Shown one piece after another: positions 1 through 64,000 of a stretch of 64,000 bases of DNA (position 1 is its first letter; every line of letters begins with the position of its first letter). Location: assembly GCA_017513085.1 (NCBI GenBank), contig JAFWDK010000016.1, positions 60,766 through 124,765 on the forward strand. Direction: 5' to 3'. Under the pieces are notes generated by a model. It was not told the origin of the DNA. It worked only from the letters and a program-made list of their open reading frames with translations, and searched no databases. The stretch is from Clostridiales bacterium. Its GTDB lineage: Bacteria; Bacillota; Clostridia; Saccharofermentanales; Saccharofermentanaceae. A program made the position numbers and the translations under genes.

Positions 1-2
1 AA

Positions 3-536
3 ATCATCCGTAGCTTCGCCGGCGACCCGATCCTGGCGCACCGCGAAGGCTGCAAGTTCCTGGATTCTTTCTACAAAGTCAGCATCCCGGAAAAGGCCGA
101 CATCGTTGTCGTTTCCGCGGGCGGTTTCCCGAAGGATATCAATATGTATCAGGCGCAAAAAGCACTGGACAATGCGAAGCATGCGGTCAAGGAGGGCGGT
201 ATCATCGTCTGGATCGCGTCCTGTAAGGAAGGTCTGGGCGAGCATCACTTTGAGCAGTGGCTCACCGGTCACGAGAAGAGTTCCGATATGATCACGCATA
301 TCAAGACTGACTTCGTCCTCGGCGGACACAAGGCTGCAGCTATCGCGATGGTACTGGAAAAGGCCCGTATCTTCTTTGTTTCCGACCTCGAACACGACTT
401 CGTCAAGCGAGTCTTCTTAGAGCCGTATTCCGACATTCAGACCGCAATCGATGCCGCGATTGAAGCTAAAGGAAAAGATGCCAAGATCGTCGTAATGCCT
501 TATGGCGGATCGACACTTCCGAAGGTTGCCGAGTAA
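3..536 (+). CDS. larA: Nickel-pincer-dependent lactate racemase (LarA/DUF2088) family protein, 5'-truncated by window edge
   Basis: Frame open from base 3: ...AGDPILAHREGC...ADIVVVSAGGFPKDINMYQAQKALDNA...GGIIVWIASCKEGLG...GGHKA...MPYGG, typical of the LarA C-terminal half. Substrate not determinable. Confidence 0.8.
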   Translation: MIRSFAGDPILAHREGCKFLDSFYKVSIPEKADIVVVSAGGFPKDINMYQAQKALDNAKHAVKEGGIIVWIASCKEGLGEHHFEQWLTGHEKSSDMITHIKTDFVLGGHKAAAIAMVLEKARIFFVSDLEHDFVKRVFLEPYSDIQTAIDAAIEAKGKDAKIVVMPYGGSTLPKVAE

Positions 537-575
537 AATACCGCATCCATTGATCAGGTAAAACAACAATTAACG

Positions 576-610
576 AAAGAGGACGTCTGTTAGAAGGCGT
601 CCTCTTTTTC
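576..610. terminator. Intrinsic terminator, probably bidirectional
   Basis: AAAGAGGACG-loop-CGTCCTCTTTTT hairpin between convergent genes. Confidence 0.75.
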
Positions 611-611
611 T

Positions 612-1100
612 TTATACTAGTTTCAGTTTTACGTCTACCGACTCGTCATCGCCGATGGTCAATATCGCGTAGCCGCCGCGCCTCAGTGCGCCTCCGTTAA
701 TAAACCGGATCCCCTCTTCCGTCTCGTCCACGGCACAGTGAGTATGCCCGTACACCACGATGTCGCAGTGCTTTTCGCGCGCGGTAACGGCAAGGAGCGA
801 ATAGCTCGGGCCATGAAAAAGATGCCCATGCGTAAGGAATACCCGATGTGTTTCCGAGATCGGGAAAGCCAGGACCGGTGGCAATTGCGAAGCGGTATGA
901 GTATAAATATCGCAGTTTCCGCAAACCATATACAATTCAAATTTATGGTTTTCTTTGCGTATCACATCCTCGACCTCATGCGTCTCCATCTGAAGATCGC
1001 CGGCAATGATAACGCCATCCAGCGGAGATTCCTGCATGACCACATAGCGTAGGTTTTCTTCCCGTCCGTGTATATCCGAACAAATCAGATATTTCTTCAT
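612..1100 (-). CDS. Metallophosphoesterase, YfcE/Vps29 (calcineurin-like) family
   Basis: Motifs SDIHG, AGD, GNCD, THGH, GHTH. ATG at 1100 lies 10 nt after the radical SAM stop. Confidence 0.85.
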   Translation of the reverse strand: MKKYLICSDIHGREENLRYVVMQESPLDGVIIAGDLQMETHEVEDVIRKENHKFELYMVCGNCDIYTHTASQLPPVLAFPISETHRVFLTHGHLFHGPSYSLLAVTAREKHCDIVVYGHTHCAVDETEEGIRFINGGALRRGGYAILTIGDDESVDVKLKLV

Positions 1101-1110
1101 AGGATACACC

Positions 1111-2205
1111 TCACTCCTTATACATACGCTCCATAAATCGCGGATTCTCAGCTGAAAGAAGGTTTTGAGCCGCCTGATCCGCAAGTTCGATAGTCAACTT
1201 CTCATATTCACACTGCAACGCGGAAACCAAAGACATTGAACCTGTATGTCCATGATTCGCGCAGGCACACATATGGCGGCAACGCGGGCGAAGCACGCAC
1301 TCCGAGCAGTTTTTTTCTTCGATACGCTGCGATTCCAAAGAAGAAAGCTTCTTCTCATCAATGCCTGTTTCCAGGTCACCGACCAGGAAATCATCCCTAC
1401 CGATAAAATGCGTGCACGGATAAAACTTTCCGTCCACATCCACCATCATCTTATGTCCGCCGAAATGGCAAAGGCGGTTATCCGCGTCTCTTCCACGGAT
1501 ATAATTTCTGATCTTGTTTTCGAAAGGAAGAAACCGGAAAATATCATCTCCCCGATTCCATTTCTCATATAGTTTCTCCACTTTTTCCAGTTCCCGCCTA
1601 AGGACAGAAAACCTCTCCTCGGTCCAATCAACACGTTCTCCATGAGCCGGAACCAGGCTTACCGAGCGCACACCCTTTTCCCTGAAGAAGCAAATAGAAT
1701 CCGCAATCTTATCCGCATGATCCGGATGCACCGTCATCATAATGATCGTTTCCGGGAAAACACGGAGCAACATCTCCAGTTTTCTGTCGACCACTTCGGA
1801 AGTAGTCCTTCCGCCACGGTCAACACGAGAAAGATCCTGCGCCAATCCATCGTGTGAAAGTGCCAGCAGGATATGATTCTTCTTGGCAAAAGCAAGAAAC
1901 TCTTCGTCCAGCAAGAGTCCATTGGTCGTGATCTCGAAGGTGACTTTCATACCGGAGATCGTTCGTGTTTTCTGCTGTGCGTACTGAACCAGAAACTCGA
2001 TCTCTTTCCGGGCCAGAAGCGGTTCTCCTCCATAAAAGGATATCTGCGCGCTTCCTGTCAACAAGTTATCGATGGCCCGCATCGCTGTTTCTATTGGCAT
2101 ATACTTGTCCTCATGTTTCTGAAGACAATACCTGCAATCAAAATTACACTGGTGAGTCATCACCAGTGTAAGTCTTTGCATCTTCATAGATCCTTGATCC
2201 TTCAT
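1111..2205 (-). CDS. Radical SAM/SPASM domain protein (putative peptide or protein maturase)
   Basis: CNFDCRYC (CxxxCxxC), FYGGEPLL, TTNG, SHDG. C-terminal SPASM: C...VDVDGKFYPC...CSECxxxxxCxxxCAC...C. Start chosen at MKDQ after AAGGAA. Confidence 0.9.
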   Translation of the reverse strand: MKDQGSMKMQRLTLVMTHQCNFDCRYCLQKHEDKYMPIETAMRAIDNLLTGSAQISFYGGEPLLARKEIEFLVQYAQQKTRTISGMKVTFEITTNGLLLDEEFLAFAKKNHILLALSHDGLAQDLSRVDRGGRTTSEVVDRKLEMLLRVFPETIIMMTVHPDHADKIADSICFFREKGVRSVSLVPAHGERVDWTEERFSVLRRELEKVEKLYEKWNRGDDIFRFLPFENKIRNYIRGRDADNRLCHFGGHKMMVDVDGKFYPCTHFIGRDDFLVGDLETGIDEKKLSSLESQRIEEKNCSECVLRPRCRHMCACANHGHTGSMSLVSALQCEYEKLTIELADQAAQNLLSAENPRFMERMYKE

Positions 2206-2236
2206 TCGTATTTCCTTTTCCGTACCTGCAGACAGC

Positions 2237-2638
2237 TTATGAATCTGTCGTATCGTCTGACTCACATGTCTCGCAAGGAATTTCGCCTTCGATCATGCAA
2301 TCGTCTGACGGTTCGGTCTCGATCGTTTCTTCGCCCATCAAGACTTCTGTTTCATCTGTCGGCTCAGTCGTAATTTGAACAACATCGCCATCAATCACCA
2401 TTTCTGTTGTTTCAAAACCGCCGAAATCCAATCCGTTCGCCATTCCACCCAAAAATCCCTTTGTTCTGCCGTTTCCTTCCGAAGTTTTGTCACCACATCC
2501 CGTAGCCAGTGACATGGTCGCTGCCAGAGCAGTAACGGCAGCAATCTTTGTTACCGCTGACACCTTGGAAAAATGCTTGACCTGTTCCAATGTCGGATAT
2601 CCGGGATTCACATTGTTTTTGATCGGCGACTGTTTCAT
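2237..2638 (-). CDS. Small acidic lipoprotein-like protein with repeated [IL]xG[DE] motifs; putative radical SAM substrate
   Basis: AGGAGG RBS; N-terminal PIK...PGYP extension; hydrophobic helix ending LATGC (lipobox-like); repeats VIDGDV, VLMGEE, MIEGEI in an E/T/D-rich tail. Confidence 0.7.
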   Translation of the reverse strand: MKQSPIKNNVNPGYPTLEQVKHFSKVSAVTKIAAVTALAATMSLATGCGDKTSEGNGRTKGFLGGMANGLDFGGFETTEMVIDGDVVQITTEPTDETEVLMGEETIETEPSDDCMIEGEIPCETCESDDTTDS

Positions 2639-2667
2639 ATTCTTGTCCTCCTGATTTCTCTTTCATA

Positions 2668-2700
2668 TATTAGACGAGAAAAAAGAGTGTTTTGTTGCAA
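2668..2700 (-). promoter_or_regulatory. ECF-sigma-type promoter, copy 1
   Basis: Minus strand TTGCAAC-N17-CGTCTAATA, 30 nt upstream of the ATG at 2638. Confidence 0.7.
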
Positions 2701-2807
2701 AAAAAGTAAAAAGGATCCAAACTTTTCTTTTGTAATATTATAACGCCAAAGCACTTCAGAATAAACTGCCTGTTCTTTTCAGGGAAAGGCCGGAAGGATA
2801 CCCGGGC

Positions 2808-3563
2808 TCAGTGTTTCGATTTTATCTGTATCGCCGTACCGGCGCCGATCAGTGCCGCCCATATGAAAAAGGACACCCAGACATTTTCGCACCCTTGCTT
2901 CACAACCGGATCCAGGAAGGACGGGAGTTTCTCCCACGAATACAGAAGTCCTGCCGTCGTCACGAAAGCATCGCGGATAATGTCCGCGCCGATTACGGCA
3001 GTGATCACTTTAATGGCCGGCTCCTGAAGTATGCAGATCAGAATGCCCACCAGGATACCGATCACCGCAGCGATCAGGCAGATCGCTAAGAATTTCTCCC
3101 ACTCGGTATTGCCCGGAATATAGGACATCAAAGACGAGATCTGTTTATCCGAGATCAGACTCTGACTGGCTTCCGAAGCCTCTGTCAGTTTCGCCACGGA
3201 GTTCGGGGAAAAGGTAATGAAAAGATTCAAGTTTGCCTGCGTCTTCACAATATACAGAACAAACACTTTCATGATCGTATACCAGGTGAAAAAGAAAGAA
3301 ACAAAGAACAGTGCTTTTTTATAGATCGCATAAGAAAGAAGCCCTAGAAGCACGCCCAGAACGATAGGGAAAGCCATACTCCAGATCTCTTGAAACTCTT
3401 TCGGGATCTTCTCGAGAAGAAAGGCCGTGTCCAGAATATTGCCCAACTGGATACCCATAAAGAATCCGGCAACGGCCATAGAAAACCGGAAGAGCCGAAA
3501 CCCCAGAAAGCAAAGCAGTATGCCCAGTATGAAAGCGGCGATCAATAAGAGATTGTCGATCAC
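2808..3563 (-). CDS. Polytopic membrane protein, DUF4203/TMEM198-like
   Basis: N-terminal GILLCFLGFRLFR...GF.MG pattern and about 6 hydrophobic segments; GGGAGG RBS. Confidence 0.6.
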   Translation of the reverse strand: MIDNLLLIAAFILGILLCFLGFRLFRFSMAVAGFFMGIQLGNILDTAFLLEKIPKEFQEIWSMAFPIVLGVLLGLLSYAIYKKALFFVSFFFTWYTIMKVFVLYIVKTQANLNLFITFSPNSVAKLTEASEASQSLISDKQISSLMSYIPGNTEWEKFLAICLIAAVIGILVGILICILQEPAIKVITAVIGADIIRDAFVTTAGLLYSWEKLPSFLDPVVKQGCENVWVSFFIWAALIGAGTAIQIKSKH

Positions 3564-3744
3564 GTGCGCCTATCCTCCCAATTCTATTGTTGACTTTTAT
3601 TATAGTATGCGTTCCTTTTTCCAAATGTAACAAAACGTTTTCAATTGCCCGACACTTTTACTTAAAATTGCCTTGCGATTATCGTTTGACTTTGCGAAAA
3701 TAGATACAGTACTTCGATTTTAAGAAGATTGGGAGGTTTGAATT

Positions 3745-5574
3745 ATGCTTTACGATAACAAGATCTGGGTAGGCGGCACCACAAATAAGTGCTTTATTGA
3801 GCCATCTAAGGCAAATCGTCATGGTCTCATTGCCGGTGCGACCGGTACAGGCAAATCCGTGACGCTCAAAGTCCTGGCTGAGAGTTTCTCGGATATGGGG
3901 GTTCCTGTTTTTCTGGCAGATGTAAAAGGTGATATGTCCGGTATCTGCTGCCCTGGTGTTTCCAATGATAATATGACGTCACGCATCGCGAAATTCGGAA
4001 TCGAGAATTTCGAATATAAAGCATATCCGACCGCTTTCTATGACGTTTTCGGACAGTTGGGCATCCCGCTTCGCACCACTGTTTCAGAACTTGGTCCGAT
4101 CCTTCTCGGACGTATGCTTGGTCTTTCTGATGTGCAGCGCGCCGTGATGTCCATGGTATTCCGTATTGCTGACGATCAGCAGCTCCTGCTCTATGATCTC
4201 AAGGACCTTCGTCTCCTTCTGACATATATCGGTGATCACGCCAGTGAGTACAAGCTCACATACGGCAATATCTCTACTGCTACCATCGGTGCCATCCAGA
4301 GAAATCTGGCTCTGCTTTCCGATGAGGGTGCAGAAGCGTTCTTCCAGGAACCGGCCTTCGATATTATGGACTTTGTAAAGACAGATATTAACGGACGCGG
4401 CATGATCAACGTTCTCAACGCGACCCAGTTGTTCAACAAGCCTCTTCTCTACTCGACATTTATGCTGTGGCTCTTGAGCGAGCTTTATGAGAATATGCCG
4501 GAAGTCGGTGATCTGGACAAGCCGAAGATGGTATTCTTCTTCGATGAGGCCCATCTGCTCTTTAATGAAGCACCTGCTTTCCTGATCGAAAAGGTCGACC
4601 AGATCGTTCGTCTGATCCGTTCCAAGGGCATCGGCATTTACTTTATCTCCCAGAGCCCAAGCGATATTCCGGATTCGATCCTTGCCCAGCTTCAGAACCG
4701 TATTCAGCATGCACTTCGTGCCTATACACCTGCTGAGCAGAAGAAACTTAAAGCCGCTGCAGAGTCTTTCCGTGCCAACCCTGGTTTCGACACAGAAGCT
4801 GCGCTCTCCGAGCTGGCTGTCGGCGAGGCACTCGTTTCTCTTCTGGATGCCAAGGGTACTCCGGGCATCGTAGAGCGTGCTTTCATTCTCCCGCCTCAGA
4901 GCTTCATCGGTTCTGCCGGAGATGAGAATATTCTGAAACTTACTCAGCTGAATCCGTTGTACGCGAAGTATAAAGATCCGGTCGATCCGGAATCCGCTTA
5001 TGAAATCCTGATGCGTAAATATGATCCGAATTATGGTGCACAGGCAGCACCTGTTGCTCCGGCCGCTGATTCCGTTTCGGCTTCCGGCGCACCGGTAGCC
5101 GTAGCACCTGTCTTTGACGCAGCGTCTGAAACTGCTCCTGCAGCAGCCCCTGTAGCTGCAGCGGCCGCCGCACCTGTAGCAGCAGCAACCACCGCACCTG
5201 CCGCCGTGGCAGCAGATGCCAAGGCAGCGGAGAAAGCACGTGCTGCAGAGATCCGCGATCAGCGTGAAGCAGACCGTCAGGAAGACCGTGAGCGCCGCAT
5301 CGAAGAAAGAGAGCGTGCTGCGGAGATCCGTGAACAGCGTGAAAGAGACCGCCAGGAAGACCGTGAGCGTCGTGAACTGGAGCGTCAGCAGAAGGCTGAA
5401 GAAAAAGCCCGCAAGGAAGCAGAGCGTGCAGAAGCCAAGGCAAAGGCCGAAGCTGAGCGTGCAAAGAAGAACAGTCCTGTAACCAAGATGGTCAACTCTG
5501 CCACTACCGCAGCAGGCCGTCAGATCGGTTCTTCCTTGATCCGTGGTATCTTCGGAAGCTTGCTGAAGAAGTAA
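3745..5574 (+). CDS. HerA-like P-loop ATPase, DUF853/YjgR family
   Basis: ANRHGLIAGATGTGKS, DVKGD, FFFDEAHLLF, LIRSKGIG, QHALRAYTP, C-terminal IRGIFGSL. Confidence 0.9.
   Translation: MLYDNKIWVGGTTNKCFIEPSKANRHGLIAGATGTGKSVTLKVLAESFSDMGVPVFLADVKGDMSGICCPGVSNDNMTSRIAKFGIENFEYKAYPTAFYDVFGQLGIPLRTTVSELGPILLGRMLGLSDVQRAVMSMVFRIADDQQLLLYDLKDLRLLLTYIGDHASEYKLTYGNISTATIGAIQRNLALLSDEGAEAFFQEPAFDIMDFVKTDINGRGMINVLNATQLFNKPLLYSTFMLWLLSELYENMPEVGDLDKPKMVFFFDEAHLLFNEAPAFLIEKVDQIVRLIRSKGIGIYFISQSPSDIPDSILAQLQNRIQHALRAYTPAEQKKLKAAAESFRANPGFDTEAALSELAVGEALVSLLDAKGTPGIVERAFILPPQSFIGSAGDENILKLTQLNPLYAKYKDPVDPESAYEILMRKYDPNYGAQAAPVAPAADSVSASGAPVAVAPVFDAASETAPAAAPVAAAAAAPVAAATTAPAAVAADAKAAEKARAAEIRDQREADRQEDRERRIEERERAAEIREQRERDRQEDRERRELERQQKAEEKARKEAERAEAKAKAEAERAKKNSPVTKMVNSATTAAGRQIGSSLIRGIFGSLLKK
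5239..5373 (+). repeat. Intragenic imperfect 60-nt duplication, 75-nt period
   Basis: RAAEIRDQREADRQEDRERR at 5239 and RAAEIREQRERDRQEDRERR at 5314. Confidence 0.8.
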
Positions 5575-5599
5575 GATCTGAACAACAGTTAAAAACGAT

Positions 5600-5631
5600 A
5601 AGAGGAGTTGCACCATGCAGCTCCTCTTTTT
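5600..5631. terminator. Intrinsic terminator
   Basis: AAGAGGAGTTGCA-CCA-TGCAGCTCCTCTT followed by a T-run, between convergent genes. Confidence 0.8.
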
Positions 5632-5644
5632 ATTTCCGTCAGCA

Positions 5645-6097
5645 TTACCAGTACTGCGCAAGATCTCCGGTAAAATCCCACCCGAAGAAGACCAAGGCAA
5701 GATTGCGCAGAACGAAGAACCCGATCACGACAACTAAAATGCCCCACATCTCCCACTGATGCATGATCTTCCATTCTTTTTTCTTTGGGAAAAGCACATT
5801 ATGCCCAAGCGCCGACCAGATCCGCAAGACCAGCACCGCCGTATAGATCGGGATCGGATTGGAAAGAAGCGACGAGAGGATCTTTCCATGTAACAGATAT
5901 TGGATCGCACGGGTTCCGCCACATCCTGGGCAGTACAGATGAAATACTTTGGAAAACTCACATCTCCCTTCCTGAAAAGCAAGAGAATCCCTTTTCGGAT
6001 ATAACAACGCGAGGTACAAAAAAGCACCTGCAAGGATCACGGTAGTAATCACCAGTCCGATCTTCGGTGCTTTTTTCTTAGTATTCTGCGAATCCAT
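5645..6097 (-). CDS. DUF2752 family membrane protein
   Basis: C-x(8)-CPGCGGTRA...L.HG...NP signature and C-terminal LRN. Confidence 0.85.
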   Translation of the reverse strand: MDSQNTKKKAPKIGLVITTVILAGAFLYLALLYPKRDSLAFQEGRCEFSKVFHLYCPGCGGTRAIQYLLHGKILSSLLSNPIPIYTAVLVLRIWSALGHNVLFPKKKEWKIMHQWEMWGILVVVIGFFVLRNLALVFFGWDFTGDLAQYW

Positions 6098-6103
6098 CAG
6101 AAA

Positions 6104-6652
6104 TCAGAAGAAAATGCTGATGGCGCCGACGCCACAGGTAGAGACCATGCATATATAGTCCATCACGATCTGGAAGAAACAGGAGCAGATCCCCAAGATC
6201 CATCCGGCCATTCCTAAGGACTTCTTCGTACCATTATTGGCATGTCCGATAATACCCAGAATGATTGCCGCCAGACTTATGAGATAGAGTGGATCAAAAA
6301 AGAAACCTAAAACTCCGAAAACGAAAGCCAGAACGCAGACTGCCTCATAGTCGGGGCGTCCGGCATTGGCCATTCTCTGCGCATATTGCTGGCGGTCGTA
6401 ATCGTTATAAGGAATCCGGTTAGGCTGTTCGAATTGTTGCGAATGCGGACCTTGATTCGACGGAACAGGCAACGGTGCGACAGGCGGCTGGATCGGAGCC
6501 GGAGCAGGCTTCACTCCATTCGACTGGGTCGAAGTCGTATTCGTTGACGGAGTAGCCGGTGCCAGGATCGCACCTTGCAGATTATTCCCGCATCTCAAGC
6601 AGAACTGGGAACCTTCCGGGTTTTCCTGTTGGCAAAACTTGCAAACTGGCAT
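6104..6652 (-). CDS. Zinc-ribbon / Pro-Gln-rich / DUF4190-like membrane protein
   Basis: CKFC...FCLRCG at the N-terminus, low-complexity linker, then LAFVFGVLG...AAIILGIIG...MAGWILG helices. Confidence 0.7.
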   Translation of the reverse strand: MPVCKFCQQENPEGSQFCLRCGNNLQGAILAPATPSTNTTSTQSNGVKPAPAPIQPPVAPLPVPSNQGPHSQQFEQPNRIPYNDYDRQQYAQRMANAGRPDYEAVCVLAFVFGVLGFFFDPLYLISLAAIILGIIGHANNGTKKSLGMAGWILGICSCFFQIVMDYICMVSTCGVGAISIFF

Positions 6653-6723
6653 ATTCTCCTCCTTGCGCTTCGCGTATACACTTACGGACGTTTCCTTAGC
6701 GGATCCGATGCTCAGATCGTCTC

Positions 6724-8208
6724 TTATTTGTTGTAGAGTTTCTTCTTCATGTACTCCGGCTCACAAGTAATGTTGATGCCGAGCTTTCGGAATACATTCT
6801 CGTCCACGCTCGACAAGATCGTTGTCGAGTGCGCATCACTGTGGCGCAGATTATTGATCTGCTGCATCGCCAGTTCCGCTACCGGGTTCGTCGCCGCACT
6901 CATGGCCAGAGCGATCAAAACCTCATCGGTATGCAGTCTCGGGTTACGGTTACCCATATGGTTCACCTTCAGATCCTGGATCGGCTCGATAACATTTGGA
7001 GAAATCAACGGGATCTCGTGCTGGATACCGGCCAGTGCTTTGAGCGCATTAAGAAGTGCTGCAGCGGAAGCACCGAGTAATTCTGTATTCTTTCCGGTCA
7101 CGATCGTGCCGTCCGGAAGTTCCAGCGCGACCGCCGGACCGTGTGTAGATTCTGCTCGAACCATGGCTGCGCCGACGACGCGACGGTCATTGGTCTCGAT
7201 GCCGGATTTATTCATAAGAAGCTCGATCTTATTTACGTCACTGCCGTCGGAAAGGCCCTGGCGGACTGCGCACTTAGCCTGATAGTAACGGCGGATGATC
7301 TCCTGCTTGCTGGCCTCGCGGCATGCCTCATCGTCCTCGATCGCAAAACCTGCCATATTTACGCCCATGTCTGTAGGGCTCTTGTACGGGGACTCGCCGT
7401 AGATTTTCTCGAAGATCGCGTTCACGACCGGGAAGATCTCCACGTCACGGTTATAGTTGACCGTCGTTTCACCATACGCTTCAAGATGGAAAGGATCGAT
7501 CATGTTGACATCGGCGAGGTCTGCGGTTGCTGCTTCATAAGCAATATTGACCGGATGATTGAGCGGGATGCTCCAGATCGGGAAAGTCTCGAACTTCGCA
7601 TAGCCGGCCTTCACGCCACGGCGGTTCTCGTGATACAGCTGGGAAAGGCATGTCGCCATCTTTCCGGAACCCGGGCCCGGCGCCGTTACGACCACGAGGG
7701 AACGTGATGTCTCGATATATTCATTCTTGCCATAACCTTCGTCACTTACGATCAGCGGGACATTGGTCGGGTAACCGGCGATCGGGTAGTGCTTGTAGAC
7801 CTTGACACCCAGCTGTCTGAGACGCTTGCCGAAATGCTCGGCCAGAGGCTGGTTCGTATATTGTGTTATCGCTACGGATCCGACATAAAGCCCGATCTCG
7901 GTAAAAGCATCGATCAGGCGGAGCACTTCCTGATCGTAAGTGATGCCCAGATCACCACGGCGCTTATTCTTCTCGATCGCATCGGCATTGATTGCGATCA
8001 CGATCTCCACATCATCCTTAAGTTCAAGGAGCATCTTGACCTTACTATCCGGATGGAAGCCCGGAAGTACGCGAGAAGCATGGTAATCGTCAAAAAGCTT
8101 TCCGCCAAACTCAAGATACAGTTTTCCACCGAATTGACCGATACGGTCCCGGATCTTCTGCGACTGCATCTGCACATATTTATCGTTATTAAAGCCTACT
8201 TTAAACAT
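6724..8208 (-). CDS. DUF1846 (UPF0371) family protein
   Basis: [54 protein letters not shown]. Confidence 0.9.
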
Positions 8209-8354
8209 ACATCTCACGCCCCTTGTCATAAAAGAAAAGAGCTTCTCGCGAATAATCTTGAGAAGCTCGTCAGCCTTTTTAACGGCTCTTTGCAATTATA
8301 ACACATTTTGATATGCTGTCTACATAACAAACCGTCAAAAAGGAGTACTTTTTT

Positions 8355-8822
8355 ATGCGTTTTCTGATTCAAAGAGTTACCTCTGCCAAAGTAGATGTCG
8401 AGGGTAAGACCGTGGGGTCCATAGATCGCGGATTTCTCGTATTTATAGGCGTTTGCGCCACTGACACCAAGGAGATTGCGCTGGCCATGGTCAAGAAACT
8501 CCTTGGACTTCGCATCTTCCGTGACGAGAACGACAAGACCAATCTGAGCCTGGCCGACGTCAACGGAAGTCTCCTTCTCATCTCCCAGTTCACACTCTAT
8601 GCAGACTGCCATCACGGCAACCGTCCCTCGTTTATCAACGCGAGCAAGCCCGACCTGGCTAATTCTCTTTATGAGTACATCATCGAGCTCTGCCGAAGCG
8701 AGGTACATACTGTGGAGACCGGCATCTTCGGTGCAGACATGGCCGTATCGATCGAAAACGAAGGACCGTTCACGATCTGGCTCGACAGCGAAGAGATTTT
8801 GCGTAAAAATTCTCGGAACTAG
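8355..8822 (+). CDS. dtd: D-aminoacyl-tRNA deacylase
   Basis: QRV, LRIF, SQFTL, GNRPSF, FGADM and N-x-GP-x-T motifs. Confidence 0.95.
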   Translation: MRFLIQRVTSAKVDVEGKTVGSIDRGFLVFIGVCATDTKEIALAMVKKLLGLRIFRDENDKTNLSLADVNGSLLLISQFTLYADCHHGNRPSFINASKPDLANSLYEYIIELCRSEVHTVETGIFGADMAVSIENEGPFTIWLDSEEILRKNSRN

Positions 8823-8857
8823 GTTCTCTGGCTTCGTCCTGCGGAAGCGCTTCTTTC

Positions 8858-10987
8858 CTATCCTTCTACCTGATAAATGATGATATTCTCTTCCGGGAAT
8901 GCCTCGACCTGCGTCAGGTTCTCTGCGAAGAACGCAGGGTCGTACTCAAATGTGTACGGTTCGGGCAGTTGTGATTCCAGGTAGTCCGGGCTCGCGATCA
9001 CATAGTCGATGCCTTCTTTCTTGCAAAGCGCCGTAAAGGCTTCGGCATCGCCACCGCATCCGGACACCAGCTCGCAGTATGACTTCACGCGTTTGAACAC
9101 ATCGTGACCGGCAGACCATGCGTAGTAAGTGTAGCCATAGTATACTCCACGTCCGGAAAGAAAGAACGATGCAAAGTCCCAGTCCGGTGTGAGGAAAACA
9201 TCATCCGGCCGGGTATTCCGGCAGATCCAATCCACCACTCTCGAGTTATGTTTTATATCTTTATGGCCGGTGTTCATATTGGCATAGACTGCCCACTCAA
9301 AAACAGCCGAAAGCGTAAGCGGAACAAGAAGAACTGCCGAAAGGATCTTTCCGATATCCTGTTTCTTTTCTTTCTCCTGTTTCTTTCCTTTTGGATCCCA
9401 TGCACGAAGGCGTAGCAAAAAGCATGCCACAAATACGTCCATCAGGATGATGGTCGTCTGCACGAATTTATGGTTGGTCAACAATTCCGAAGTCGGCTGG
9501 AACACAAAAGCAAAGATCAACGGCATGAGCGATGCGCCCCACAAAGCCAGGAAGAAACCACGATCCTTCTTTTCTTTCCGGCAGACCCAGATGATATACA
9601 CCAGCGCCAGGATCAGCGTTAATCCGGTGATCGCCACGAGATAGGAGATCACCGCCCAAGGCATACTGCTTGCGCTGTAAAAACCAAGGTGGATCCGCAG
9701 TTTGAAGACCTTCTCGACCGCTCCGGAGAAAAGTCTGGTCTGAAGGACCGACGAAAGCACTCCGACGATTGCCAGTATTGCATAGATCAGCCGGTAGTTG
9801 CTGAATACCGCCATAAGCGCCAGGATCAGAAGCGCGGATATCATTTCCGAGCCATGAAAGTACGGAAGCGGCACAACGATCAGGAGTGCCAGCGCCAGTG
9901 TCCGCCATGGACCGTTCGTTCCGGTACGTACAGGAAGCCAGGACTCTTTTCCGATGAGAAACGTCCGGAGTTTCTTGCCACGCATCTCAGGCGACGCAAG
10001 CATCGCACACATTTTCCGCACATACGGTGTAAAAAGCATGACCAGTAATACCACGCAAGCCAGCCCGAACATGAGGTGGCGCTGATTTCCATAGATATTG
10101 ATCGTCCATACTCCCCAGTCCTCGTAAGGCGTCTTGCCGTAATAGGTCTTGCTCGCCAGCATCTCGGCCAGCGCCCGTGTCAACGAATGGCTCGAGGCGA
10201 AATACTCCGCATACTGCATAATGAAGTTAAAAGACGACCGGAAAAGCACCAAAACCGGAGCCAGTACAAACGCCGTGCGCTTCTTTGCCAGAAGTGCAGC
10301 CAGACTTCCGGTAAGCATCAAGGTGCTGACCATAGAAAGAATACTGGGAATATTGATCGCCAGATCGATCGGCATGCCGAGATATTCCAGCGTGCCGCAG
10401 AAATAGTAGAAGAAAAAATGGTACTGGATACCGTCGGCTGCAAAATGCGGATACTGTGTTGGAAAATTGAATCCGCGTGCAAAAGACGACGTCAGTGCCG
10501 TGTACGGTGCCAGGTCGGACATGGCCGCATACCCGGCCTGAAGAGAGTTTCCGGAAAGGCGGTAAGAATCGATCATGAGAAACGAGGCTAGAAGCAAAAA
10601 CACGCCGATAGAAATTCCGTAGAAGCGGTTATTGGAAACATTGCTCTGATACTTTTCAATCGGAAGCCCGCGCTTTTTGATCCGGATGACATTCACAACC
10701 ATCCATAGCACAAATACCAGGACCGTGATCTCCATGCCCAGTGCACGGATACCGTCAGAATGTCCGGTACATCTGGCCAGTATATATGTCAGGTAGTAAG
10801 AAAACATCGACGTGGAAAGCGTTCCGACCAGAAAACCCGCCGGGATCGTGAATACAAGTTCCGGGAAAAACTCCGGATTGGAAGATGCCGCGATCTCGCT
10901 GAAAAAACGACGGATATCCGGGATCATCACATGGATCAGGGATATGCCAAAACCGGTACATACTATCAGATACAGGACAGCAACCAC
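8858..10987 (-). CDS. Large polytopic membrane protein, probable GT-C-fold glycosyltransferase
   Basis: About 13 TM segments, SDLAP in the first outer loop, YHFFFY, C-terminal soluble WI.RNT.PDDVFLT...SGR...GIDYV domain. Confidence 0.55.
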   Translation of the reverse strand: MVAVLYLIVCTGFGISLIHVMIPDIRRFFSEIAASSNPEFFPELVFTIPAGFLVGTLSTSMFSYYLTYILARCTGHSDGIRALGMEITVLVFVLWMVVNVIRIKKRGLPIEKYQSNVSNNRFYGISIGVFLLLASFLMIDSYRLSGNSLQAGYAAMSDLAPYTALTSSFARGFNFPTQYPHFAADGIQYHFFFYYFCGTLEYLGMPIDLAINIPSILSMVSTLMLTGSLAALLAKKRTAFVLAPVLVLFRSSFNFIMQYAEYFASSHSLTRALAEMLASKTYYGKTPYEDWGVWTINIYGNQRHLMFGLACVVLLVMLFTPYVRKMCAMLASPEMRGKKLRTFLIGKESWLPVRTGTNGPWRTLALALLIVVPLPYFHGSEMISALLILALMAVFSNYRLIYAILAIVGVLSSVLQTRLFSGAVEKVFKLRIHLGFYSASSMPWAVISYLVAITGLTLILALVYIIWVCRKEKKDRGFFLALWGASLMPLIFAFVFQPTSELLTNHKFVQTTIILMDVFVACFLLRLRAWDPKGKKQEKEKKQDIGKILSAVLLVPLTLSAVFEWAVYANMNTGHKDIKHNSRVVDWICRNTRPDDVFLTPDWDFASFFLSGRGVYYGYTYYAWSAGHDVFKRVKSYCELVSGCGGDAEAFTALCKKEGIDYVIASPDYLESQLPEPYTFEYDPAFFAENLTQVEAFPEENIIIYQVEG

Positions 10988-11057
10988 GTTTCTTCTCCAC
11001 CCTTTCCCACAAATTTCATGTACTATTTAAGCACATATATAGAAATAATGCATTAAG

Positions 11058-11086
11058 TTGAAATTCAAACTCAGTATGGCTATAAT
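11058..11086 (+). promoter_or_regulatory. Sigma-A promoter of the tRNA
   Basis: TTGAAA-N17-TATAAT ending 10 nt before the tRNA. Confidence 0.8.
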
Positions 11087-11096
11087 ACTTCTACAC

Positions 11097-11171
11097 GCTT
11101 CGATCGTTCAACGGATAGGACTGCAGTTTCCGGTACTGCCAATGCGGGTTCGATTCCTGCTCGGAGCGCCA
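11097..11171 (+). tRNA. tRNA-Arg (anticodon CCG)
   Basis: Acceptor GCTTCGA/TCGGAGC plus GCCA; anticodon arm GCAGT-TTCCGGT-ACTGC; T arm GCGGG-TTCGATT-CCTGC. Confidence 0.95.
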
Positions 11172-11177
11172 TCATTC

Positions 11178-11250
11178 ACACCCCTTTGCTCTTGGCTTCA
11201 GACAGTCCTCGGCGCGAGGCGCCAGCGGAACTTGCAGAGCAAAGGGGTGT
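11178..11250. repeat. 15-bp perfect inverted repeat with 43-nt spacer after the tRNA (terminator-like)
   Basis: ACACCCCTTTGCTCT (11178-11192) and AGAGCAAAGGGGTGT (11236-11250). Confidence 0.75.
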
Positions 11251-11417
11251 TCATTTTGCTGGCGGTCCTCCTCTACGTCTTCTTAAGTCTTTCATGTCTG
11301 CGTCCTCGGCTTGGGCGGTGTTTCTATTTGAACGTGTAGTATAAATAGTTGCATGCCGTGTTACATGATTGATATAATCAGCGCACTTTCAACTTAAAAT
11401 GTGCAACAAGGAAGGAA

Positions 11418-11927
11418 GTGACAGACATGGAATTTGATTGTTATCTGACGAAGGAGAATTACTATTTCCGCTACCGCACCGGCGCGATCATTCTGCGCGG
11501 AAAGAAGATGCTTTTTGTGAAGAATTTTCTGGAAGGCTACTACTACATGATCGGCGGCGCAGTACATCTTGGCGAAACATCGAGAGATTGCATCGAGCGC
11601 GAGGTTTTCGAAGAGACCGGCGTGAAGTGCAAGGCGATCCGTCCCGGCATCATCTGTGAGAATTTTTTCTCGGGCGACCGTCTCGATGACCGGATCAAAG
11701 ACAAGTTCTGCCACATCCTGGAATTCTACTACCTGATGGAAGCACCGGAAGGAAGTGCTTTTGCTGAAGAAACCGACACCAACGAAGAGCTGGTGTGGAT
11801 CGACCTGGACGAAATCGACAACTATGACGTCCGGCCGGTCATGCTGAAAACCAAATTGAAGGAAGCCATCGAAGGCGGCCATGTGCTGCACGTCATCAAC
11901 GACGACTTCCACCACGTGATCTTGTGA
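11418..11927 (+). CDS. NUDIX hydrolase
   Basis: Nudix box GGAVHLGETSRDCIEREVFEETGV. Confidence 0.9.
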   Translation: MTDMEFDCYLTKENYYFRYRTGAIILRGKKMLFVKNFLEGYYYMIGGAVHLGETSRDCIEREVFEETGVKCKAIRPGIICENFFSGDRLDDRIKDKFCHILEFYYLMEAPEGSAFAEETDTNEELVWIDLDEIDNYDVRPVMLKTKLKEAIEGGHVLHVINDDFHHVIL

Positions 11928-11966
11928 ACCACTCCTTGGTCTTTTCTGCAGAAAATATCACCTGTG

Positions 11967-13235
11967 TCAGACATCCTGCTCCACTGTGCGCTTCGGTGCG
12001 GTGGAGTTTTCTGTCTCCAGTCCGCGGATGCTCTTGATCAGATACACACCGGCGGAGATCGCGATGAGGCAGATTCCGGAGATCACGACGACCATGGCGG
12101 AGCCGCGTCCGACGCCGCGTCCGGTCAGGTTTCCGAGGATGTCTGCGGAGACGCCGGAAGTCGCGTAGGCAATGACATAGCCGATCTGGGAGATGAAGCC
12201 GATCAGGCCCCAGACTCTTCCCTGCACTTCGTCCGGAATGTTGGTCCTGACCAGGTAGTCCAGGCTGTTATTGGAGAACGCGATCGCCGCGAAGAATAAG
12301 AATCCAAAAGCACTGATGAGATAGATGTTTTCGAAAAGTCCGTAGCCGATGATGAAAAGCCCGGCGAGCATAAGCGATACACTCAGTACTTTTACGAAAC
12401 CTTTCTTAATGCCGCGGATACCGAGGACGATTCCGGATACGAGCATGCCGCTGGCGCAGATCGTCTCGGCGATGCCGAGTGTTTTTGCATCGGTGAAAGA
12501 CAGCACGATGGCTTCCGCGAGGATCTGGAACATACCGATGAAGAGTGTGATCACCGAGGATATGATCACGAGTGCAAAGACGCCTCTCTTCGCACGAAGG
12601 ATCGTCCAACCTTCTTTCATGCTTGCCAGGAACGGTTTGTCGTCTTCCTTCACTTTCTTTGCGATGCTCTTGCGGATCACGGCCACGCCCGACACTGTCA
12701 GGGCGAAAGTGCAGATATCGATCACAAGAAGCAGTTTGACATCACTAAAGCTCAGCAGAAATCCAGCGATGATCGGGGAAAAGAGGTAGCGTGCACTGCC
12801 CGCCAGAGATACCAGGCCGCTTGCTTTGGAGAATTCTTCTTTGGTAAGCAGGTCAGTGATCGTCGCGCGGAAGGCGGGCTCGAGCAATGCCGAGAAGCAG
12901 CCGCTGATGAACACGCCTATACAGATCTGCCAGAGTTGTGCCTCACCGGTCAGCATGCAGATCAGGATAAAAAGGATACCCATCGCGGACAGTCCGTCTC
13001 CGATCATCATGAGGATACGACGGTCATATTTATCGGCAAGCACTCCGGCAGGAACACTCAGGAGCAATGTCGGAAGGAAACCAAGGAGTGTGACCAGCGC
13101 CATATTTCCTGCGCTTCCGGTCTTCTGGAAAATATATACACCCAGTCCGAAGCTGGTCAGTCCGCTTCCGATCGAAGAGATCATCGCACCTATCCAAAGG
13201 AGCATAAACTTCTTAAAATTCGATCCGTTCTTCAT
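11967..13235 (-). CDS. MFS efflux transporter (MefA/DHA3-like)
   Basis: About 12 TM segments, motif A AGVLADKYDRR, QGRVWG in the second half. Confidence 0.85.
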   Translation of the reverse strand: MKNGSNFKKFMLLWIGAMISSIGSGLTSFGLGVYIFQKTGSAGNMALVTLLGFLPTLLLSVPAGVLADKYDRRILMMIGDGLSAMGILFILICMLTGEAQLWQICIGVFISGCFSALLEPAFRATITDLLTKEEFSKASGLVSLAGSARYLFSPIIAGFLLSFSDVKLLLVIDICTFALTVSGVAVIRKSIAKKVKEDDKPFLASMKEGWTILRAKRGVFALVIISSVITLFIGMFQILAEAIVLSFTDAKTLGIAETICASGMLVSGIVLGIRGIKKGFVKVLSVSLMLAGLFIIGYGLFENIYLISAFGFLFFAAIAFSNNSLDYLVRTNIPDEVQGRVWGLIGFISQIGYVIAYATSGVSADILGNLTGRGVGRGSAMVVVISGICLIAISAGVYLIKSIRGLETENSTAPKRTVEQDV

Positions 13236-13326
13236 TTTACCTGCCTCCGTTTTTACATCGCGCTTCTTCTGCGTTCCGTCTTACTGTCTACACTATAACA
13301 GGCAAATCATTAAACGTTCATTAAAT

Positions 13327-13358
13327 GAAAAAGACCCCAGGGGAGCAGGGTCTTTTTC
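13327..13358. terminator. Intrinsic terminator downstream of the serpin gene
   Basis: GAAAAAGACCC-loop-GGGTCTTTTTC. Confidence 0.75.
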
Positions 13359-13424
13359 TGTTAATGAGGGACACATGAGTTGATGTCTCATGAAGTGAAG
13401 TTGTTCGTTTCTTTTTTTCGAAAG

Positions 13425-14729
13425 TTATACGTTCTCGACAGTTCCCAAGAATACAGGAAGTCCGGTTTCTTTATCCACGACCGCATAGGCGAAAGGACGG
13501 TCACAGATCACTTTTTTGACATTATCAGGCTCTTCCCTCACACACTCATCTGTCATCACCACAGCCGTGGCAGCTGCTGCAGATGTGCCATTCCGGTTCA
13601 CATCAATGAAAGTCTTGTGGATCACTTTCGAGATACACGGATTGGAAGTTGCCATATTGCTAAAATCCGCCTTTCTCTCATCAAAAGCATCCTCCATGCC
13701 CATGTCATACAAGATCCTTGCCAGTTGCACATCATACTCGCTCTTAAATTCCGGCATACTTGTGGTAACTTCGAATTCCTCACTTCTGCTCTCCCAGAAA
13801 GTCCAGTACTCTTCTGGTGTCATGTTGGCGATGAATTCATTGATGTCCATGGCCGTATCATTCGGAAGGATCGTCAGGAAAGCATACTTTCCGTCGTCGT
13901 AGTCCTTGAGGAAGCCGGTTGCTTTTTCATTCTGAAGATAGACCGACTCCTTACCGTGGATAAACATGACTTCTCTCTTCTGACCATCTCCACCTGTGAA
14001 GACCTGTGTCCAGACATCATCATCCGAATATCCGTTCTTCCACTTTCCGTCAAAAGACACCGCATTGACAAGAACCATAAGGTCATCGGGAGTTAATTCG
14101 TCCAGAAGATCCGTGATACGGCCATTGGTCTTTTCTGCCACCCATTTGTTAATAGCACTAACACCCTCGGGGCCAAATGCAACAGCCTTGGAGCCGGCAT
14201 CAAAGTTCTTCTCTATATACTCCAGATAATCCTGGTACACACGAGCTGTCTTACTCTCGTTGATCCAAACAGAATTGGCGATCTTCAGAGAATCATTCTT
14301 TAATCTGTTCATTCTTTCGACCGCAAATCGCAACGCCTCATAATTATCCGCGCCCGGAACCATCGTCTGCGTCATCTGTGCAAGCGTCTCACCATCTGCT
14401 CCACATGCCGCCATTTCCAATGCAAACAAGATCGAGTCTGCCGAGATCATCATATTCTTATTTTTGGCCAGACCGGCACAATTCTTCATGACGCCAAATA
14501 CAAACTGTGAATAAGCCTTTTTGAGTTCCTCGTCACTCATTGCCTTTTTCCCGGATTGCAGATTTTTCAGCTCAAAAAGCGCCTGCTTGCCGTTCTCTCT
14601 TTTTACCGCACCGGCCATGGCCGATACAGCAGGCTCCTGTGAAGCAGGGGTTTCCACATTCTTTTTGCATCCTGTCGGCAAAGCCATCAGCATTCCCGCA
14701 ATCAATAATCCTGCTACTATTTTTTTCAT
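13425..14729 (-). CDS. Serpin (serine protease inhibitor), predicted lipoprotein
   Basis: Signal peptide ending LPTGC; NMMIS, GADGET, IANSVW, INKWVAEKTNGRI, VNAVSFDGKW, hinge GTSAAAATAV, DRPF...FLGTV. Confidence 0.93.
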   Translation of the reverse strand: MKKIVAGLLIAGMLMALPTGCKKNVETPASQEPAVSAMAGAVKRENGKQALFELKNLQSGKKAMSDEELKKAYSQFVFGVMKNCAGLAKNKNMMISADSILFALEMAACGADGETLAQMTQTMVPGADNYEALRFAVERMNRLKNDSLKIANSVWINESKTARVYQDYLEYIEKNFDAGSKAVAFGPEGVSAINKWVAEKTNGRITDLLDELTPDDLMVLVNAVSFDGKWKNGYSDDDVWTQVFTGGDGQKREVMFIHGKESVYLQNEKATGFLKDYDDGKYAFLTILPNDTAMDINEFIANMTPEEYWTFWESRSEEFEVTTSMPEFKSEYDVQLARILYDMGMEDAFDERKADFSNMATSNPCISKVIHKTFIDVNRNGTSAAAATAVVMTDECVREEPDNVKKVICDRPFAYAVVDKETGLPVFLGTVENV

Positions 14730-14804
14730 CGTAAAGATCCTCGCTTTCCTAACTCAAGCTTTCATTTTTTCTATCGGCAAATTCTCCTCAAAAGCCGTTC
14801 TGAA

Positions 14805-14837
14805 TATTAGACGAGACAGATTTCCGTTCTGTTGCAA
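14805..14837 (-). promoter_or_regulatory. ECF-sigma-type promoter, copy 2
   Basis: Minus strand TTGCAAC-N17-CGTCTAATA upstream of the serpin gene. Confidence 0.7.
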
Positions 14838-14911
14838 AATCGGAAAAAAGTTTCTTCCCCCTCCTTCTCTATGGTAGAATCAATGCATATCTTATTAAGG
14901 TGTACATATAT

Positions 14912-15613
14912 ATGAAGACAAGATACGATTGTTTGATCATTGACGATGAGCAGGTGCTCGCAGACAACACATGCGAGTACTTTAATATGTTTGAAGTAAA
15001 GACGAAGGCAGTCTACAGCAAGGCGGAAGCCCTTGCATTTTTAGAAGAAAATGATGTTTCCCTGATCCTTCTGGATATCAACCTTGGTGACGGCAGCGGC
15101 TTCGAGCTCTGCAAGCACCTCCGTCAGACCGTGAATATTCCGATCCTTTTCGTTTCCGCAAGAAATACAGATGACGACAAGATCATCGCACTCAATATCG
15201 GTGGCGACGATTATATTGAGAAACCATATTCCCTCGGCGTCATGCTGGCCAAGGTAAAAGTCATGCTCCGTCGTTTCTCTCCGGCTGAAGAAAAGAGCGT
15301 TCCTTCTGTTTTCGAAGATGGTTCCCTGAAGATCGATATGCAGAACAAGATCGTGTCCGTGGGCGGCGAGACGAAGCGTCTCACGAGTATGGAGTACTCG
15401 CTTCTTTGTTATCTTGTGGAGAACAAAAACCGTCTCATCACGAAGGCAGAGCTTTTCGATAATGTATGGAAAGATAAGTTCACTTCCGATGGCACACTGA
15501 ATGTGCATATCCGGAAATTAAGAGAAGCCATCGAGGAGGACCCGAAGAATCCGGTCCGCATCCAGACAGTATGGAAAGAGGGATATAAATACGTCACAGG
15601 GGGCGGCAAATGA
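14912..15613 (+). CDS. OmpR-family response regulator
   Basis: IIDDE, LLDINL, GGDDYIEKP, winged helix NVHIRKLREAIE...GY. Confidence 0.93.
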   Translation: MKTRYDCLIIDDEQVLADNTCEYFNMFEVKTKAVYSKAEALAFLEENDVSLILLDINLGDGSGFELCKHLRQTVNIPILFVSARNTDDDKIIALNIGGDDYIEKPYSLGVMLAKVKVMLRRFSPAEEKSVPSVFEDGSLKIDMQNKIVSVGGETKRLTSMEYSLLCYLVENKNRLITKAELFDNVWKDKFTSDGTLNVHIRKLREAIEEDPKNPVRIQTVWKEGYKYVTGGGK

Positions 15614-16860
15614 GAAAAAATCTCTTCATCTTTCTCATCATTCTCACCTTCCTGATCGAGGGTGCGGCCAGCCTGTTTTTTCTTCTGAAGACGCGGAACA
15701 CCGAGCAGGACACCGTCCTGATCAACGATTGTGTTAAGACTCTGGAAGAAAACTTCGGGCATGAAGAGAACTACTCGGACAAACTGACATATTCCGTCAT
15801 CGATCTTGACGGAAAACTTCTCTATTCAAACCGGGAAGGCGTCTCCACCACGGTCAACGAAGCCATCAAGAACAATGACACGATCCTGGACTTCTATCAG
15901 AACGGCGAGGTCGCCGGGAAAGTGCTTTTCCGGAATGAAACGCAGAAACAGATCCGGAACTGGCAGCGCTCGATCGCCGTCACGGTGCTTGTATGTACGC
16001 TGGTGCAGGCGTTGCTGCTGATTTCCTATGCGCTGTATCTTCGAAAGACCATTATCCGACCGTTTGAAGATCTGTCGCATTTTGCCGAACGGGTCGCCGG
16101 CGGGGATCTTGAAGTGCCGCTCGACATGGATAAAGGACACACTTTCGGAAGTTTCACCGAAGCTTTTGACCTGATGCGTACGGAACTTCGGAAATCCCGC
16201 GCTGCGGAAAAAGCAGCCTACGATGCCAAGAAAGAAATGGTCGCGCAGCTGTCCCACGACATCAAGACACCGGTCGCTTCCATCAAGTCCGCCTCCGAAT
16301 TCGGCTACGAACTGGCCAAGGAAGAGAAGGTCAAGGAGCGCTTCAACCTCATCAATTTCAAAGCTGATGAGTTGACAGTCCTGGTGGATAATCTCTTTGT
16401 CGAGAGCGTCAAGGATGCATCCGAGATCAAGGTCAGCCCGAGAGAAAACGATTCGGAAACTGTGCGGGAAGCGATCCTTCATGCGGATTATCTGAATCGT
16501 GCCGGCGATTTTACGATTCCGGAATGCAAAGTCTTTACCGATAAACTCCGCCTGCAGCAGGCATTCGATAATGTATTTATCAATTCCTACAAGTACGCAG
16601 ACACGAAGATCGAAGTCAGCGCAAAACTGGAAGACGGGTATCTCAAGGTAACCGTGCGGGATTTCGGTCCGGGCGTTACCGACGAAGAAGTCGCCGTCCT
16701 GAAAGAAAAGTATAAGCGCGGCGCCAACAGCGAAGGCAAAGAAGGAGCCGGCATCGGTCTGTACCTCACTTCCTATTTCCTGAAAGAAATGGATGGCGAG
16801 ATCTATGTCACGAATGAGGACCCCGGGCTTGCCGTTCTCTTTCTGATCCGCACGGTTTGA
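15610..16860 (+). CDS. Sensor histidine kinase (2 TM, HAMP)
   Basis: H box LSHDIKTP, N box NSYKY, DFGPG, GAGIGL; ATGA overlap with the regulator. Confidence 0.93.
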   Translation: MRKNLFIFLIILTFLIEGAASLFFLLKTRNTEQDTVLINDCVKTLEENFGHEENYSDKLTYSVIDLDGKLLYSNREGVSTTVNEAIKNNDTILDFYQNGEVAGKVLFRNETQKQIRNWQRSIAVTVLVCTLVQALLLISYALYLRKTIIRPFEDLSHFAERVAGGDLEVPLDMDKGHTFGSFTEAFDLMRTELRKSRAAEKAAYDAKKEMVAQLSHDIKTPVASIKSASEFGYELAKEEKVKERFNLINFKADELTVLVDNLFVESVKDASEIKVSPRENDSETVREAILHADYLNRAGDFTIPECKVFTDKLRLQQAFDNVFINSYKYADTKIEVSAKLEDGYLKVTVRDFGPGVTDEEVAVLKEKYKRGANSEGKEGAGIGLYLTSYFLKEMDGEIYVTNEDPGLAVLFLIRTV

Positions 16861-16884
16861 GATACGGACAGTGCTTTTTCGGAA

Positions 16885-16921
16885 TTAAGAAAGATTTAAG
16901 GGTTCCTTAAAGGCACTTAAG
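16885..16921 (+). promoter_or_regulatory. Tandem TTAA(G/A) direct repeats; probable OmpR-family operator
   Basis: TTAAG 16885, TTAAG 16896, TTAAA 16907, TTAAG 16917 (periods 11, 11, 10) upstream of a TATCAT -10. Confidence 0.6.
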
Positions 16922-16962
16922 ACTTGAAAAAGTATCATAGTGCCATAAGGAGGCGGAAAGCT

Positions 16963-17718
16963 ATGAACGAAATAATCAAAACACAGAAACTTTGCAAGAC
17001 TTTTTCCAACGGTGGAGTACAGCAGCATGTGCTCCGTAATATCGATCTTTCTATCTACGAAGGTGATTTCACCGTCATCATGGGCGCCAGCGGCGCAGGT
17101 AAGTCCACACTGCTTTATGCACTGTCCGGCATGGATAAGCCCTCTCTCGGCGATGTAAACTTCGCCGGCAAGAATATCACGAAAGGCACACCGGATGAGC
17201 TGGCGCTTTTCAGAAGAAAGAACTGCGGATTTGTTTTCCAGCAGACTTACCTGGTCGATTCCATGAGTGTTCTGGATAATGTCCTGGCTGCCGCTCTTCT
17301 GGTAGAAAAGAGCAAGAAGAAAGCTGCGGCCAAGGCCAAGGAAGTCCTGCGGTCCGTAGACATTGAGGAGACACTCTGGAATAAGTTCCCGACACAGATC
17401 AGCGGCGGTGAAGCACAGAGAGTCGGCATCGCCAGAGCCCTCATCAACGACCCGAAGCTGGTCTTCGCCGATGAGCCGACAGGTGCGCTCAACTCCACAA
17501 CAGGTAAGGATGTCCTCGATGTTCTTACGAAAGCAAACGAAAACGGCCAGTCCATCGTTATGGTCACTCACGATATCACTTCCGCACGCCGCGGCAACCG
17601 CATCCTCTATGTCAAGGACGGCGAGATCGCAGGCGAGTGCCAGCTCGGAAAATACGTTTCCGGCGACAAGGAAAGACATCTGAAACTTCGTGATTTCTTA
17701 GGCGGAATGGGGTGGTGA
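16963..17718 (+). CDS. ABC transporter ATP-binding protein (LolD/MacB-like)
   Basis: GASGAGKST, ISGGEAQRV, FADEPTGALN, VTHD; AAGGAGG RBS. Confidence 0.93.
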   Translation: MNEIIKTQKLCKTFSNGGVQQHVLRNIDLSIYEGDFTVIMGASGAGKSTLLYALSGMDKPSLGDVNFAGKNITKGTPDELALFRRKNCGFVFQQTYLVDSMSVLDNVLAAALLVEKSKKKAAAKAKEVLRSVDIEETLWNKFPTQISGGEAQRVGIARALINDPKLVFADEPTGALNSTTGKDVLDVLTKANENGQSIVMVTHDITSARRGNRILYVKDGEIAGECQLGKYVSGDKERHLKLRDFLGGMGW

Positions 17719-20075
17719 CCATGACAAAAGAAAAACTTCTCGCAGGATCGCACTTCCGCAAGAATAAGGGAAGCTCGATCGGTATCTTCCTTCTGATGTT
17801 TCTCTCATCGATGCTCCTTTCCCTGGCCATGATCCTCTTTACCGACACTTATCCGACTGCCCAAAACGAGGCCAAGCGCCTCAACTCCGGTGACGGCCAG
17901 CTGACTTTCACGAGCAGTACGATCGACGAAACAAATCCGGATCTTCAGGAATTGTTTAACAGTAACACCACTTCTTACGATGTGGCAAAAGCACTGAGTT
18001 TTATTAATACGAACGTTCCTTTTGTAAATGGTGAAGTCATTCTCCGACTTCAGGTCGAGACTCTTGATACCCTCTCCAAAAAGCAGATGGCTAAAACCGA
18101 GATCCTCGATGGAGATACTTCGATCACATCGGACTATATCTATGTTCCGTATCAGTTCAAAACATCAGGTGGTTTTTCTGTCGGAGACGATTATTCTCTT
18201 ACACTCCTCGGTAACAAATACCAGTTCAAGATCAAAGGATTCCTCAATACCGTATATGGCGGCTGCAATAACGGTGGTGTTTTCGAGATGGTCGTATCTC
18301 CGGAAACCTACGCGGATCTTCTCTCCAAGATTGGAGATACAGGAGAAAGCTCTATCATCACCTATGAATTAAAAGACGACGTGAAGCCGAGTGCTTTCCG
18401 TATCCGCACATTGAATACTCTGAAGACACTTGATCCTTCTGCCGATGTCAGACTGGAACCACTCACAGAAGTAATGAGCGGAAGAACCTTCATGTCCCTG
18501 ATTATCGCCGGTTCTTTTCTCGCCGTGACCATGATCGTCATGATCGTTATCGTTCTGATGATCATCAACAGCATCAGCAACTACATCAAAGAGAACATGA
18601 AGACCATCGGTGCCCTGAAGGCAATCGGTTATACCGGAAAAAATATCAAGGTTTCTCTTCTTCTGATGTTCGTCTCTCTGGCATTTTTCGCAGCAGTGCT
18701 TGGTGTTGCCGGCTCTTACCTGATCGCCGGTCCGATCGCAAGCGTTGTTATTGCACAGATGGGTGTACCGTACACCGTATCCTTCAGCTTGATCTCCACG
18801 ATCGTTGCATTTACAACAGTACTTCTGATCACAGTGCTTTTCACTCTGCTTTCTCTTCGCAAAATCAATAAGATCCAGCCGATCGTCGCACTTCGCGAAG
18901 GAACAGACAGCCATAACTTCAAGCGCAATCCGGTCAGACTCGACAAGTCTTTCCTCGGTCTTAATGCAAGCCTGTCGATGAAGACGATGCTCCATAACAA
19001 AAGACAGAACATCATCACGTTCTTCGTCACCGGATTCCTGGTATTCCTCTGCGTGATCGCGCTCCTGATGTTCGAAAACTTCAACAGAAAGCCGAACCTG
19101 AATCTTCTGGCCAATGAGATCTGCGATGGCATGATCCTTTTTGACAAAGACACCAAAACCGAAGGTGAAGCATTTCTCGCAAGCCTGGAAGGCGTATCAA
19201 ATATTAGAAGAGCCTACGACGATACTCTCTACGTCGGTGAGGAAAATTCTCTGTGGATGGAAGCTTATGAAGATCCGAATACGAAGAATAATACTGACAT
19301 CTGCTATAAGGGAAGACTTCCGCAGCACGATAACGAGATCAATATCAGTGGTCATTTCGGAAAGAACGAAGGATACAAGATCGGTGACGAGATCACGCTC
19401 ACACTGGGGGAAAATTCTTATACATATCTCATCACAGGATTTATCCAGACCACAAATAATGGTGGTGGCGAATGTATCCTGACTGAAGCCGGATACTCCC
19501 ACCTGGTGGACACATCCGAAAAGATCGGCATCTACTACTTCGATACTGAAAAAGATGAACAGATCGATCCTGCACTCGATGCATGCAAAGCAAAATTCGG
19601 TGATGGCGTGACCTCTGCCGCGAACTTCATTGATGTCATCGAAGCGAACATGGCTACTTTCCGTGGAATTGCCACATTGATGCTGATTATGGTAGCGACG
19701 ATCTCCGGACTTGTGATCCTTCTGGTACTCTACCTCCTGATCCGTTCCCTGATCTTCAGCAAGCGTAAGGACTACGGTATCTACAAAGCCATCGGTTACA
19801 CCAGCAAGAGTCTGATCCTTCAGACAGCAGGCAGCTTCATGCCGGCCATCATCCTGTCAGTTGTGATCTACTCGATCGTCTCCTACTTCATGGCTAACCC
19901 GTACATGGAACTCATCATGATCAACTTCGGTCTGATGAAGTGCACCTTCAGCATTCCGATCCCGGGTGTCATCATCATCGGTGCATCCATGATCCTCCTC
20001 TCTTTCCTCTTCGCTGTACTGCAGGCAAGAAGAATCAAGAATGTAGAACCGTACAAGATGTTAATCGCTGAATAA
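17712..20075 (+). CDS. FtsX-like ABC permease (two repeats)
   Basis: IGALKAIGYT and YGIYKAIGYT motifs, two large extracellular loops. Confidence 0.88.
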   Translation: MVTMTKEKLLAGSHFRKNKGSSIGIFLLMFLSSMLLSLAMILFTDTYPTAQNEAKRLNSGDGQLTFTSSTIDETNPDLQELFNSNTTSYDVAKALSFINTNVPFVNGEVILRLQVETLDTLSKKQMAKTEILDGDTSITSDYIYVPYQFKTSGGFSVGDDYSLTLLGNKYQFKIKGFLNTVYGGCNNGGVFEMVVSPETYADLLSKIGDTGESSIITYELKDDVKPSAFRIRTLNTLKTLDPSADVRLEPLTEVMSGRTFMSLIIAGSFLAVTMIVMIVIVLMIINSISNYIKENMKTIGALKAIGYTGKNIKVSLLLMFVSLAFFAAVLGVAGSYLIAGPIASVVIAQMGVPYTVSFSLISTIVAFTTVLLITVLFTLLSLRKINKIQPIVALREGTDSHNFKRNPVRLDKSFLGLNASLSMKTMLHNKRQNIITFFVTGFLVFLCVIALLMFENFNRKPNLNLLANEICDGMILFDKDTKTEGEAFLASLEGVSNIRRAYDDTLYVGEENSLWMEAYEDPNTKNNTDICYKGRLPQHDNEINISGHFGKNEGYKIGDEITLTLGENSYTYLITGFIQTTNNGGGECILTEAGYSHLVDTSEKIGIYYFDTEKDEQIDPALDACKAKFGDGVTSAANFIDVIEANMATFRGIATLMLIMVATISGLVILLVLYLLIRSLIFSKRKDYGIYKAIGYTSKSLILQTAGSFMPAIILSVVIYSIVSYFMANPYMELIMINFGLMKCTFSIPIPGVIIIGASMILLSFLFAVLQARRIKNVEPYKMLIAE

Positions 20076-20167
20076 TCAGAACTCGGTCTTTCGGATGCAC
20101 CTGACACAGCAGATTCCACCACGACCGGAGATCCTTGCATCACCGTCCTCTTCAAATAAATCATGTC

Positions 20168-20204
20168 AAAGGCGCTGTTTCAAAACAAATGAGGCAGCGC
20201 CTTT
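20168..20204 (+). terminator. Intrinsic terminator
   Basis: AAAGGCGCTGTTTCA-loop-TGAGGCAGCGCCTTT. Confidence 0.75.
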
Positions 20205-20473
20205 TCAAAGTGGCGATTCTTGGTTGGATAACCGATAAATTTGTCGTTCGATGAACCCAGGATCGATGGGTAAGTGATAATATAGAAGTCGTGAAGAAAC
20301 AGTGTAAGAAAAATTTTTCGAAATATGTGTCACATTTTTCGATACCCACCTGTATATATAGGGTGAAAGGCGGAAAGCCTAAACGCGTTCCTGTCGGCTT
20401 TGATTTCTTGTCTGTATCTAGTTAGGAGCATGATATAATAAAATCATGGGAATATGTGAAGACAGGTCTGAAT

Positions 20474-20932
20474 ATGATTAGTAAAAGACTCATTAATACA
20501 ATCCTTGTTGCTATAGTAGCATTTTTATGCTTGTCGTTTCTGATAGGCTGCACTCCCAAGGAGGGGACAGAGTTTGATATTAACAATCGTGAGACAAAGG
20601 CTTATTCAGATGAAGAGTTAAAAGAGTTTATGCAGTACTACATCTCTGAAAAGAAAGCTCATCCGGGTGATGAAAAACACTGGAGTAGGAAGATTATGTT
20701 TATTGGATTAAATGAGAGGGAGCACTGCCTTGATATAACTGTCATCGATTGTGATGAAGAAATCATGAAAGAAGTGATAGCAAATCTCAAGGATTATCCC
20801 GCGAATATTCATATTACCGATCATTATATTGTAGAAGCTGGTTATGAAACTAGAGAGGAACATATATATAAAAGGCATGACGATGGGACTATTGAAGAAT
20901 ACCATTATCGGGCACGTGAGAATGACGCATAG
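20474..20932 (+). CDS. Hypothetical lipoprotein, visibly AT-richer than its neighbours
   Basis: Signal peptide ending LIGC; no recognisable domain; alternative GTG start at 20456. Confidence 0.6.
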   Translation: MISKRLINTILVAIVAFLCLSFLIGCTPKEGTEFDINNRETKAYSDEELKEFMQYYISEKKAHPGDEKHWSRKIMFIGLNEREHCLDITVIDCDEEIMKEVIANLKDYPANIHITDHYIVEAGYETREEHIYKRHDDGTIEEYHYRARENDA

Positions 20933-20962
20933 AAGGAAGTGAATCTTTTCCGCCCAGGCTTC

Positions 20963-22582
20963 TTAAATCGTCTCATCCACATACTCGATCAGCATATCCG
21001 GAATGTACTGATAGTGGTGACTCTTATAGAGTTTGGATGCAGCCATCGGAGAAGACGGATCGCAGTGCGCATTGACCCTTTCTTCCAGATGCGCGATCGC
21101 GTCCAGTGTGGAGTCATTTTCGCCGAAGTATTCCTGGTAATCCTCATTCTCATCCGTGCCTCCGGTGATGAGGATCTTCTTGTTCATGGTCTGGTTTCTC
21201 TCGAAGTATCCGTAGTCGTTTTTCTGTTCGGAAAAGTCATCCATCTCCGTGGAATAAGGAGACCAGAACGCCGGACTTCCGATAATGTATTTTCCGAAAG
21301 GCTGGTTCTCATAGCGATCGGAATTGAAGGCCGCGTAGTGGGCGAACACACCGCCTAACGAGTGCCCGAAAAGAGTCGAGTTTTCAAAATCGATACTGTA
21401 CTTTTCGCCAAGATACGGCATAAGATCATCGGTGATGAAATCCAGAAACTTATCCTTTCCTTCACAGAATAATGCCGAGCGTTCCATATTGTCCGAGTTA
21501 CTGATCGTATAGTCCTGTCCGATGGAGATCAGTATCTGCGGCTTCGCACGTCCTTCTTCCATCTCCTTGAGAAGTTTCGCGATATCGTTGAAGCGCCAGA
21601 CCGCATCTGTCAAAACCAGGGCCGGCAAGACATCTTTTTCATTCTCATAACCTTTCGGCAATGCGACATGCACGATTAGAGTCCGGTCCAGTTGTTCGTC
21701 ATAGATGTGATATTCCGTGACCTGATCCTTGATGGCAGCAACCGCATCCCGGTCCAGTTCCCAGGAACAATCCAGACCTTCTTCAAGGATCCTGACATTG
21801 TCCCAATATTCATCGAAGGCTTTCAAGGTCGTATTCCTGGGCATGGTCTTATATTCACCACTCATCATGGCCTCGAATATGCGGATGATGTCCGCCTTCA
21901 TCTGCTCCGTATCGGAAGTGGATACGGATGTCTTCACGTATTCATAGTCTTTCCCCTCGTACATTTCCAGAAGATCCGGGAGAAGAGAAAGAAACTCATC
22001 GTAGTTGTTATACTCTTTTGTGACAAACTCCGTTCCTCCCCATACGGAATAATATCCCTTCCCTTTATTGTATTTATATTCGGGAAGCAGCCTGTCGTAG
22101 AAACGTCCGTCCACTACTGCACCATACACGAGGTGCGTATCGTTTTTGATGTTTTGTTCCTTGATTTCTTCGAGTTCTTTCTCGGTATATCCCATCTGAA
22201 TATAGTCTTCCCGATTCTCGTCTATTTCCTGATTCAGATCTTCCGGTCCCCAGATCTCGAAATACACCCCATCCGTGTATTCTTCGGAAATGACATACGG
22301 ATCTTTTTTCGCCGCTTCCGCCCATGGCTCATCGAGAAGCGTCAGAGGTCCTTCTTTGATCGAAGCACGCTCCTTCTCCGTCATGTGACCGGTAAGCCGG
22401 ACCAGTGCTTTTTCCGTATTGGAAATACTTGCCCCGGCAACGGCGCTTTCTTGTGTCGTTTCTTCAGCAAAAGCACTTGCCGTTGTCGTGCCTTCGGTCT
22501 CCTTCTTGCTGCATGCGGCAACGCTTGGTGTCAGAAGCGCAATACAGATCGCCGTCAGAATAATTCTGCTTATTTTCTTCAT
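20963..22582 (-). CDS. Lipoprotein with C-terminal alpha/beta-hydrolase (putative esterase, IroE/Fes-like)
   Basis: Lipobox VAAC; VHVALPKGY, FLDFITDDLMPYL, nucleophile elbow GHSLGG, GSPAFW. Confidence 0.8.
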   Translation of the reverse strand: MKKISRIILTAICIALLTPSVAACSKKETEGTTTASAFAEETTQESAVAGASISNTEKALVRLTGHMTEKERASIKEGPLTLLDEPWAEAAKKDPYVISEEYTDGVYFEIWGPEDLNQEIDENREDYIQMGYTEKELEEIKEQNIKNDTHLVYGAVVDGRFYDRLLPEYKYNKGKGYYSVWGGTEFVTKEYNNYDEFLSLLPDLLEMYEGKDYEYVKTSVSTSDTEQMKADIIRIFEAMMSGEYKTMPRNTTLKAFDEYWDNVRILEEGLDCSWELDRDAVAAIKDQVTEYHIYDEQLDRTLIVHVALPKGYENEKDVLPALVLTDAVWRFNDIAKLLKEMEEGRAKPQILISIGQDYTISNSDNMERSALFCEGKDKFLDFITDDLMPYLGEKYSIDFENSTLFGHSLGGVFAHYAAFNSDRYENQPFGKYIIGSPAFWSPYSTEMDDFSEQKNDYGYFERNQTMNKKILITGGTDENEDYQEYFGENDSTLDAIAHLEERVNAHCDPSSPMAASKLYKSHHYQYIPDMLIEYVDETI

Positions 22583-22633
22583 AATGGATCGACCATCCCT
22601 TCATTTGTTTCTAAAGAGATGGTATCACCCTAA

Positions 22634-22673
22634 AAAGGATCTCTTAGGGAGCTTTTATGGATTTTGTGTGGAG
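22634..22673 (-). promoter_or_regulatory. Four 11-bp-period (C/A)TCC direct repeats; probable response-regulator site
   Basis: Minus strand CTCCACA-N4-ATCCATA-N4-CTCCCTA-N4-ATCCTTT ahead of a TACCAT -10 (22619-22624). Confidence 0.6.
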
Positions 22674-22688
22674 TAGTTCCCGTACAGA

Positions 22689-23948
22689 TCAGTTCACGAT
22701 CACCGATGAATAGGCATTCAATTGTTCTCCTGTATGTGCATCGACATACACGAACTCCGATTTTTTATTCTTGTGTCCGCAATACACCAGATATATCTCG
22801 CCGTCGTTCTCCCAGATGGTCAGATCGGCGTACTCAAGATCATAGGCTTCGATGGCCTCTTCTTCCGTAATATCCGGCTTGACCGAGAAGTCGGAAGGAA
22901 TATCCAGGACATGACACTTGATGGTCGTCGTTCTTCTCCAATTGCAGACGATAACATTCAACGATGCGTCTTTTACCTTCACGCCCTTGAAGTACTGGTC
23001 GAAATCATACCTGTCCATCACATCTTCGCAGAACATCTTCTCGAACTGAAGCTGCTTGACTTCGTTCTCGATATGCAGGACCTGCTCCACGGACTTGATG
23101 CAAAAGAATGCTTCCCTCGGCGTTTCCGCGATCGGTTCCGAGATCTCGCCGGACAGATCGTAATCTTTCCAGAGGCCTTCACATTCGTCATACAGTTCGA
23201 CCTCCTCCGGATTCGCGGCAAAAAAGACCAGATCCGGGATCGTCGTAAAGATGTACCATCCGCCGTCGGTATCCTGCAGTTTTTCGTTATACTCCCATAT
23301 CGAAGGCTCGCCATAGTCATCCAGAAGCGGCATTTCATCCGCCGTAAATCCGTCATACATATCTCTCGCCACGCGGAGTTTATAGTGGAGTTTCAGTGTT
23401 CCTTCGCTATCGGAAAAAGCGCCTTCCAGTAACACGAAGAGGCTTCTGTCATGTGGTCGGTGAACGGTTCCGTCCGATTCGATCACAGACTCATCCGAAC
23501 TTTTCCAGGTAACGGTATAGCCGTTGAATTCAGAAGGAAGCGAAAGGTCATGTGTGATGTCCGCCCATTCTTCGTCAGTGATAGCGTTAAAGCACTCTCT
23601 GCTGGCCTCGTACATACCTAAGTCGACCCGGCCGATCTCTTCATAATCATATCCCTGCAAAAAGATCGGATACGGTCCACTGGTATAGTCCTCAAGAGGT
23701 ATCTCTTCTTCAAAAGGGCCATACGAGAGAGTGAGCATTTTCCTCTCTCCGCTGCCGGTTGTTTCCTCGGTTTCCGTAGTCGTAGTCGGTGCGGAAGTTT
23801 GCCGCGTCGTCGGCACGGTCGTTTGTCTTGTCGTTTCTCTCGTCGTTGTTTGTTCGACTGTCGGTATTTTCTTCTTGCTCCTGGTCGTACAAGCAGTGGA
23901 TGTTCCTAAAAGAATGAGCGCCAGACTTCCTGCCAATACCCTTTTCAT
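22689..23948 (-). CDS. Lipoprotein with Thr-rich stalk, Ig-like domain and FTP+PepSY (M4 propeptide-like) C-terminus
   Basis: STAC lipobox; DLSLP...VTWKSSDESVIESDGTVHRP; FDQYFKGVKV; PDITEEEAI...VYVDAHTGEQL. Confidence 0.7.
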   Translation of the reverse strand: MKRVLAGSLALILLGTSTACTTRSKKKIPTVEQTTTRETTRQTTVPTTRQTSAPTTTTETEETTGSGERKMLTLSYGPFEEEIPLEDYTSGPYPIFLQGYDYEEIGRVDLGMYEASRECFNAITDEEWADITHDLSLPSEFNGYTVTWKSSDESVIESDGTVHRPHDRSLFVLLEGAFSDSEGTLKLHYKLRVARDMYDGFTADEMPLLDDYGEPSIWEYNEKLQDTDGGWYIFTTIPDLVFFAANPEEVELYDECEGLWKDYDLSGEISEPIAETPREAFFCIKSVEQVLHIENEVKQLQFEKMFCEDVMDRYDFDQYFKGVKVKDASLNVIVCNWRRTTTIKCHVLDIPSDFSVKPDITEEEAIEAYDLEYADLTIWENDGEIYLVYCGHKNKKSEFVYVDAHTGEQLNAYSSVIVN

Positions 23949-24033
23949 ATTCCCTCTCCCTTATCCAACATCGATTTCTCGTGTTCACTGATACTATAAC
24001 ATATGACAGATCAGAGGGACGTTTTGTTACGTA

Positions 24034-25473
24034 CTATCCTTTGGCCGCATACGGGATCTCAATCGTTGCCAGCACATCTTTTCCATCGTTTTCGAGACGG
24101 CAGGAACCGCCTTGTTTTTCTATGATCAGCCGCGCCAGGTAAAGACCTAATCCGGATCCGCCGCTTCTTCTGCTTCTGGATTTGTCCGTCCTGTAAAACG
24201 GCTCGAAAAGATGGGCGAGTTCCGTCTCATCGATATACGCGTCCGTATTCCGTATCGTCACGCGGACCAGCTTGTCTTCGACATTTTCCGCATCAACGAA
24301 AACAGTGGCACCTCCTTCGGAATAGAAAGCCGCATTGCTCAAAAATGCACCGATGGCGATGGACGTCAGGTCTTTATTTCCTTCGAAGATAAGATCGTTT
24401 TCGATCTGCAGTTCCATCTTGATCCCGCGCGCGGAGAAAAGCTCTTCGCACTCTTCCATCTTTTCTTCCAGAAGCTGTGCCATATCTGTCCGGGAAGTAG
24501 TGATCTCACGTCCCGACTGCATTTTTGATGCAGTGAGGATCTCGTTGATCAGGCTCTCCATCCTTTTGACGGTACCCAGGGAACGTGCAAGGTATTCGTC
24601 TCTGTCCGAATACGGACCGACACCATCGAGCATACCACGGATCTGCCCTTCCAGCACCGTCACCGGCGTTTTCAGTTCGTGTGATGCTGCAGCAAAGAAC
24701 ATATCTTTCTGGCTTTCCAGTTCCACCCGGCGAGTCACCTCTTCATTCAGTTCCTCATTCTTATGCTGAAGGTCACGAATCTTCTCGTCGAGTGTTTCCG
24801 CCATACTGTCCAGATCCCGGCCAAGATCTCCGATCTCGTCCTGTCTTTTCGGGTTGCATTTACGCGAGAAATCCATCCGGGCCATCGCATGTGAAACATC
24901 GCTCAGCTGCTTGACCGGCTTGGCAAACAGGATCGTGTAGATATAAGCGCAAAGAAGCGACACGATCAATACGATCACGAGAAGAAACGGCAGTGTCTTC
25001 GTAATGGATGCAGTCATAGGATTTGTCCGGTCCGCGTATATGATATATTCCAGTGAATAGCTTTTTCTTGCGTTCGCAAAATGGAATATACCGATGCCAC
25101 TGTATTTGTAATCATCCGCATACTTTTCCCGGATCTCCCGGAGTTTGGAATATGTATTGATCGCGTACACAGAATCTAAAGGATAAAGCGTCCGTTCCTC
25201 CCAGATCCCGTCGCCCTGGTAAAACACGACTTGTGCACCGGTCCGATGAGCAAAATCATCGATAGGAGCCACCGCATCTTCTTTTTTGGTATTTCCAAGT
25301 GTGTCGACCAGTTCCTCAAAAGCTCTCTCGGCTTCTTGCTTCTGCACCTCGCTGTAGCTACGCGGAGTCGCCTGATAGAGCGCCCCGATGATCAGCGCGC
25401 CGAAGACGAGCTGGGTGAGAAACGTGATCAGAAACACTTTTACTGACAGTCGGTCAAAGATCTTCTTTGGCAA
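24034..25473 (-). CDS. Sensor histidine kinase (HAMP)
   Basis: DEIGDL HAMP, ASHELKTP, LFEPFYRTDKSRSR, GGSGLGL; TTG start. Confidence 0.92.
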   Translation of the reverse strand: MPKKIFDRLSVKVFLITFLTQLVFGALIIGALYQATPRSYSEVQKQEAERAFEELVDTLGNTKKEDAVAPIDDFAHRTGAQVVFYQGDGIWEERTLYPLDSVYAINTYSKLREIREKYADDYKYSGIGIFHFANARKSYSLEYIIYADRTNPMTASITKTLPFLLVIVLIVSLLCAYIYTILFAKPVKQLSDVSHAMARMDFSRKCNPKRQDEIGDLGRDLDSMAETLDEKIRDLQHKNEELNEEVTRRVELESQKDMFFAAASHELKTPVTVLEGQIRGMLDGVGPYSDRDEYLARSLGTVKRMESLINEILTASKMQSGREITTSRTDMAQLLEEKMEECEELFSARGIKMELQIENDLIFEGNKDLTSIAIGAFLSNAAFYSEGGATVFVDAENVEDKLVRVTIRNTDAYIDETELAHLFEPFYRTDKSRSRRSGGSGLGLYLARLIIEKQGGSCRLENDGKDVLATIEIPYAAKG

Positions 25474-26134
25474 CTTTATACCCCCGTCCTCTCACCGTCT
25501 CGATGCAGTTTCCGGCATCTCCCAGTTTGTGCCGCAGATTCTTGATATGGCTATCCACGATGCGTTCATCCACAAATGAATTGTAATCCCAAAGCATATC
25601 CAGAAGCATCTCACGTGTATACACACGTCCGGGGTTCTTAAGGAGAAGCGCCAGCAGATCGAATTCTCTCGAAGTGAGCTCTACACGATTCCCTGACACC
25701 AGAACCTCCATCGTATCGGCACACATGGAAATATCTCCGTAGACGAGCGTGGAGAGTGACTGCGAAGAATGGGATCCTTCCCGACGAAGGACCGCGCGAA
25801 CTTTTCTCAGAAAGACCGGCATGGAAAAGGGCTTGGTCACGTAGTCATCCGCCATCGAATCATAGCCTTTCAGAAGATCCTTCTCCTCTCCCAGGGCAGA
25901 AAGAAAGATCACCGGCACATCCGACTGTTTCTTGATCACTTCGCACACGCCGTATCCATCGATCTTCGGGATCATGATGTCCAGTATCACGAGCGAAAAT
26001 TCTTCTTTTGAAAACAATGACAATGCTGCCACGCCATCCTCGGCTGACGCCACATCGTACCCCTCGTGCCTCAGGTAACTGACGAGGAGTTCTCGAATAT
26101 CAGGTTCATCTTCCACAACAAGTATCTTTTTCAT
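25454..26134 (-). CDS. OmpR-family response regulator
   Basis: MKKILVVEDE, LDIMIP, ADDYVTKPF, VDSHIKNLRHKL, TVRGRGY. Confidence 0.94.
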   Translation of the reverse strand: MKKILVVEDEPDIRELLVSYLRHEGYDVASAEDGVAALSLFSKEEFSLVILDIMIPKIDGYGVCEVIKKQSDVPVIFLSALGEEKDLLKGYDSMADDYVTKPFSMPVFLRKVRAVLRREGSHSSQSLSTLVYGDISMCADTMEVLVSGNRVELTSREFDLLALLLKNPGRVYTREMLLDMLWDYNSFVDERIVDSHIKNLRHKLGDAGNCIETVRGRGYKVAKEDL

Positions 26135-26140
26135 GCTTAC

Positions 26141-26173
26141 ATTATAAATCACGATTGTGGATTTTGTATGGAG
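26141..26173 (-). promoter_or_regulatory. Regulator promoter: TATAAT -10 plus CTCCATA-N4-ATCCACA repeats
   Basis: TATAAT at 26141-26146, 6 nt before the ATG; repeat pair at 26156-26173 matches 22656-22673 at 16 of 18 positions. Confidence 0.6.
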
Positions 26174-26285
26174 CATTCCTTGTTCCGCTCATATCCTGAA
26201 ATAGCGGTAAAGAATATGCTATAATCGAAGCGTCTGCGGAAGGCCGCAAATACTTTTTCGTATGAAACATAGGTAAGGGGACAAA

Positions 26286-27833
26286 ATGGGCGAAGGAACT
26301 GCATTGAAGAAAAACGGAAAAACATTACAACCTGGTAAGGATCGGCTCTATCCTTCGATGATCTTTATTCTTCTTTTCATCTTAACTTTTTGCCTCTCTC
26401 CCTTCTCTCCTCTCTACCGGTACAACTTCAGTCCGGACGAAGTCTGCTACAAGACCATCAGCCTCGGCCTTCTCGAGGGGAAAGCACCGTATCGGGATCT
26501 TTTCGATCATAAGGGACCTCTTTCCTATCTGATCTATTCTTTTGGTTTTCTCATTTCCGGCAAAGCCAACTGGGGCGCATGGATCGTCACCTATCTTTGC
26601 AATGCCGTCGCTTACTTTTTCACTTACAAGACCATGCGTCTGTTCCGTGACAAAGAGCACTCTTTCCTTACGACTCTCCTTCTTATGGTCGTCTGCGGGT
26701 TCTGTCTGGAGAATGTTCTCTCCAATCTTTCCAAGCCGGAGAACATGCTTCTTGCCCCGCTTATGGTGTCCACCTATTTTTTCCTGAAGGAGTGCTTCAA
26801 GCACGAAGGCAACAAATTCGAGCACATTTCCCACCGCTCTATGTTCATCATCGGGCTGATGTGCGGCGCGGTATTCATGATCAAACTTAATGTCTGCATG
26901 CTCTACTTCGCCTTTATCGGATGCTACTTCTTGTGGCTTCTGATCAAGAAACAATTTCGTTTCTTCTTTATCAATACCGGCGTATTCCTTGGCGGTATCG
27001 CCGCTGTCTGCACGCCGATCGTGATCTTCCTTGCCTGCATTCGCGATCTTCGCGAGTTCATCGATGTCTACTTCATTTTCAATCTCAATTATTCCCAGGA
27101 AGGCGACGGGCTTTTCTATCTGACCAAGATCGTCCTGACAGTTCCCGGAAAGATCACCATCACACTCCTTCTTTTGATCACGATCCTTGCGGTCATCCGT
27201 GATCATCTGAAAAAAGAACTGAACAAGCAGCGGATCATCATGCTCGTTCTGGCCGCTCTTGTTTTCACCGTATTGACCATGCCTCTGGTATGCACCTATT
27301 TTTATATCGTATTTCTTCCTTTCTATCTTTACGGCGCAGATTGTCTGGCTTCCATCTTCATGCTTCTGGCCAAGGACGAAGTCAGCAGAAAGCAGATCCC
27401 TGTCATGATCTATATCATTTTTTCGATCTCCATTATCTTTCAGATCATCATCGCACCTTACGTTCCCTGGAAGAAAACAGACGAAGAACGACTGGTGGAA
27501 GCATACGGAAAATCTCATCCTGACGCTTCGGTCCTGTATTTCGACCGGATCTGCGCAGAAATGTTCAGCGATTATATTCCTGCCATACCGGAATTCAGGC
27601 AATTCTATGTACCGCCGGCCAGCAATGCGGATATGATCGAAGAACAAAAGAGACTGATCTCCACCCATCAGGCAGAAGTCGTCGTCTTCTCCAGCAGCAC
27701 AAACGAGAGCCGGGATGCTTCCTTCCATGAATTCATGAAGAATAATAACTACTCTCAGTACGTCGCCATCGCAGAAAATCCCGGCGTGGAGAATTCCTCT
27801 TACTTCTTCATGTATGTGCTCAACGAAGGGTAG
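26286..27833 (+). CDS. GT-C-fold membrane glycosyltransferase (PMT/ArnT-like)
   Basis: First outer loop PDEVCY...G.APYRDLFDHKGPL, about 11 TM segments, C-terminal soluble domain. Confidence 0.7.
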   Translation: MGEGTALKKNGKTLQPGKDRLYPSMIFILLFILTFCLSPFSPLYRYNFSPDEVCYKTISLGLLEGKAPYRDLFDHKGPLSYLIYSFGFLISGKANWGAWIVTYLCNAVAYFFTYKTMRLFRDKEHSFLTTLLLMVVCGFCLENVLSNLSKPENMLLAPLMVSTYFFLKECFKHEGNKFEHISHRSMFIIGLMCGAVFMIKLNVCMLYFAFIGCYFLWLLIKKQFRFFFINTGVFLGGIAAVCTPIVIFLACIRDLREFIDVYFIFNLNYSQEGDGLFYLTKIVLTVPGKITITLLLLITILAVIRDHLKKELNKQRIIMLVLAALVFTVLTMPLVCTYFYIVFLPFYLYGADCLASIFMLLAKDEVSRKQIPVMIYIIFSISIIFQIIIAPYVPWKKTDEERLVEAYGKSHPDASVLYFDRICAEMFSDYIPAIPEFRQFYVPPASNADMIEEQKRLISTHQAEVVVFSSSTNESRDASFHEFMKNNNYSQYVAIAENPGVENSSYFFMYVLNEG

Positions 27834-27884
27834 GATGTGATATAATTTTTCTGTCAACTGATTCGTTTTTCGGAGGTAAAAGCC

Positions 27885-28421
27885 ATGCAACAAGATATTC
27901 GTTTCTCTACTGTCGTTCCTTTTGAAGACACCAAGTATCGCTTCATCTATCTGAATATCGGTGGAAACATGACCATAGAGGCAGACGATTCCAATACCGC
28001 CGCTGCTTCCATCTCTGAGAACACGGCGAAGATGGCCATCAACGATGCCGTAATGGGTATTAAGAATGAGAGTTATGAAAACTTCGCCTCGCATAACGGA
28101 GCCATCGTTGAAGCTTTGAATAATAATCTGAGGGCAAAAAATATCACACTGCTTTCCATCTCTTTTGATGCCGTCACCCCGGATGAACAAAGCCAGGCCC
28201 GCATGAAGCAGATCGACAGCCAACCGGCAATTCCTGTAGCACCTGCTGCTCCTGTTGCACCTACTTCACCTGTTGCTCCGTCAGCATCAGTTGCTCCTGC
28301 AGCTCCATCTGCCCCCGCTGCCCCGGCATTGAATCTCATGAAGTTCTGCGGACAGTGCGGTGCACCCGGCAACGGCAAGAAATTCTGCACAAATTGCGGC
28401 AATTCTTTGATCAAAGCCTGA
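27885..28421 (+). CDS. SPFH/band-7-like domain, Pro-Ala linker and C-terminal zinc ribbon
   Basis: GGAGG RBS; (P)VAPAA repeats; KFCGQCG...KFCTNCG. The SPFH call rests on weak resemblance only. Confidence 0.55.
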   Translation: MQQDIRFSTVVPFEDTKYRFIYLNIGGNMTIEADDSNTAAASISENTAKMAINDAVMGIKNESYENFASHNGAIVEALNNNLRAKNITLLSISFDAVTPDEQSQARMKQIDSQPAIPVAPAAPVAPTSPVAPSASVAPAAPSAPAAPALNLMKFCGQCGAPGNGKKFCTNCGNSLIKA

Positions 28422-28540
28422 CGCAAAGGCAGTTATTTCAGCTTATCCCGATTCTTTAACTTTTCTTTGCTTTTTCTTGAAGCATACTTTATTTGCGCCG
28501 TTTATTATGGAATCATCAAAAGAAAAGCGAGGACTCCACG

Positions 28541-29212
28541 ATGAGCATCAGCACACAGATCGAGAATGAGAACATGGTCGATTTCGCGAAAATAGCAAAA
28601 GCAACATCTATGAATGCAGAAACTCCCAAAGAAAACCTCGGTGTTCATATGCAGATCGTAAAAGACTATGAGTTGATGACGATCAGTAAGAAGCGGATCG
28701 TAAGAGAAGACTTCCCTAATCAGTTGGACTTCAGCTTTTCCCAAAAGAGAGAGATCATCACCTGCGGTCAGCAGGCTCTCCTTTCCAATGGCCTGGTTTT
28801 TGCCTACAGAAAGAATAAAGTTATCACCGCCGTTTTCATCGTAGAAAAGAATGTGTCCAGTTACGACTGCAACCACATGTACATTTCCCCTGAAGTGTCT
28901 GAGCCGGATGCAGATGACATGAAAAAAGATATCCGTCGCCAGATCTCCCTTCTGGTGTACTATGCGAACTTTACTAAGGGTTTTTTTGCCGGAGATCCTG
29001 TTCCGATGATTGAAAAAGAGAAGCGCACATACGCATGGGGAATCGCCCTGCTGGTCGGTTTGTTGTTTGCGATCTGCATGCATTTGCTGACTCAGAGTCT
29101 CCCGATCAGTTTTTTCACCGGACTTGCCCAGACTGCCTTCTGGTTTTGCATCTTAAATAACCGTCTTGTTTATAATGATACATTTACTTCTTCTGACGAA
29201 GATCAGGTATAA
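28541..29212 (+). CDS. Hypothetical protein with two C-terminal TM helices
   Basis: GAGGA RBS; hydrophobic C-terminal segments. Confidence 0.6.
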   Translation: MSISTQIENENMVDFAKIAKATSMNAETPKENLGVHMQIVKDYELMTISKKRIVREDFPNQLDFSFSQKREIITCGQQALLSNGLVFAYRKNKVITAVFIVEKNVSSYDCNHMYISPEVSEPDADDMKKDIRRQISLLVYYANFTKGFFAGDPVPMIEKEKRTYAWGIALLVGLLFAICMHLLTQSLPISFFTGLAQTAFWFCILNNRLVYNDTFTSSDEDQV

Positions 29213-29245
29213 TCTTATATAGATGAAAGAAGGAGGTTCTTTCCT

Positions 29246-29698
29246 GTGGGATATATCTTGGATCTGCGCAAAGAATTGGGGCACCGCCCTTTGATCATGA
29301 CCTGTGCCGGCGTATTGTTTCTTAATGATAAGAACGAGCTTCTTCTTCAGAAGCGTGCCGATAACCAGTGCTGGGCTTATCCGGCCGGATCCATGGAACT
29401 GGGAGAAACCTTCGAAGAATGTGCGAAGCGGGAAGCTTTTGAAGAGTCCGGTCTGATCTGCGATGAGCTCGTATACTTCACACATGTTTCAGGGAACCAC
29501 TTTGTCTATCCGAACGGAGACGAGATCTACAGCGCCGCCGTAATCTTTCTTTGCCGCCGTTTTCATGGAGAAATGCGCATACAGGAAGAAGAGGTCATCG
29601 AGCAGCGCTTCTTCTCCTTCGACGCGCTGCCGGACAACCTCTCCTCTACTAACCGCAGCACCATTATGAAGCTACGGGATCATTTACTTTCCGAGTGA
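29246..29698 (+). CDS. NUDIX hydrolase
   Basis: YILDLRKELGHRPLI..., LLLQKRAD, GSMELGETFEECAKREAFEESGL. Confidence 0.9.
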   Translation: MGYILDLRKELGHRPLIMTCAGVLFLNDKNELLLQKRADNQCWAYPAGSMELGETFEECAKREAFEESGLICDELVYFTHVSGNHFVYPNGDEIYSAAVIFLCRRFHGEMRIQEEEVIEQRFFSFDALPDNLSSTNRSTIMKLRDHLLSE

Positions 29699-31042
29699 TC
29701 AACTCAGTATCTCTTTGAGTTTCCACCTTGTATTGTCCACTGCCAGACTATAACCACAATAACTGCAGCATCCCTTCTCATCCGGTAGGAACGGCACGCC
29801 GCAAGACGGACAGGATCTGTTTTGGAACATTTCTCCTTTCGACTTTATGCGATTCGGATACCGCGCACGGACCATACGAAGTTTCATCTTCTTTTCCGAA
29901 TAAAGGATCTGTCCGTCAGTATCCACCGTTCGTGTTCCCACTAAAACAGATGCAGTAATAAACGTCTCATCTTCTGTATTGTCCACCTTGTTGTACTTGA
30001 TATTTCCCAGCCACAGATCGAGTGTATTCTCCCGGTCGGCTTTGTTCCATAGTTCCTCAAGTATCGAACTTCTAAACAGGTTTTCATAGAAACGCACGAC
30101 CTTCTTCGTCTTCTTTTTTTTGAATAAAGACTCCCACGCAACGATAAGAGCCATCGTAAGCACCGTGCCGACGACCAGTCCGGCAACAACAAGAATAAGT
30201 GCAAATACCGCATCCTCATCGATGCTCGAACCGAAAGGAAACATCAGAAGAAACGTCGTCAGGAAAGCGACTATCGGAAAAGGGATCACCGATCTCAGAT
30301 CTCTCGTCACCTTTAATTTTTCAAACACAAAATCCTGTGTCTGCCAGTCAAAGAAGTTCGCAAAAACCGGACGTCCGCAGAACGGGCAGACCGCCTCTGC
30401 GCCGCGCACTTCGATATCCGCTCCGCACGAGAAGCACTTCTGCGCGCTGATCTCTTCGTAGAAATCTTTTGCGCCTTTCTTTCCCTGCTTTCTGCGTTCT
30501 TTATCACGGCTTAGATCACTGGCTTTAATGTTTCTGCTCTGACGCACGGCAAGCCGTGCATTGCGGTAGTAATTGCGATGCACGACTTGCCCTTGCGAAT
30601 CAATATACTGTTCTAATGCCGCAGCTTTCGCGGAACCTTCGCGCCACTGACGGCCACCATCATTCCAACTGAGGAAATTATTCGGCTTACCCTGATTCTC
30701 CATCGTAGCAGCGGACACACGGATCATTCTCCGCAGACCATACTTCTGAAGGATACGGATCGTATTCTCCTGCATGGCACGGAACGTCTTATCCGTACGT
30801 GCAGGAAGATATGACGTATCCGCATTCTCCCAGGAAAGCAGGATCGGTTCGACTGCCTCTTTCATGTCTTTCGTCATCTTCTGACCGCTGAAGATCGACC
30901 CTTCCAAAGGTTTGTTCAATCTCGCGATCGTAGTTTCTTTTCCACCACCGAAAAGGAGATCGACGATCGTATCGCTGCAAAGAAGAAATGCAACCAGACA
31001 GGAAGTTATGAAAGCAGCCAATGCCGAATAAAACCAGATCAT
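29699..31042 (-). CDS. Membrane protein with two zinc ribbons (apparent internal duplication)
   Basis: CFSCG..CPFCG..W and CPSCG..CSYCG..W, each following a TM segment and a soluble domain. Confidence 0.65.
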   Translation of the reverse strand: MIWFYSALAAFITSCLVAFLLCSDTIVDLLFGGGKETTIARLNKPLEGSIFSGQKMTKDMKEAVEPILLSWENADTSYLPARTDKTFRAMQENTIRILQKYGLRRMIRVSAATMENQGKPNNFLSWNDGGRQWREGSAKAAALEQYIDSQGQVVHRNYYRNARLAVRQSRNIKASDLSRDKERRKQGKKGAKDFYEEISAQKCFSCGADIEVRGAEAVCPFCGRPVFANFFDWQTQDFVFEKLKVTRDLRSVIPFPIVAFLTTFLLMFPFGSSIDEDAVFALILVVAGLVVGTVLTMALIVAWESLFKKKKTKKVVRFYENLFRSSILEELWNKADRENTLDLWLGNIKYNKVDNTEDETFITASVLVGTRTVDTDGQILYSEKKMKLRMVRARYPNRIKSKGEMFQNRSCPSCGVPFLPDEKGCCSYCGYSLAVDNTRWKLKEILS

Positions 31043-31045
31043 ATT

Positions 31046-32410
31046 TTATGCCTTTGCCGCTTTCTTTTCTTCGGCTTCCTCTTCTTCAGACTTGAAGTCT
31101 TTGCGGCAACCCTTATAGTCTTTTTCTTCAAGCGGAAGGATCGCATTCAGGATAATACCGACAAGTGCGCCGACTGCCAGACCGGAAAGGGAGATATTCA
31201 CAGAACCGATCGAGAAGCTGATGGCACCTGCAGGATTGTGATACTTGATACCGATGGAAAGACCCAGGATCAAAGCCGCGATGATAATGTTGCGGCTCTT
31301 ACTGAAGTCGACCTGATTCTCAACGATATTGCGGACACCGACCGCAGAGATCATACCGTAAAGCACGATGGAAACACCGCCAACGGTCGCAGCCGGCATG
31401 GACGCGATCAGCGCGGCAAATTTCGGAGAGAAAGAGAATACGATCGCACATACCGCAGCAATACGGATCACTCTCGGATCGTATACTTTCGTCAGCGAAA
31501 GCACTCCCGTATTTTCACCATACGTTGTGTTGGCCGGTGCACCGAAAAGCGATGCCAGGATGGTGGCAAGACCATCACCGATAAGTGTACGGTGAAGACC
31601 CGGATCTTCGATAAAATTTCTGTCTGTGGTCGAAGAGATCGCAGAAATATCACCGATATGCTCAACCATGGTAGCCAGTGCGATCGGCATGATCGTAATG
31701 ATCGCCGTTGCGATCAAAGATGTATCCGGAGACTTGAAGATCGAGAATACCGTGTCGTCAAAAGCAACCGGGAGACCGATCCAGTCAACCGACTGTACTT
31801 TGGAAAAATCGACCAGTCCGAACGGCAGTGCCGCGATATAGGAAACGATGACACCGAGAATGATCGGCACGATCTTGATCATGCCCTTTCCATATATATT
31901 ACAGATGACCACCACAAGGATCGCCAGTACAGCAACGACCCAGTTCTGCGTACAATTCTTGATCGCATCAGAAGACAAGGTAAGACCGATGGCAATGATG
32001 ATCGGTCCGGTAACGATCGGCGGGAAGAAGCGCATGACCTTCTTCTGTCCGAACGCCTTGATCAAAGCCGCCAGAACCAGATACAGGCATCCGGCTGCCG
32101 CAACACCCAGGCACGCATACGGAAGCAGCGAAGTATCTGTCTTTCCGTCAACCGTAGCTACTGCCGCGTATCCACCGATGAAAGCAAAAGAAGAACCAAG
32201 GAATGCAGGTACTTTTCCTTTTGTGAGAAAATGGAAAAGAAGAGTACCCAGTCCTGCAAATAAAAGCGTCGCCGAAACAGACAGACCTGTCAGCGCCGGA
32301 ACGAGAACCGTAGCTCCGAACATCGCAAACATGTGCTGAAGTCCGAGCACGAACATTTTAGGATATCCGAGTGTTCTCGCGTCGTATATCCCACCGTTTT
32401 TGTCACCCAT
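31046..32410 (-). CDS. Uracil/xanthine permease (NCS2; UraA/PyrP-like)
   Basis: LGLQHMFAMFGATVLVP, FLGSSFAF, EHIGD, NTTYGEN signature. Confidence 0.93.
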   Translation of the reverse strand: MGDKNGGIYDARTLGYPKMFVLGLQHMFAMFGATVLVPALTGLSVSATLLFAGLGTLLFHFLTKGKVPAFLGSSFAFIGGYAAVATVDGKTDTSLLPYACLGVAAAGCLYLVLAALIKAFGQKKVMRFFPPIVTGPIIIAIGLTLSSDAIKNCTQNWVVAVLAILVVVICNIYGKGMIKIVPIILGVIVSYIAALPFGLVDFSKVQSVDWIGLPVAFDDTVFSIFKSPDTSLIATAIITIMPIALATMVEHIGDISAISSTTDRNFIEDPGLHRTLIGDGLATILASLFGAPANTTYGENTGVLSLTKVYDPRVIRIAAVCAIVFSFSPKFAALIASMPAATVGGVSIVLYGMISAVGVRNIVENQVDFSKSRNIIIAALILGLSIGIKYHNPAGAISFSIGSVNISLSGLAVGALVGIILNAILPLEEKDYKGCRKDFKSEEEEAEEKKAAKA

Positions 32411-32487
32411 AACTACCTCCTGAAAATGTATTCACTATTTTTACTATAGCACAACAGTTTCATTTGGTGCGACACAATTCAGGCAGA

Positions 32488-33843
32488 TCAGAACCCTTTA
32501 TTTTTTAATCCCGCAACAAGCTGGACGAAGAATTCCCGCACATCAAATCCGTCGAAATTCTCACGGTTCAGATCGATCATATCGCCATGGGAAATTCCTC
32601 TTCTTCCCTTTGAGATCAGGAACTGATAATCCTTGCCCCAGCAAAAGGATTTCGCGCCGACCAGACCATCGTTCGGGCCATCAAAATGATGCACCAGGAA
32701 CGTGGAAAAATTCAGTGGAAATCTTCCGGAATATGCATGGTTCAATTTCGATCCGACACTCTGACAATAGATGCCCTCCGGATCCGGCATTTCTTCATTC
32801 AATCTTGCACACGAAGTCGAAGTGAGATCATTGACCGCTTCCAGGAAACTCGGTGACGGATCGCCCAGTTTTCTCAGCGCAGCTTCATACATATGCGCGA
32901 CCCGGGTCTGGTGCTTCTCACCGATCTTGCTTAAAAGATAATCCGCAAATTCACATCCTCTGTGCGGTGTATTGATCGTCGTGACACTTGCCACATACGG
33001 ACCGGCGCCATACTTCGCGATAGCCATTCTCGTATCCAGGCCACCCTTGGAATGCGCGATGACATTTACTTTTCCGCAACCTGTCTGCTCACATATTTCT
33101 TTAATGCGCGCCGCCAGTTCCTGACCGCATCTTTCGACCGAAGCTGCGGACTGCTGGTTTCCGTAGAAAACTGTCGCACCGTTTTTCATAAGCTGTTCCG
33201 GAATACGACCCCAGTAATTAAGATAACGGAAATCACGGAAAAATACGCCATGCACCATCAGGAGCGGATATTTACAGGCGCAGATCTTCTGATCCGCACG
33301 CGAATCATTCAGAATGATCTTTTCATTTTCCACACGCACTTCTTTATCAGCAATATAGATCATGATGCCCAGCACCACCAGATGTACGACCGGGATCATA
33401 CCGCACAGCGCACCGATGAGACGGAAACGGAAGCCGAGCTGTGATGCGGTCAGATAGATACGGATAATACCATTCCAAAAGACGATGTTTTCGATCACGA
33501 TAATGATAATGATCGTTCGGATCCAGGTTCCTTTTTCATCTCCGAAAGACGGGATCCCGTATTCCGTCAGTTTCCCGAACATGCCCAGGATCGCGATGAC
33601 ACTGTCTATGGTTACAGAAAGAAGGAAGATCTTGAGCAACGACGTTCCGCAAGCCGTATTTCTAAGTTTCGGCGAACGTATCTTCAGGAAGCTCAGAGGA
33701 TTCTTCGGAATGGCGTTGATGTACATGAAGGCAAAGATCAACAGCAAAAGCCATATGGTTGAAAGGTCAAGGAGAATAAAGTTTCCAATAACACTAACGA
33801 TCAGCGAATAAAGAACGATAAAAAAGATATCCAGCACGATCAT
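32488..33843 (-). CDS. Lipase/esterase with N-terminal membrane domain
   Basis: YP.LMVHG, AHSKGG nucleophile elbow, TPHRG, NDGLV, SHGD. Confidence 0.85.
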   Translation of the reverse strand: MIVLDIFFIVLYSLIVSVIGNFILLDLSTIWLLLLIFAFMYINAIPKNPLSFLKIRSPKLRNTACGTSLLKIFLLSVTIDSVIAILGMFGKLTEYGIPSFGDEKGTWIRTIIIIIVIENIVFWNGIIRIYLTASQLGFRFRLIGALCGMIPVVHLVVLGIMIYIADKEVRVENEKIILNDSRADQKICACKYPLLMVHGVFFRDFRYLNYWGRIPEQLMKNGATVFYGNQQSAASVERCGQELAARIKEICEQTGCGKVNVIAHSKGGLDTRMAIAKYGAGPYVASVTTINTPHRGCEFADYLLSKIGEKHQTRVAHMYEAALRKLGDPSPSFLEAVNDLTSTSCARLNEEMPDPEGIYCQSVGSKLNHAYSGRFPLNFSTFLVHHFDGPNDGLVGAKSFCWGKDYQFLISKGRRGISHGDMIDLNRENFDGFDVREFFVQLVAGLKNKGF

Positions 33844-33853
33844 GATCTTTCCC

Positions 33854-36800
33854 TCACTTACTCATAATATCCATCAGGTCTGCAACCCATTCGACGATCT
33901 TAGCCTGATCTTTCGGCATCGGTGTATATTGTATATAAGACTTTTTCAACGCGTAAAGCACTACACGGTCCTTATAGCGTGCATCATCACCGACCTTGCC
34001 CAGATTCTGCATTTCTTTTCCGGCATTGCTTCTATAGATCAATCTTGCATCCTTGCCGGTGATCTCGATCTGCTCAAAACCAAGACCTCCGGACAGATGC
34101 CGGATGATCGAGATATTCGACAGTATCTCGACCTCACGCGGAATATCGCCATAACGGTCCATCAACTCGTCTTCCAGATCCATTCTTTCCTGAACCGAAG
34201 CAACTTTCTGGATCCGCCGGTAAACATCCATCCTCTGTCCTTCGTCCGGAATATAAGCGGAAGGGATATAAGCATCCTCGTGGAATTTCACCACAGCATC
34301 CTCCACCTTCGGTGCCCATGTTCCGGATAGTTTCTTGATCTCTTCATCCAGCATACGGCAATAAAGCTCATAGCCGATCACATCCATCTGACCATGCTGT
34401 TCCGCGCCGAGAAGATTTCCTGCGCCACGCACCTCCAGATCCTTCAACGCGATCTTGATTCCGGAACCCAACTCCGTAAAATCACGGATCGCCGCCAGAC
34501 GTTTTTCAGCATCTTCTTTCAATACCTTATCCGGCCGGTAAGTAATATATGCATATGCTTGTCTGTCGGAACGACCGACACGACCCTTCAACTGATACAG
34601 CTGGGAAAGACCGAACCTGTCACTGTTTTCAACAATGATCGTATTTACATTCGGCATATCCACACCGGATTCAATAATGGTCGTACATACCAGAATATCT
34701 GCCTCTTTATGGATAAAGGATTCGATGATGCTCTCCAGTTCACGTTCACTCATCTGTCCATGAGCATAGACCACACGGGCTCCGGGGATCAGATCCTGCA
34801 GCATCTGTGCTTTTTCCGCAATCTTGTGCGTATCGTTAAAGAGATAGAACACCTGCCCTGCACGGCCGATTTCACGAAGACATGCTTCCGCAATGATCTG
34901 CGGATCGTATTCAATGACATATGTCTGCACCGGCCGACGATCCTGCGGAGGTTCTTCCAGTACGGAGATGTCCCGGATACCGGACAAAGACATATGAAGC
35001 GTTCTCGGTATCGGCGTCGCCGTAAGCGTCAGTACGTCCACGTTGTTGCGGAGATTCTTCAGTTTTTCTTTGTGATTCACGCCGAAACGCTGCTCTTCAT
35101 CGATAACCAAAAGTCCGAGATCCTTCGGCTTTACATCCTGACTTAACACACGGTGTGTACCAACGATCACATCGATCTCTCCGTTGTTGATGCCGGTCAC
35201 CGCGCGCTTGACTTCTTTCGGCGTACAGAAGCGGCTCAACAACGCGACATTCACCATCGGATAATCACGAAGTCTCTCTTTTAAGTTCTCATAATGCTGC
35301 TGAACCAAAACCGTTGTCGGTGCCAGAAGGATCGCTTGCTTTCCGTCCATCACGCATTTAAAGATGGCACGGAATGCCACTTCGGTCTTTCCGAAACCGA
35401 CGTCTCCGCAAAGAAGACGATCCATGACTTTTTTCGATTCCATGTCATTCTTGATGTCTCTGATCGCCTGAAGCTGATCATCCGTTTCCTGAAACGGGAA
35501 ATCATCTTCGAACTGTGTCTGCCAGACCGAATCCGGAGCAAAAGCATGCCCCTCGACCGCCTGTCTTTTGGCATAGAGTTCAACCAGGTCAAAGGCAAGT
35601 TTCTTGATTGAGGCCGTCGCGCGGGAAACGGATTTCTTCCATTCGCCGCTTCCCAGTCTGGCCAGTTTCGGTTTTCTTCCGTCCGAAGCAACATATTTCT
35701 GGATATGATCCAACCGGTCCAAAGGGATATATAAGTGATCTTCATTGGCATATGTGATCTGCAGATAGTCGCGCTTGACGCCGTCTGTCACCAGATTGAT
35801 CAGACCATCATAGCGGCCGACACCGTTCTCATCGTCGACGACCAGTTCACCCGGCACCAGATCCGAGAAAAGGTCGATCGTCATGCCGCCCTTTTTCTTT
35901 TTCTTCATGCCACGATCCACACCGAATACATCCTGGGTACCGATCACAAGAAGAGAGATCGCCGGATACACAAAACCATTCGGAAGAGGTTTCGGCAGGA
36001 TCACAGGCGTACAATTCCTCTCGAACAGGAAAGATTTCAGTTTCTCGCCCCGCTGTCCGCCGCCACTCATGATGTAGGTCTGTTCGCCGTTTTTGCTTCG
36101 CGTCTTGATCTGCTCGGCCATATCCTCCTCATGGCCACGGTAACTATTGCACGCCGAGCCCATGATATCGATCCGCGTTCCACCCGGAAGACCATTGCTG
36201 GTACTCGGCAGCATCGCCATCGCGATCACCTGCTTCTGATCAAGTTCACGGAACAGATCTGTTCTCTTAGCCACAGCATTGCCACACTCAGTCGGGATCT
36301 GCCCCGCCTCCAGCGCAGTCCGGAAACGCGTCTCAAAATCCGCGTTCACGCCGTCCATACGGGATCGGACCTGATTGATCTCGTCGATATAGATCGGATC
36401 GCCAAAAGATCTCGCATATGAAAGGATCGAGACTGTCTCATGATAGAGCACGGACACCCATTTTTCCCATCCGCTGAAAGAACCGCCGCTCAATAGTGAT
36501 TCGGATTCTTTAGAGATCATGCGGAGCATGGAATCAATGCTGTTTCTGGAAGCACCGATAGATGCGGCATTTTTGGCTGCGCGCTCCCCGATGCGGTTCA
36601 TCTCATTACTTAAAGACTCCCATTGTTTTTCCGGGAGCAAGAGTTCACTCGCCGGCAGGATCGTGATTTCTTTTAATACTTCTTCCGATCGCTGGCTGGC
36701 CGGATCGAAACGCTTGATCTGGTCGATCTCATCGTCAAAATAACTGATACGGATACCCTTGTCTTCTCCACTCGGGAAGATGTCGAAGATCTCACCGCGC

Positions 36801-37420
36801 CTTGCAAATTCGCCCATCACGGAGACTTCACGTGTACGGTAGTAACCCATGGAAGCAAGTGTCAATGCCAGGTCTTCCGGTGAGATGCGCTGGGCAAGTT
36901 TAAGCCTGATCTTGGCACCGTAAAAAGAATCCATCGGCATCATCTTCGTCAGAAGACCACCACCGGTAACGATCATGGCGCCGCACTGACGAAGTCCATA
37001 ACGGACCAGTGTCTGCACACGGCCCCTCTCGATTTCGCGGCTGGAAGCCGATACCGCGGAAAGCTGTGTCTCTCTTCCACGCAGGATCACGCATTCTTTT
37101 TCAAAAAAAGCATCCAGATGTGCTTTCATCTGACGTGCGGAAAGCTCGTCAGAAACGATGATCACCGGGATCTGTGTCTGATCGTCGGAGAGCTCCCTGG
37201 TCTTCTTGGAAGTCTTCTTCTCATCCTTTGTAACGGAATCTTTTTTCTGTTCGGAAGACGCATAAACCGCGGCCGCGATCAGATACGCCTTCTGCGTCTG
37301 CGTCATTCCGGTCAGGTTGATATGTCCTAGTTTACTGTCGATCGTATTCAGAAATTCCTGGAATTTCGGATCTTTTTGCGCCTCCGCCAGGAGATTCCGG
37401 ATAGCAGGAAGAAAGATCAT
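33854..37420 (-). CDS. mfd: Transcription-repair coupling factor
   Basis: UvrB-homology GEFARRG, MDRLLCGDVGFGKTEVA, DEEQRFGV, TATPIPRTL, QLKGRVGRS, DLEVRGAGNLLG. Confidence 0.97.
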   Translation of the reverse strand: MIFLPAIRNLLAEAQKDPKFQEFLNTIDSKLGHINLTGMTQTQKAYLIAAAVYASSEQKKDSVTKDEKKTSKKTRELSDDQTQIPVIIVSDELSARQMKAHLDAFFEKECVILRGRETQLSAVSASSREIERGRVQTLVRYGLRQCGAMIVTGGGLLTKMMPMDSFYGAKIRLKLAQRISPEDLALTLASMGYYRTREVSVMGEFARRGEIFDIFPSGEDKGIRISYFDDEIDQIKRFDPASQRSEEVLKEITILPASELLLPEKQWESLSNEMNRIGERAAKNAASIGASRNSIDSMLRMISKESESLLSGGSFSGWEKWVSVLYHETVSILSYARSFGDPIYIDEINQVRSRMDGVNADFETRFRTALEAGQIPTECGNAVAKRTDLFRELDQKQVIAMAMLPSTSNGLPGGTRIDIMGSACNSYRGHEEDMAEQIKTRSKNGEQTYIMSGGGQRGEKLKSFLFERNCTPVILPKPLPNGFVYPAISLLVIGTQDVFGVDRGMKKKKKGGMTIDLFSDLVPGELVVDDENGVGRYDGLINLVTDGVKRDYLQITYANEDHLYIPLDRLDHIQKYVASDGRKPKLARLGSGEWKKSVSRATASIKKLAFDLVELYAKRQAVEGHAFAPDSVWQTQFEDDFPFQETDDQLQAIRDIKNDMESKKVMDRLLCGDVGFGKTEVAFRAIFKCVMDGKQAILLAPTTVLVQQHYENLKERLRDYPMVNVALLSRFCTPKEVKRAVTGINNGEIDVIVGTHRVLSQDVKPKDLGLLVIDEEQRFGVNHKEKLKNLRNNVDVLTLTATPIPRTLHMSLSGIRDISVLEEPPQDRRPVQTYVIEYDPQIIAEACLREIGRAGQVFYLFNDTHKIAEKAQMLQDLIPGARVVYAHGQMSERELESIIESFIHKEADILVCTTIIESGVDMPNVNTIIVENSDRFGLSQLYQLKGRVGRSDRQAYAYITYRPDKVLKEDAEKRLAAIRDFTELGSGIKIALKDLEVRGAGNLLGAEQHGQMDVIGYELYCRMLDEEIKKLSGTWAPKVEDAVVKFHEDAYIPSAYIPDEGQRMDVYRRIQKVASVQERMDLEDELMDRYGDIPREVEILSNISIIRHLSGGLGFEQIEITGKDARLIYRSNAGKEMQNLGKVGDDARYKDRVVLYALKKSYIQYTPMPKDQAKIVEWVADLMDIMSK

Positions 37421-38055
37421 CTTTTGCCTCCTGCCGCACCTTTCCCACCCAGGAAGCCCTTACCGGCGACGATATCTTCGACCGCCTTCGCGCCTTCCAC
37501 AAATGCTTCGTACATGGTATCCTGTTCCTCTTTCGGAATCGTCGAAAGCACAAAATCCGCCAGATCCCACTTCTCCGGAACCGGACCGCATCCGATCCGG
37601 ACCCGTGGAAAATCCTGTGAAGCAAGATGGTAGATCACGGATTTCATTCCGTTATGTGTACCGGCGCTACCGGAAGGACGTACACGGATCGTCCCCCTCT
37701 TGATGTCGATATCATCGTAGACAACGATCAAATGATCCAACGGGATCTTAAAAAACTTCATCACTTCCGACACACTCTCGCCGGAAAGATTCATAAAGGT
37801 ATGTGGACGCAAGAGTATAACTTCTTCACCGGCAATGGTGCCTCGGCCATACTCGCCTTTCCACTTCAATTTATCGATCTTGATATTGTTTCTCTCCGCC
37901 AGTACATGTAGTGTCATGAAACCGCAGTTATGCCATGTACAGTCATATTGTTTGCCCGGATTGCCCAGGCCTACCAGAAGCCACATATCTCCGTTTCCTG
38001 TTCTTTCTTCGGATTCCTCGTTCTTGTCCGTTTTCTTGAAAAAGCGCGCCAGCAT
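37417..38055 (-). CDS. pth: Peptidyl-tRNA hydrolase
   Basis: VGLGNPG, HNCGF, P.TFMNLSG, VYDDID, GTHNGMKS. Confidence 0.96.
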   Translation of the reverse strand: MLARFFKKTDKNEESEERTGNGDMWLLVGLGNPGKQYDCTWHNCGFMTLHVLAERNNIKIDKLKWKGEYGRGTIAGEEVILLRPHTFMNLSGESVSEVMKFFKIPLDHLIVVYDDIDIKRGTIRVRPSGSAGTHNGMKSVIYHLASQDFPRVRIGCGPVPEKWDLADFVLSTIPKEEQDTMYEAFVEGAKAVEDIVAGKGFLGGKGAAGGKR

Positions 38056-38061
38056 AACCGA

Positions 38062-39474
38062 TCACATACCGCTTGTACGCTTCTTGTCCGGCTGGATCAC
38101 ATGAGAAGCACGGGAACGGTTCTTCTTGGCCACCCAGTTCTCCTTGACGACCTGCTGGGATCTTGCGATAGCAAGGCCAAGTTCCGGCACATCTTCCGTA
38201 ATTGTCGATCCGGCTGCTATGTATGAGTTCTCTTTCAAAGTGACCGGAGAGATCAGGTTGCTGTTACCGCCGATAAATACATTATCACCGATCACGCACC
38301 AGGTCTTATCCATACCATCATAGTTACAGGTTACCGTACCGCAACCGAAGTTGACGTTCTTGCCGACCTTCGCATCACCGACATATGTCAGGTGACGGGC
38401 ACGGGAATAATCATCGATCGTCGCATTCTTCACTTCAACATATGCACCGATCGTAACATTATCTTTCAGGACCGTATCCGGACGCAGATGTGAATAAGGT
38501 CCGATACGGCAGTTCTTGCCGACTTCACAGTTCGAAGCGATAGAGTTATCGATCGTTGTTCCGTCTCCCACGATCACATTCTCCAGACGGCTGTTCTCAC
38601 CGATCACACACTCGTCGCCCAGCACGGTGTTTCCAAGAAGGATCGTCCCCGGAAGAATAAGTGTGTCTTTACCGATCTTGACGGTATCTGCGATCCATGT
38701 CGTCTCCGAATCCACGATCTGTACGCCTTCACGCATCAGTTTGTTCAGGATCCTTCTGTTGAGCATCTTGCCCACCTGCTGAAGTTCCACACGATCATTC
38801 ACACCGCGTGTTTCATCAAAGTCCGCTACAAAAGCGCCGACCTTGTGTCCGTCATTAATGATGATCTCGATCGTATCCGTAAGATAGTATTCTTTCTGTG
38901 CATTCTTGGAATCGATACGTCCCAGCGCGGAAAGTAAGAACGGTGTTTTAAAACAATAGATGGAAGAGTTGATCTCGCAGACTTTTCTTTCTTCCTCTGT
39001 GCAATCGCGGTCTTCCACGATTTTCATGACATTGCCGTCTTTGTTACGGATCACTCGTCCGTATCCCTTAGGATCCGGTGCGATACCCGTGATGACCACG
39101 GCGCCGTAATCGCCTTCTTCAAACATTTTCAAGGCCTGGGAGATCGTATCGGAAGTAATAAGCGGTGCATCACCGGGAAGCACGATCGTGCATCCGTTTC
39201 TTCCTTCAAGGAAAGGAGCAGCCTGCATCACGGCATGTCCGGTTCCTAATTGCTGCTCCTGAAATACAAAAGCAACGTCTTCTCCTAATACTTCGCGGAC
39301 TTCTTCCTGACAATGACCGACAATATATACCTGCTCGGTCGCGCCGACTCCTGCCAACGCATCGGCCACCCAACGGATCAAAGGTTTTCCTGCTGCCAGT
39401 TGCACTACTTTTGAGTGATTCGAATGCATACGCTTACCTTCACCCGCTGCCATAACTACTGCACAAAGCTCCAT
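38062..39474 (-). CDS. glmU: Bifunctional UDP-GlcNAc pyrophosphorylase / GlcN-1-P acetyltransferase
   Basis: AAGEGKRM, QLGTGHAV, EYYLTD, GVNDR, hexapeptide repeats, HLTYVGDA, NYDG. Confidence 0.96.
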   Translation of the reverse strand: MELCAVVMAAGEGKRMHSNHSKVVQLAAGKPLIRWVADALAGVGATEQVYIVGHCQEEVREVLGEDVAFVFQEQQLGTGHAVMQAAPFLEGRNGCTIVLPGDAPLITSDTISQALKMFEEGDYGAVVITGIAPDPKGYGRVIRNKDGNVMKIVEDRDCTEEERKVCEINSSIYCFKTPFLLSALGRIDSKNAQKEYYLTDTIEIIINDGHKVGAFVADFDETRGVNDRVELQQVGKMLNRRILNKLMREGVQIVDSETTWIADTVKIGKDTLILPGTILLGNTVLGDECVIGENSRLENVIVGDGTTIDNSIASNCEVGKNCRIGPYSHLRPDTVLKDNVTIGAYVEVKNATIDDYSRARHLTYVGDAKVGKNVNFGCGTVTCNYDGMDKTWCVIGDNVFIGGNSNLISPVTLKENSYIAAGSTITEDVPELGLAIARSQQVVKENWVAKKNRSRASHVIQPDKKRTSGM

Positions 39475-39762
39475 GTTTTACATTCTCCTTAAAAAATCGA
39501 TTATGCACAAAGAAGCCCCGGATCTTCATATCGGGAGGGGATGTATTTCCTTCTTCCGACAACCTTGGTCCGGCGTTCCTTCTATCATCTTTTTTTGTCA
39601 GTTTCTATTATAACGTTTCCAAAGCATTCCTTCCACACCCAAACAGCACTTTTCATAGAAAAGAAACAAAATGAAATTCACATGTCATGGAAAGAGTGAG
39701 CGTTTTCTGTTACTATGTAGAGGGGGAATATAAAAATACGTTGATATTGGAAAGGATTCTAC

Positions 39763-40551
39763 ATGATAGCTCTACTACTCGTTGCCGGATATGCAACCCG
39801 TTTATATCCACTTACCATCGATACGCCGAAACCGCTTCTTCCTGTCGGACCGAAGAAAATGCTCGACTATATCACGGATGAGATCGACACGCTTCCGTCC
39901 GTTTCCAAGATCCTTCTGGTCACCAATCATCGGTTCGCCGATCATTTCCGGAAGTGGGCAGACGATCGTACCCGTGCCCAGCAGGAAACTTTTGCCGGTA
40001 CAGACAAGACAGTCACGCCGATCGAGGTCATCGATGACGGAACGACGGATAATTCCAATCGTCTCGGCGCTATCGGAGACATCCAGTTTGTCATCGATAA
40101 GTGCGGAGTTAACGAAGACATGGTCATCATCGCCGGAGATAATCTTTTCACCTATAAACTCCGTGACATGTATGATTTCTTCATGGAGAAGAGAAAGGAT
40201 ACTTTGATCGCCATCCATGTGGAAGAGAAAGAACAGCTTCAGAAGCTGGCGGTCGCAACACTCGACGAAGACGGCAAGGTCTTGGATCTCGCCGAGAAGC
40301 CGTCCGAACCGAAGTCCACCACGGCGATCTATGCGACATATTTTTATCTGAAAGAAACATTGCCTCGTATCCGTGAATATCTTGACGAAGGCAATACACC
40401 GGATGCTCCGGGCAACTTCCCATCCTGGCTCTACACCAGACAGGATGTTTACGCCTACCGGGCCAAGGGAAACTGCATCGACATCGGAACACCGGAAAAC
40501 TACAAAGAAGTCTGTGACAATTATCAGGAGATCCTGGGCATTAAGGAGTAA
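39763..40551 (+). CDS. Sugar-1-phosphate nucleotidyltransferase family protein
   Basis: AGYATRLYPLT...PKPLL, AGDN, EKP, DIGT; sugar specificity unknown. Confidence 0.85.
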   Translation: MIALLLVAGYATRLYPLTIDTPKPLLPVGPKKMLDYITDEIDTLPSVSKILLVTNHRFADHFRKWADDRTRAQQETFAGTDKTVTPIEVIDDGTTDNSNRLGAIGDIQFVIDKCGVNEDMVIIAGDNLFTYKLRDMYDFFMEKRKDTLIAIHVEEKEQLQKLAVATLDEDGKVLDLAEKPSEPKSTTAIYATYFYLKETLPRIREYLDEGNTPDAPGNFPSWLYTRQDVYAYRAKGNCIDIGTPENYKEVCDNYQEILGIKE

Positions 40552-40576
40552 ACGATTTCACTCTCCGGACATAAGA

Positions 40577-40612
40577 AAGGGAGCCGTCTCAACGTTTTGA
40601 AACGGCTCCCTT
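40577..40612. terminator. Bidirectional intrinsic terminator
   Basis: AAGGGAGCCGT-loop-ACGGCTCCCTT between convergent genes. Confidence 0.8.
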
Positions 40613-40639
40613 GTTTTTCATCCTTATCAGATGGTTTTC

Positions 40640-41230
40640 TCAGAACGGCTTCTTATCGTTTGCATCCTTGAGGACCATGCTCTGGAAATATCCGACCACA
40701 TTGTCATTTTCCACGAATACAAATGCATAGTCCGCAGATTCCGTTCCTTCTGCGATCGTAAATGTCAGTTTCGTTTCCGTATCCTCGCTTGCAGAAGCAA
40801 CATCGATCGTAGCCGTAGCAACTGCGCTGCTCTTCTTCCAGCGGAAATCTTCCGCGATAGGAAGCACATAGAGTGTGAGCTTGGAAGCATCTTTCGCCTG
40901 ATATTTGACTATAAGATCCGTCTTTTCGCCAACTACGAACGAGGCGTTGAGAAGTTCTTCTTCGGTCGTTGCTTTTGTATACGAAGAGATCCGGATATTG
41001 CCCGGTTCCAGAGGCTGGATCAGGTCGAGTTTTCCGGCATCCTTATCACGCGGATCCGTCTTAAGTTTAGCGATGAGCAGATCGCTCAGGTCAATACTGG
41101 TTTCGGTGGTTGTATCTTCCGTGGTTTGCGTAGTTTCGGAAGAAGTCGTCGAAGCTGTCGTCTCCTTCTTCTTGCAGGCCACTGACATGATCATTGCTCC
41201 GAGAAGCAATACTGCAATTACCTTTTTCAT
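40640..41230 (-). CDS. Hypothetical lipoprotein (Thr/Ser/Glu stalk plus beta-rich domain)
   Basis: AAGGAG RBS, SVAC lipobox; shares LxLYV-x4-ED[FY]xWxK and YxFVF with the 58218-58844 product. Confidence 0.75.
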   Translation of the reverse strand: MKKVIAVLLLGAMIMSVACKKKETTASTTSSETTQTTEDTTTETSIDLSDLLIAKLKTDPRDKDAGKLDLIQPLEPGNIRISSYTKATTEEELLNASFVVGEKTDLIVKYQAKDASKLTLYVLPIAEDFRWKKSSAVATATIDVASASEDTETKLTFTIAEGTESADYAFVFVENDNVVGYFQSMVLKDANDKKPF

Positions 41231-41303
41231 ATGTATTTCTCCTTCCTTCTTTCAAAAAGAATTGTACTATTTCTTGTCTTGATCAGCAACTTTTGCCTTC
41301 AAC

Positions 41304-41336
41304 TATATGACGACGGAAGGATCTTTTTCGTTGCAA
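41304..41336 (-). promoter_or_regulatory. ECF-sigma-type promoter, copy 3
   Basis: Minus strand TTGCAAC-N17-CGTCATATA. Confidence 0.65.
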
Positions 41337-41401
41337 AAGCGCCCGCCGCGCCTCCTTTCGGCGGCTCGACGGGCGCCCTGCCTGTTTTACCCGGATCAGG
41401 C

Positions 41402-42037
41402 CTACTCTTCTTTTTTACTCAGGAAACTGTGGAGCGGCAGATAACAAAGGAAGGCCACGATCGAAACCGTAATTCCCTTAAAGATATTAAACGGAACGAA
41501 TGTCATCAGGATCACGTCCAGTTTTGTCTTAATACTAACGATCGTATTGGCTTTGTCACACATGTCGATGATTGCCGGCATCGGAAATCCCATAACTTTT
41601 TCATAGAGCGGCAGGCTGAAGAAATAGTTCACAAAACAGGTAGCGATCGTCAACGCAATCGTACCGAACACCAAAGAAAGGACAACACCCTTCTTGCTCT
41701 TCATCTTGCAGTAGATCATCGCGCCGGCAAATACGAAAATACTTCCGGAAATGAAGTTTGCCACCTCGCCGATATATTGGGTACCGGAAAAAGGCATATG
41801 GATCAGGTTCTTTAAAAACTCCACGATCACACCTGCCACCGGGCCACACGCGAAGCCTGCAAAAAGAGCCGGAATGTCGCTGAAGTCATACTTGAGGAAT
41901 CCCGGCATCAAAGGAAGCGGGATCTCGAGCATCATCAGGACTTCCGCCAGAGCAGTCATAATACCCGTCAAAGCGATCATGTAGATCATGGACTTTCTCT
42001 TTCTGTTCTGCTGTTTGAGTTCTTTCGTTTCTGTCAT
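41402..42037 (-). CDS. ribU: ECF-transporter S component for riboflavin
   Basis: FLKYDFSDIPAL...GP.AG..VEFLKN...GEVANF...PFNIFKG; lies downstream of an FMN riboswitch. Confidence 0.9.
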   Translation of the reverse strand: MTETKELKQQNRKRKSMIYMIALTGIMTALAEVLMMLEIPLPLMPGFLKYDFSDIPALFAGFACGPVAGVIVEFLKNLIHMPFSGTQYIGEVANFISGSIFVFAGAMIYCKMKSKKGVVLSLVFGTIALTIATCFVNYFFSLPLYEKVMGFPMPAIIDMCDKANTIVSIKTKLDVILMTFVPFNIFKGITVSIVAFLCYLPLHSFLSKKEE

Positions 42038-42179
42038 TTTCTGTTACCTCATCTTTCTCCTGACAGGATCGATTCTCCGTAAGCATCAAAAAAACGACCT
42101 CCCTCTTCGGGCAGATCGCTCCAGAAAATTCATCATTTGCCGGAATGGCCCGATGACTCGGTCCAATCGCAGCTATCGA

Positions 42180-42321
42180 CTCTTCTTCCATCCGGACTAT
42201 AACCGTCGGCACCGGATTCTCACCGGTTCTGCTATTGCTCGCGGGCTCGCTCCCTCCCATCTATTCTGGTGCTATCGGAATCATCACCGCCGGTGGGGAA
42301 TTACGCCCCGCCCCGAAGTTA
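42180..42321 (-). ncRNA. FMN riboswitch (RFN element)
   Basis: Minus strand CTTCGGGGCGGGGCGTAATTCCCCACCGGCGGT...AGCCCGCGAGC...GCAGAACCGGTGAGAATCCGGTGCCGACGGTTATAGTCCGGATGGAAGAAG. Confidence 0.95.
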
Positions 42322-42328
42322 CGACAGC

Positions 42329-42357
42329 ATTATAGGACACACCCTCCTTTCCGTCAA
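42329..42357 (-). promoter_or_regulatory. Sigma-A promoter for riboswitch-ribU
   Basis: TTGACG-N17-TATAAT. Confidence 0.8.
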
Positions 42358-42428
42358 TACACTTTTTTGTCCGCAAACAGGGAATTTGCGATATACTGTT
42401 CTTAATTGTAAAAAAGAAAGGCATTCAT

Positions 42429-43352
42429 ATGTTTAAAGCAATTTCGAGAAGCAAAAGGATCGGTATACTTACTGTGGTTTTATCCATGCTTATGGGCGTG
42501 TCCTGCACCGTAAAAGATTCAACAGGCATCGCTTCCTCTTCCGGCACTTCATCTTCTGCCGCCACGCAAGCTTCCACATCTTCAGAAGCAACGACTGCTG
42601 CTTCTTCATCCGAACCGACACCGTCTCCGAGTCCGACGCCTTCGCCATCACCTTCTCCGACAGACACACCTTCGCCGACGCCGACGCCGGTTCCGGAATA
42701 TATCGAACCGATCATCACTGGTGGCGCCGTCTGGTATGACGGATACGTGGATCCAAGGACCGTCCGTGCCGAAATCGTTTCTGATCCGAACAATATTGCC
42801 GTTCTGGTCAACAAATATTATGCCCAGCCGCAATCTTATGTTCCCGAACTGATATATGCCAAATATTCCGCCAACCAGCAGCTTCGGCCGGAAGCCGCCG
42901 ATGCCTGGGAACAGCTTCACGATGCGTGCATGGCTGAGATCGGCGAAGATCTCTATCTTATCTCCGGATACAGAAGCTGGGAGACTCAGACATACAGTTT
43001 TAATAACGCCATTACGAGAAGAGGCCTGGACAAGACCTGCTGTAAGAACGCATATCCCGGAAGATCCGAACATCCACTCGGTCTGGCTTTGGACATTAAC
43101 ATCAAGAGCGATCCGGAGATCCGCGACAATTTCGTCTACACCAAGGCAGGACAGTGGGTCCTCGAAAACGGCTACAAATACGGCTTCATCTGGCGTTATC
43201 CGAAGGACTGCGGCTATATCACCGGATATGGCGTCGAGGGCTGGCACTTCCGTTACGTCGGTATAGACGTCGCCACCGAAATGCACGATAATAACATCAT
43301 GACACTGGAAGAATACTACGGAAAACCACAGGTTTTGCCACATAACGAATAA
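42429..43352 (+). CDS. Lipoprotein, M15B (VanY-like) zinc carboxypeptidase
   Basis: GVSC lipobox, S/T/P stalk, LVNK, SGYRS, SEHPLGLALD, YGFIWRYP, EGWHFRYVG. Confidence 0.9.
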   Translation: MFKAISRSKRIGILTVVLSMLMGVSCTVKDSTGIASSSGTSSSAATQASTSSEATTAASSSEPTPSPSPTPSPSPSPTDTPSPTPTPVPEYIEPIITGGAVWYDGYVDPRTVRAEIVSDPNNIAVLVNKYYAQPQSYVPELIYAKYSANQQLRPEAADAWEQLHDACMAEIGEDLYLISGYRSWETQTYSFNNAITRRGLDKTCCKNAYPGRSEHPLGLALDINIKSDPEIRDNFVYTKAGQWVLENGYKYGFIWRYPKDCGYITGYGVEGWHFRYVGIDVATEMHDNNIMTLEEYYGKPQVLPHNE

Positions 43353-43369
43353 GAAAGGTCCTATCTCAT

Positions 43370-44128
43370 ATGCTCATTACCCGCGATGCCGAGTATCAGT
43401 TCTTCGACGTCGGAACAAAAATCTATAAATGCTATTGCGTCACATTTAAGGACAAAGCCGTTCTTATTGACACCGGCGCAGCTTCAGACCGTTCCACGAT
43501 CGAAGCAAACCTTCAGAAAGATTTCATTTTCGATATCGACGCGATCATCCTGACTCATTCTCATGGAGACAGCGCAGGCAACGCGGAATACTTCTCCATG
43601 CTATATAATTGCCCGGTGTACTGCATCAAGACAGCCGTAGACCTTGTCAAAAGCGGCGTCGCCAGGCTTCCTGCCAAGGATCATCCATACATGAAGAAGG
43701 TCGGCAGCGCCGCAGCTCTTATGCTGAAACTTCCTTCTTTTATTCCGTATGAAGGCTGTCAGAATGTGCTTCCGCTGACAAAAGATATTGTTTCCGAGCT
43801 TCTGGGGCAAGATGCCAGACTCCTGATGACACCGGGACATACCGTGGATTCGATTTCGGTAGCGATCCGCGACGTGGCACTGATCGGCGACTGCGCACAG
43901 TTTAAAAAGCGTGTTCTTGCCCCGATCTTTGTTGACAACGAATCACAGATGGCGGCCTCCTGGGAAAGCCTCCTGCGTCTGAAATGCAAATACTACCTTA
44001 GTGGTCATGGTCGTCCCTGGAATGCAGATGACTGGCTGGGCCAGAAGGAATATAAAGATGAAGAAGACGAAGATTCCATCGTCTTTGAAGAAGAGCCGGA
44101 ACCGGCAAAAGAGAATCCGGATTCATGA
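43370..44128 (+). CDS. Metallo-beta-lactamase-fold protein (variant metal motif)
   Basis: LIDTG, THSHGDS, PGHT, IGD, SGHG. Confidence 0.8.
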   Translation: MLITRDAEYQFFDVGTKIYKCYCVTFKDKAVLIDTGAASDRSTIEANLQKDFIFDIDAIILTHSHGDSAGNAEYFSMLYNCPVYCIKTAVDLVKSGVARLPAKDHPYMKKVGSAAALMLKLPSFIPYEGCQNVLPLTKDIVSELLGQDARLLMTPGHTVDSISVAIRDVALIGDCAQFKKRVLAPIFVDNESQMAASWESLLRLKCKYYLSGHGRPWNADDWLGQKEYKDEEDEDSIVFEEEPEPAKENPDS

Positions 44129-44131
44129 CCA

Positions 44132-45007
44132 TTACATATCCTGGTCTTCAGAGATCGTTCTGCCTGCAGCTTCAACAGCCATGTTCATGATCTCCGATGC
44201 CGGATAACCATTGGAAAGTCCGACGGCAATAGCAGCAGCCATGGCATCCCCGGCGCCGACCGTAGAAACGACATTGACATCCGGGGCCGGAGTAAAGATA
44301 ACATTATCCCGTTCCACGAGCACCGCTCCTTGCGGACCAAGCGTCAGAAAGATCATACGCATATCGTCAGTAAGGAAAGCACGCACACTCCTGATCACGT
44401 CATCCGTAACGATATCAACAGATTTACCAAGCAAAACACCCAGTTCTTTTCGATTCGGCTTGACCACTGTAGGATGTCCCTCCACGCCTTCCAGAAGAAG
44501 CTCTCCATCGGCATCAAGTACCGTTAATGCTCCCTGGTCTCTAGCCAGGCCGATCCACTTACGATACACATCTTTAGGCGTATCCACGGGCGCGCTGCCG
44601 GAAAAGACCACAACATCGCCGGGTTTGACATTCGTGCGGATCTTTTTCTCCATTTCTTCCAGATCCGAAGCCGAAAGTCTGGGGCTGAACTCATTGATTT
44701 CCGTACACTGTCCGGTCTTTCGGTCGATGATCTTACAATTCGTTCTCGTTTCTCCCGGTACCTCGATAAAGTCACAAGGCACACCTTTTTCCAGAAGCAT
44801 TCTGGCGATCTTCTTCCCGGTCGCTCCGGAAATAAAACCCATCGCCGTCGTCTTACCACCCATGCGTCTTACTTCACGCGACACATTGATGCCTTTTCCG
44901 CCGGCCCGGAAAACCACTTTATCCGTACGGTTCAATCCACCCGGAACAAAACCGTTTACAAATACCAATTTATCCATCGCCGGATGTAGCGTTACGGTGT
45001 AGATCAT
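44132..45007 (-). CDS. 1-phosphofructokinase-family (PfkB) hexose-phosphate kinase
   Basis: MIYTVTL.PAMD, GGKGINVS, KPN..EL, STVGAGD. Confidence 0.9.
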   Translation of the reverse strand: MIYTVTLHPAMDKLVFVNGFVPGGLNRTDKVVFRAGGKGINVSREVRRMGGKTTAMGFISGATGKKIARMLLEKGVPCDFIEVPGETRTNCKIIDRKTGQCTEINEFSPRLSASDLEEMEKKIRTNVKPGDVVVFSGSAPVDTPKDVYRKWIGLARDQGALTVLDADGELLLEGVEGHPTVVKPNRKELGVLLGKSVDIVTDDVIRSVRAFLTDDMRMIFLTLGPQGAVLVERDNVIFTPAPDVNVVSTVGAGDAMAAAIAVGLSNGYPASEIMNMAVEAAGRTISEDQDM

Positions 45008-45128
45008 AAAGCCCTCACATAACCTCGTTTATATCAAAAACGTCTTACCTTTTCTTATAGGATACACCAAAAGCACCCTATACGGAAACCATGTATGTCA
45101 AACGGGCGCGCAGTAGCTGTACAGCAGG

Positions 45129-47756
45129 TCAATAGTAGTCCTTCCGGATCCCTTCGATAACGTTCTCGCTCATCACATGTTTCAATCCGAACGCCGTTGT
45201 TGATACGACCATAAAAAGGTGCGCAAAGGCTGTGATCGCGATAAACAGAAGATTCCGCTTAGTGAAGATATCGATATCCAGGAACATCGAAACCAGAAGG
45301 AAAAGTACCGCCAGCACGATCACCAGGATCAGGATGCTTCCGAAGAAACATATCATACTCTCGGTGATCACCATCCGGAAAAGTGTCTTTCTGGACATAC
45401 CCACCGAAGTCAGAAGGATATACTCTTTTCTTCGGAAAAGAATGCTTGTCAAAAGCGTCATGACTACATTCAAGAAACAGATCATGCAAAGAAGTACCGC
45501 AAATCCATAGATCAAAACTTTTGACAGAGCGATCACCGACTCGCGGGCACGGGCATAGGCACCTGCATCGTGCAGGTTTTCATCACTGTGAAGATTCTGT
45601 TGAAGGATCGTTCGCATGGTCTCATATGTCTCTTCCGGATCCTCGGCGCGGAACATGAAATACTCGTACATATTTCTGTACGCCGTGCTATAGTAATCCA
45701 TACGGCTCAAAGGCATATATACCTGTAGCAAAGACGAAGACGAATCCCCCGATGCAATATAGGGTTGCGGGATCATGCTGTTGAGGATGATCTCCACATC
45801 CCTGCCCTTCTCCTCCGAGTATACGTCATCATCTTCAAAGTGCATCGTTACTCCGACCGGCAAGGAACTGTCCTTGAACACCGTTTTATCCAAGTATTTT
45901 CCATCTTCATCCGAAGTGACCTGGTTGTTGGTAAGACAAAGCTTTGATCCGTATGTAAGATAGGGTTCCGGGTCAATACCATTATCCGTGCACAGCCGTC
46001 GAAAAGAACTATCCTCGATAAATAAGAGATTTACTGTGATGTTGTCTACGCCCTCGACATCAGTTACCGCTTCAGTACTCTGATTCAATAAAGAAGAACT
46101 CACCGTTATGTTTTTTCTCGTCTGGAGTATGATCAGGCTGTCTTTAATTCCTTCCAGATCCGCCAAGCGGTAGTAAAGTGTTTTTTCCTCATTATCAAAC
46201 AGATTGTTTCCGAAATAATAGGAATATGTCAGCAGATCCGCATTGGACGAATCCGCTTCCGAAAAGTGACTGGAAATCACGTTCACCAGCGTATTCGTGC
46301 TGAAGATCATAAGTATGCTGAGAAGGATAGAAAGGATCGGTGCATGGTATCTTTTTCTGTACCGGAGAAAATTCTTTACCGAAAGCGCTCCGGTAAAACC
46401 TAAAAGACGCACTCCTAAGCCTCTGGACTTTTTACGCAAAGGTTTGGTCGTAAATACATTATTGACCCGTACTGCCTCGATCGGTGTGATGTTCGACGTG
46501 CGGACCATAGGAACCAGGATCGCCACAAAGATCGTGACGATAGATAGAAGTGCCGGACAAAGCACGCTCTCCATACTGAAGCGATAGCGCAGATCCACAG
46601 TTTGCGACAGAAGAAAAGACCCCGCTTCTTTTACAAAGTTTTCCAGATAATAGAAAAGCACCATAGCACTGAGATTTCCGATCAGGATCCCTATCGGGAT
46701 CGCGATGATAATATAATAAAACGCCTCGGACATCATCAGATTACGGACTTGACGTTTGGTCGCGCCCACTGATTTGAGAAGACCGATGGCGCGGATGCGT
46801 TCCGTGGATGAAGTGGAAAATGAATTGTAGATCAGCATCACAGCCAGCATCAGTATGATGGACAGCGCACTGACCGCCAGAAGATCCAGCCATCGGATCG
46901 TCTTGGTATCATCCGCCGAATCCTTCATACGGATATAGTTTTTGTTATATAAGCAAGCATTTTCCGAGTCAAACATCTCCTCGGAAAATGCGGTGTACTC
47001 AGAAGGATCCTTCAACTCAAAATATGCATTTACAGCGTTCCCGACAGACAGCGACGACGGACCGAGAAGAACAGTATAGCGGGATAGATTCTTCCATCTG
47101 GTATACTCCGGAACAACAAAGTACCCCACCACTTTGAACTCGACCTCACCGATCGAATAAAGCGATTCCGTGCCTCTTCCATCCTTATCACGGTGGATCG
47201 ATTTGAGGTCGTTGACCTTATGTCCTTCCGAGTAACGACTACCATATTTCAGAATGTAATACGAATCCGGATTCGTGTCGATCAAGTCTTTGTTGTCCGC
47301 CAGCATTTCCAATGAAATGATCGCCTCATTTTCATTTTCCGGATATCTTCCCTTTACCAGCTGAATATTGCAAAGATCCGTAAATCCCTGTCCCATGGAC
47401 GCAACCAGAACATTATAATTCTGATAGGCAAGGATATCTTTGGTCTCTTCTTCGGATATATCCTCACCATTGAGGATATATCCCACTTCCTGAACATACG
47501 TTGAACGCCGTATCCGCGAGTCCTTGATGATTTTCTGATAGTCCTTGGATGTCATAGAATATGCTTGCACATGCCAATTGCCATAGTCATCATCACGGAA
47601 ACTCTTAAGAATATCCACGCAACTTGTCCGTGCCGCCAGCACGACGCAAAACATCGCCGTAGCAATAATAATGCCGAACATAGTCAGCATCGTCCTGCCG
47701 CGGTTTTTAAATACGGTCCTTTGGGCGTATTTTCCTACGATATTCTGGTTTCTCAT
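45129..47756 (-). CDS. FtsX-like ABC permease
   Basis: RTMLTMFGIII, IYNSF...IGLLKSVGATKRQ, RRKEY.LL.SVGM. Confidence 0.88.
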   Translation of the reverse strand: MRNQNIVGKYAQRTVFKNRGRTMLTMFGIIIATAMFCVVLAARTSCVDILKSFRDDDYGNWHVQAYSMTSKDYQKIIKDSRIRRSTYVQEVGYILNGEDISEEETKDILAYQNYNVLVASMGQGFTDLCNIQLVKGRYPENENEAIISLEMLADNKDLIDTNPDSYYILKYGSRYSEGHKVNDLKSIHRDKDGRGTESLYSIGEVEFKVVGYFVVPEYTRWKNLSRYTVLLGPSSLSVGNAVNAYFELKDPSEYTAFSEEMFDSENACLYNKNYIRMKDSADDTKTIRWLDLLAVSALSIILMLAVMLIYNSFSTSSTERIRAIGLLKSVGATKRQVRNLMMSEAFYYIIIAIPIGILIGNLSAMVLFYYLENFVKEAGSFLLSQTVDLRYRFSMESVLCPALLSIVTIFVAILVPMVRTSNITPIEAVRVNNVFTTKPLRKKSRGLGVRLLGFTGALSVKNFLRYRKRYHAPILSILLSILMIFSTNTLVNVISSHFSEADSSNADLLTYSYYFGNNLFDNEEKTLYYRLADLEGIKDSLIILQTRKNITVSSSLLNQSTEAVTDVEGVDNITVNLLFIEDSSFRRLCTDNGIDPEPYLTYGSKLCLTNNQVTSDEDGKYLDKTVFKDSSLPVGVTMHFEDDDVYSEEKGRDVEIILNSMIPQPYIASGDSSSSLLQVYMPLSRMDYYSTAYRNMYEYFMFRAEDPEETYETMRTILQQNLHSDENLHDAGAYARARESVIALSKVLIYGFAVLLCMICFLNVVMTLLTSILFRRKEYILLTSVGMSRKTLFRMVITESMICFFGSILILVIVLAVLFLLVSMFLDIDIFTKRNLLFIAITAFAHLFMVVSTTAFGLKHVMSENVIEGIRKDYY

Positions 47757-47772
47757 GCACGGATCCCATCCT

Positions 47773-48456
47773 TCATTTACGGATCACCTCATCGTGCTTG
47801 ATCTTGCCGTCCCGGATCGTAATGATCCTCTTTGCCTGAAGCGCAACATTCTCATCATGTGTGATCAGGACCGTTGTCTGATTATACTTCGCATTCGAAT
47901 ACTTCAGCAGTTCCACCACTTCCTGACTGTTCTTCGAGTCAAGATTACCCGTCGGCTCGTCCGCCAGAAGGATCGTCGGAGCATTGATCAACGCACGTCC
48001 GATCGCCACACGCTGCTGCTGTCCGCCCGAGATCTGATTCGGGAAAAAATCTCTTCTTTCTGACAGCGAAAGAAGATCGAGCAGTTCATTGAGCCGCGCC
48101 TGGTTTACTTTTCTATGGTCAAGAAGAACGGGCATCGTGATATTCTCCACGACCGTCAGGACCGGGATCAGGTTAAAAAACTGATATACCAGCCCGATCT
48201 CTCTTCTACGGAAAATCGAAAGCTGTTCATCTGTCTGTTTAAAAATATCTTTTCCATCGATCAGCACACGGCCGGATGTCGGACGGTCGACCCCTCCGAG
48301 CATATGCAGAAGCGTCGATTTTCCCGAACCGGAAGCGCCGATGATCGCGACAAATTCGCCTTTTTCAATACTCAGCGAAACATCGTCCAGCGCCGCCACG
48401 ATGTTCTCATCTTTACCGTATGTTTTCGTGAGATGTTCCGCACGCAAAATCTCCAT
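47773..48456 (-). CDS. ABC transporter ATP-binding protein (LolD/MacB-like)
   Basis: [32 protein letters not shown]. Confidence 0.94.
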
Positions 48457-48459
48457 ATG

Positions 48460-49470
48460 TCACCTCTTAGACTTATAAAAACGCACGACAAACTTTGCGC
48501 CATGCTCCGGCTCTTCCCGGTTCATCGCACGGATCGTGCCGCTTTGTCTTTCCACGATCATCTTACTCAAAGAAAGTCCGATTCCGATGCTACTCGTCAC
48601 GGCTACTTTTCCTCGGTAAAAGCGCTCGAACACGTGAGGCAGGTCATCCGGATCAAAGCCTGTTCCCGTATCCGTGATTACGATTTCTGCAAAGATCGGC
48701 GTGTCTTTTACCGAAATATCGATCTTCCCGCATTCCGGCGTATGCTCCATGCAGTTTTTCAGAATGTTGCCGATCGCCTCGCATGTCCACATCATATCGC
48801 CCCGCAGCTTCGCATCCTGCGGCACCTGTGTAGTCAGCGTAATGTTATGGATATCAAGCGGGACCGCCAGCATATCTGATGCCCGATGAATCATGTCCGA
48901 AAGCAGGTATTCTTTTTCTTCGAAGAAAACGGTATCCGCGTCGATCTTGCTCATTTTCAGGAGTGTATTGATCAGCCACTCGATACGGTTCAATCCCGCC
49001 ATCAATTCGGAAAGCAGATCGAACCGCTTCTCATCCGGAAGCTCTTCTTCCGAAAACATATCCACAACGATATTCATCGAAGTCAAAGGCGTACGGAGCT
49101 GATGAGCGATATCCGCGATCGAATCGGAGAGAAAACGCTTGTCCGCCAGAAGCTGGGAGGCCTGTTCGCGAAGGCGGATCACCATCTTATGGACCTCACT
49201 GGTCAGGATCGCCACTTCGCCTTCCTTATATTCTTCAAAAGAAACATCCTCCACTCCGTGAAGGATCTGATCGATACTGTCAGACAGGTTCTGGATCCGC
49301 CGGTATCTCTTTATGTCTGCAATATAACGGACAATAAGCAGCACCAGCGCCATGGCTCCGGCGATAATGCCGCATTTCTCATCCAGAAAAAAGCTCGGCA
49401 CCGTGATTGCCAGAGCAAGCACGATGCTGATGATGTATTCTTTACGAAGTTCACTGTTATTTCGGATCAT
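48460..49470 (-). CDS. Intramembrane-sensing-type histidine kinase
   Basis: Two TM helices with almost no loop; IAHQLRTP, NILKNC.EH, DTGTG, FERFYRG, GIGL. Confidence 0.9.
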   Translation of the reverse strand: MIRNNSELRKEYIISIVLALAITVPSFFLDEKCGIIAGAMALVLLIVRYIADIKRYRRIQNLSDSIDQILHGVEDVSFEEYKEGEVAILTSEVHKMVIRLREQASQLLADKRFLSDSIADIAHQLRTPLTSMNIVVDMFSEEELPDEKRFDLLSELMAGLNRIEWLINTLLKMSKIDADTVFFEEKEYLLSDMIHRASDMLAVPLDIHNITLTTQVPQDAKLRGDMMWTCEAIGNILKNCMEHTPECGKIDISVKDTPIFAEIVITDTGTGFDPDDLPHVFERFYRGKVAVTSSIGIGLSLSKMIVERQSGTIRAMNREEPEHGAKFVVRFYKSKR

Positions 49471-49471
49471 T

Positions 49472-50146
49472 TTACTCTCCCGCTTTATATCCGAAACCAC
49501 GGATCGTGCGGATCAGAGTCGGCTGAGCCGGATCATCCTCGATTTTTTCACGAAGTCTCTTGATATATACTGTCAAAGTATTGTCGTTGACATATTCTCC
49601 GCCCACATCCCAGAGGTCCTGGAGCAGTTTGGCACGTGTCAGCACCACGCCCTGATTGTTGGCAAAGAGAAGCAAAAGACGATACTCCAGCGCAGACAGT
49701 ATGATCTCCTGACCATCTTTGCTCACATTCGCTCTGGCCGTATCGATCTTGATACTTCCGAACTCGACCACATCAGGAGATTTATGTGTTCTTCTCATCA
49801 CACTCTTGATACGGGAGAGCATCTCTCTCGGCCGGAAAGGCTTGCTGATATAATCATCCGCGCCCATATCCAATCCGGTCACGACGCTGTATTCATCACC
49901 GGAAGCCGTAACAAAGATGACCGGCATATCCGGTTTTTGTGCTTTTACCGCGGCGCAAACTGCATATCCGTTGCCGTCCGTCAACGAAATATCGATCAAT
50001 GCGATCTCGAAACTCTCCGTCTCGATCTTGTTCAGCGCCGTCGTTTGTCCCGGTGCCCAGATCACTTCAAATCCTTCGGATTTTAAAAAAGCAGACAATG
50101 TAGTAACAATGCTGGAATCATCTTCGACCAGTAATACTTTTCCCAT
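49472..50146 (-). CDS. OmpR-family response regulator
   Basis: LLVEDD, GADDYISKPF, DNTLTVYIKRLREKIEDDP, RGFGY. Confidence 0.94.
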   Translation of the reverse strand: MGKVLLVEDDSSIVTTLSAFLKSEGFEVIWAPGQTTALNKIETESFEIALIDISLTDGNGYAVCAAVKAQKPDMPVIFVTASGDEYSVVTGLDMGADDYISKPFRPREMLSRIKSVMRRTHKSPDVVEFGSIKIDTARANVSKDGQEIILSALEYRLLLLFANNQGVVLTRAKLLQDLWDVGGEYVNDNTLTVYIKRLREKIEDDPAQPTLIRTIRGFGYKAGE

Positions 50147-50265
50147 TTCAATACCCCTGCAAAATAAAGATCACATTCATCGGCCACTGCCAAGTATACC
50201 ATACGGCAGACTACCGCTGACAATTACATTCTACCTTACTTCAGAGAAATTTTCCGTGACAATTT

Positions 50266-52545
50266 TTACACATTCGCACGTTTACTCTTTTTCTTTGCAA
50301 AAAAGAGTACCACAAACGCCATTGCGATCACGATCGTGACGCACAGTCCGCCCTCCGGTCCAAAAGCGCCTCCCGTCAGAAGTGCTCTTGCATGATCGGA
50401 ATAAGATGAGGAAAGGATGGATGCCGATCCGGGGTTGCCACTGACTTCCAGTCCGAAGAAGTTTCCCTGACAGAAATTCCATACGGTATGCATCGCGCAG
50501 ACGGTATATATGTGTCCGCTCGTATATGCAAAAACTGCGAAGAATGCGGCGATCAATGCCAGATTGATCAGTGCCAGGAAAGAGAATCCGGCGTTTCCTG
50601 CATGCATCAGGCTGAAGCACATCGAGGAGAAAAAGATGGCAAACGGAAGCCCGAATCGGGAAGCCACTCGTGGCATCATGTATCCGCGCATCATGATCTC
50701 TTCCGTTGCGCCCTGTGGGATCCACATCAGAATATATAGGAGAAAGAGCGGGACCGATCCTTTTTCAAGAGAGAAACCGTGGCACTCTACCTGGCCGGTA
50801 AGAAGCAGCAGACCATAAACCGAAGAGATAAGGATCAAGCCGAAGACCATGCCTCGAAGATACGCTTTGACAGCTGTTCCTTTCGGTGCAAGCTTCGGGA
50901 AACCTAATGTGGAAAGCGGGTTCTTCTCACGGAATCTGACGATGCAGATGTAGATGGCGATGACCGCCCAGTATCCAAGTCCCATGAAAAGAATGAAGAA
51001 CTTATCCTGCATGAAACCGGAGAATACTTTAACTGAAGCGGAAGCCACGTCGGATATTGCCGAGACATTGGTGATGCTCTTAAACATCCGGATAAATTCC
51101 GTTGATGCCGGGTCCCTCATATAAGAAAGGATCGCCGGGATCATGGCTACGGGTTGGAATAAAGATAGCAAGGCCAATGGAAGAAGAGCGTGACCGACCA
51201 GGAAAGAAAGAACGGATTTCCTTCTTTTGGCCTTGTAACCGAACACTTCCGCACGGGAAACGGAAACATAGTCCTTCTCCTGTCTGGCCAAAGCCTTGGC
51301 AGCCTTTCGAAGTTCTTTTTCCGACTTTGTTTCCACAGCTACCGTGAAGCTTTCCATGCCAAGGAGTTTTTCGGAAACTTTCAGACAGATCACCGTGAGG
51401 ATCAATGTAGCCAGTGTACAGACCAGCATAGCCGGCCAGGAGACCGTTCCCATAAGGCCGTCACCGATTCCGTAAAAATGTCCATAGATCGGCAGGAAAG
51501 GATTAATGGGATTTCTCGTGGATTCCTGCATGCAGGTGACACACACTACCAATATGATCAGGAAGATCGGCAGGAACGTCGTCTGTGCGGAGACGATGGT
51601 ATTATTCAGGCACGAGATCAGGATCGTGATCGCGGAAACGAAGAGTGCCAGCGATACTACCAGTACCAGCACGCTGAGATATCCTCCGACTGAAGACGCA
51701 AGCGGGATCAGCGGCAAAAGCAAGAGAACAGAAGGAATCATCGCGTGCAGGAACACGCCGGTGAAATTTCCCAGAACAATGGTGCCGCGGGCGACAGGCG
51801 TCATCAGGAGCGAGGCAAACGTGCCCCTCTCTTTTTCTCCTGCGATAGCATTCATGCCGCTCAACATACAGATGTAAAGAATGGCGATAAAGAACAGAAG
51901 CGGCACGACCATCCGGCTTCCACGGTCAAGCATGAGATGCATCCAGCCTGTCGGTTTCCCGAGTGGCGTGACCGGACTATCGAATACTTCCGAATCTTCC
52001 ACAGGAACGCCCAACCGGATCTGTAAGTATCTAAGATAGTCCTTCTCCAGGATCTTCTCTTTGAATTCTTTCTGAACCGTCGCATATTCCGGGTGATCCG
52101 TCGGATAATACGTCAGGATCTCGGGAAGCTCATCAATTGGTGCTTTCAGAGCCATCTCATCGAAGTTCCTCGGGAAAACCAAGGTCAGAAAGGCCTTCTC
52201 ATCGTCCATCCAAGAATTGAAAGTAAATACGTCATAGATGGCATCCCAGTCTTTATAGACCATCATGGTTTCTTTCCCGGCTACATTCTCCGAAAGGATA
52301 TTCTGATACTCTTCCGTATATCCCATCCAGGACTCCGGTGGATTGACGACGATAAGATTCTCGTGGAAATCGATAGGTTTTTCCCTTCTGGCATAATACA
52401 CAAGAAGGCTTGTAAAATACGCCATCACGGCAACAAAAAAACCGACGCATACCAACATCGTGATCACCGAAGCTTCGGTCCTCATGCTGTGGTTTTTGCC
52501 GAAAGTTTTCCGGACCAGTGCCCGTATTGCCCGACGCATAATCAT
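50266..52545 (-). CDS. ABC-2/NatB-like permease fused to a CPBP (Abi/CAAX) intramembrane glutamic protease
   Basis: AGEKERGT...LLMTPV.R in the N-terminal half; EEIMMRG, FSLMH, HTVWN in the C-terminal part. Confidence 0.85.
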   Translation of the reverse strand: MIMRRAIRALVRKTFGKNHSMRTEASVITMLVCVGFFVAVMAYFTSLLVYYARREKPIDFHENLIVVNPPESWMGYTEEYQNILSENVAGKETMMVYKDWDAIYDVFTFNSWMDDEKAFLTLVFPRNFDEMALKAPIDELPEILTYYPTDHPEYATVQKEFKEKILEKDYLRYLQIRLGVPVEDSEVFDSPVTPLGKPTGWMHLMLDRGSRMVVPLLFFIAILYICMLSGMNAIAGEKERGTFASLLMTPVARGTIVLGNFTGVFLHAMIPSVLLLLPLIPLASSVGGYLSVLVLVVSLALFVSAITILISCLNNTIVSAQTTFLPIFLIILVVCVTCMQESTRNPINPFLPIYGHFYGIGDGLMGTVSWPAMLVCTLATLILTVICLKVSEKLLGMESFTVAVETKSEKELRKAAKALARQEKDYVSVSRAEVFGYKAKRRKSVLSFLVGHALLPLALLSLFQPVAMIPAILSYMRDPASTEFIRMFKSITNVSAISDVASASVKVFSGFMQDKFFILFMGLGYWAVIAIYICIVRFREKNPLSTLGFPKLAPKGTAVKAYLRGMVFGLILISSVYGLLLLTGQVECHGFSLEKGSVPLFLLYILMWIPQGATEEIMMRGYMMPRVASRFGLPFAIFFSSMCFSLMHAGNAGFSFLALINLALIAAFFAVFAYTSGHIYTVCAMHTVWNFCQGNFFGLEVSGNPGSASILSSSYSDHARALLTGGAFGPEGGLCVTIVIAMAFVVLFFAKKKSKRANV

Positions 52546-53276
52546 CCCTCCGTGTGGTATTTCGTATAAAGCTTAAAGAACGCTTCTTCGAAGTTTTTGC
52601 TTTCTGTCTTTTTCGTCAGTTCTTCCGCTGAACCCTGCTCCACGATCGTTCCGTCCACCAGGATCGCGATCTCATCGCAAAGCTGCTCGGCTACGGAAAA
52701 AATATGTGTAGAAAGCAGAACGCTGCGGCCGAGTGCTTTGAGCTCGAGAAGATAATCCATGACCTGGCGTGAGGTCAGAATGTCCAGGCCGTTGGTCGGT
52801 TCATCGAAAATGATCACCTGCGGATCATGGATCAGCGAGATCACAATGGAGATCTTCTGCTTCATTCCGGTAGAAAGCTCCATGATCCTCTTGTCTGCAA
52901 AAGGCGTGATTCCAAACCGTTCGAAGCTCTCCTTCTTTTTGACCGGGATCTGTTCCTTCGGAATATCGTAAAGTTCACCGAAAAAGTCATAGAGCTGGTT
53001 CGGCGTGGACAGCGGGTCCAGTTTGATCTCCGTCGTCAGAAATCCGATACGCTCACGGATCTGACGCGGGGCCTGCTTCGTATCGTAACCGCAGATCCTC
53101 ACACTTCCTTCTGTCGGTTTCAAAAGAGTGCTGATCATTTGCATCAATGTCGTCTTGCCGGCGCCATTCGGACCCAGAAGTCCGAAGATCTGTCCCTTGC
53201 CGACCTGGAAACTCACATCTTTGACCACAAGAGCGCTCTTATTGTATCGTTTACTTACGTGTTCTACCTGTATCAT
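52542..53276 (-). CDS. ABC ATP-binding protein, NatA-like
   Basis: GPNGAGKTT, LSTGMKQK, FDEPTNGLD, STH. Confidence 0.92.
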   Translation of the reverse strand: MIQVEHVSKRYNKSALVVKDVSFQVGKGQIFGLLGPNGAGKTTLMQMISTLLKPTEGSVRICGYDTKQAPRQIRERIGFLTTEIKLDPLSTPNQLYDFFGELYDIPKEQIPVKKKESFERFGITPFADKRIMELSTGMKQKISIVISLIHDPQVIIFDEPTNGLDILTSRQVMDYLLELKALGRSVLLSTHIFSVAEQLCDEIAILVDGTIVEQGSAEELTKKTESKNFEEAFFKLYTKYHTEG

Positions 53277-54573
53277 CGGAACCTCCTTGTGAAATATGGA
53301 TCATGCCGTCTGTGTTTTTGATGCAGAGCGCCATCAGGATCACGGTCAACAGCCCATTGATCAAGATCGTTATCAGAAAATTACCCATCTGGAATTTCCC
53401 GAGGAAAATATCGCGGATCAACATGATCGCATTGTGGATCGGTATCAAGAATTCCATTCCAATGCTGGCGGACGGACGGAACATCTGTCCGAAGAATTCG
53501 AAGACCAGGAGCGCCAGCGGGATCTGCAGATTCAGAAGCACATCTTCCATTCTCCGGATCTTAAAGACGATTCCGAAGCAAAGCGCACACATGACAAACG
53601 ATGTCACCAGGATCGTCAGGAAACAATAAAGAAGCTGCATCGGTGTCAGAAACATGCCGAATGGTAATAAGGAAAAAGCACTGTTGCTGTGATTCAGCCA
53701 GGAAGAGAAAAACAGAAGCAGATAGGTCAGGATCGCGCTGATCGAGCTGACAGTTACCACAGTCAGCATCTTTCCGGTAAGCAGCGATACTTCCGGGATC
53801 GGGGTCAGGTAGACCTTGGTCAGAAAACCACTCTGTCTTGAGGCCGCCAGGATCTCTCCGGCAAGTGAATATACACAGTAATACATAAGAAGGATCATGA
53901 CTCCCGGAATCGTTCTGGCTGCGCCCAGATTGGCGTTGGCCCGGTTCTTCAAAACGAATGTGTAGGGATTAAAAGCATCCGTTTCAAATCGGTTTCCACC
54001 GCCTTTTTCTTTATAGGCCTGGCCGAAGTTTTGAAAAAGATGATCCTTATATTCTGCTTCTATATTTAAAAGGAACTGTTGCGCCTGCGTATAGTTCGTA
54101 AACGAACCCTCATCAAAACCGACGATCATTTCGTTCTGCATATCGCCGGGATCTTCTTCCATGGCTACGTGAGAATAATACCGTCTGACATTTTCGTCAA
54201 AGTCCGCATCTTTTCCGTTCTCATCCTTGGCATAAAAAAGCACGAGAATAACACCTTTTCGAAGTTTTTGCTGAAGTACTTCTTCATCATATTCCGCATA
54301 CTCGTCAAGTTCAGCTGCGGTCATAAATGTATAATCGTAGATAGCGCTTTTGGCACTGTTTTTGGCGTATTCCTGAAAGGAAGCCGGAGCATCGACCACC
54401 AGGATCGGGTGGCTTTGAAGACTGCCCGTAGACAGATAATTGATCAAAAGCGGGAATACATTCAATGCAATCAGGAGTAATACGGCCGGCATAAGAAACA
54501 CCACCAGCGTGCGTCTCCAGTTGCTGATGATTTTTCGCATTTCCCATTTAAAAATCGTCAATGTGTGCCGCAT
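53251..54573 (-). CDS. ABC-2/NatB-like permease
   Basis: MRHTLTIFKWEMRK, one TM then large loop then about 5 TM, degenerate SRQSG...LTP motif. Confidence 0.78.
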   Translation of the reverse strand: MRHTLTIFKWEMRKIISNWRRTLVVFLMPAVLLLIALNVFPLLINYLSTGSLQSHPILVVDAPASFQEYAKNSAKSAIYDYTFMTAAELDEYAEYDEEVLQQKLRKGVILVLFYAKDENGKDADFDENVRRYYSHVAMEEDPGDMQNEMIVGFDEGSFTNYTQAQQFLLNIEAEYKDHLFQNFGQAYKEKGGGNRFETDAFNPYTFVLKNRANANLGAARTIPGVMILLMYYCVYSLAGEILAASRQSGFLTKVYLTPIPEVSLLTGKMLTVVTVSSISAILTYLLLFFSSWLNHSNSAFSLLPFGMFLTPMQLLYCFLTILVTSFVMCALCFGIVFKIRRMEDVLLNLQIPLALLVFEFFGQMFRPSASIGMEFLIPIHNAIMLIRDIFLGKFQMGNFLITILINGLLTVILMALCIKNTDGMIHISQGGSDDTGRTRK

Positions 54574-54786
54574 GTGATACCTCGAAAAACAGTCAGGATT
54601 TATTGTATTCTTTCGTGTTATTTCTTGCAAATTTCATATTATCATTATCACATGCCGGTTCAAAAGAAGGGTAAAGCATAGTTAAAGATAAAATGGTCAT
54701 TGTATGAACAAACTGAAAACAGGAGGCGCGGAATTTGTTTTTTCCGCTATAATAAGAAAGGAATTTAGTTAGCGAGGTCTTACCGC

Positions 54787-56010
54787 ATGAGCAAGAAGGA
54801 TCAAAAAAGGCATCCGATCGTCATGGTATCGCTGGATGCCGTCTCTGACAGTAATATCGATTTTCTTCTGACTTGTCCGAATTTTTCACGGCTTGCCAGG
54901 CTCGGACTTTTGCACCGCGAAGTGGACTCGATCCTTGTGACCAGTACCTACCCGGTCCACACGAGCATCAACACAGGTCTTATGCCCTGTGACCATGGCG
55001 TCTTCGACAATACTTTCCAGGATACGGAAAAGGGTACGGAAGTCTGGCGGGACCACAAGCGTTTCATCAAGGGGAAGACCCTGGCCGAGCGTGCCTATGA
55101 ACATGGTCTGGTAACATGCGCCATGATGTTCCCGATGACTGCGGGAGAAAAGATCAAATACCATCTTACTGAAGTTCCCGGTCATTCCCCGATGCTTTTC
55201 CGCGTATTCAAATCCGCCTACTACGGATCGGCCGGCTTCATGCTTCACTATTTCACCAAGTACGGCAAACACGTGATCAAAGATGGTGAACGCGGCATGG
55301 ATATGCTCATCGCCAAGACAGGCGCAGATCTGATCCGGAAGAATAAAGCCGATCTGTATATGCTCCATCTGCTGGATGTAGACACTACCAAACATAATCA
55401 CGGAGCCACTTCCCCTGAGGCAACAGAAGCGCTCCGCCGTATCGACGATTGTCTGGGGCAGCTTCTGGCGGCGATGGAATCCGTGGGCATGGAAAACTTC
55501 GAAATACTTATTTTCAGTGACCATTCAAGCATGGATGTTAAGGAAGCCATTCACCCGAATGAACTTCTGACTGCGCGCGGAATATCCCTCCAGGACGCGC
55601 ATTTCCATACGACACACGGAAGCGCATTTTTATACATCTCGCCTTCCGTTTCAGAAAACACCAAGAAAGAAATCGATTCTTTTATCGACGATTTTCTTCA
55701 GATGGAGAGCGTCGCACGCGAGCTGACTTCAGAAGAGATGCATCTCTGCGGTGCCATAAATGACGGTTTCGTGCGCGGATTCGGCGCCACGACCGGATAT
55801 GAGTTCGGCAACTACAGGAAAGGCCAGCATGGCTATCCTCTCGATCACGATGACTACAAGATCTTCTATCTTGAGATCGGAAGCCGGGCGGAAAAAGCCA
55901 CACAAGGATCGGATCCCGCCAAAGACGGTCTGATCTCCGAGACTCACGGCGGCTGCATCATCGAGGTCGGTCAAAAAGCCATTTCCCTTATTGAAGCAAC
56001 ATCCAAATAA
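54787..56010 (+). CDS. Alkaline phosphatase superfamily, nucleotide pyrophosphatase/phosphodiesterase
   Basis: VSLDA, TYPVHTSINTG (Thr nucleophile), D..KH..G, SDH, GQHG. Confidence 0.85.
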   Translation: MSKKDQKRHPIVMVSLDAVSDSNIDFLLTCPNFSRLARLGLLHREVDSILVTSTYPVHTSINTGLMPCDHGVFDNTFQDTEKGTEVWRDHKRFIKGKTLAERAYEHGLVTCAMMFPMTAGEKIKYHLTEVPGHSPMLFRVFKSAYYGSAGFMLHYFTKYGKHVIKDGERGMDMLIAKTGADLIRKNKADLYMLHLLDVDTTKHNHGATSPEATEALRRIDDCLGQLLAAMESVGMENFEILIFSDHSSMDVKEAIHPNELLTARGISLQDAHFHTTHGSAFLYISPSVSENTKKEIDSFIDDFLQMESVARELTSEEMHLCGAINDGFVRGFGATTGYEFGNYRKGQHGYPLDHDDYKIFYLEIGSRAEKATQGSDPAKDGLISETHGGCIIEVGQKAISLIEATSK

Positions 56011-56051
56011 ACGATCGTTCAGGCGCAAGACACACATCTCATAAAAGACAT

Positions 56052-56081
56052 AGGGGGTTGTCTCAAAAGAGACAACCCCCT
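56052..56081. terminator. Bidirectional intrinsic terminator
   Basis: AGGGGGTTGTCTC-AAAA-GAGACAACCCCCT, perfect 13-bp stem. Confidence 0.88.
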
Positions 56082-56105
56082 TTCGCCGTTTTAACGGAGT
56101 ACTTC

Positions 56106-58058
56106 TTACTTAGCTGCGTTGCAGATTACGGAGAAGTCCTGAGCCTTCAGGGAAGCACCGCCGACGAGACCGCCGTTGATGTCAGCCTGAGCAAAGAGAC
56201 CTGCAGCGTTACCGGCATTGCAGGATCCGCCATACTGGATGGTGATCGCCTCAGCGCACTTCTCGCAGTAGAGTTCAGCGATGACGCCACGGATGAACTT
56301 GCAAACTTCTTCAGCCTGCTCGTCGGTTGCTGTCTTACCTGTTCCGATCGCCCAGATCGGCTCATAAGCGATAGTGATCTGGCAGAGCTTGTCAGCCGGA
56401 ATATCCTTGAAAGCGCCAACGATCTGACCCTTGATCCAATCAAATGTCTCGCCTGCTTCACGCTGAGCCAGGGACTCGCCGCAGCAGATGATCGGCTTCA
56501 CGCCGTACTTCAGAAGAGCCAGAGCCTTCTTGTTAACTGTCTCGTCTGTCTCTGCGTTGTACTCACGACGCTCGGAGTGACCGATGATGCAGTATGTTAC
56601 GCCCATCTTAGCCAGCCACAGCGGGGAGATCTCGCCTGTGAAAGCACCCTTCTCTTCGAAGTGGCAGTTCTGAGCAGCGATCTTGATGTTTGTATAAGCT
56701 GTAGCCTCAACAGCAGCAGCCAGAGCAGTAGCCGGAACGCCGAGAGCGATCTTCGCTGTAGCATCCTTAACGAGCGGCTTGAGTTCTTCGATCAGCTTAA
56801 CAGCATCAGCCGGGATACCGCAGTTCATCTTCCAGTTACCTGCAGCAAATGTTCTGCCGATTTCCTTATCGTTCAGGCAATCAATACCCGGGAGTACCTT
56901 ACCTTCGATAAACTCGAGGGAAGCGCCGCCACCGGTGGAGATATGTGTTACCTTATCAGCAAAGCCGAGCTTCTCGATTGCAGCAGCGGAGTCACCACCA
57001 CCGATGATAGAGATCGCATCAGACTCAGCAATAGCCTGAGCAAGAGCCTTCGTACCAACAGCAAACTTTTCGAATTCGAAAACGCCTGCAGGACCATTCC
57101 AGATAACTGTCTTAGCAGCCTTGATCTCGTTAGAGAACTTCTCGATGGTCTTCGGTCCGATGTCGAGGCCTTCCCATCCATCCGGAATCTCCATTGTCGG
57201 AACGATCTGGCTGTTCGCATCAGCTGCAAAATTGTCAGCTACTACCGTATCCTCAGGGAGCAGGAGCTTCACGCCCTTCTCCTCTGCCTTAGCAAGGAGT
57301 TCCTTAGCCAGTTCAACTTTATCAGCCTCAAAGAGGGAGTTACCGATGGAACCGCCCTGAGCAGCGATAAATGTATAAGCCATACCACCACCGATGATGA
57401 TCGTATCAGCCTTATCCATCAGGTTTGTGATTACGCCGATCTTATCGGAAACTTTTGCACCACCGAGGATAGCAACGAACGGACGTGCCGGGTTAGCCAG
57501 AGCACCACCGATGAACTTGATCTCTTTCTCGATCAGGTAACCGGAAGCAGACGGCAGGAAGTTTGCCAGACCGGCTGTAGAAGCGTGAGCACGATGTGCT
57601 GTACCGAAAGCATCGTTAACATAGAGATCAGCCATGGAAGCGAGCTCAGCTGCGAACTTCGGATCATTCTTTGTTTCTTCTTTATGGAAACGGACATTCT
57701 CAAGCATGAGGATCTCGCCCTCTTTGAGAGCAGCAGCCTTAGCCTTAGCGTCCTCGCCGATAACATCAGCAGCCAGTGTAACCGGCTTACCGATCAACTC
57801 AGCAAGACGATCTGCTGCCGGCTTCATGGAGAATGCCGGCTCCGGTCCATTCTTCGGACGACCCAGGTGAGATACCAGGATCACCTTTGCGTTATTTTCT
57901 ACGAGATACTTGATCGTCGGGAGAGCTCCCTTGATTCTCTTATCGTCAGTAATTTCACCTGTCTTTTTGTCGAGCGGTACGTTAAAATCCACACGAACGA
58001 TTACTCTTTTGCCGGAAACATTCAAGTCTTCGACATTCTTCTTCTGAACCATTGCCAT
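56106..58058 (-). CDS. pgk-tpiA: Fused phosphoglycerate kinase / triosephosphate isomerase
   Basis: PGK motifs [32 protein letters not shown] continue in frame into TPI motifs [31 protein letters not shown]. Confidence 0.96.
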
Positions 58059-58105
58059 AATGTTCACACTCCTATACGAAAATTACTTGTTGTTCAAGCC
58101 ATACC

Positions 58106-58134
58106 ATTATACAAAGAATTATGGAGTGTTTCAA
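58106..58134 (-). promoter_or_regulatory. Sigma-A promoter of pgk-tpi
   Basis: TTGAAA-N17-TATAAT. Confidence 0.75.
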
Positions 58135-58217
58135 TTACAAAAAAGGAAAACAGCCGTCCTGCCCCGAAAAGGCTGACCGGCTGTCCCGCTGAAGTTATGA
58201 TCTCTCAAATCGTCTGA

Positions 58218-58844
58218 TCAGTCGATGCTCACCGGAGCGCTTTTCGCATCCTTCGGCTTAACGATCTCCAGATCTACCATCGAATCGACCTGCCCTTCTA
58301 CTGTTGCAAAAACGAATGTGTACTTGCCGGATGGCATATCTGCCGGAAGGCGGCCCTGCATCCAATAGACATGGATCGTGTTATAATCCTGATCCACGAT
58401 CGGGTGGCAGCTTGATCCGGTGATCTTTACGATAGCATCTTCCTTATTCCATGCATAATCTTCGTTATACGCGAATACGTAAAGCAACAGTTCATTCGGT
58501 GCATCTTCATCTCTGGCCTCGCTGATGATCGGTTCCACTGTCAGTTCCGATCCGCTGACAAGCTCAGAATACAACTGCCAGTTGATTACTGTATATACAC
58601 TTCTGATATCTGAAATAATCGGCCTTTCCACACTCTTGGATGCCATCAGACCTCTCTCGCCGACCTTCGATGTGTCCGGATCTCCGAAGAGGTCCGGAGC
58701 CTTTGTGGGCGCCGTTGCCCCCACAGAAGTGGACTGCGCGTTTACCGCGATCTTGGAAGTCTTCACGGAAGGTGCAGCTTTTCCACAAGCACTGAAAGCC
58801 ATTGTCATTGTTAAAACCATAATTGCCATTGTTCTCTTTTTCAT
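58218..58844 (-). CDS. Hypothetical lipoprotein, apparent paralogue of 40640-41230
   Basis: AGGAGA RBS, FSAC lipobox; LLLYVFAYNEDYAWNK, SGKYTFVF. Confidence 0.75.
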   Translation of the reverse strand: MKKRTMAIMVLTMTMAFSACGKAAPSVKTSKIAVNAQSTSVGATAPTKAPDLFGDPDTSKVGERGLMASKSVERPIISDIRSVYTVINWQLYSELVSGSELTVEPIISEARDEDAPNELLLYVFAYNEDYAWNKEDAIVKITGSSCHPIVDQDYNTIHVYWMQGRLPADMPSGKYTFVFATVEGQVDSMVDLEIVKPKDAKSAPVSID

Positions 58845-58906
58845 GTTTATTATCTCCTGAATATTCTTTCTGCATTTTTCGAAGCACTGTTCATCGCCCT
58901 TCGTAC

Positions 58907-58939
58907 TATTAGACGAAGCCAAAAACGATTCCGTTGCAA
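58907..58939 (-). promoter_or_regulatory. ECF-sigma-type promoter, copy 4
   Basis: Minus strand TTGCAAC-N17-CGTCTAATA. Confidence 0.7.
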
Positions 58940-59027
58940 AACTCCAAAAGTTTTTTCGTTACTTTCTGACTTCCCTTCTACCTTGAAAAAAGCACTTGAA
59001 CGCGATACATTGGGAAGGGAGGTGGAC

Positions 59028-60065
59028 ATGGGCGCTTTTACTAAGAAAATCTATGGACCGGACTATTCATTCGGTTTTCAGTGTCTGGCAGAAAAATGCC
59101 GCCACAGTTGTTGCATCGGCTGGGAGATCGATATCGACGATAAGTCTCTCCAGCGATACCGTCTGGTCCCCGGCGAACTGGGAAGGAAGCTTCATGATTG
59201 CATTCGGGATCCAAAAGACGAGACGGATGAAAACGGTGAAGACACCTGTGCACACTTCATTCTCGGCAAGGACGAACGTTGTCCTTTTCTAAACGAGCGA
59301 GGGCTTTGCGACCTGATCTTAAATCTGGGCGAAGACTCTCTTTGCGAGATCTGTACGGAGCATCCCCGCTTTTACAACATCTTCTCTGACCATACCGAGA
59401 TGGGATACGGTCTTTGCTGCGAGGAAGCCGCACGTCTTCTATTCACATGGCAAACGCCGATCCGGCTGGCGGAAACAGATTCTGTTCCTTCCGAAGAAGA
59501 ACACATCGGCGAAGATCCCGAAGAAGCAGAGATCTTACAGATCCGGGAAGAGCTTTTTTCCCTGTTGCAAGACCGAGGATGCAATCTTTCCGACAGATTC
59601 CGGAACATTCTAAACGCAGTAGATCTCCCCGAACGTTCCATGTATTTGGACTATGCATTTTGGGGCAGGGTGCTTGGTTCTCTCGAACGTCTGGATCCAT
59701 CCTGGGATGCAGAAATCACCAAACTTGCCTCTTCCACGATCGAGCCGTCGCAGATTCAGCATTTCATGGATCTCATGTCTGAGAAGGACCGGATCTTTGA
59801 ATATGAAAACCTGATGTGGTACTTTCTTTACCGGCATCTTGGCGAAGTAACAGATAAAGAGGAGATCCGAGACATCGTCCTTTGGGCCTTGTTAAGCGTA
59901 GAGATCCTTGAATATCTCGGAGCCTCCCGGTATCTGGAAAAAGGTGCTTTCACGCTGGACGACCAGATCGATCTGGCTCGAATGTTTTCTTCCGAGATCG
60001 AATATTCCGACGAAAACATAGAATGCATGACCGGCCATATCCGTGAAAGAAACTATCTTTTATAG
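59028..60065 (+). CDS. fliB: FliB (flagellin lysine-N-methylase) family Fe-S protein
   Basis: FQC.A.KC.HSCCIGWEIDID, CPFLN..GLC.L, LCEIC.EHPR, LCCEEAARL, FSSEIEYSDEN; GGAGGT RBS. Confidence 0.8.
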   Translation: MGAFTKKIYGPDYSFGFQCLAEKCRHSCCIGWEIDIDDKSLQRYRLVPGELGRKLHDCIRDPKDETDENGEDTCAHFILGKDERCPFLNERGLCDLILNLGEDSLCEICTEHPRFYNIFSDHTEMGYGLCCEEAARLLFTWQTPIRLAETDSVPSEEEHIGEDPEEAEILQIREELFSLLQDRGCNLSDRFRNILNAVDLPERSMYLDYAFWGRVLGSLERLDPSWDAEITKLASSTIEPSQIQHFMDLMSEKDRIFEYENLMWYFLYRHLGEVTDKEEIRDIVLWALLSVEILEYLGASRYLEKGAFTLDDQIDLARMFSSEIEYSDENIECMTGHIRERNYLL

Positions 60066-60081
60066 GATCACAAACCAAATT

Positions 60082-61419
60082 TTACTGCTTCATCGCTTTC
60101 ACAATACATTGGATCTCGTAAAGACGCTGCGGGTTTTGCGGAACCAGGCGATTCGCCCGTCCACCCTGTTCATAGATCTCCATATACAAACCATAATCCA
60201 TCAGGATGCCCTTCATGGAGCTGATCGGAAATTCCTTTCTGACCTGCTTGGCCACTGCCGTCAGATCACGTGACCGGTGCGCACGGACCGGCTTTCCTTT
60301 ACGGTACACGATGCCTTCTTCCGGTGCGCATTCCGTACCCTCGTACGTCACCATACCATTGCGTATCGTGAGCACACCTTCACCCACTTTTGCATAGTTA
60401 CGTTCCCCGCAGAGCTGGTGAAGTTCCACGTTTTCCGTCAAACAGTAATCCGGTCTTGCCGCTTCGCGGGCATAGATCGTCTGCTCCCACTTTGCCCATT
60501 CGTGCAAGTTAGAGAAACATTTGTCTTCAGCTCCTGCAGGTTCAAAAAAACCGTACCGGTTCATGATCACTTTATTGCCGCAAGCCCTGCACACCAGAAG
60601 ATTCTTGCGGCCTTTGGCTTTGTTTCGGACAGTCTCATCCGAGCATCCGTCTTTCACTTCGGTAACATTGATCTTCTCGCAACGCGGACAGATGTTCGCA
60701 ATATTCTGCACACCCGCGGCAGGCTTTCCGGAACGGAAGACCTGGGACTTGCCGGAAAAATACTCGTATTCATCGTAAACAAGCGCCTGGCGCATATACT
60801 CGTAGATCTCATCCACACTCATTTTTTCAACTTTTTCTTTCGGAAGAACATCTGTGAACTCCGCCGTAATGCGGCCCCTCCGCCAGGAACTTTCACTCCA
60901 GCGCGGCCACGTCATATACGCACCATGTGAGCGAAAGATCACCAACGATGCACCGGCTTTCTTTACCAGCGTGGAAAGTCCTTTATCAAAAGGAAGCGAA
61001 TGCCCGTCGATCAAACGTGTGCCTTCCGGGAAGATCCCCAGTACACCATTGCGCGAAAGCACACGAAACATCGCTTTCACCGTCCGGATATCGTTCCGGT
61101 ACTGAGCTTTCGGGATACAGCCTCCACGCGTAATGATCCTGCCGAAAACAGGTCTTCGAAACAGGAACTCTCCGGCGACAAAATTGATCGGTCTTCCATA
61201 CAAAGCCATCCCCATGATGATCGGATCGATATAAGACGGGTGGTTCCCCACAATGACCAACGGTCCCGGAAGTTCTTTAATCCGCTTATCTGCGCGGATC
61301 TTCATGCCGAACAGGAAACGGCAGGCATTCAGCACGATCCCCGAACCGAAAAAACCATACCAGAAGCGGCTCGGTACACAACCGTATTCCACCTGTTTTT
61401 TCTCTGTTCGTCCGCTCAT
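60082..61419 (-). CDS. Lysophospholipid acyltransferase (PlsC family) with C-terminal Cys-containing extension
   Basis: NHPSYID, IFPEGTR; CPRC...CRACG. Confidence 0.85.
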   Translation of the reverse strand: MSGRTEKKQVEYGCVPSRFWYGFFGSGIVLNACRFLFGMKIRADKRIKELPGPLVIVGNHPSYIDPIIMGMALYGRPINFVAGEFLFRRPVFGRIITRGGCIPKAQYRNDIRTVKAMFRVLSRNGVLGIFPEGTRLIDGHSLPFDKGLSTLVKKAGASLVIFRSHGAYMTWPRWSESSWRRGRITAEFTDVLPKEKVEKMSVDEIYEYMRQALVYDEYEYFSGKSQVFRSGKPAAGVQNIANICPRCEKINVTEVKDGCSDETVRNKAKGRKNLLVCRACGNKVIMNRYGFFEPAGAEDKCFSNLHEWAKWEQTIYAREAARPDYCLTENVELHQLCGERNYAKVGEGVLTIRNGMVTYEGTECAPEEGIVYRKGKPVRAHRSRDLTAVAKQVRKEFPISSMKGILMDYGLYMEIYEQGGRANRLVPQNPQRLYEIQCIVKAMKQ

Positions 61420-61606
61420 GATTCCTTCCTTCGAAAAATACGACGCATTTTTGCCAAAAATAACTTATGATTGACATAAATTGATAACATATATCTCGTA
61501 TTATACATAAAGTGAAGTTTTGCGTATAGCAAACCTTTTTTGACTTTTACTCTATAAATTTTGCACCGGATTTCTCTGATCCGGTCAGATCGGAAGGATC
61601 AGACAC

Positions 61607-62527
61607 ATGGCGAAAACCTGTTTTTATTGTGGCAAAGAATTGGCTCCCGGAGAGCGCTGCACCTGTCGTGGCACTTCTTCGCGTGTCGCTTCCGGCACTC
61701 CTTCCGGAGCTTCTGCGCAAACTTCGAATACACAAGCTAAAACCGAGAAGACAGAGTCTAACGAGCATAAGAAAACCGAGAAGCACGAAAAGAAGACCAA
61801 GCAGGTTTGGGAACGGGCCACGACCGGAACCCCTGATACGCCTTACGGAAACAGTGCAACAGGAAAAGGCAAAGTCACTTTTTCTTCTTTTATAACAAAA
61901 GTAAGAGCGCTTTTCCCTTCGTTCTCGAAAACACTTCGACCGATCATGTCATATATCTGGCACCCGGTTACGACGATTCAAAACCGTTCGCAGGTCGTGC
62001 CGATCGGCAAGATGATCGTTATCAACACCCTGTTCGCCACATTGACTTCATTGATGGTCCTCTTTACCAACCGCACCAACTCACCTTTTCTGGGTATGCT
62101 GATTTCCCTGATGTTCGGAAAGACCGACTTGTTTTCCGCACATCCACTAACTGCTTTTTTCACGATCTCAGCGATACTTTGGGCAAGCGTGCTGATCCTT
62201 GCGGGCATTTTCGTGGTGACATCCAGACTTGTTAACCGCAAGCTTTCTTTTCTTCGTGCGTTGGATACTATCTCCATGTCATCGATCTATCTTTGCTTTG
62301 CAGATATTCTTGTCTTTTTCTCTGTGTTGCTCGGCACACACGGCTCAGTCACTTTGATATTTGTTGCTTTGGTCATCATGGGCATCGCCCATTTCGTATC
62401 GCTCAAACAAGATCTGACTCTTAGCGACAATGCAGCCTTTAATATGCTCGTCATCAGTTATCTTTTGTTTTATACGCTTGCCCAGTTGGGGCTCGGGATC
62501 ATTATCCGACTTGTTACCTGGTTCTGA
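61607..62527 (+). CDS. Membrane protein with N-terminal zinc knuckle and about 5 TM (Yip1-like topology)
   Basis: CFYCGKELAPGERCTC, low-complexity linker, hydrophobic C-terminal half. Confidence 0.65.
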   Translation: MAKTCFYCGKELAPGERCTCRGTSSRVASGTPSGASAQTSNTQAKTEKTESNEHKKTEKHEKKTKQVWERATTGTPDTPYGNSATGKGKVTFSSFITKVRALFPSFSKTLRPIMSYIWHPVTTIQNRSQVVPIGKMIVINTLFATLTSLMVLFTNRTNSPFLGMLISLMFGKTDLFSAHPLTAFFTISAILWASVLILAGIFVVTSRLVNRKLSFLRALDTISMSSIYLCFADILVFFSVLLGTHGSVTLIFVALVIMGIAHFVSLKQDLTLSDNAAFNMLVISYLLFYTLAQLGLGIIIRLVTWF

Positions 62528-62688
62528 CACGGTTTTACAGTAGATCGGTCATCTGAAGATCCTCCTGTTTCATCCGCAAAATATATATTTGTTTGGATGT
62601 TCAAAATTTTTTCTATTCCTGTGTTAAGATTGAGTTGAGTTTGTTGTTAGTAGGGATAGAAAGCGCAAAAACAAGGAGGTATTATTCC

Positions 62689-63729
62689 ATGAAACATTTT
62701 CAAAAAGCAGGGGCAGCCATCGTTGCTGCATCACTAATTTCTTCTATGCTTTTATGCACAGCATGCAAAAACAGCGAGGAGACAAAAAGTACCACATCTG
62801 CAACCACTACGACCGTCGAGCAGACAACCACCACAACAATTGAAGAAACCACCACAGAGGCTACAACCGAAACTACAACCGAAGCTACGACAGAAGCTAC
62901 GACAAAAGCAACCACAGCAGACCCGAATGTTTTTGAGTTCACCGAAGCAAATTACCCGAAGCTCGATGGTTCGACTTCTACCAAGCCGATGGCCGCAGCG
63001 ATCACTTCCGTCCTTCTCGGTATCTCCCGTGAAGAAGCAGAAAACAAACTTGAATTTCACAAAACCTCACAGTCTTTCAGTTATCTGATGAGCAAAGACG
63101 CAGATATGCTTATATGCGCCGAGCCTGCAGATTCTGTTTTTAAAGAAATGAAAGACCAGAATTTCGAATACGTTATGGAACCTTTCGCGACCGAAGCACT
63201 CGTTTTCGTTGTCAATGCATCGAACCCTGTTGAGTCTCTGACGACTGAGCAGATCCAGAAGATCTATACAGGTGAGATCACAAACTGGAAAGAAGTGGGC
63301 GGCGAAGATAGAAAGATCGTTCCGATCCAGAGAAACAAGACAGCCGGATCTCAAGTCATGATGGAAAAGATCGTCATGAAAGACCTGACGATGATGGAAG
63401 CTCCGACAGAACTGGTAGTCGGCGACATGGGCGGTCTCATCGAAACAGTAAAATCCTTCGATAATTCTGCTGATGCAATCGGTTACACACCATATTACTA
63501 TGCTACGAACATGAAGATGGCTGATGGATTGAAGATCATCAAAGTCGACGACATCATGCCGGCAAAAGATACGATCCAGAAGGGTGAATATCCTTTCCGC
63601 ACCTCCTACTATGTCGTTATGCCCAAGGACACTCCGGAAGACAGTCCGACGAGCATCCTTTTTAACTGGGTACTCGGTCCGGATGGTCAGAAACTCGCTG
63701 AAATGGAAGGCTACGTTCCTGTTAATTGA
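62689..63729 (+). CDS. PstS-like (PBP type 2) substrate-binding lipoprotein
   Basis: AAGGAGG RBS, CTAC lipobox, Thr/Glu stalk, LDGSTST, IYTGEITNWKEVGG, QRN..AGSQ, AIGY, GEYPF. Confidence 0.85.
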   Translation: MKHFQKAGAAIVAASLISSMLLCTACKNSEETKSTTSATTTTVEQTTTTTIEETTTEATTETTTEATTEATTKATTADPNVFEFTEANYPKLDGSTSTKPMAAAITSVLLGISREEAENKLEFHKTSQSFSYLMSKDADMLICAEPADSVFKEMKDQNFEYVMEPFATEALVFVVNASNPVESLTTEQIQKIYTGEITNWKEVGGEDRKIVPIQRNKTAGSQVMMEKIVMKDLTMMEAPTELVVGDMGGLIETVKSFDNSADAIGYTPYYYATNMKMADGLKIIKVDDIMPAKDTIQKGEYPFRTSYYVVMPKDTPEDSPTSILFNWVLGPDGQKLAEMEGYVPVN

Positions 63730-63755
63730 TTCATTGATTCCGGGAGGGAACCATT

Positions 63756-64000
63756 ATGAAAAAGTTTAGAAGTGCCGTATCGATCTGCATCGCGGTTTCT
63801 GCTCTGCTGTCTATCCTGACAGCGGGCGGATGCCGGGCGCAGAAGAAAGACTCCGTTAATTCGGAAGAAGCATCTTCCACTACATATGAAGAAACAACAG
63901 AAGTGCCGACAACGGAAGGGACCACCGAGATTTCTGAAGAGACTTCCGAAGAGACTTCCGAAGAGACTTCCGAAGAGACTTCCGAAGAGACTTCCGAAGA
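63756..64000 (+). CDS. Lipoprotein with (EETS)n stalk, 3'-truncated by window edge
   Basis: GGGAGG RBS; MKKFRSAVSICIAVSALLSILTAGGC-RAQKKD...TTEISEETSEETS...; absent from the ORF track because it has no stop in the window. Confidence 0.75.
   Translation, partial: MKKFRSAVSICIAVSALLSILTAGGCRAQKKDSVNSEEASSTTYEETTEVPTTEGTTEISEETSEETSEETSEETSEETSE
63936..64000 (+). repeat. Perfect 12-bp tandem repeat GAAGAGACTTCC, five full copies plus a partial
   Basis: Units start at 63936, 63948, 63960, 63972 and 63984; partial unit at 63996. Confidence 0.95.

Follow-up and report, generated by a model that had tools for sequence, protein, structure and literature searches.

A conserved cassette of a lipoprotein-like small protein and a radical SAM/SPASM enzyme: a probable case of protein modification before export

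The window, i.e. the whole stretch of 64,000 nucleotides of DNA from a Clostridiales bacterium of the rumen or gut that was analysed, carries close to its start three co-oriented genes on the reverse strand, placed between a promoter and a hairpin. The features of the locus, given by their positions in the window, are the following:

575..608, no strand: 14-pair hairpin that separates two convergent genes, probably terminating transcription in both directions
612-1100, (-): gene of a YfcE-type metallophosphoesterase, 162 aa (TIGR00040)
1111-2205, (-), ATG at 2205: gene of an RRE-less radical SAM/SPASM enzyme, 364 aa (open reading frame and Pfam)
2237-2638, (-): small lipoprotein-precursor gene, 133 aa (open reading frame)
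2240..2494, (-): mature part of the precursor (residues 49-133), acidic and probably disordered (sequence, pLDDT)
2495..2557, (-): precursor residues 28-48, h-region and lipobox L-A-T-G-C (alignment)
2558..2638, (-): precursor residues 1-27, extended cytoplasmic n-region, putative leader (conservation, synonymous codons, predicted interface)
2647..2652, (-): ribosome-binding site AGGAGG, 8 nt 5' of the ATG at 2638 (sequence)
2670..2699, (-): ECF-sigma-type promoter, composed of TGCAAC (2699-2694), a 17-nt spacer and CGTCTAA (2676-2670)

The coordinates of the reading frames confirm the layout that an earlier note, made from the sequence alone, had described: three co-oriented genes, with gaps of 31 nt between the small gene and the radical SAM gene and of 10 nt between the radical SAM gene and the phosphodiesterase gene, followed by a terminator, for which we have found the hairpin at 575-608; the hairpin is common to the convergent gene and is located slightly beyond the start of the 612-2700 piece. 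The flanking genes encode a C-terminal fragment of LarA, a TM7S3-like membrane protein and a HerA-like ATPase, and no sulfatase is found among the flanking genes of the window locus, as had also been remarked. The phosphodiesterase is identified by profile search (TIGR00040, 67.8 bits against a cut-off of 56.25) and is probably co-transcribed at the window locus, but its gene occurs in only one of the 51 enzyme loci that were compared and is thus outside the conserved cassette; a system of three genes has been rejected on this count. The TM7S3-like gene upstream is syntenic in 24 of the 51 loci, mostly of one genus, and is not counted in the cassette because it is positioned before the promoter. 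Contigs from RNA libraries (three runs and one doubtful) cover the whole small gene, together with portions of the enzyme gene, at 99% or more, with DNA carry-over being possible; such contigs cannot show the transcript start, and the runs were selected together with the window stretch. One of these contigs reaches position 2694, beyond the expected transcript start.

The comparison of the 51 loci has revealed that a co-oriented, lipoprotein-like gene ends just 5' of the enzyme gene in every one of them; the loci come from one bacterial order, with identities of the radical SAM enzymes of 32-100%, and are related rather than independent. The upstream lipoproteins share a Tyr-containing tag that precedes the signal peptide, and [LI]-x-G repeats are found in their acidic tails; several loci carry tandem pairs of the small lipoprotein genes. 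A paralogous enzyme is partnered with longer lipoproteins of 263-283 aa that bear the same tag, P[HK]YPTK. The small neighbour that the earlier note had expected to be conserved is therefore present throughout, and the two-gene cassette, consisting of the lipoprotein and the enzyme, is conserved. Homologues of the enzyme occur in 93 of 300 genomes of the order and in 22 of the 23 genomes of the genus; they are almost confined to one family of the order, where 90 of 141 genomes have one, compared with 2 of the 158 genomes of the three remaining families. Among 1.84 billion cluster representatives, only 57 match, and the enzyme family is a narrow and well-delimited one.

The ECF-type promoter that had been read from the sequence is real and conserved: 24 of 30 loci have the pattern GCAAC-N17-CGTCT, with its -35 element of the AAC type and its -10 element of the CGTC type, ahead of their small gene, although the spacers have diverged, and the pattern has 132 matches in all 23 genomes of the genus, against one match for the reversed control. 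The pattern also precedes an ECF sigma factor gene in the window genome, and the first reading frames behind it in sampled loci (n=31) are lipoprotein-like in 26 cases and sigma factors in two. As judged by this pattern, the promoter is part of a small ECF sigma regulon that consists mostly of lipoproteins, including two serpins; this composition suggests a role at the cell envelope, and, speculatively, the protection of the surface against proteases.

The enzyme carries the residues of the radical SAM cluster motif at C20, C24 and C27 (CX3CX2C), and eight Cys residues in its SPASM region (246, 264, 300, 303, 309, 313, 315 and 332), all eight of which are invariant in 59 homologues; both sets had been noticed at first reading. 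The complete motifs are CX3CX2C, CX13GX4C and CX2CX5CX3CXC, with the CXC extension (CX3CXC) being kept in 50 of the 51 loci. The Pfam model Radical_SAM (PF04055) scores 65.1 bits against 29.5, while the Pfam SPASM model scores 16.4 bits against 21.5, the SPASM motifs being nonetheless present and invariant. In the AF2 model (pLDDT 93.6), the structure begins with a strand of the core at residue 10, and the first cluster Cys follows at residue 20, so that there is, as stated earlier, no room for an N-terminal RRE/PqqD domain; the RRE is absent from the enzyme, and the matches to RRE-bearing families start at positions 74-96 of these families. The closest folds by Foldseek are CteB (TM 0.82), anSME (TM 0.77) and ChlB (TM 0.75).

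In the profile search against NCBIfam/TIGRFAM, the window enzyme reaches no curated-family cut-off, which places it outside the curated families. The best matches are all to families of thioether formers: PapB (181.6 bits), nif11 (157.5), SCIFF (132.5) and QhpD (125.8). The PapB family (NF047865) is the nearest and has been rejected with respect to its cut-off of 340 bits, below which three more distant groups of enzymes are also located (179-230 bits). Similarly rejected are the SCIFF maturase (TIGR03974, cut-off 425 bits; the precursor is not a six-Cys peptide), anSME (TIGR03942, 103.2 bits against 349.45, with no sulfatase nearby), the pair TIGR04133/TIGR04134 (the enzyme scores 24.7 bits against 425, and TIGR04134, with a cut-off of 39.8, has no match in the genome, while the genome of Bacteroides thetaiotaomicron, used as control, passes), and the nif11, QhpD, CcpM and triceptide families, which are all below curated cut-offs. 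Our search of open-access papers and bioRxiv has returned no description of radical SAM enzymes that work with a lipoprotein or with a leader of the signal-peptide kind; together with the 51 loci and the profile search, this agrees with the proposal of the earlier note that the system is an undescribed one.

The precursor begins with MKQSPIKNNVNPGYPTLEQV..., followed by a hydrophobic stretch that leads to LATG-C (Cys48); the extra leader that had been described before the lipoprotein signal corresponds to residues 1-27. The tag of the n-region has the pattern K-x-x-P-...-P-x-Y-P-T-L-x-Q-V, where an alignment of 33 sequences shows complete conservation of Y14 and P15, and almost complete conservation of P12 and T16. 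Tyr14 is the sole Tyr of the window protein, and no YG motif occurs in its whole sequence of 133 aa, both as stated at first. Across relatives, the Pro, Tyr, Pro and Thr of the tag are each encoded by 2-4 synonymous codons, and this variation indicates that the PxYP stretch is under selection at the protein level. In more distant groups, the part that precedes the h-region still contains an aromatic residue, in the forms xxYP[ST] and KKPLYA, and once as F. The sequence LATG-C48 is taken as a lipobox of the form [LVI][ASTG][GAS]-C; Cys48 is invariant in the alignment, and the core pattern of the lipobox (PROSITE-like, after PS51257) is fitted by 26 of 29 distinct family members. The lipobox Cys is located at positions 45-51 in the family, whereas further lipoproteins of the regulon have it at positions 20-22; it is thus found beyond the first ~35 residues where a short n-region would place it, which sets the family apart from ordinary lipoproteins. 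The lipobox suggests that the precursor would be lipidated, cleaved by Lsp and displayed at the surface. Small-protein families in Pfam and NCBIfam give no match, and the ESM Atlas gives only scores of 0.81-0.84 for the small protein, which are beneath the meaningful level.

From the pairing and from the arrangement of the precursor, we consider it probable that the enzyme modifies the small acidic lipoprotein before its export, the two forming a tag-docked enzyme-substrate cassette. The region where the modification would be expected is the acidic tail, which has low predicted order (pLDDT 46-53 for the precursor in the complex runs, 0.45 for the Atlas model) and in which all of the elements listed in the earlier note are present: the three aligned units IDGD, LMGE and IEGE, of the form [IL]xG[DE], as well as FLGG and DFGG. 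For the window protein by itself, the evidence of a repeated motif is weak: [ILVM]xG[DE] occurs three times, against 0.61 in shuffles (P=0.015), and the same density is seen in 14 of the 12,145 open reading frames of the window genome. Over 29 distinct family tails the evidence is strong, with 89 occurrences against 13.0+-3.4, and 130 against 27.8+-4.9 for a broader form, in counts that are not independent because the proteins share kinship. An unbiased count around all 229 Gly residues of the tails has found L and I enriched at position -2 (6.4x and 4.3x, respectively), Y at -4 (5.3x) and E/D at +1 (approximately 2x). The number of repeats per tail ranges from 2 to 7, as in multi-site precursors, and [LI]xG is found in every group, the globular-domain group having a single invariant LELDGYD/LDLDGYD. 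The Tyr/Trp at -4 led us to consider a cyclophane as the common chemistry, which we have rejected, since none of the three repeat units in the window protein contains an aromatic residue.

The tail of the window precursor also has three Cys residues within its last 20 residues, in the acidic C-terminal stretch DDCMIEGEIPCETCESDD, and a ranthipeptide-type system, where the enzyme would form Cys-Asp/Glu thioethers among these three residues, has to be weighed. The nearest families (PapB, nif11, SCIFF, QhpD) all form thioethers, CteB is the best match among solved structures, and PapB requires little more of its substrate than a Cys-Xn-Asp/Glu motif, according to PMC12715619; motifs of this kind hold the three Cys of the window protein, and at least one Cys beyond the lipobox occurs in 19 of the 29 distinct tails, often 4-5 residues past the last repeat Gly. 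We regard such a system as rather unlikely: the other 10 tails have no Cys beyond that of the lipobox, and the enzymes that accompany them retain every invariant residue; one Cys per ~95 residues is near the chance expectation; the enzyme attains no family cut-off; and its eight invariant SPASM Cys residues stand against the seven that are stated for QhpD, CteB and Tte1186 in PMC10352776, with CteB having Ala at the place of the additional one. With eight Cys residues, the open site of an auxiliary cluster, where a substrate Cys would bind, may be absent. An obligatory thioether is thus unlikely, on the grounds of the Cys-less tails and of the eighth SPASM Cys.

Similar acidic repeat tails are also carried by zinc-ribbon membrane proteins that adjoin a small, unrelated radical SAM enzyme of the PflA-like kind; the acidic tail is therefore not exclusive to the SPASM enzyme, and the [LI]xG[DE] tail may be a generic extracellular module. 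For P0163, a zinc-ribbon protein with an acidic tail, a search of 300 genomes from the order gave no match. A metagenome scan for zinc-ribbon look-alikes has returned 26 loci, none of which includes a full SPASM homologue; one of them has a weak match of 58 residues to the radical SAM core (E 1.8e-4), and a small PflA-like radical SAM gene adjoins the zinc-ribbon gene in L068, L070, L080 and L089, i.e. in four of the five listed loci with flanks.

The prediction of the complex between precursor and enzyme has given ipSAE values of 0.86, 0.85 and 0.85, while the best of three controls stayed at 0.00; 58 of 80 solved complexes and 2 of 110 mismatched pairs attain the ipSAE mark, a calibration that is only roughly valid for a job with custom alignments and ligands. 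Part of the score may reflect the likeness of the enzyme to ChlB, because a leader complex of that RRE-less SPASM enzyme has been solved (9gm3). The runs share at least 63% of their contacts, and confidently place residues 1-20 and 31-43 of the precursor, leaving the tail unplaced. The predicted interface of the enzyme consists of residues 194-199, 235-238, 297-305 and 326-364, i.e. of the SPASM/C-terminal region, and the model contains no contacts of the tag with residues of the radical SAM core. Tyr14 is predicted to contact enzyme residues 236, 343, 346, 347 and 350, and P12, Y14, P15 and T16 are the predicted interface residues of least error. On the enzyme side, W194, D343, A346 and Y362 show complete or almost complete conservation; the interface as a whole is not enriched in residues conserved at 90% or above (7 of 35 against 61 of 329, Fisher p=0.82). 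The role of the PxYP leader as the element that binds the enzyme, as had been proposed, is consistent with this predicted docking of residues 1-20.

The same model bears on two further readings of the pair. In the first, the target is the signal-peptide region itself (the n-region, the Tyr or the lipobox Cys), and the tail is no more than a general-purpose extracellular module; a modified piece of the signal peptide, or a lipoprotein with an altered N-terminus, could then be the product. An aromatic tag, an h-region and the Cys are common to all partners, including the globular-domain group, the model positions residues 1-43 only, and the tail type is also found without a SPASM enzyme. We hold this reading to be improbable, in view of the location of the predicted tag contacts at the SPASM/C-terminal surface, away from the radical SAM core, of the variation of the residues after the Cys across groups, and of the retention of [LI]xG in every group. 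In the second, which we hold to be very improbable, the small protein is a membrane tether or a regulator, and the enzyme acts on another lipoprotein of the regulon or on a lipid; the predicted binding is limited to the cytoplasmic N-terminus and the membrane helix, and the regulon offers several further lipoproteins. A cleavable lipobox would free the tether, the tandem small genes, the tight spacing and the fast-evolving tails with their kept motif have the look of precursor genes, and the one genome of the genus that has no enzyme retains the promoter pattern at four places.

Returning to the modification of the tagged lipoprotein before export, the operon would be transcribed with an ECF sigma factor, and the P-x-Y-P-T tag, located in an n-region of ~27 residues that greatly exceeds the usual length, would serve as a RiPP-type leader before the precursor leaves the cytoplasm. 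The tag is predicted to dock on the SPASM/C-terminal helices of the RRE-less enzyme; after docking, the enzyme would modify the precursor, most likely at the [LI]-x-G-[DE] units of its tail. Sec export, lipidation of Cys48 and cleavage by signal peptidase II would subsequently remove the tag, and the end product, as the lipobox implies, would be a modified acidic lipoprotein at the cell surface. As for the chemistry, our first guess, which is a tentative one and is based on residue conservation and the extra invariant Cys only, is the abstraction of hydrogen at the conserved Leu/Ile, leading to epimerisation to D-residues; the functionalisation or cross-linking of the neighbouring Asp/Glu is our second guess. 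It is possible, though doubtful as a whole, that a disposable n-region leader, a Cys-independent modification at [LI]-x-G and surface display combine, under ECF control and together with the serpins, into a hardening of the surface of rumen and gut Clostridia against proteases.

The known substrates of radical SAM/SPASM maturases are short secreted peptides and a small number of proteins. The system described here, with an enzyme dedicated to a surface lipoprotein, if true, would place the recognition tag inside a signal peptide, where it is removed by the ordinary lipoprotein pathway, would newly couple cytoplasmic radical chemistry with display at the cell surface, and would employ a substrate motif without the Cys or aromatic residues that the known classes use. 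The small pair of genes is a directly testable lead to a new post-translational modification, and the tag, if shown to direct modification, is a candidate portable recognition element.

Several known systems resemble the pair in part. TIGR04133/TIGR04134 of Bacteroidetes also combine a radical SAM/SPASM protein with a putative lipoprotein, but have no family-level relation to the window pair. anSME is likewise an RRE-less SPASM enzyme of ~370 aa with a similar fold (TM 0.77), works in the cytoplasm on a substrate protein whose export comes later, and has fully Cys-ligated auxiliary clusters; the window enzyme differs in its score against TIGR03942 (103.2 bits against 349.45) and in having no sulfatase gene nearby, and no sulfatase-type motif is seen by eye in its partner protein. 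ChlB and the triceptide synthases are RRE-less SPASM enzymes that bind the precursor leader directly (PDB 9gm3, by its title), and the triceptide synthases act upon several repeated short motifs, as stated in PMC12912966; the window enzyme, however, scores 51.1 bits against 445 for YhhB, and the repeats of the window protein have no aromatic residue, although Tyr/Trp at -4 is frequent in its relatives. CrpC of Methanococcus voltae is, according to PMC13692751, a SPASM enzyme that has a neighbouring protein, CrpA, instead of a short peptide as its substrate; CrpC differs in having a predicted RRE, as a section heading of the same paper indicates, and CrpA in being Cys-rich, in receiving ranthionine cross-links and in having no lipoprotein signal. 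PapB and CteB are the nearest in sequence and in fold (CteB, E=9e-28, TM 0.82), and share with the window pair the adjacency of the precursor gene to the enzyme gene and the acidic residues in repeated short motifs. In contrast to the window enzyme, they have an RRE (residues 1-85 in PapB, according to PMC12715619; the match to CteB begins at CteB residue 96) and seven instead of eight SPASM Cys residues; one third of the substrates of the window family have no tail Cys, and the precursor of this family is a lipoprotein with a Sec-type signal rather than a short leader-core peptide.

The finding is real: a gene for a small lipoprotein precursor is paired with a radical SAM/SPASM enzyme gene immediately downstream, and we refer to the two genes as the cassette. 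The three co-oriented genes with 31-nt and 10-nt gaps, noticed in the earlier note, are present on the minus strand, in the following surroundings.

Features of the cassette locus in the window
2808-3563, minus strand: gene of a TM7S3/TM198-like membrane protein (Pfam, 40.3 bits), directly upstream in the same orientation, before the promoter
2670-2699, minus strand: ECF-type promoter TGCAAC-N17-CGTCTAA, upstream of the small gene
8 nt before the first ATG of the small gene, minus strand: AGGAGG (sequence reading)
2237-2638, minus strand: small protein gene, 133 aa (ORF reading)
1111-2205, minus strand: radical SAM/SPASM gene, 364 aa, after a 31-nt gap
612-1100, minus strand: YfcE-type metallophosphoesterase gene, 162 aa, after a 10-nt gap (TIGR00040, 67.8 bits; cut-off 56.25)
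575-608: hairpin of 14 pairs, between the operon and a convergent LarA-like gene

The sequence details quoted at first reading are all found in the small protein, i.e. the N-terminus MKQSPIKNNVNPGYPTLEQV, LATG-C with Cys48, FLGG, DFGG and the three acidic units, together with the single Tyr and the lack of YG; in the enzyme, likewise, CX3CX2C spans residues 20-27 and the C-terminal third holds eight Cys.

Of 300 genomes of the order, 93 carry a homologue of the enzyme; the figures are 90 of 141 for the family and 22 of 23 for the genus. We have read 51 loci with 1.5-kb flanks (L001, with 30 and 20 more from two homologue searches; enzyme identity 32-100%); these come from related genomes, and the counts describe conservation inside one lineage, not independent events. 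In this homologue-neighbourhood check, of the kind proposed earlier, all 51 loci have the same arrangement: a co-oriented gene ends just upstream of the enzyme gene, its product presenting, in order, an aromatic-bearing N-terminal stretch, a hydrophobic segment, a lipobox-like Cys and a mature part with [LI]-x-G motifs (the partner ORF of one locus, L061, is longer). The phosphodiesterase is present in only one of the 51 loci, and the idea of a three-gene system is given up; the TM7S3-like gene is found upstream in 24 of 51, mainly in one genus. The partners fall into four groups.

Partner groups
A: P-x-Y-P-T tag
B: x-x-Y-P-[ST] tag
C: KKPLYA immediately before the h-region; often two tandem genes; Phe for Tyr at one locus
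D: paralogous enzyme (~32% identity) and a 263-283-aa lipoprotein with a P[HK]YPTK tag, a globular domain and one invariant LELDGYD/LDLDGYD

The group D pairing is seen at four loci (L059-L062) from other genomes of the order, where the globular domain of the lipoproteins has no family match. The small-protein family is narrow: a profile from 33 members retrieves 57 cluster representatives at E <= 1e-3 among 1.84 billion.

The conserved positions of the precursor include those of what we call the tag, a short Tyr-containing stretch that precedes the h-region of the signal peptide: M1, Y14, P15, C48 and G84 are invariant in 33 aligned small proteins, and P12, T16 and K31 nearly so. The tag is translated and selected at the protein level: its residues are written with synonymous codons (four for the first Pro, two for Tyr, three each for the second Pro and Thr), and differences are most numerous at third codon positions (5400, vs 3355 and 3307 at the other two). 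A PROSITE-like lipobox core pattern is matched by 26 of the 29 distinct members; the lipobox Cys lies at residue 45-51 in the family, whereas four other lipoproteins of the same regulon have it at 20-22. The n-region of the signal peptide is thus very long, which is what sets this family apart.

The enzyme has a radical SAM core (Pfam, 65.1 bits), and its AlphaFold2 model (mean pLDDT 93.6) is closest among solved folds to CteB (TM 0.82), anSME (0.77) and ChlB (0.75). There is no room for an N-terminal RRE, as had been noticed at first reading, since the first core strand begins at residue 10 and RRE-bearing families align only from their positions 74-96. A single complex prediction, from the enzyme and small-protein alignments with SAM and three 4Fe-4S clusters, gave scores of 0.86, 0.85 and 0.85, while the best of three controls scored 0.00. 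Solved complexes reach the score mark in 58 of 80 cases and mismatched pairs in 2 of 110, a calibration that is only rough with our own alignments and added ligands; a further caveat on the score is that one RRE-less SPASM enzyme, ChlB, has a structure solved in complex with a leader (9gm3). The runs share at least 63% of contacts, with small-protein pLDDT of at least 46. The confident interface is predicted between small-protein residues 1-20 and 31-43 and enzyme residues 194-199, 235-238, 297-305 and 326-364; Tyr14, Pro15 and Thr16 are placed beside residue 236 and residues 343, 346, 347 and 350 of the C-terminal helix. The radical SAM core makes no contacts in this model and the tail is left unplaced; the model thus supports the tag as a docking element and is silent on the site of chemistry. 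Conservation of the interface is not above that of the rest of the enzyme (7/35 vs 61/329, p=0.82); W194, D343, A346 and Y362 are each invariant or near-invariant.

The [IL]xG[DE] repeats reported for the acidic mature part, or tail, hold strongly across the family and weakly in the window protein by itself (3 motifs vs 0.61 in shuffles, P=0.015), whose motif density is equalled by 14 of 12,145 ORFs of its genome. In 29 distinct group A tails, [ILVMFYW]xG[DEGA] occurs 130 times vs 27.8+-4.9 in 2000 shuffles (maximum 44), and the strict [ILVM]xG[DE] 89 times vs 13.0+-3.4. With no motif assumed, the contexts of all 229 tail Gly show Leu and Ile at -2 (6.4x and 4.3x), Tyr at -4 (5.3x), Glu/Asp at +1 (~2x) and Val at +4 (3.1x). 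The acidic repeat tail is not exclusive to this enzyme, because the profile search also surfaced proteins in which an N-terminal zinc ribbon and a membrane segment are joined to like repeats. In metagenome loci the genes of these proteins adjoin that of a small radical SAM protein of PflA-like type (Pfam Radical_SAM, 58.2 bits) and not a SPASM enzyme, which may represent a further radical SAM pairing, unrelated to the one described here. The Cys-rich zinc-ribbon-like segment followed by a membrane segment is seen at loci L068, L070, L080 and L089 and in proteins P0163 and P0168, most of which, L089 excepted, have a similar acidic [LI]xG[DE] tail. Separately, the window's own genome holds a tandem DNA repeat whose ORF translations read ...SPVIRFR.AG.ITGENE.M.N... 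(contigs C4, ~15600-16300; C7, ~66600-66900; C14, ~242965; C15, ~31475).

As to the reaction, Cys-dependent thioether formation is unlikely to be the common one, because 10 of 29 tails lack any Cys after that of the lipobox and an additional invariant Cys is found in the enzyme; in the window protein, such a reaction may still take place at the three C-terminal Cys. Cyclophane formation is rejected as the common reaction, because the window repeat units hold no aromatic residue. Radical SAM peptide epimerases act on hydrophobic residues, with an enzyme Cys as hydrogen donor; by analogy, as Leu/Ile and Gly are the best-conserved repeat positions, epimerisation at the repeats would be our first guess.

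In agreement with its first assignment, the ECF-type promoter is conserved, with diverged spacers, ahead of the small gene at 24 of 30 loci. Its strict pattern has six matches in the window's own genome, each before a gene.

Genes behind the strict promoter pattern in the window's own genome
Window, pattern 2670-2699: the cassette operon itself
Window 13425-14729, minus strand, pattern 14807-14836: serpin lipoprotein (Pfam Serpin)
Window 58218-58844, minus strand, pattern 58909-58938: 208-aa lipoprotein, no family match
Locus L041 (contig C31) 1008-1580, plus strand: ECF sigma gene (TIGR02937, 108.8 bits), followed at 1582-2580, plus strand, by a 332-aa putative anti-sigma gene (one membrane segment, no family match)
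Locus L042 745-2106, plus strand: DUF4349 lipoprotein
Locus L043 3724-5010, minus strand: serpin lipoprotein (Pfam Serpin)

The 332-aa protein is probably an anti-sigma factor, and the two serpins score 275 and 262 bits. Genus-wide, all 23 genomes contain the pattern, with 132 occurrences in total vs one for a reversed control. In 30 sampled loci, 31 distinct first ORFs lie behind it, of which 26 have lipoprotein-like products (5 small precursors, 5 serpins, 5 DUF4349 proteins, 10 others and a single homologue of the 208-aa protein) and two more encode the sigma factor. The cassette thus belongs to a small, lipoprotein-rich putative ECF regulon; serpin genes recur behind the pattern elsewhere in the genus, and from them one may speculate on a link to protease defence.

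Scoring against curated families, also proposed in the earlier note, places the enzyme below every cut-off.

Enzyme scores against curated families (bits; cut-off)
PapB: 181.6; 340
nif11 maturase: 157.5; 518.7
SCIFF: 132.5; 425
QhpD: 125.8; 453
anSME: 103.2; 349.45
TIGR04133 (Bacteroidetes rSAM/lipoprotein): 24.7; 425

TIGR04134, the lipoprotein partner family of TIGR04133, has zero matches in the window's genome; a further radical SAM gene there (contig C5, 7610-8596, plus strand) scores 269.6 bits against TIGR04133, below the cut-off of 425. In open-access papers and on bioRxiv we have found no description of such an enzyme-lipoprotein system. What is observed is the pairing, the tag, the promoter and the absence of family membership; binding of the tag to the enzyme is predicted by the model; we infer the modification site, the chemistry and the surface display of the lipoprotein.

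The cassette is best read as a variation on the enzyme-plus-precursor theme, in which an RRE-less radical SAM/SPASM enzyme has a lipoprotein precursor as its dedicated partner and the tag is built into the signal peptide; published work covers the relatives PapB (PMC12715619), CrpC/CrpA (PMC13692751) and ChlB (PMC12912966). The SPASM motif set of the enzyme is complete, its cysteines C246, C264, C300, C303, C309, C313, C315 and C332 being invariant in 59 homologues, and the hallmark is an eighth Cys two residues past CX3C: 50 of the 51 loci have CX2CX5CX3CXC, the 51st being truncated by a contig end, whereas CteB has Ala at this position and QhpD, CteB and Tte1186 are reported to have seven SPASM Cys each (PMC10352776).
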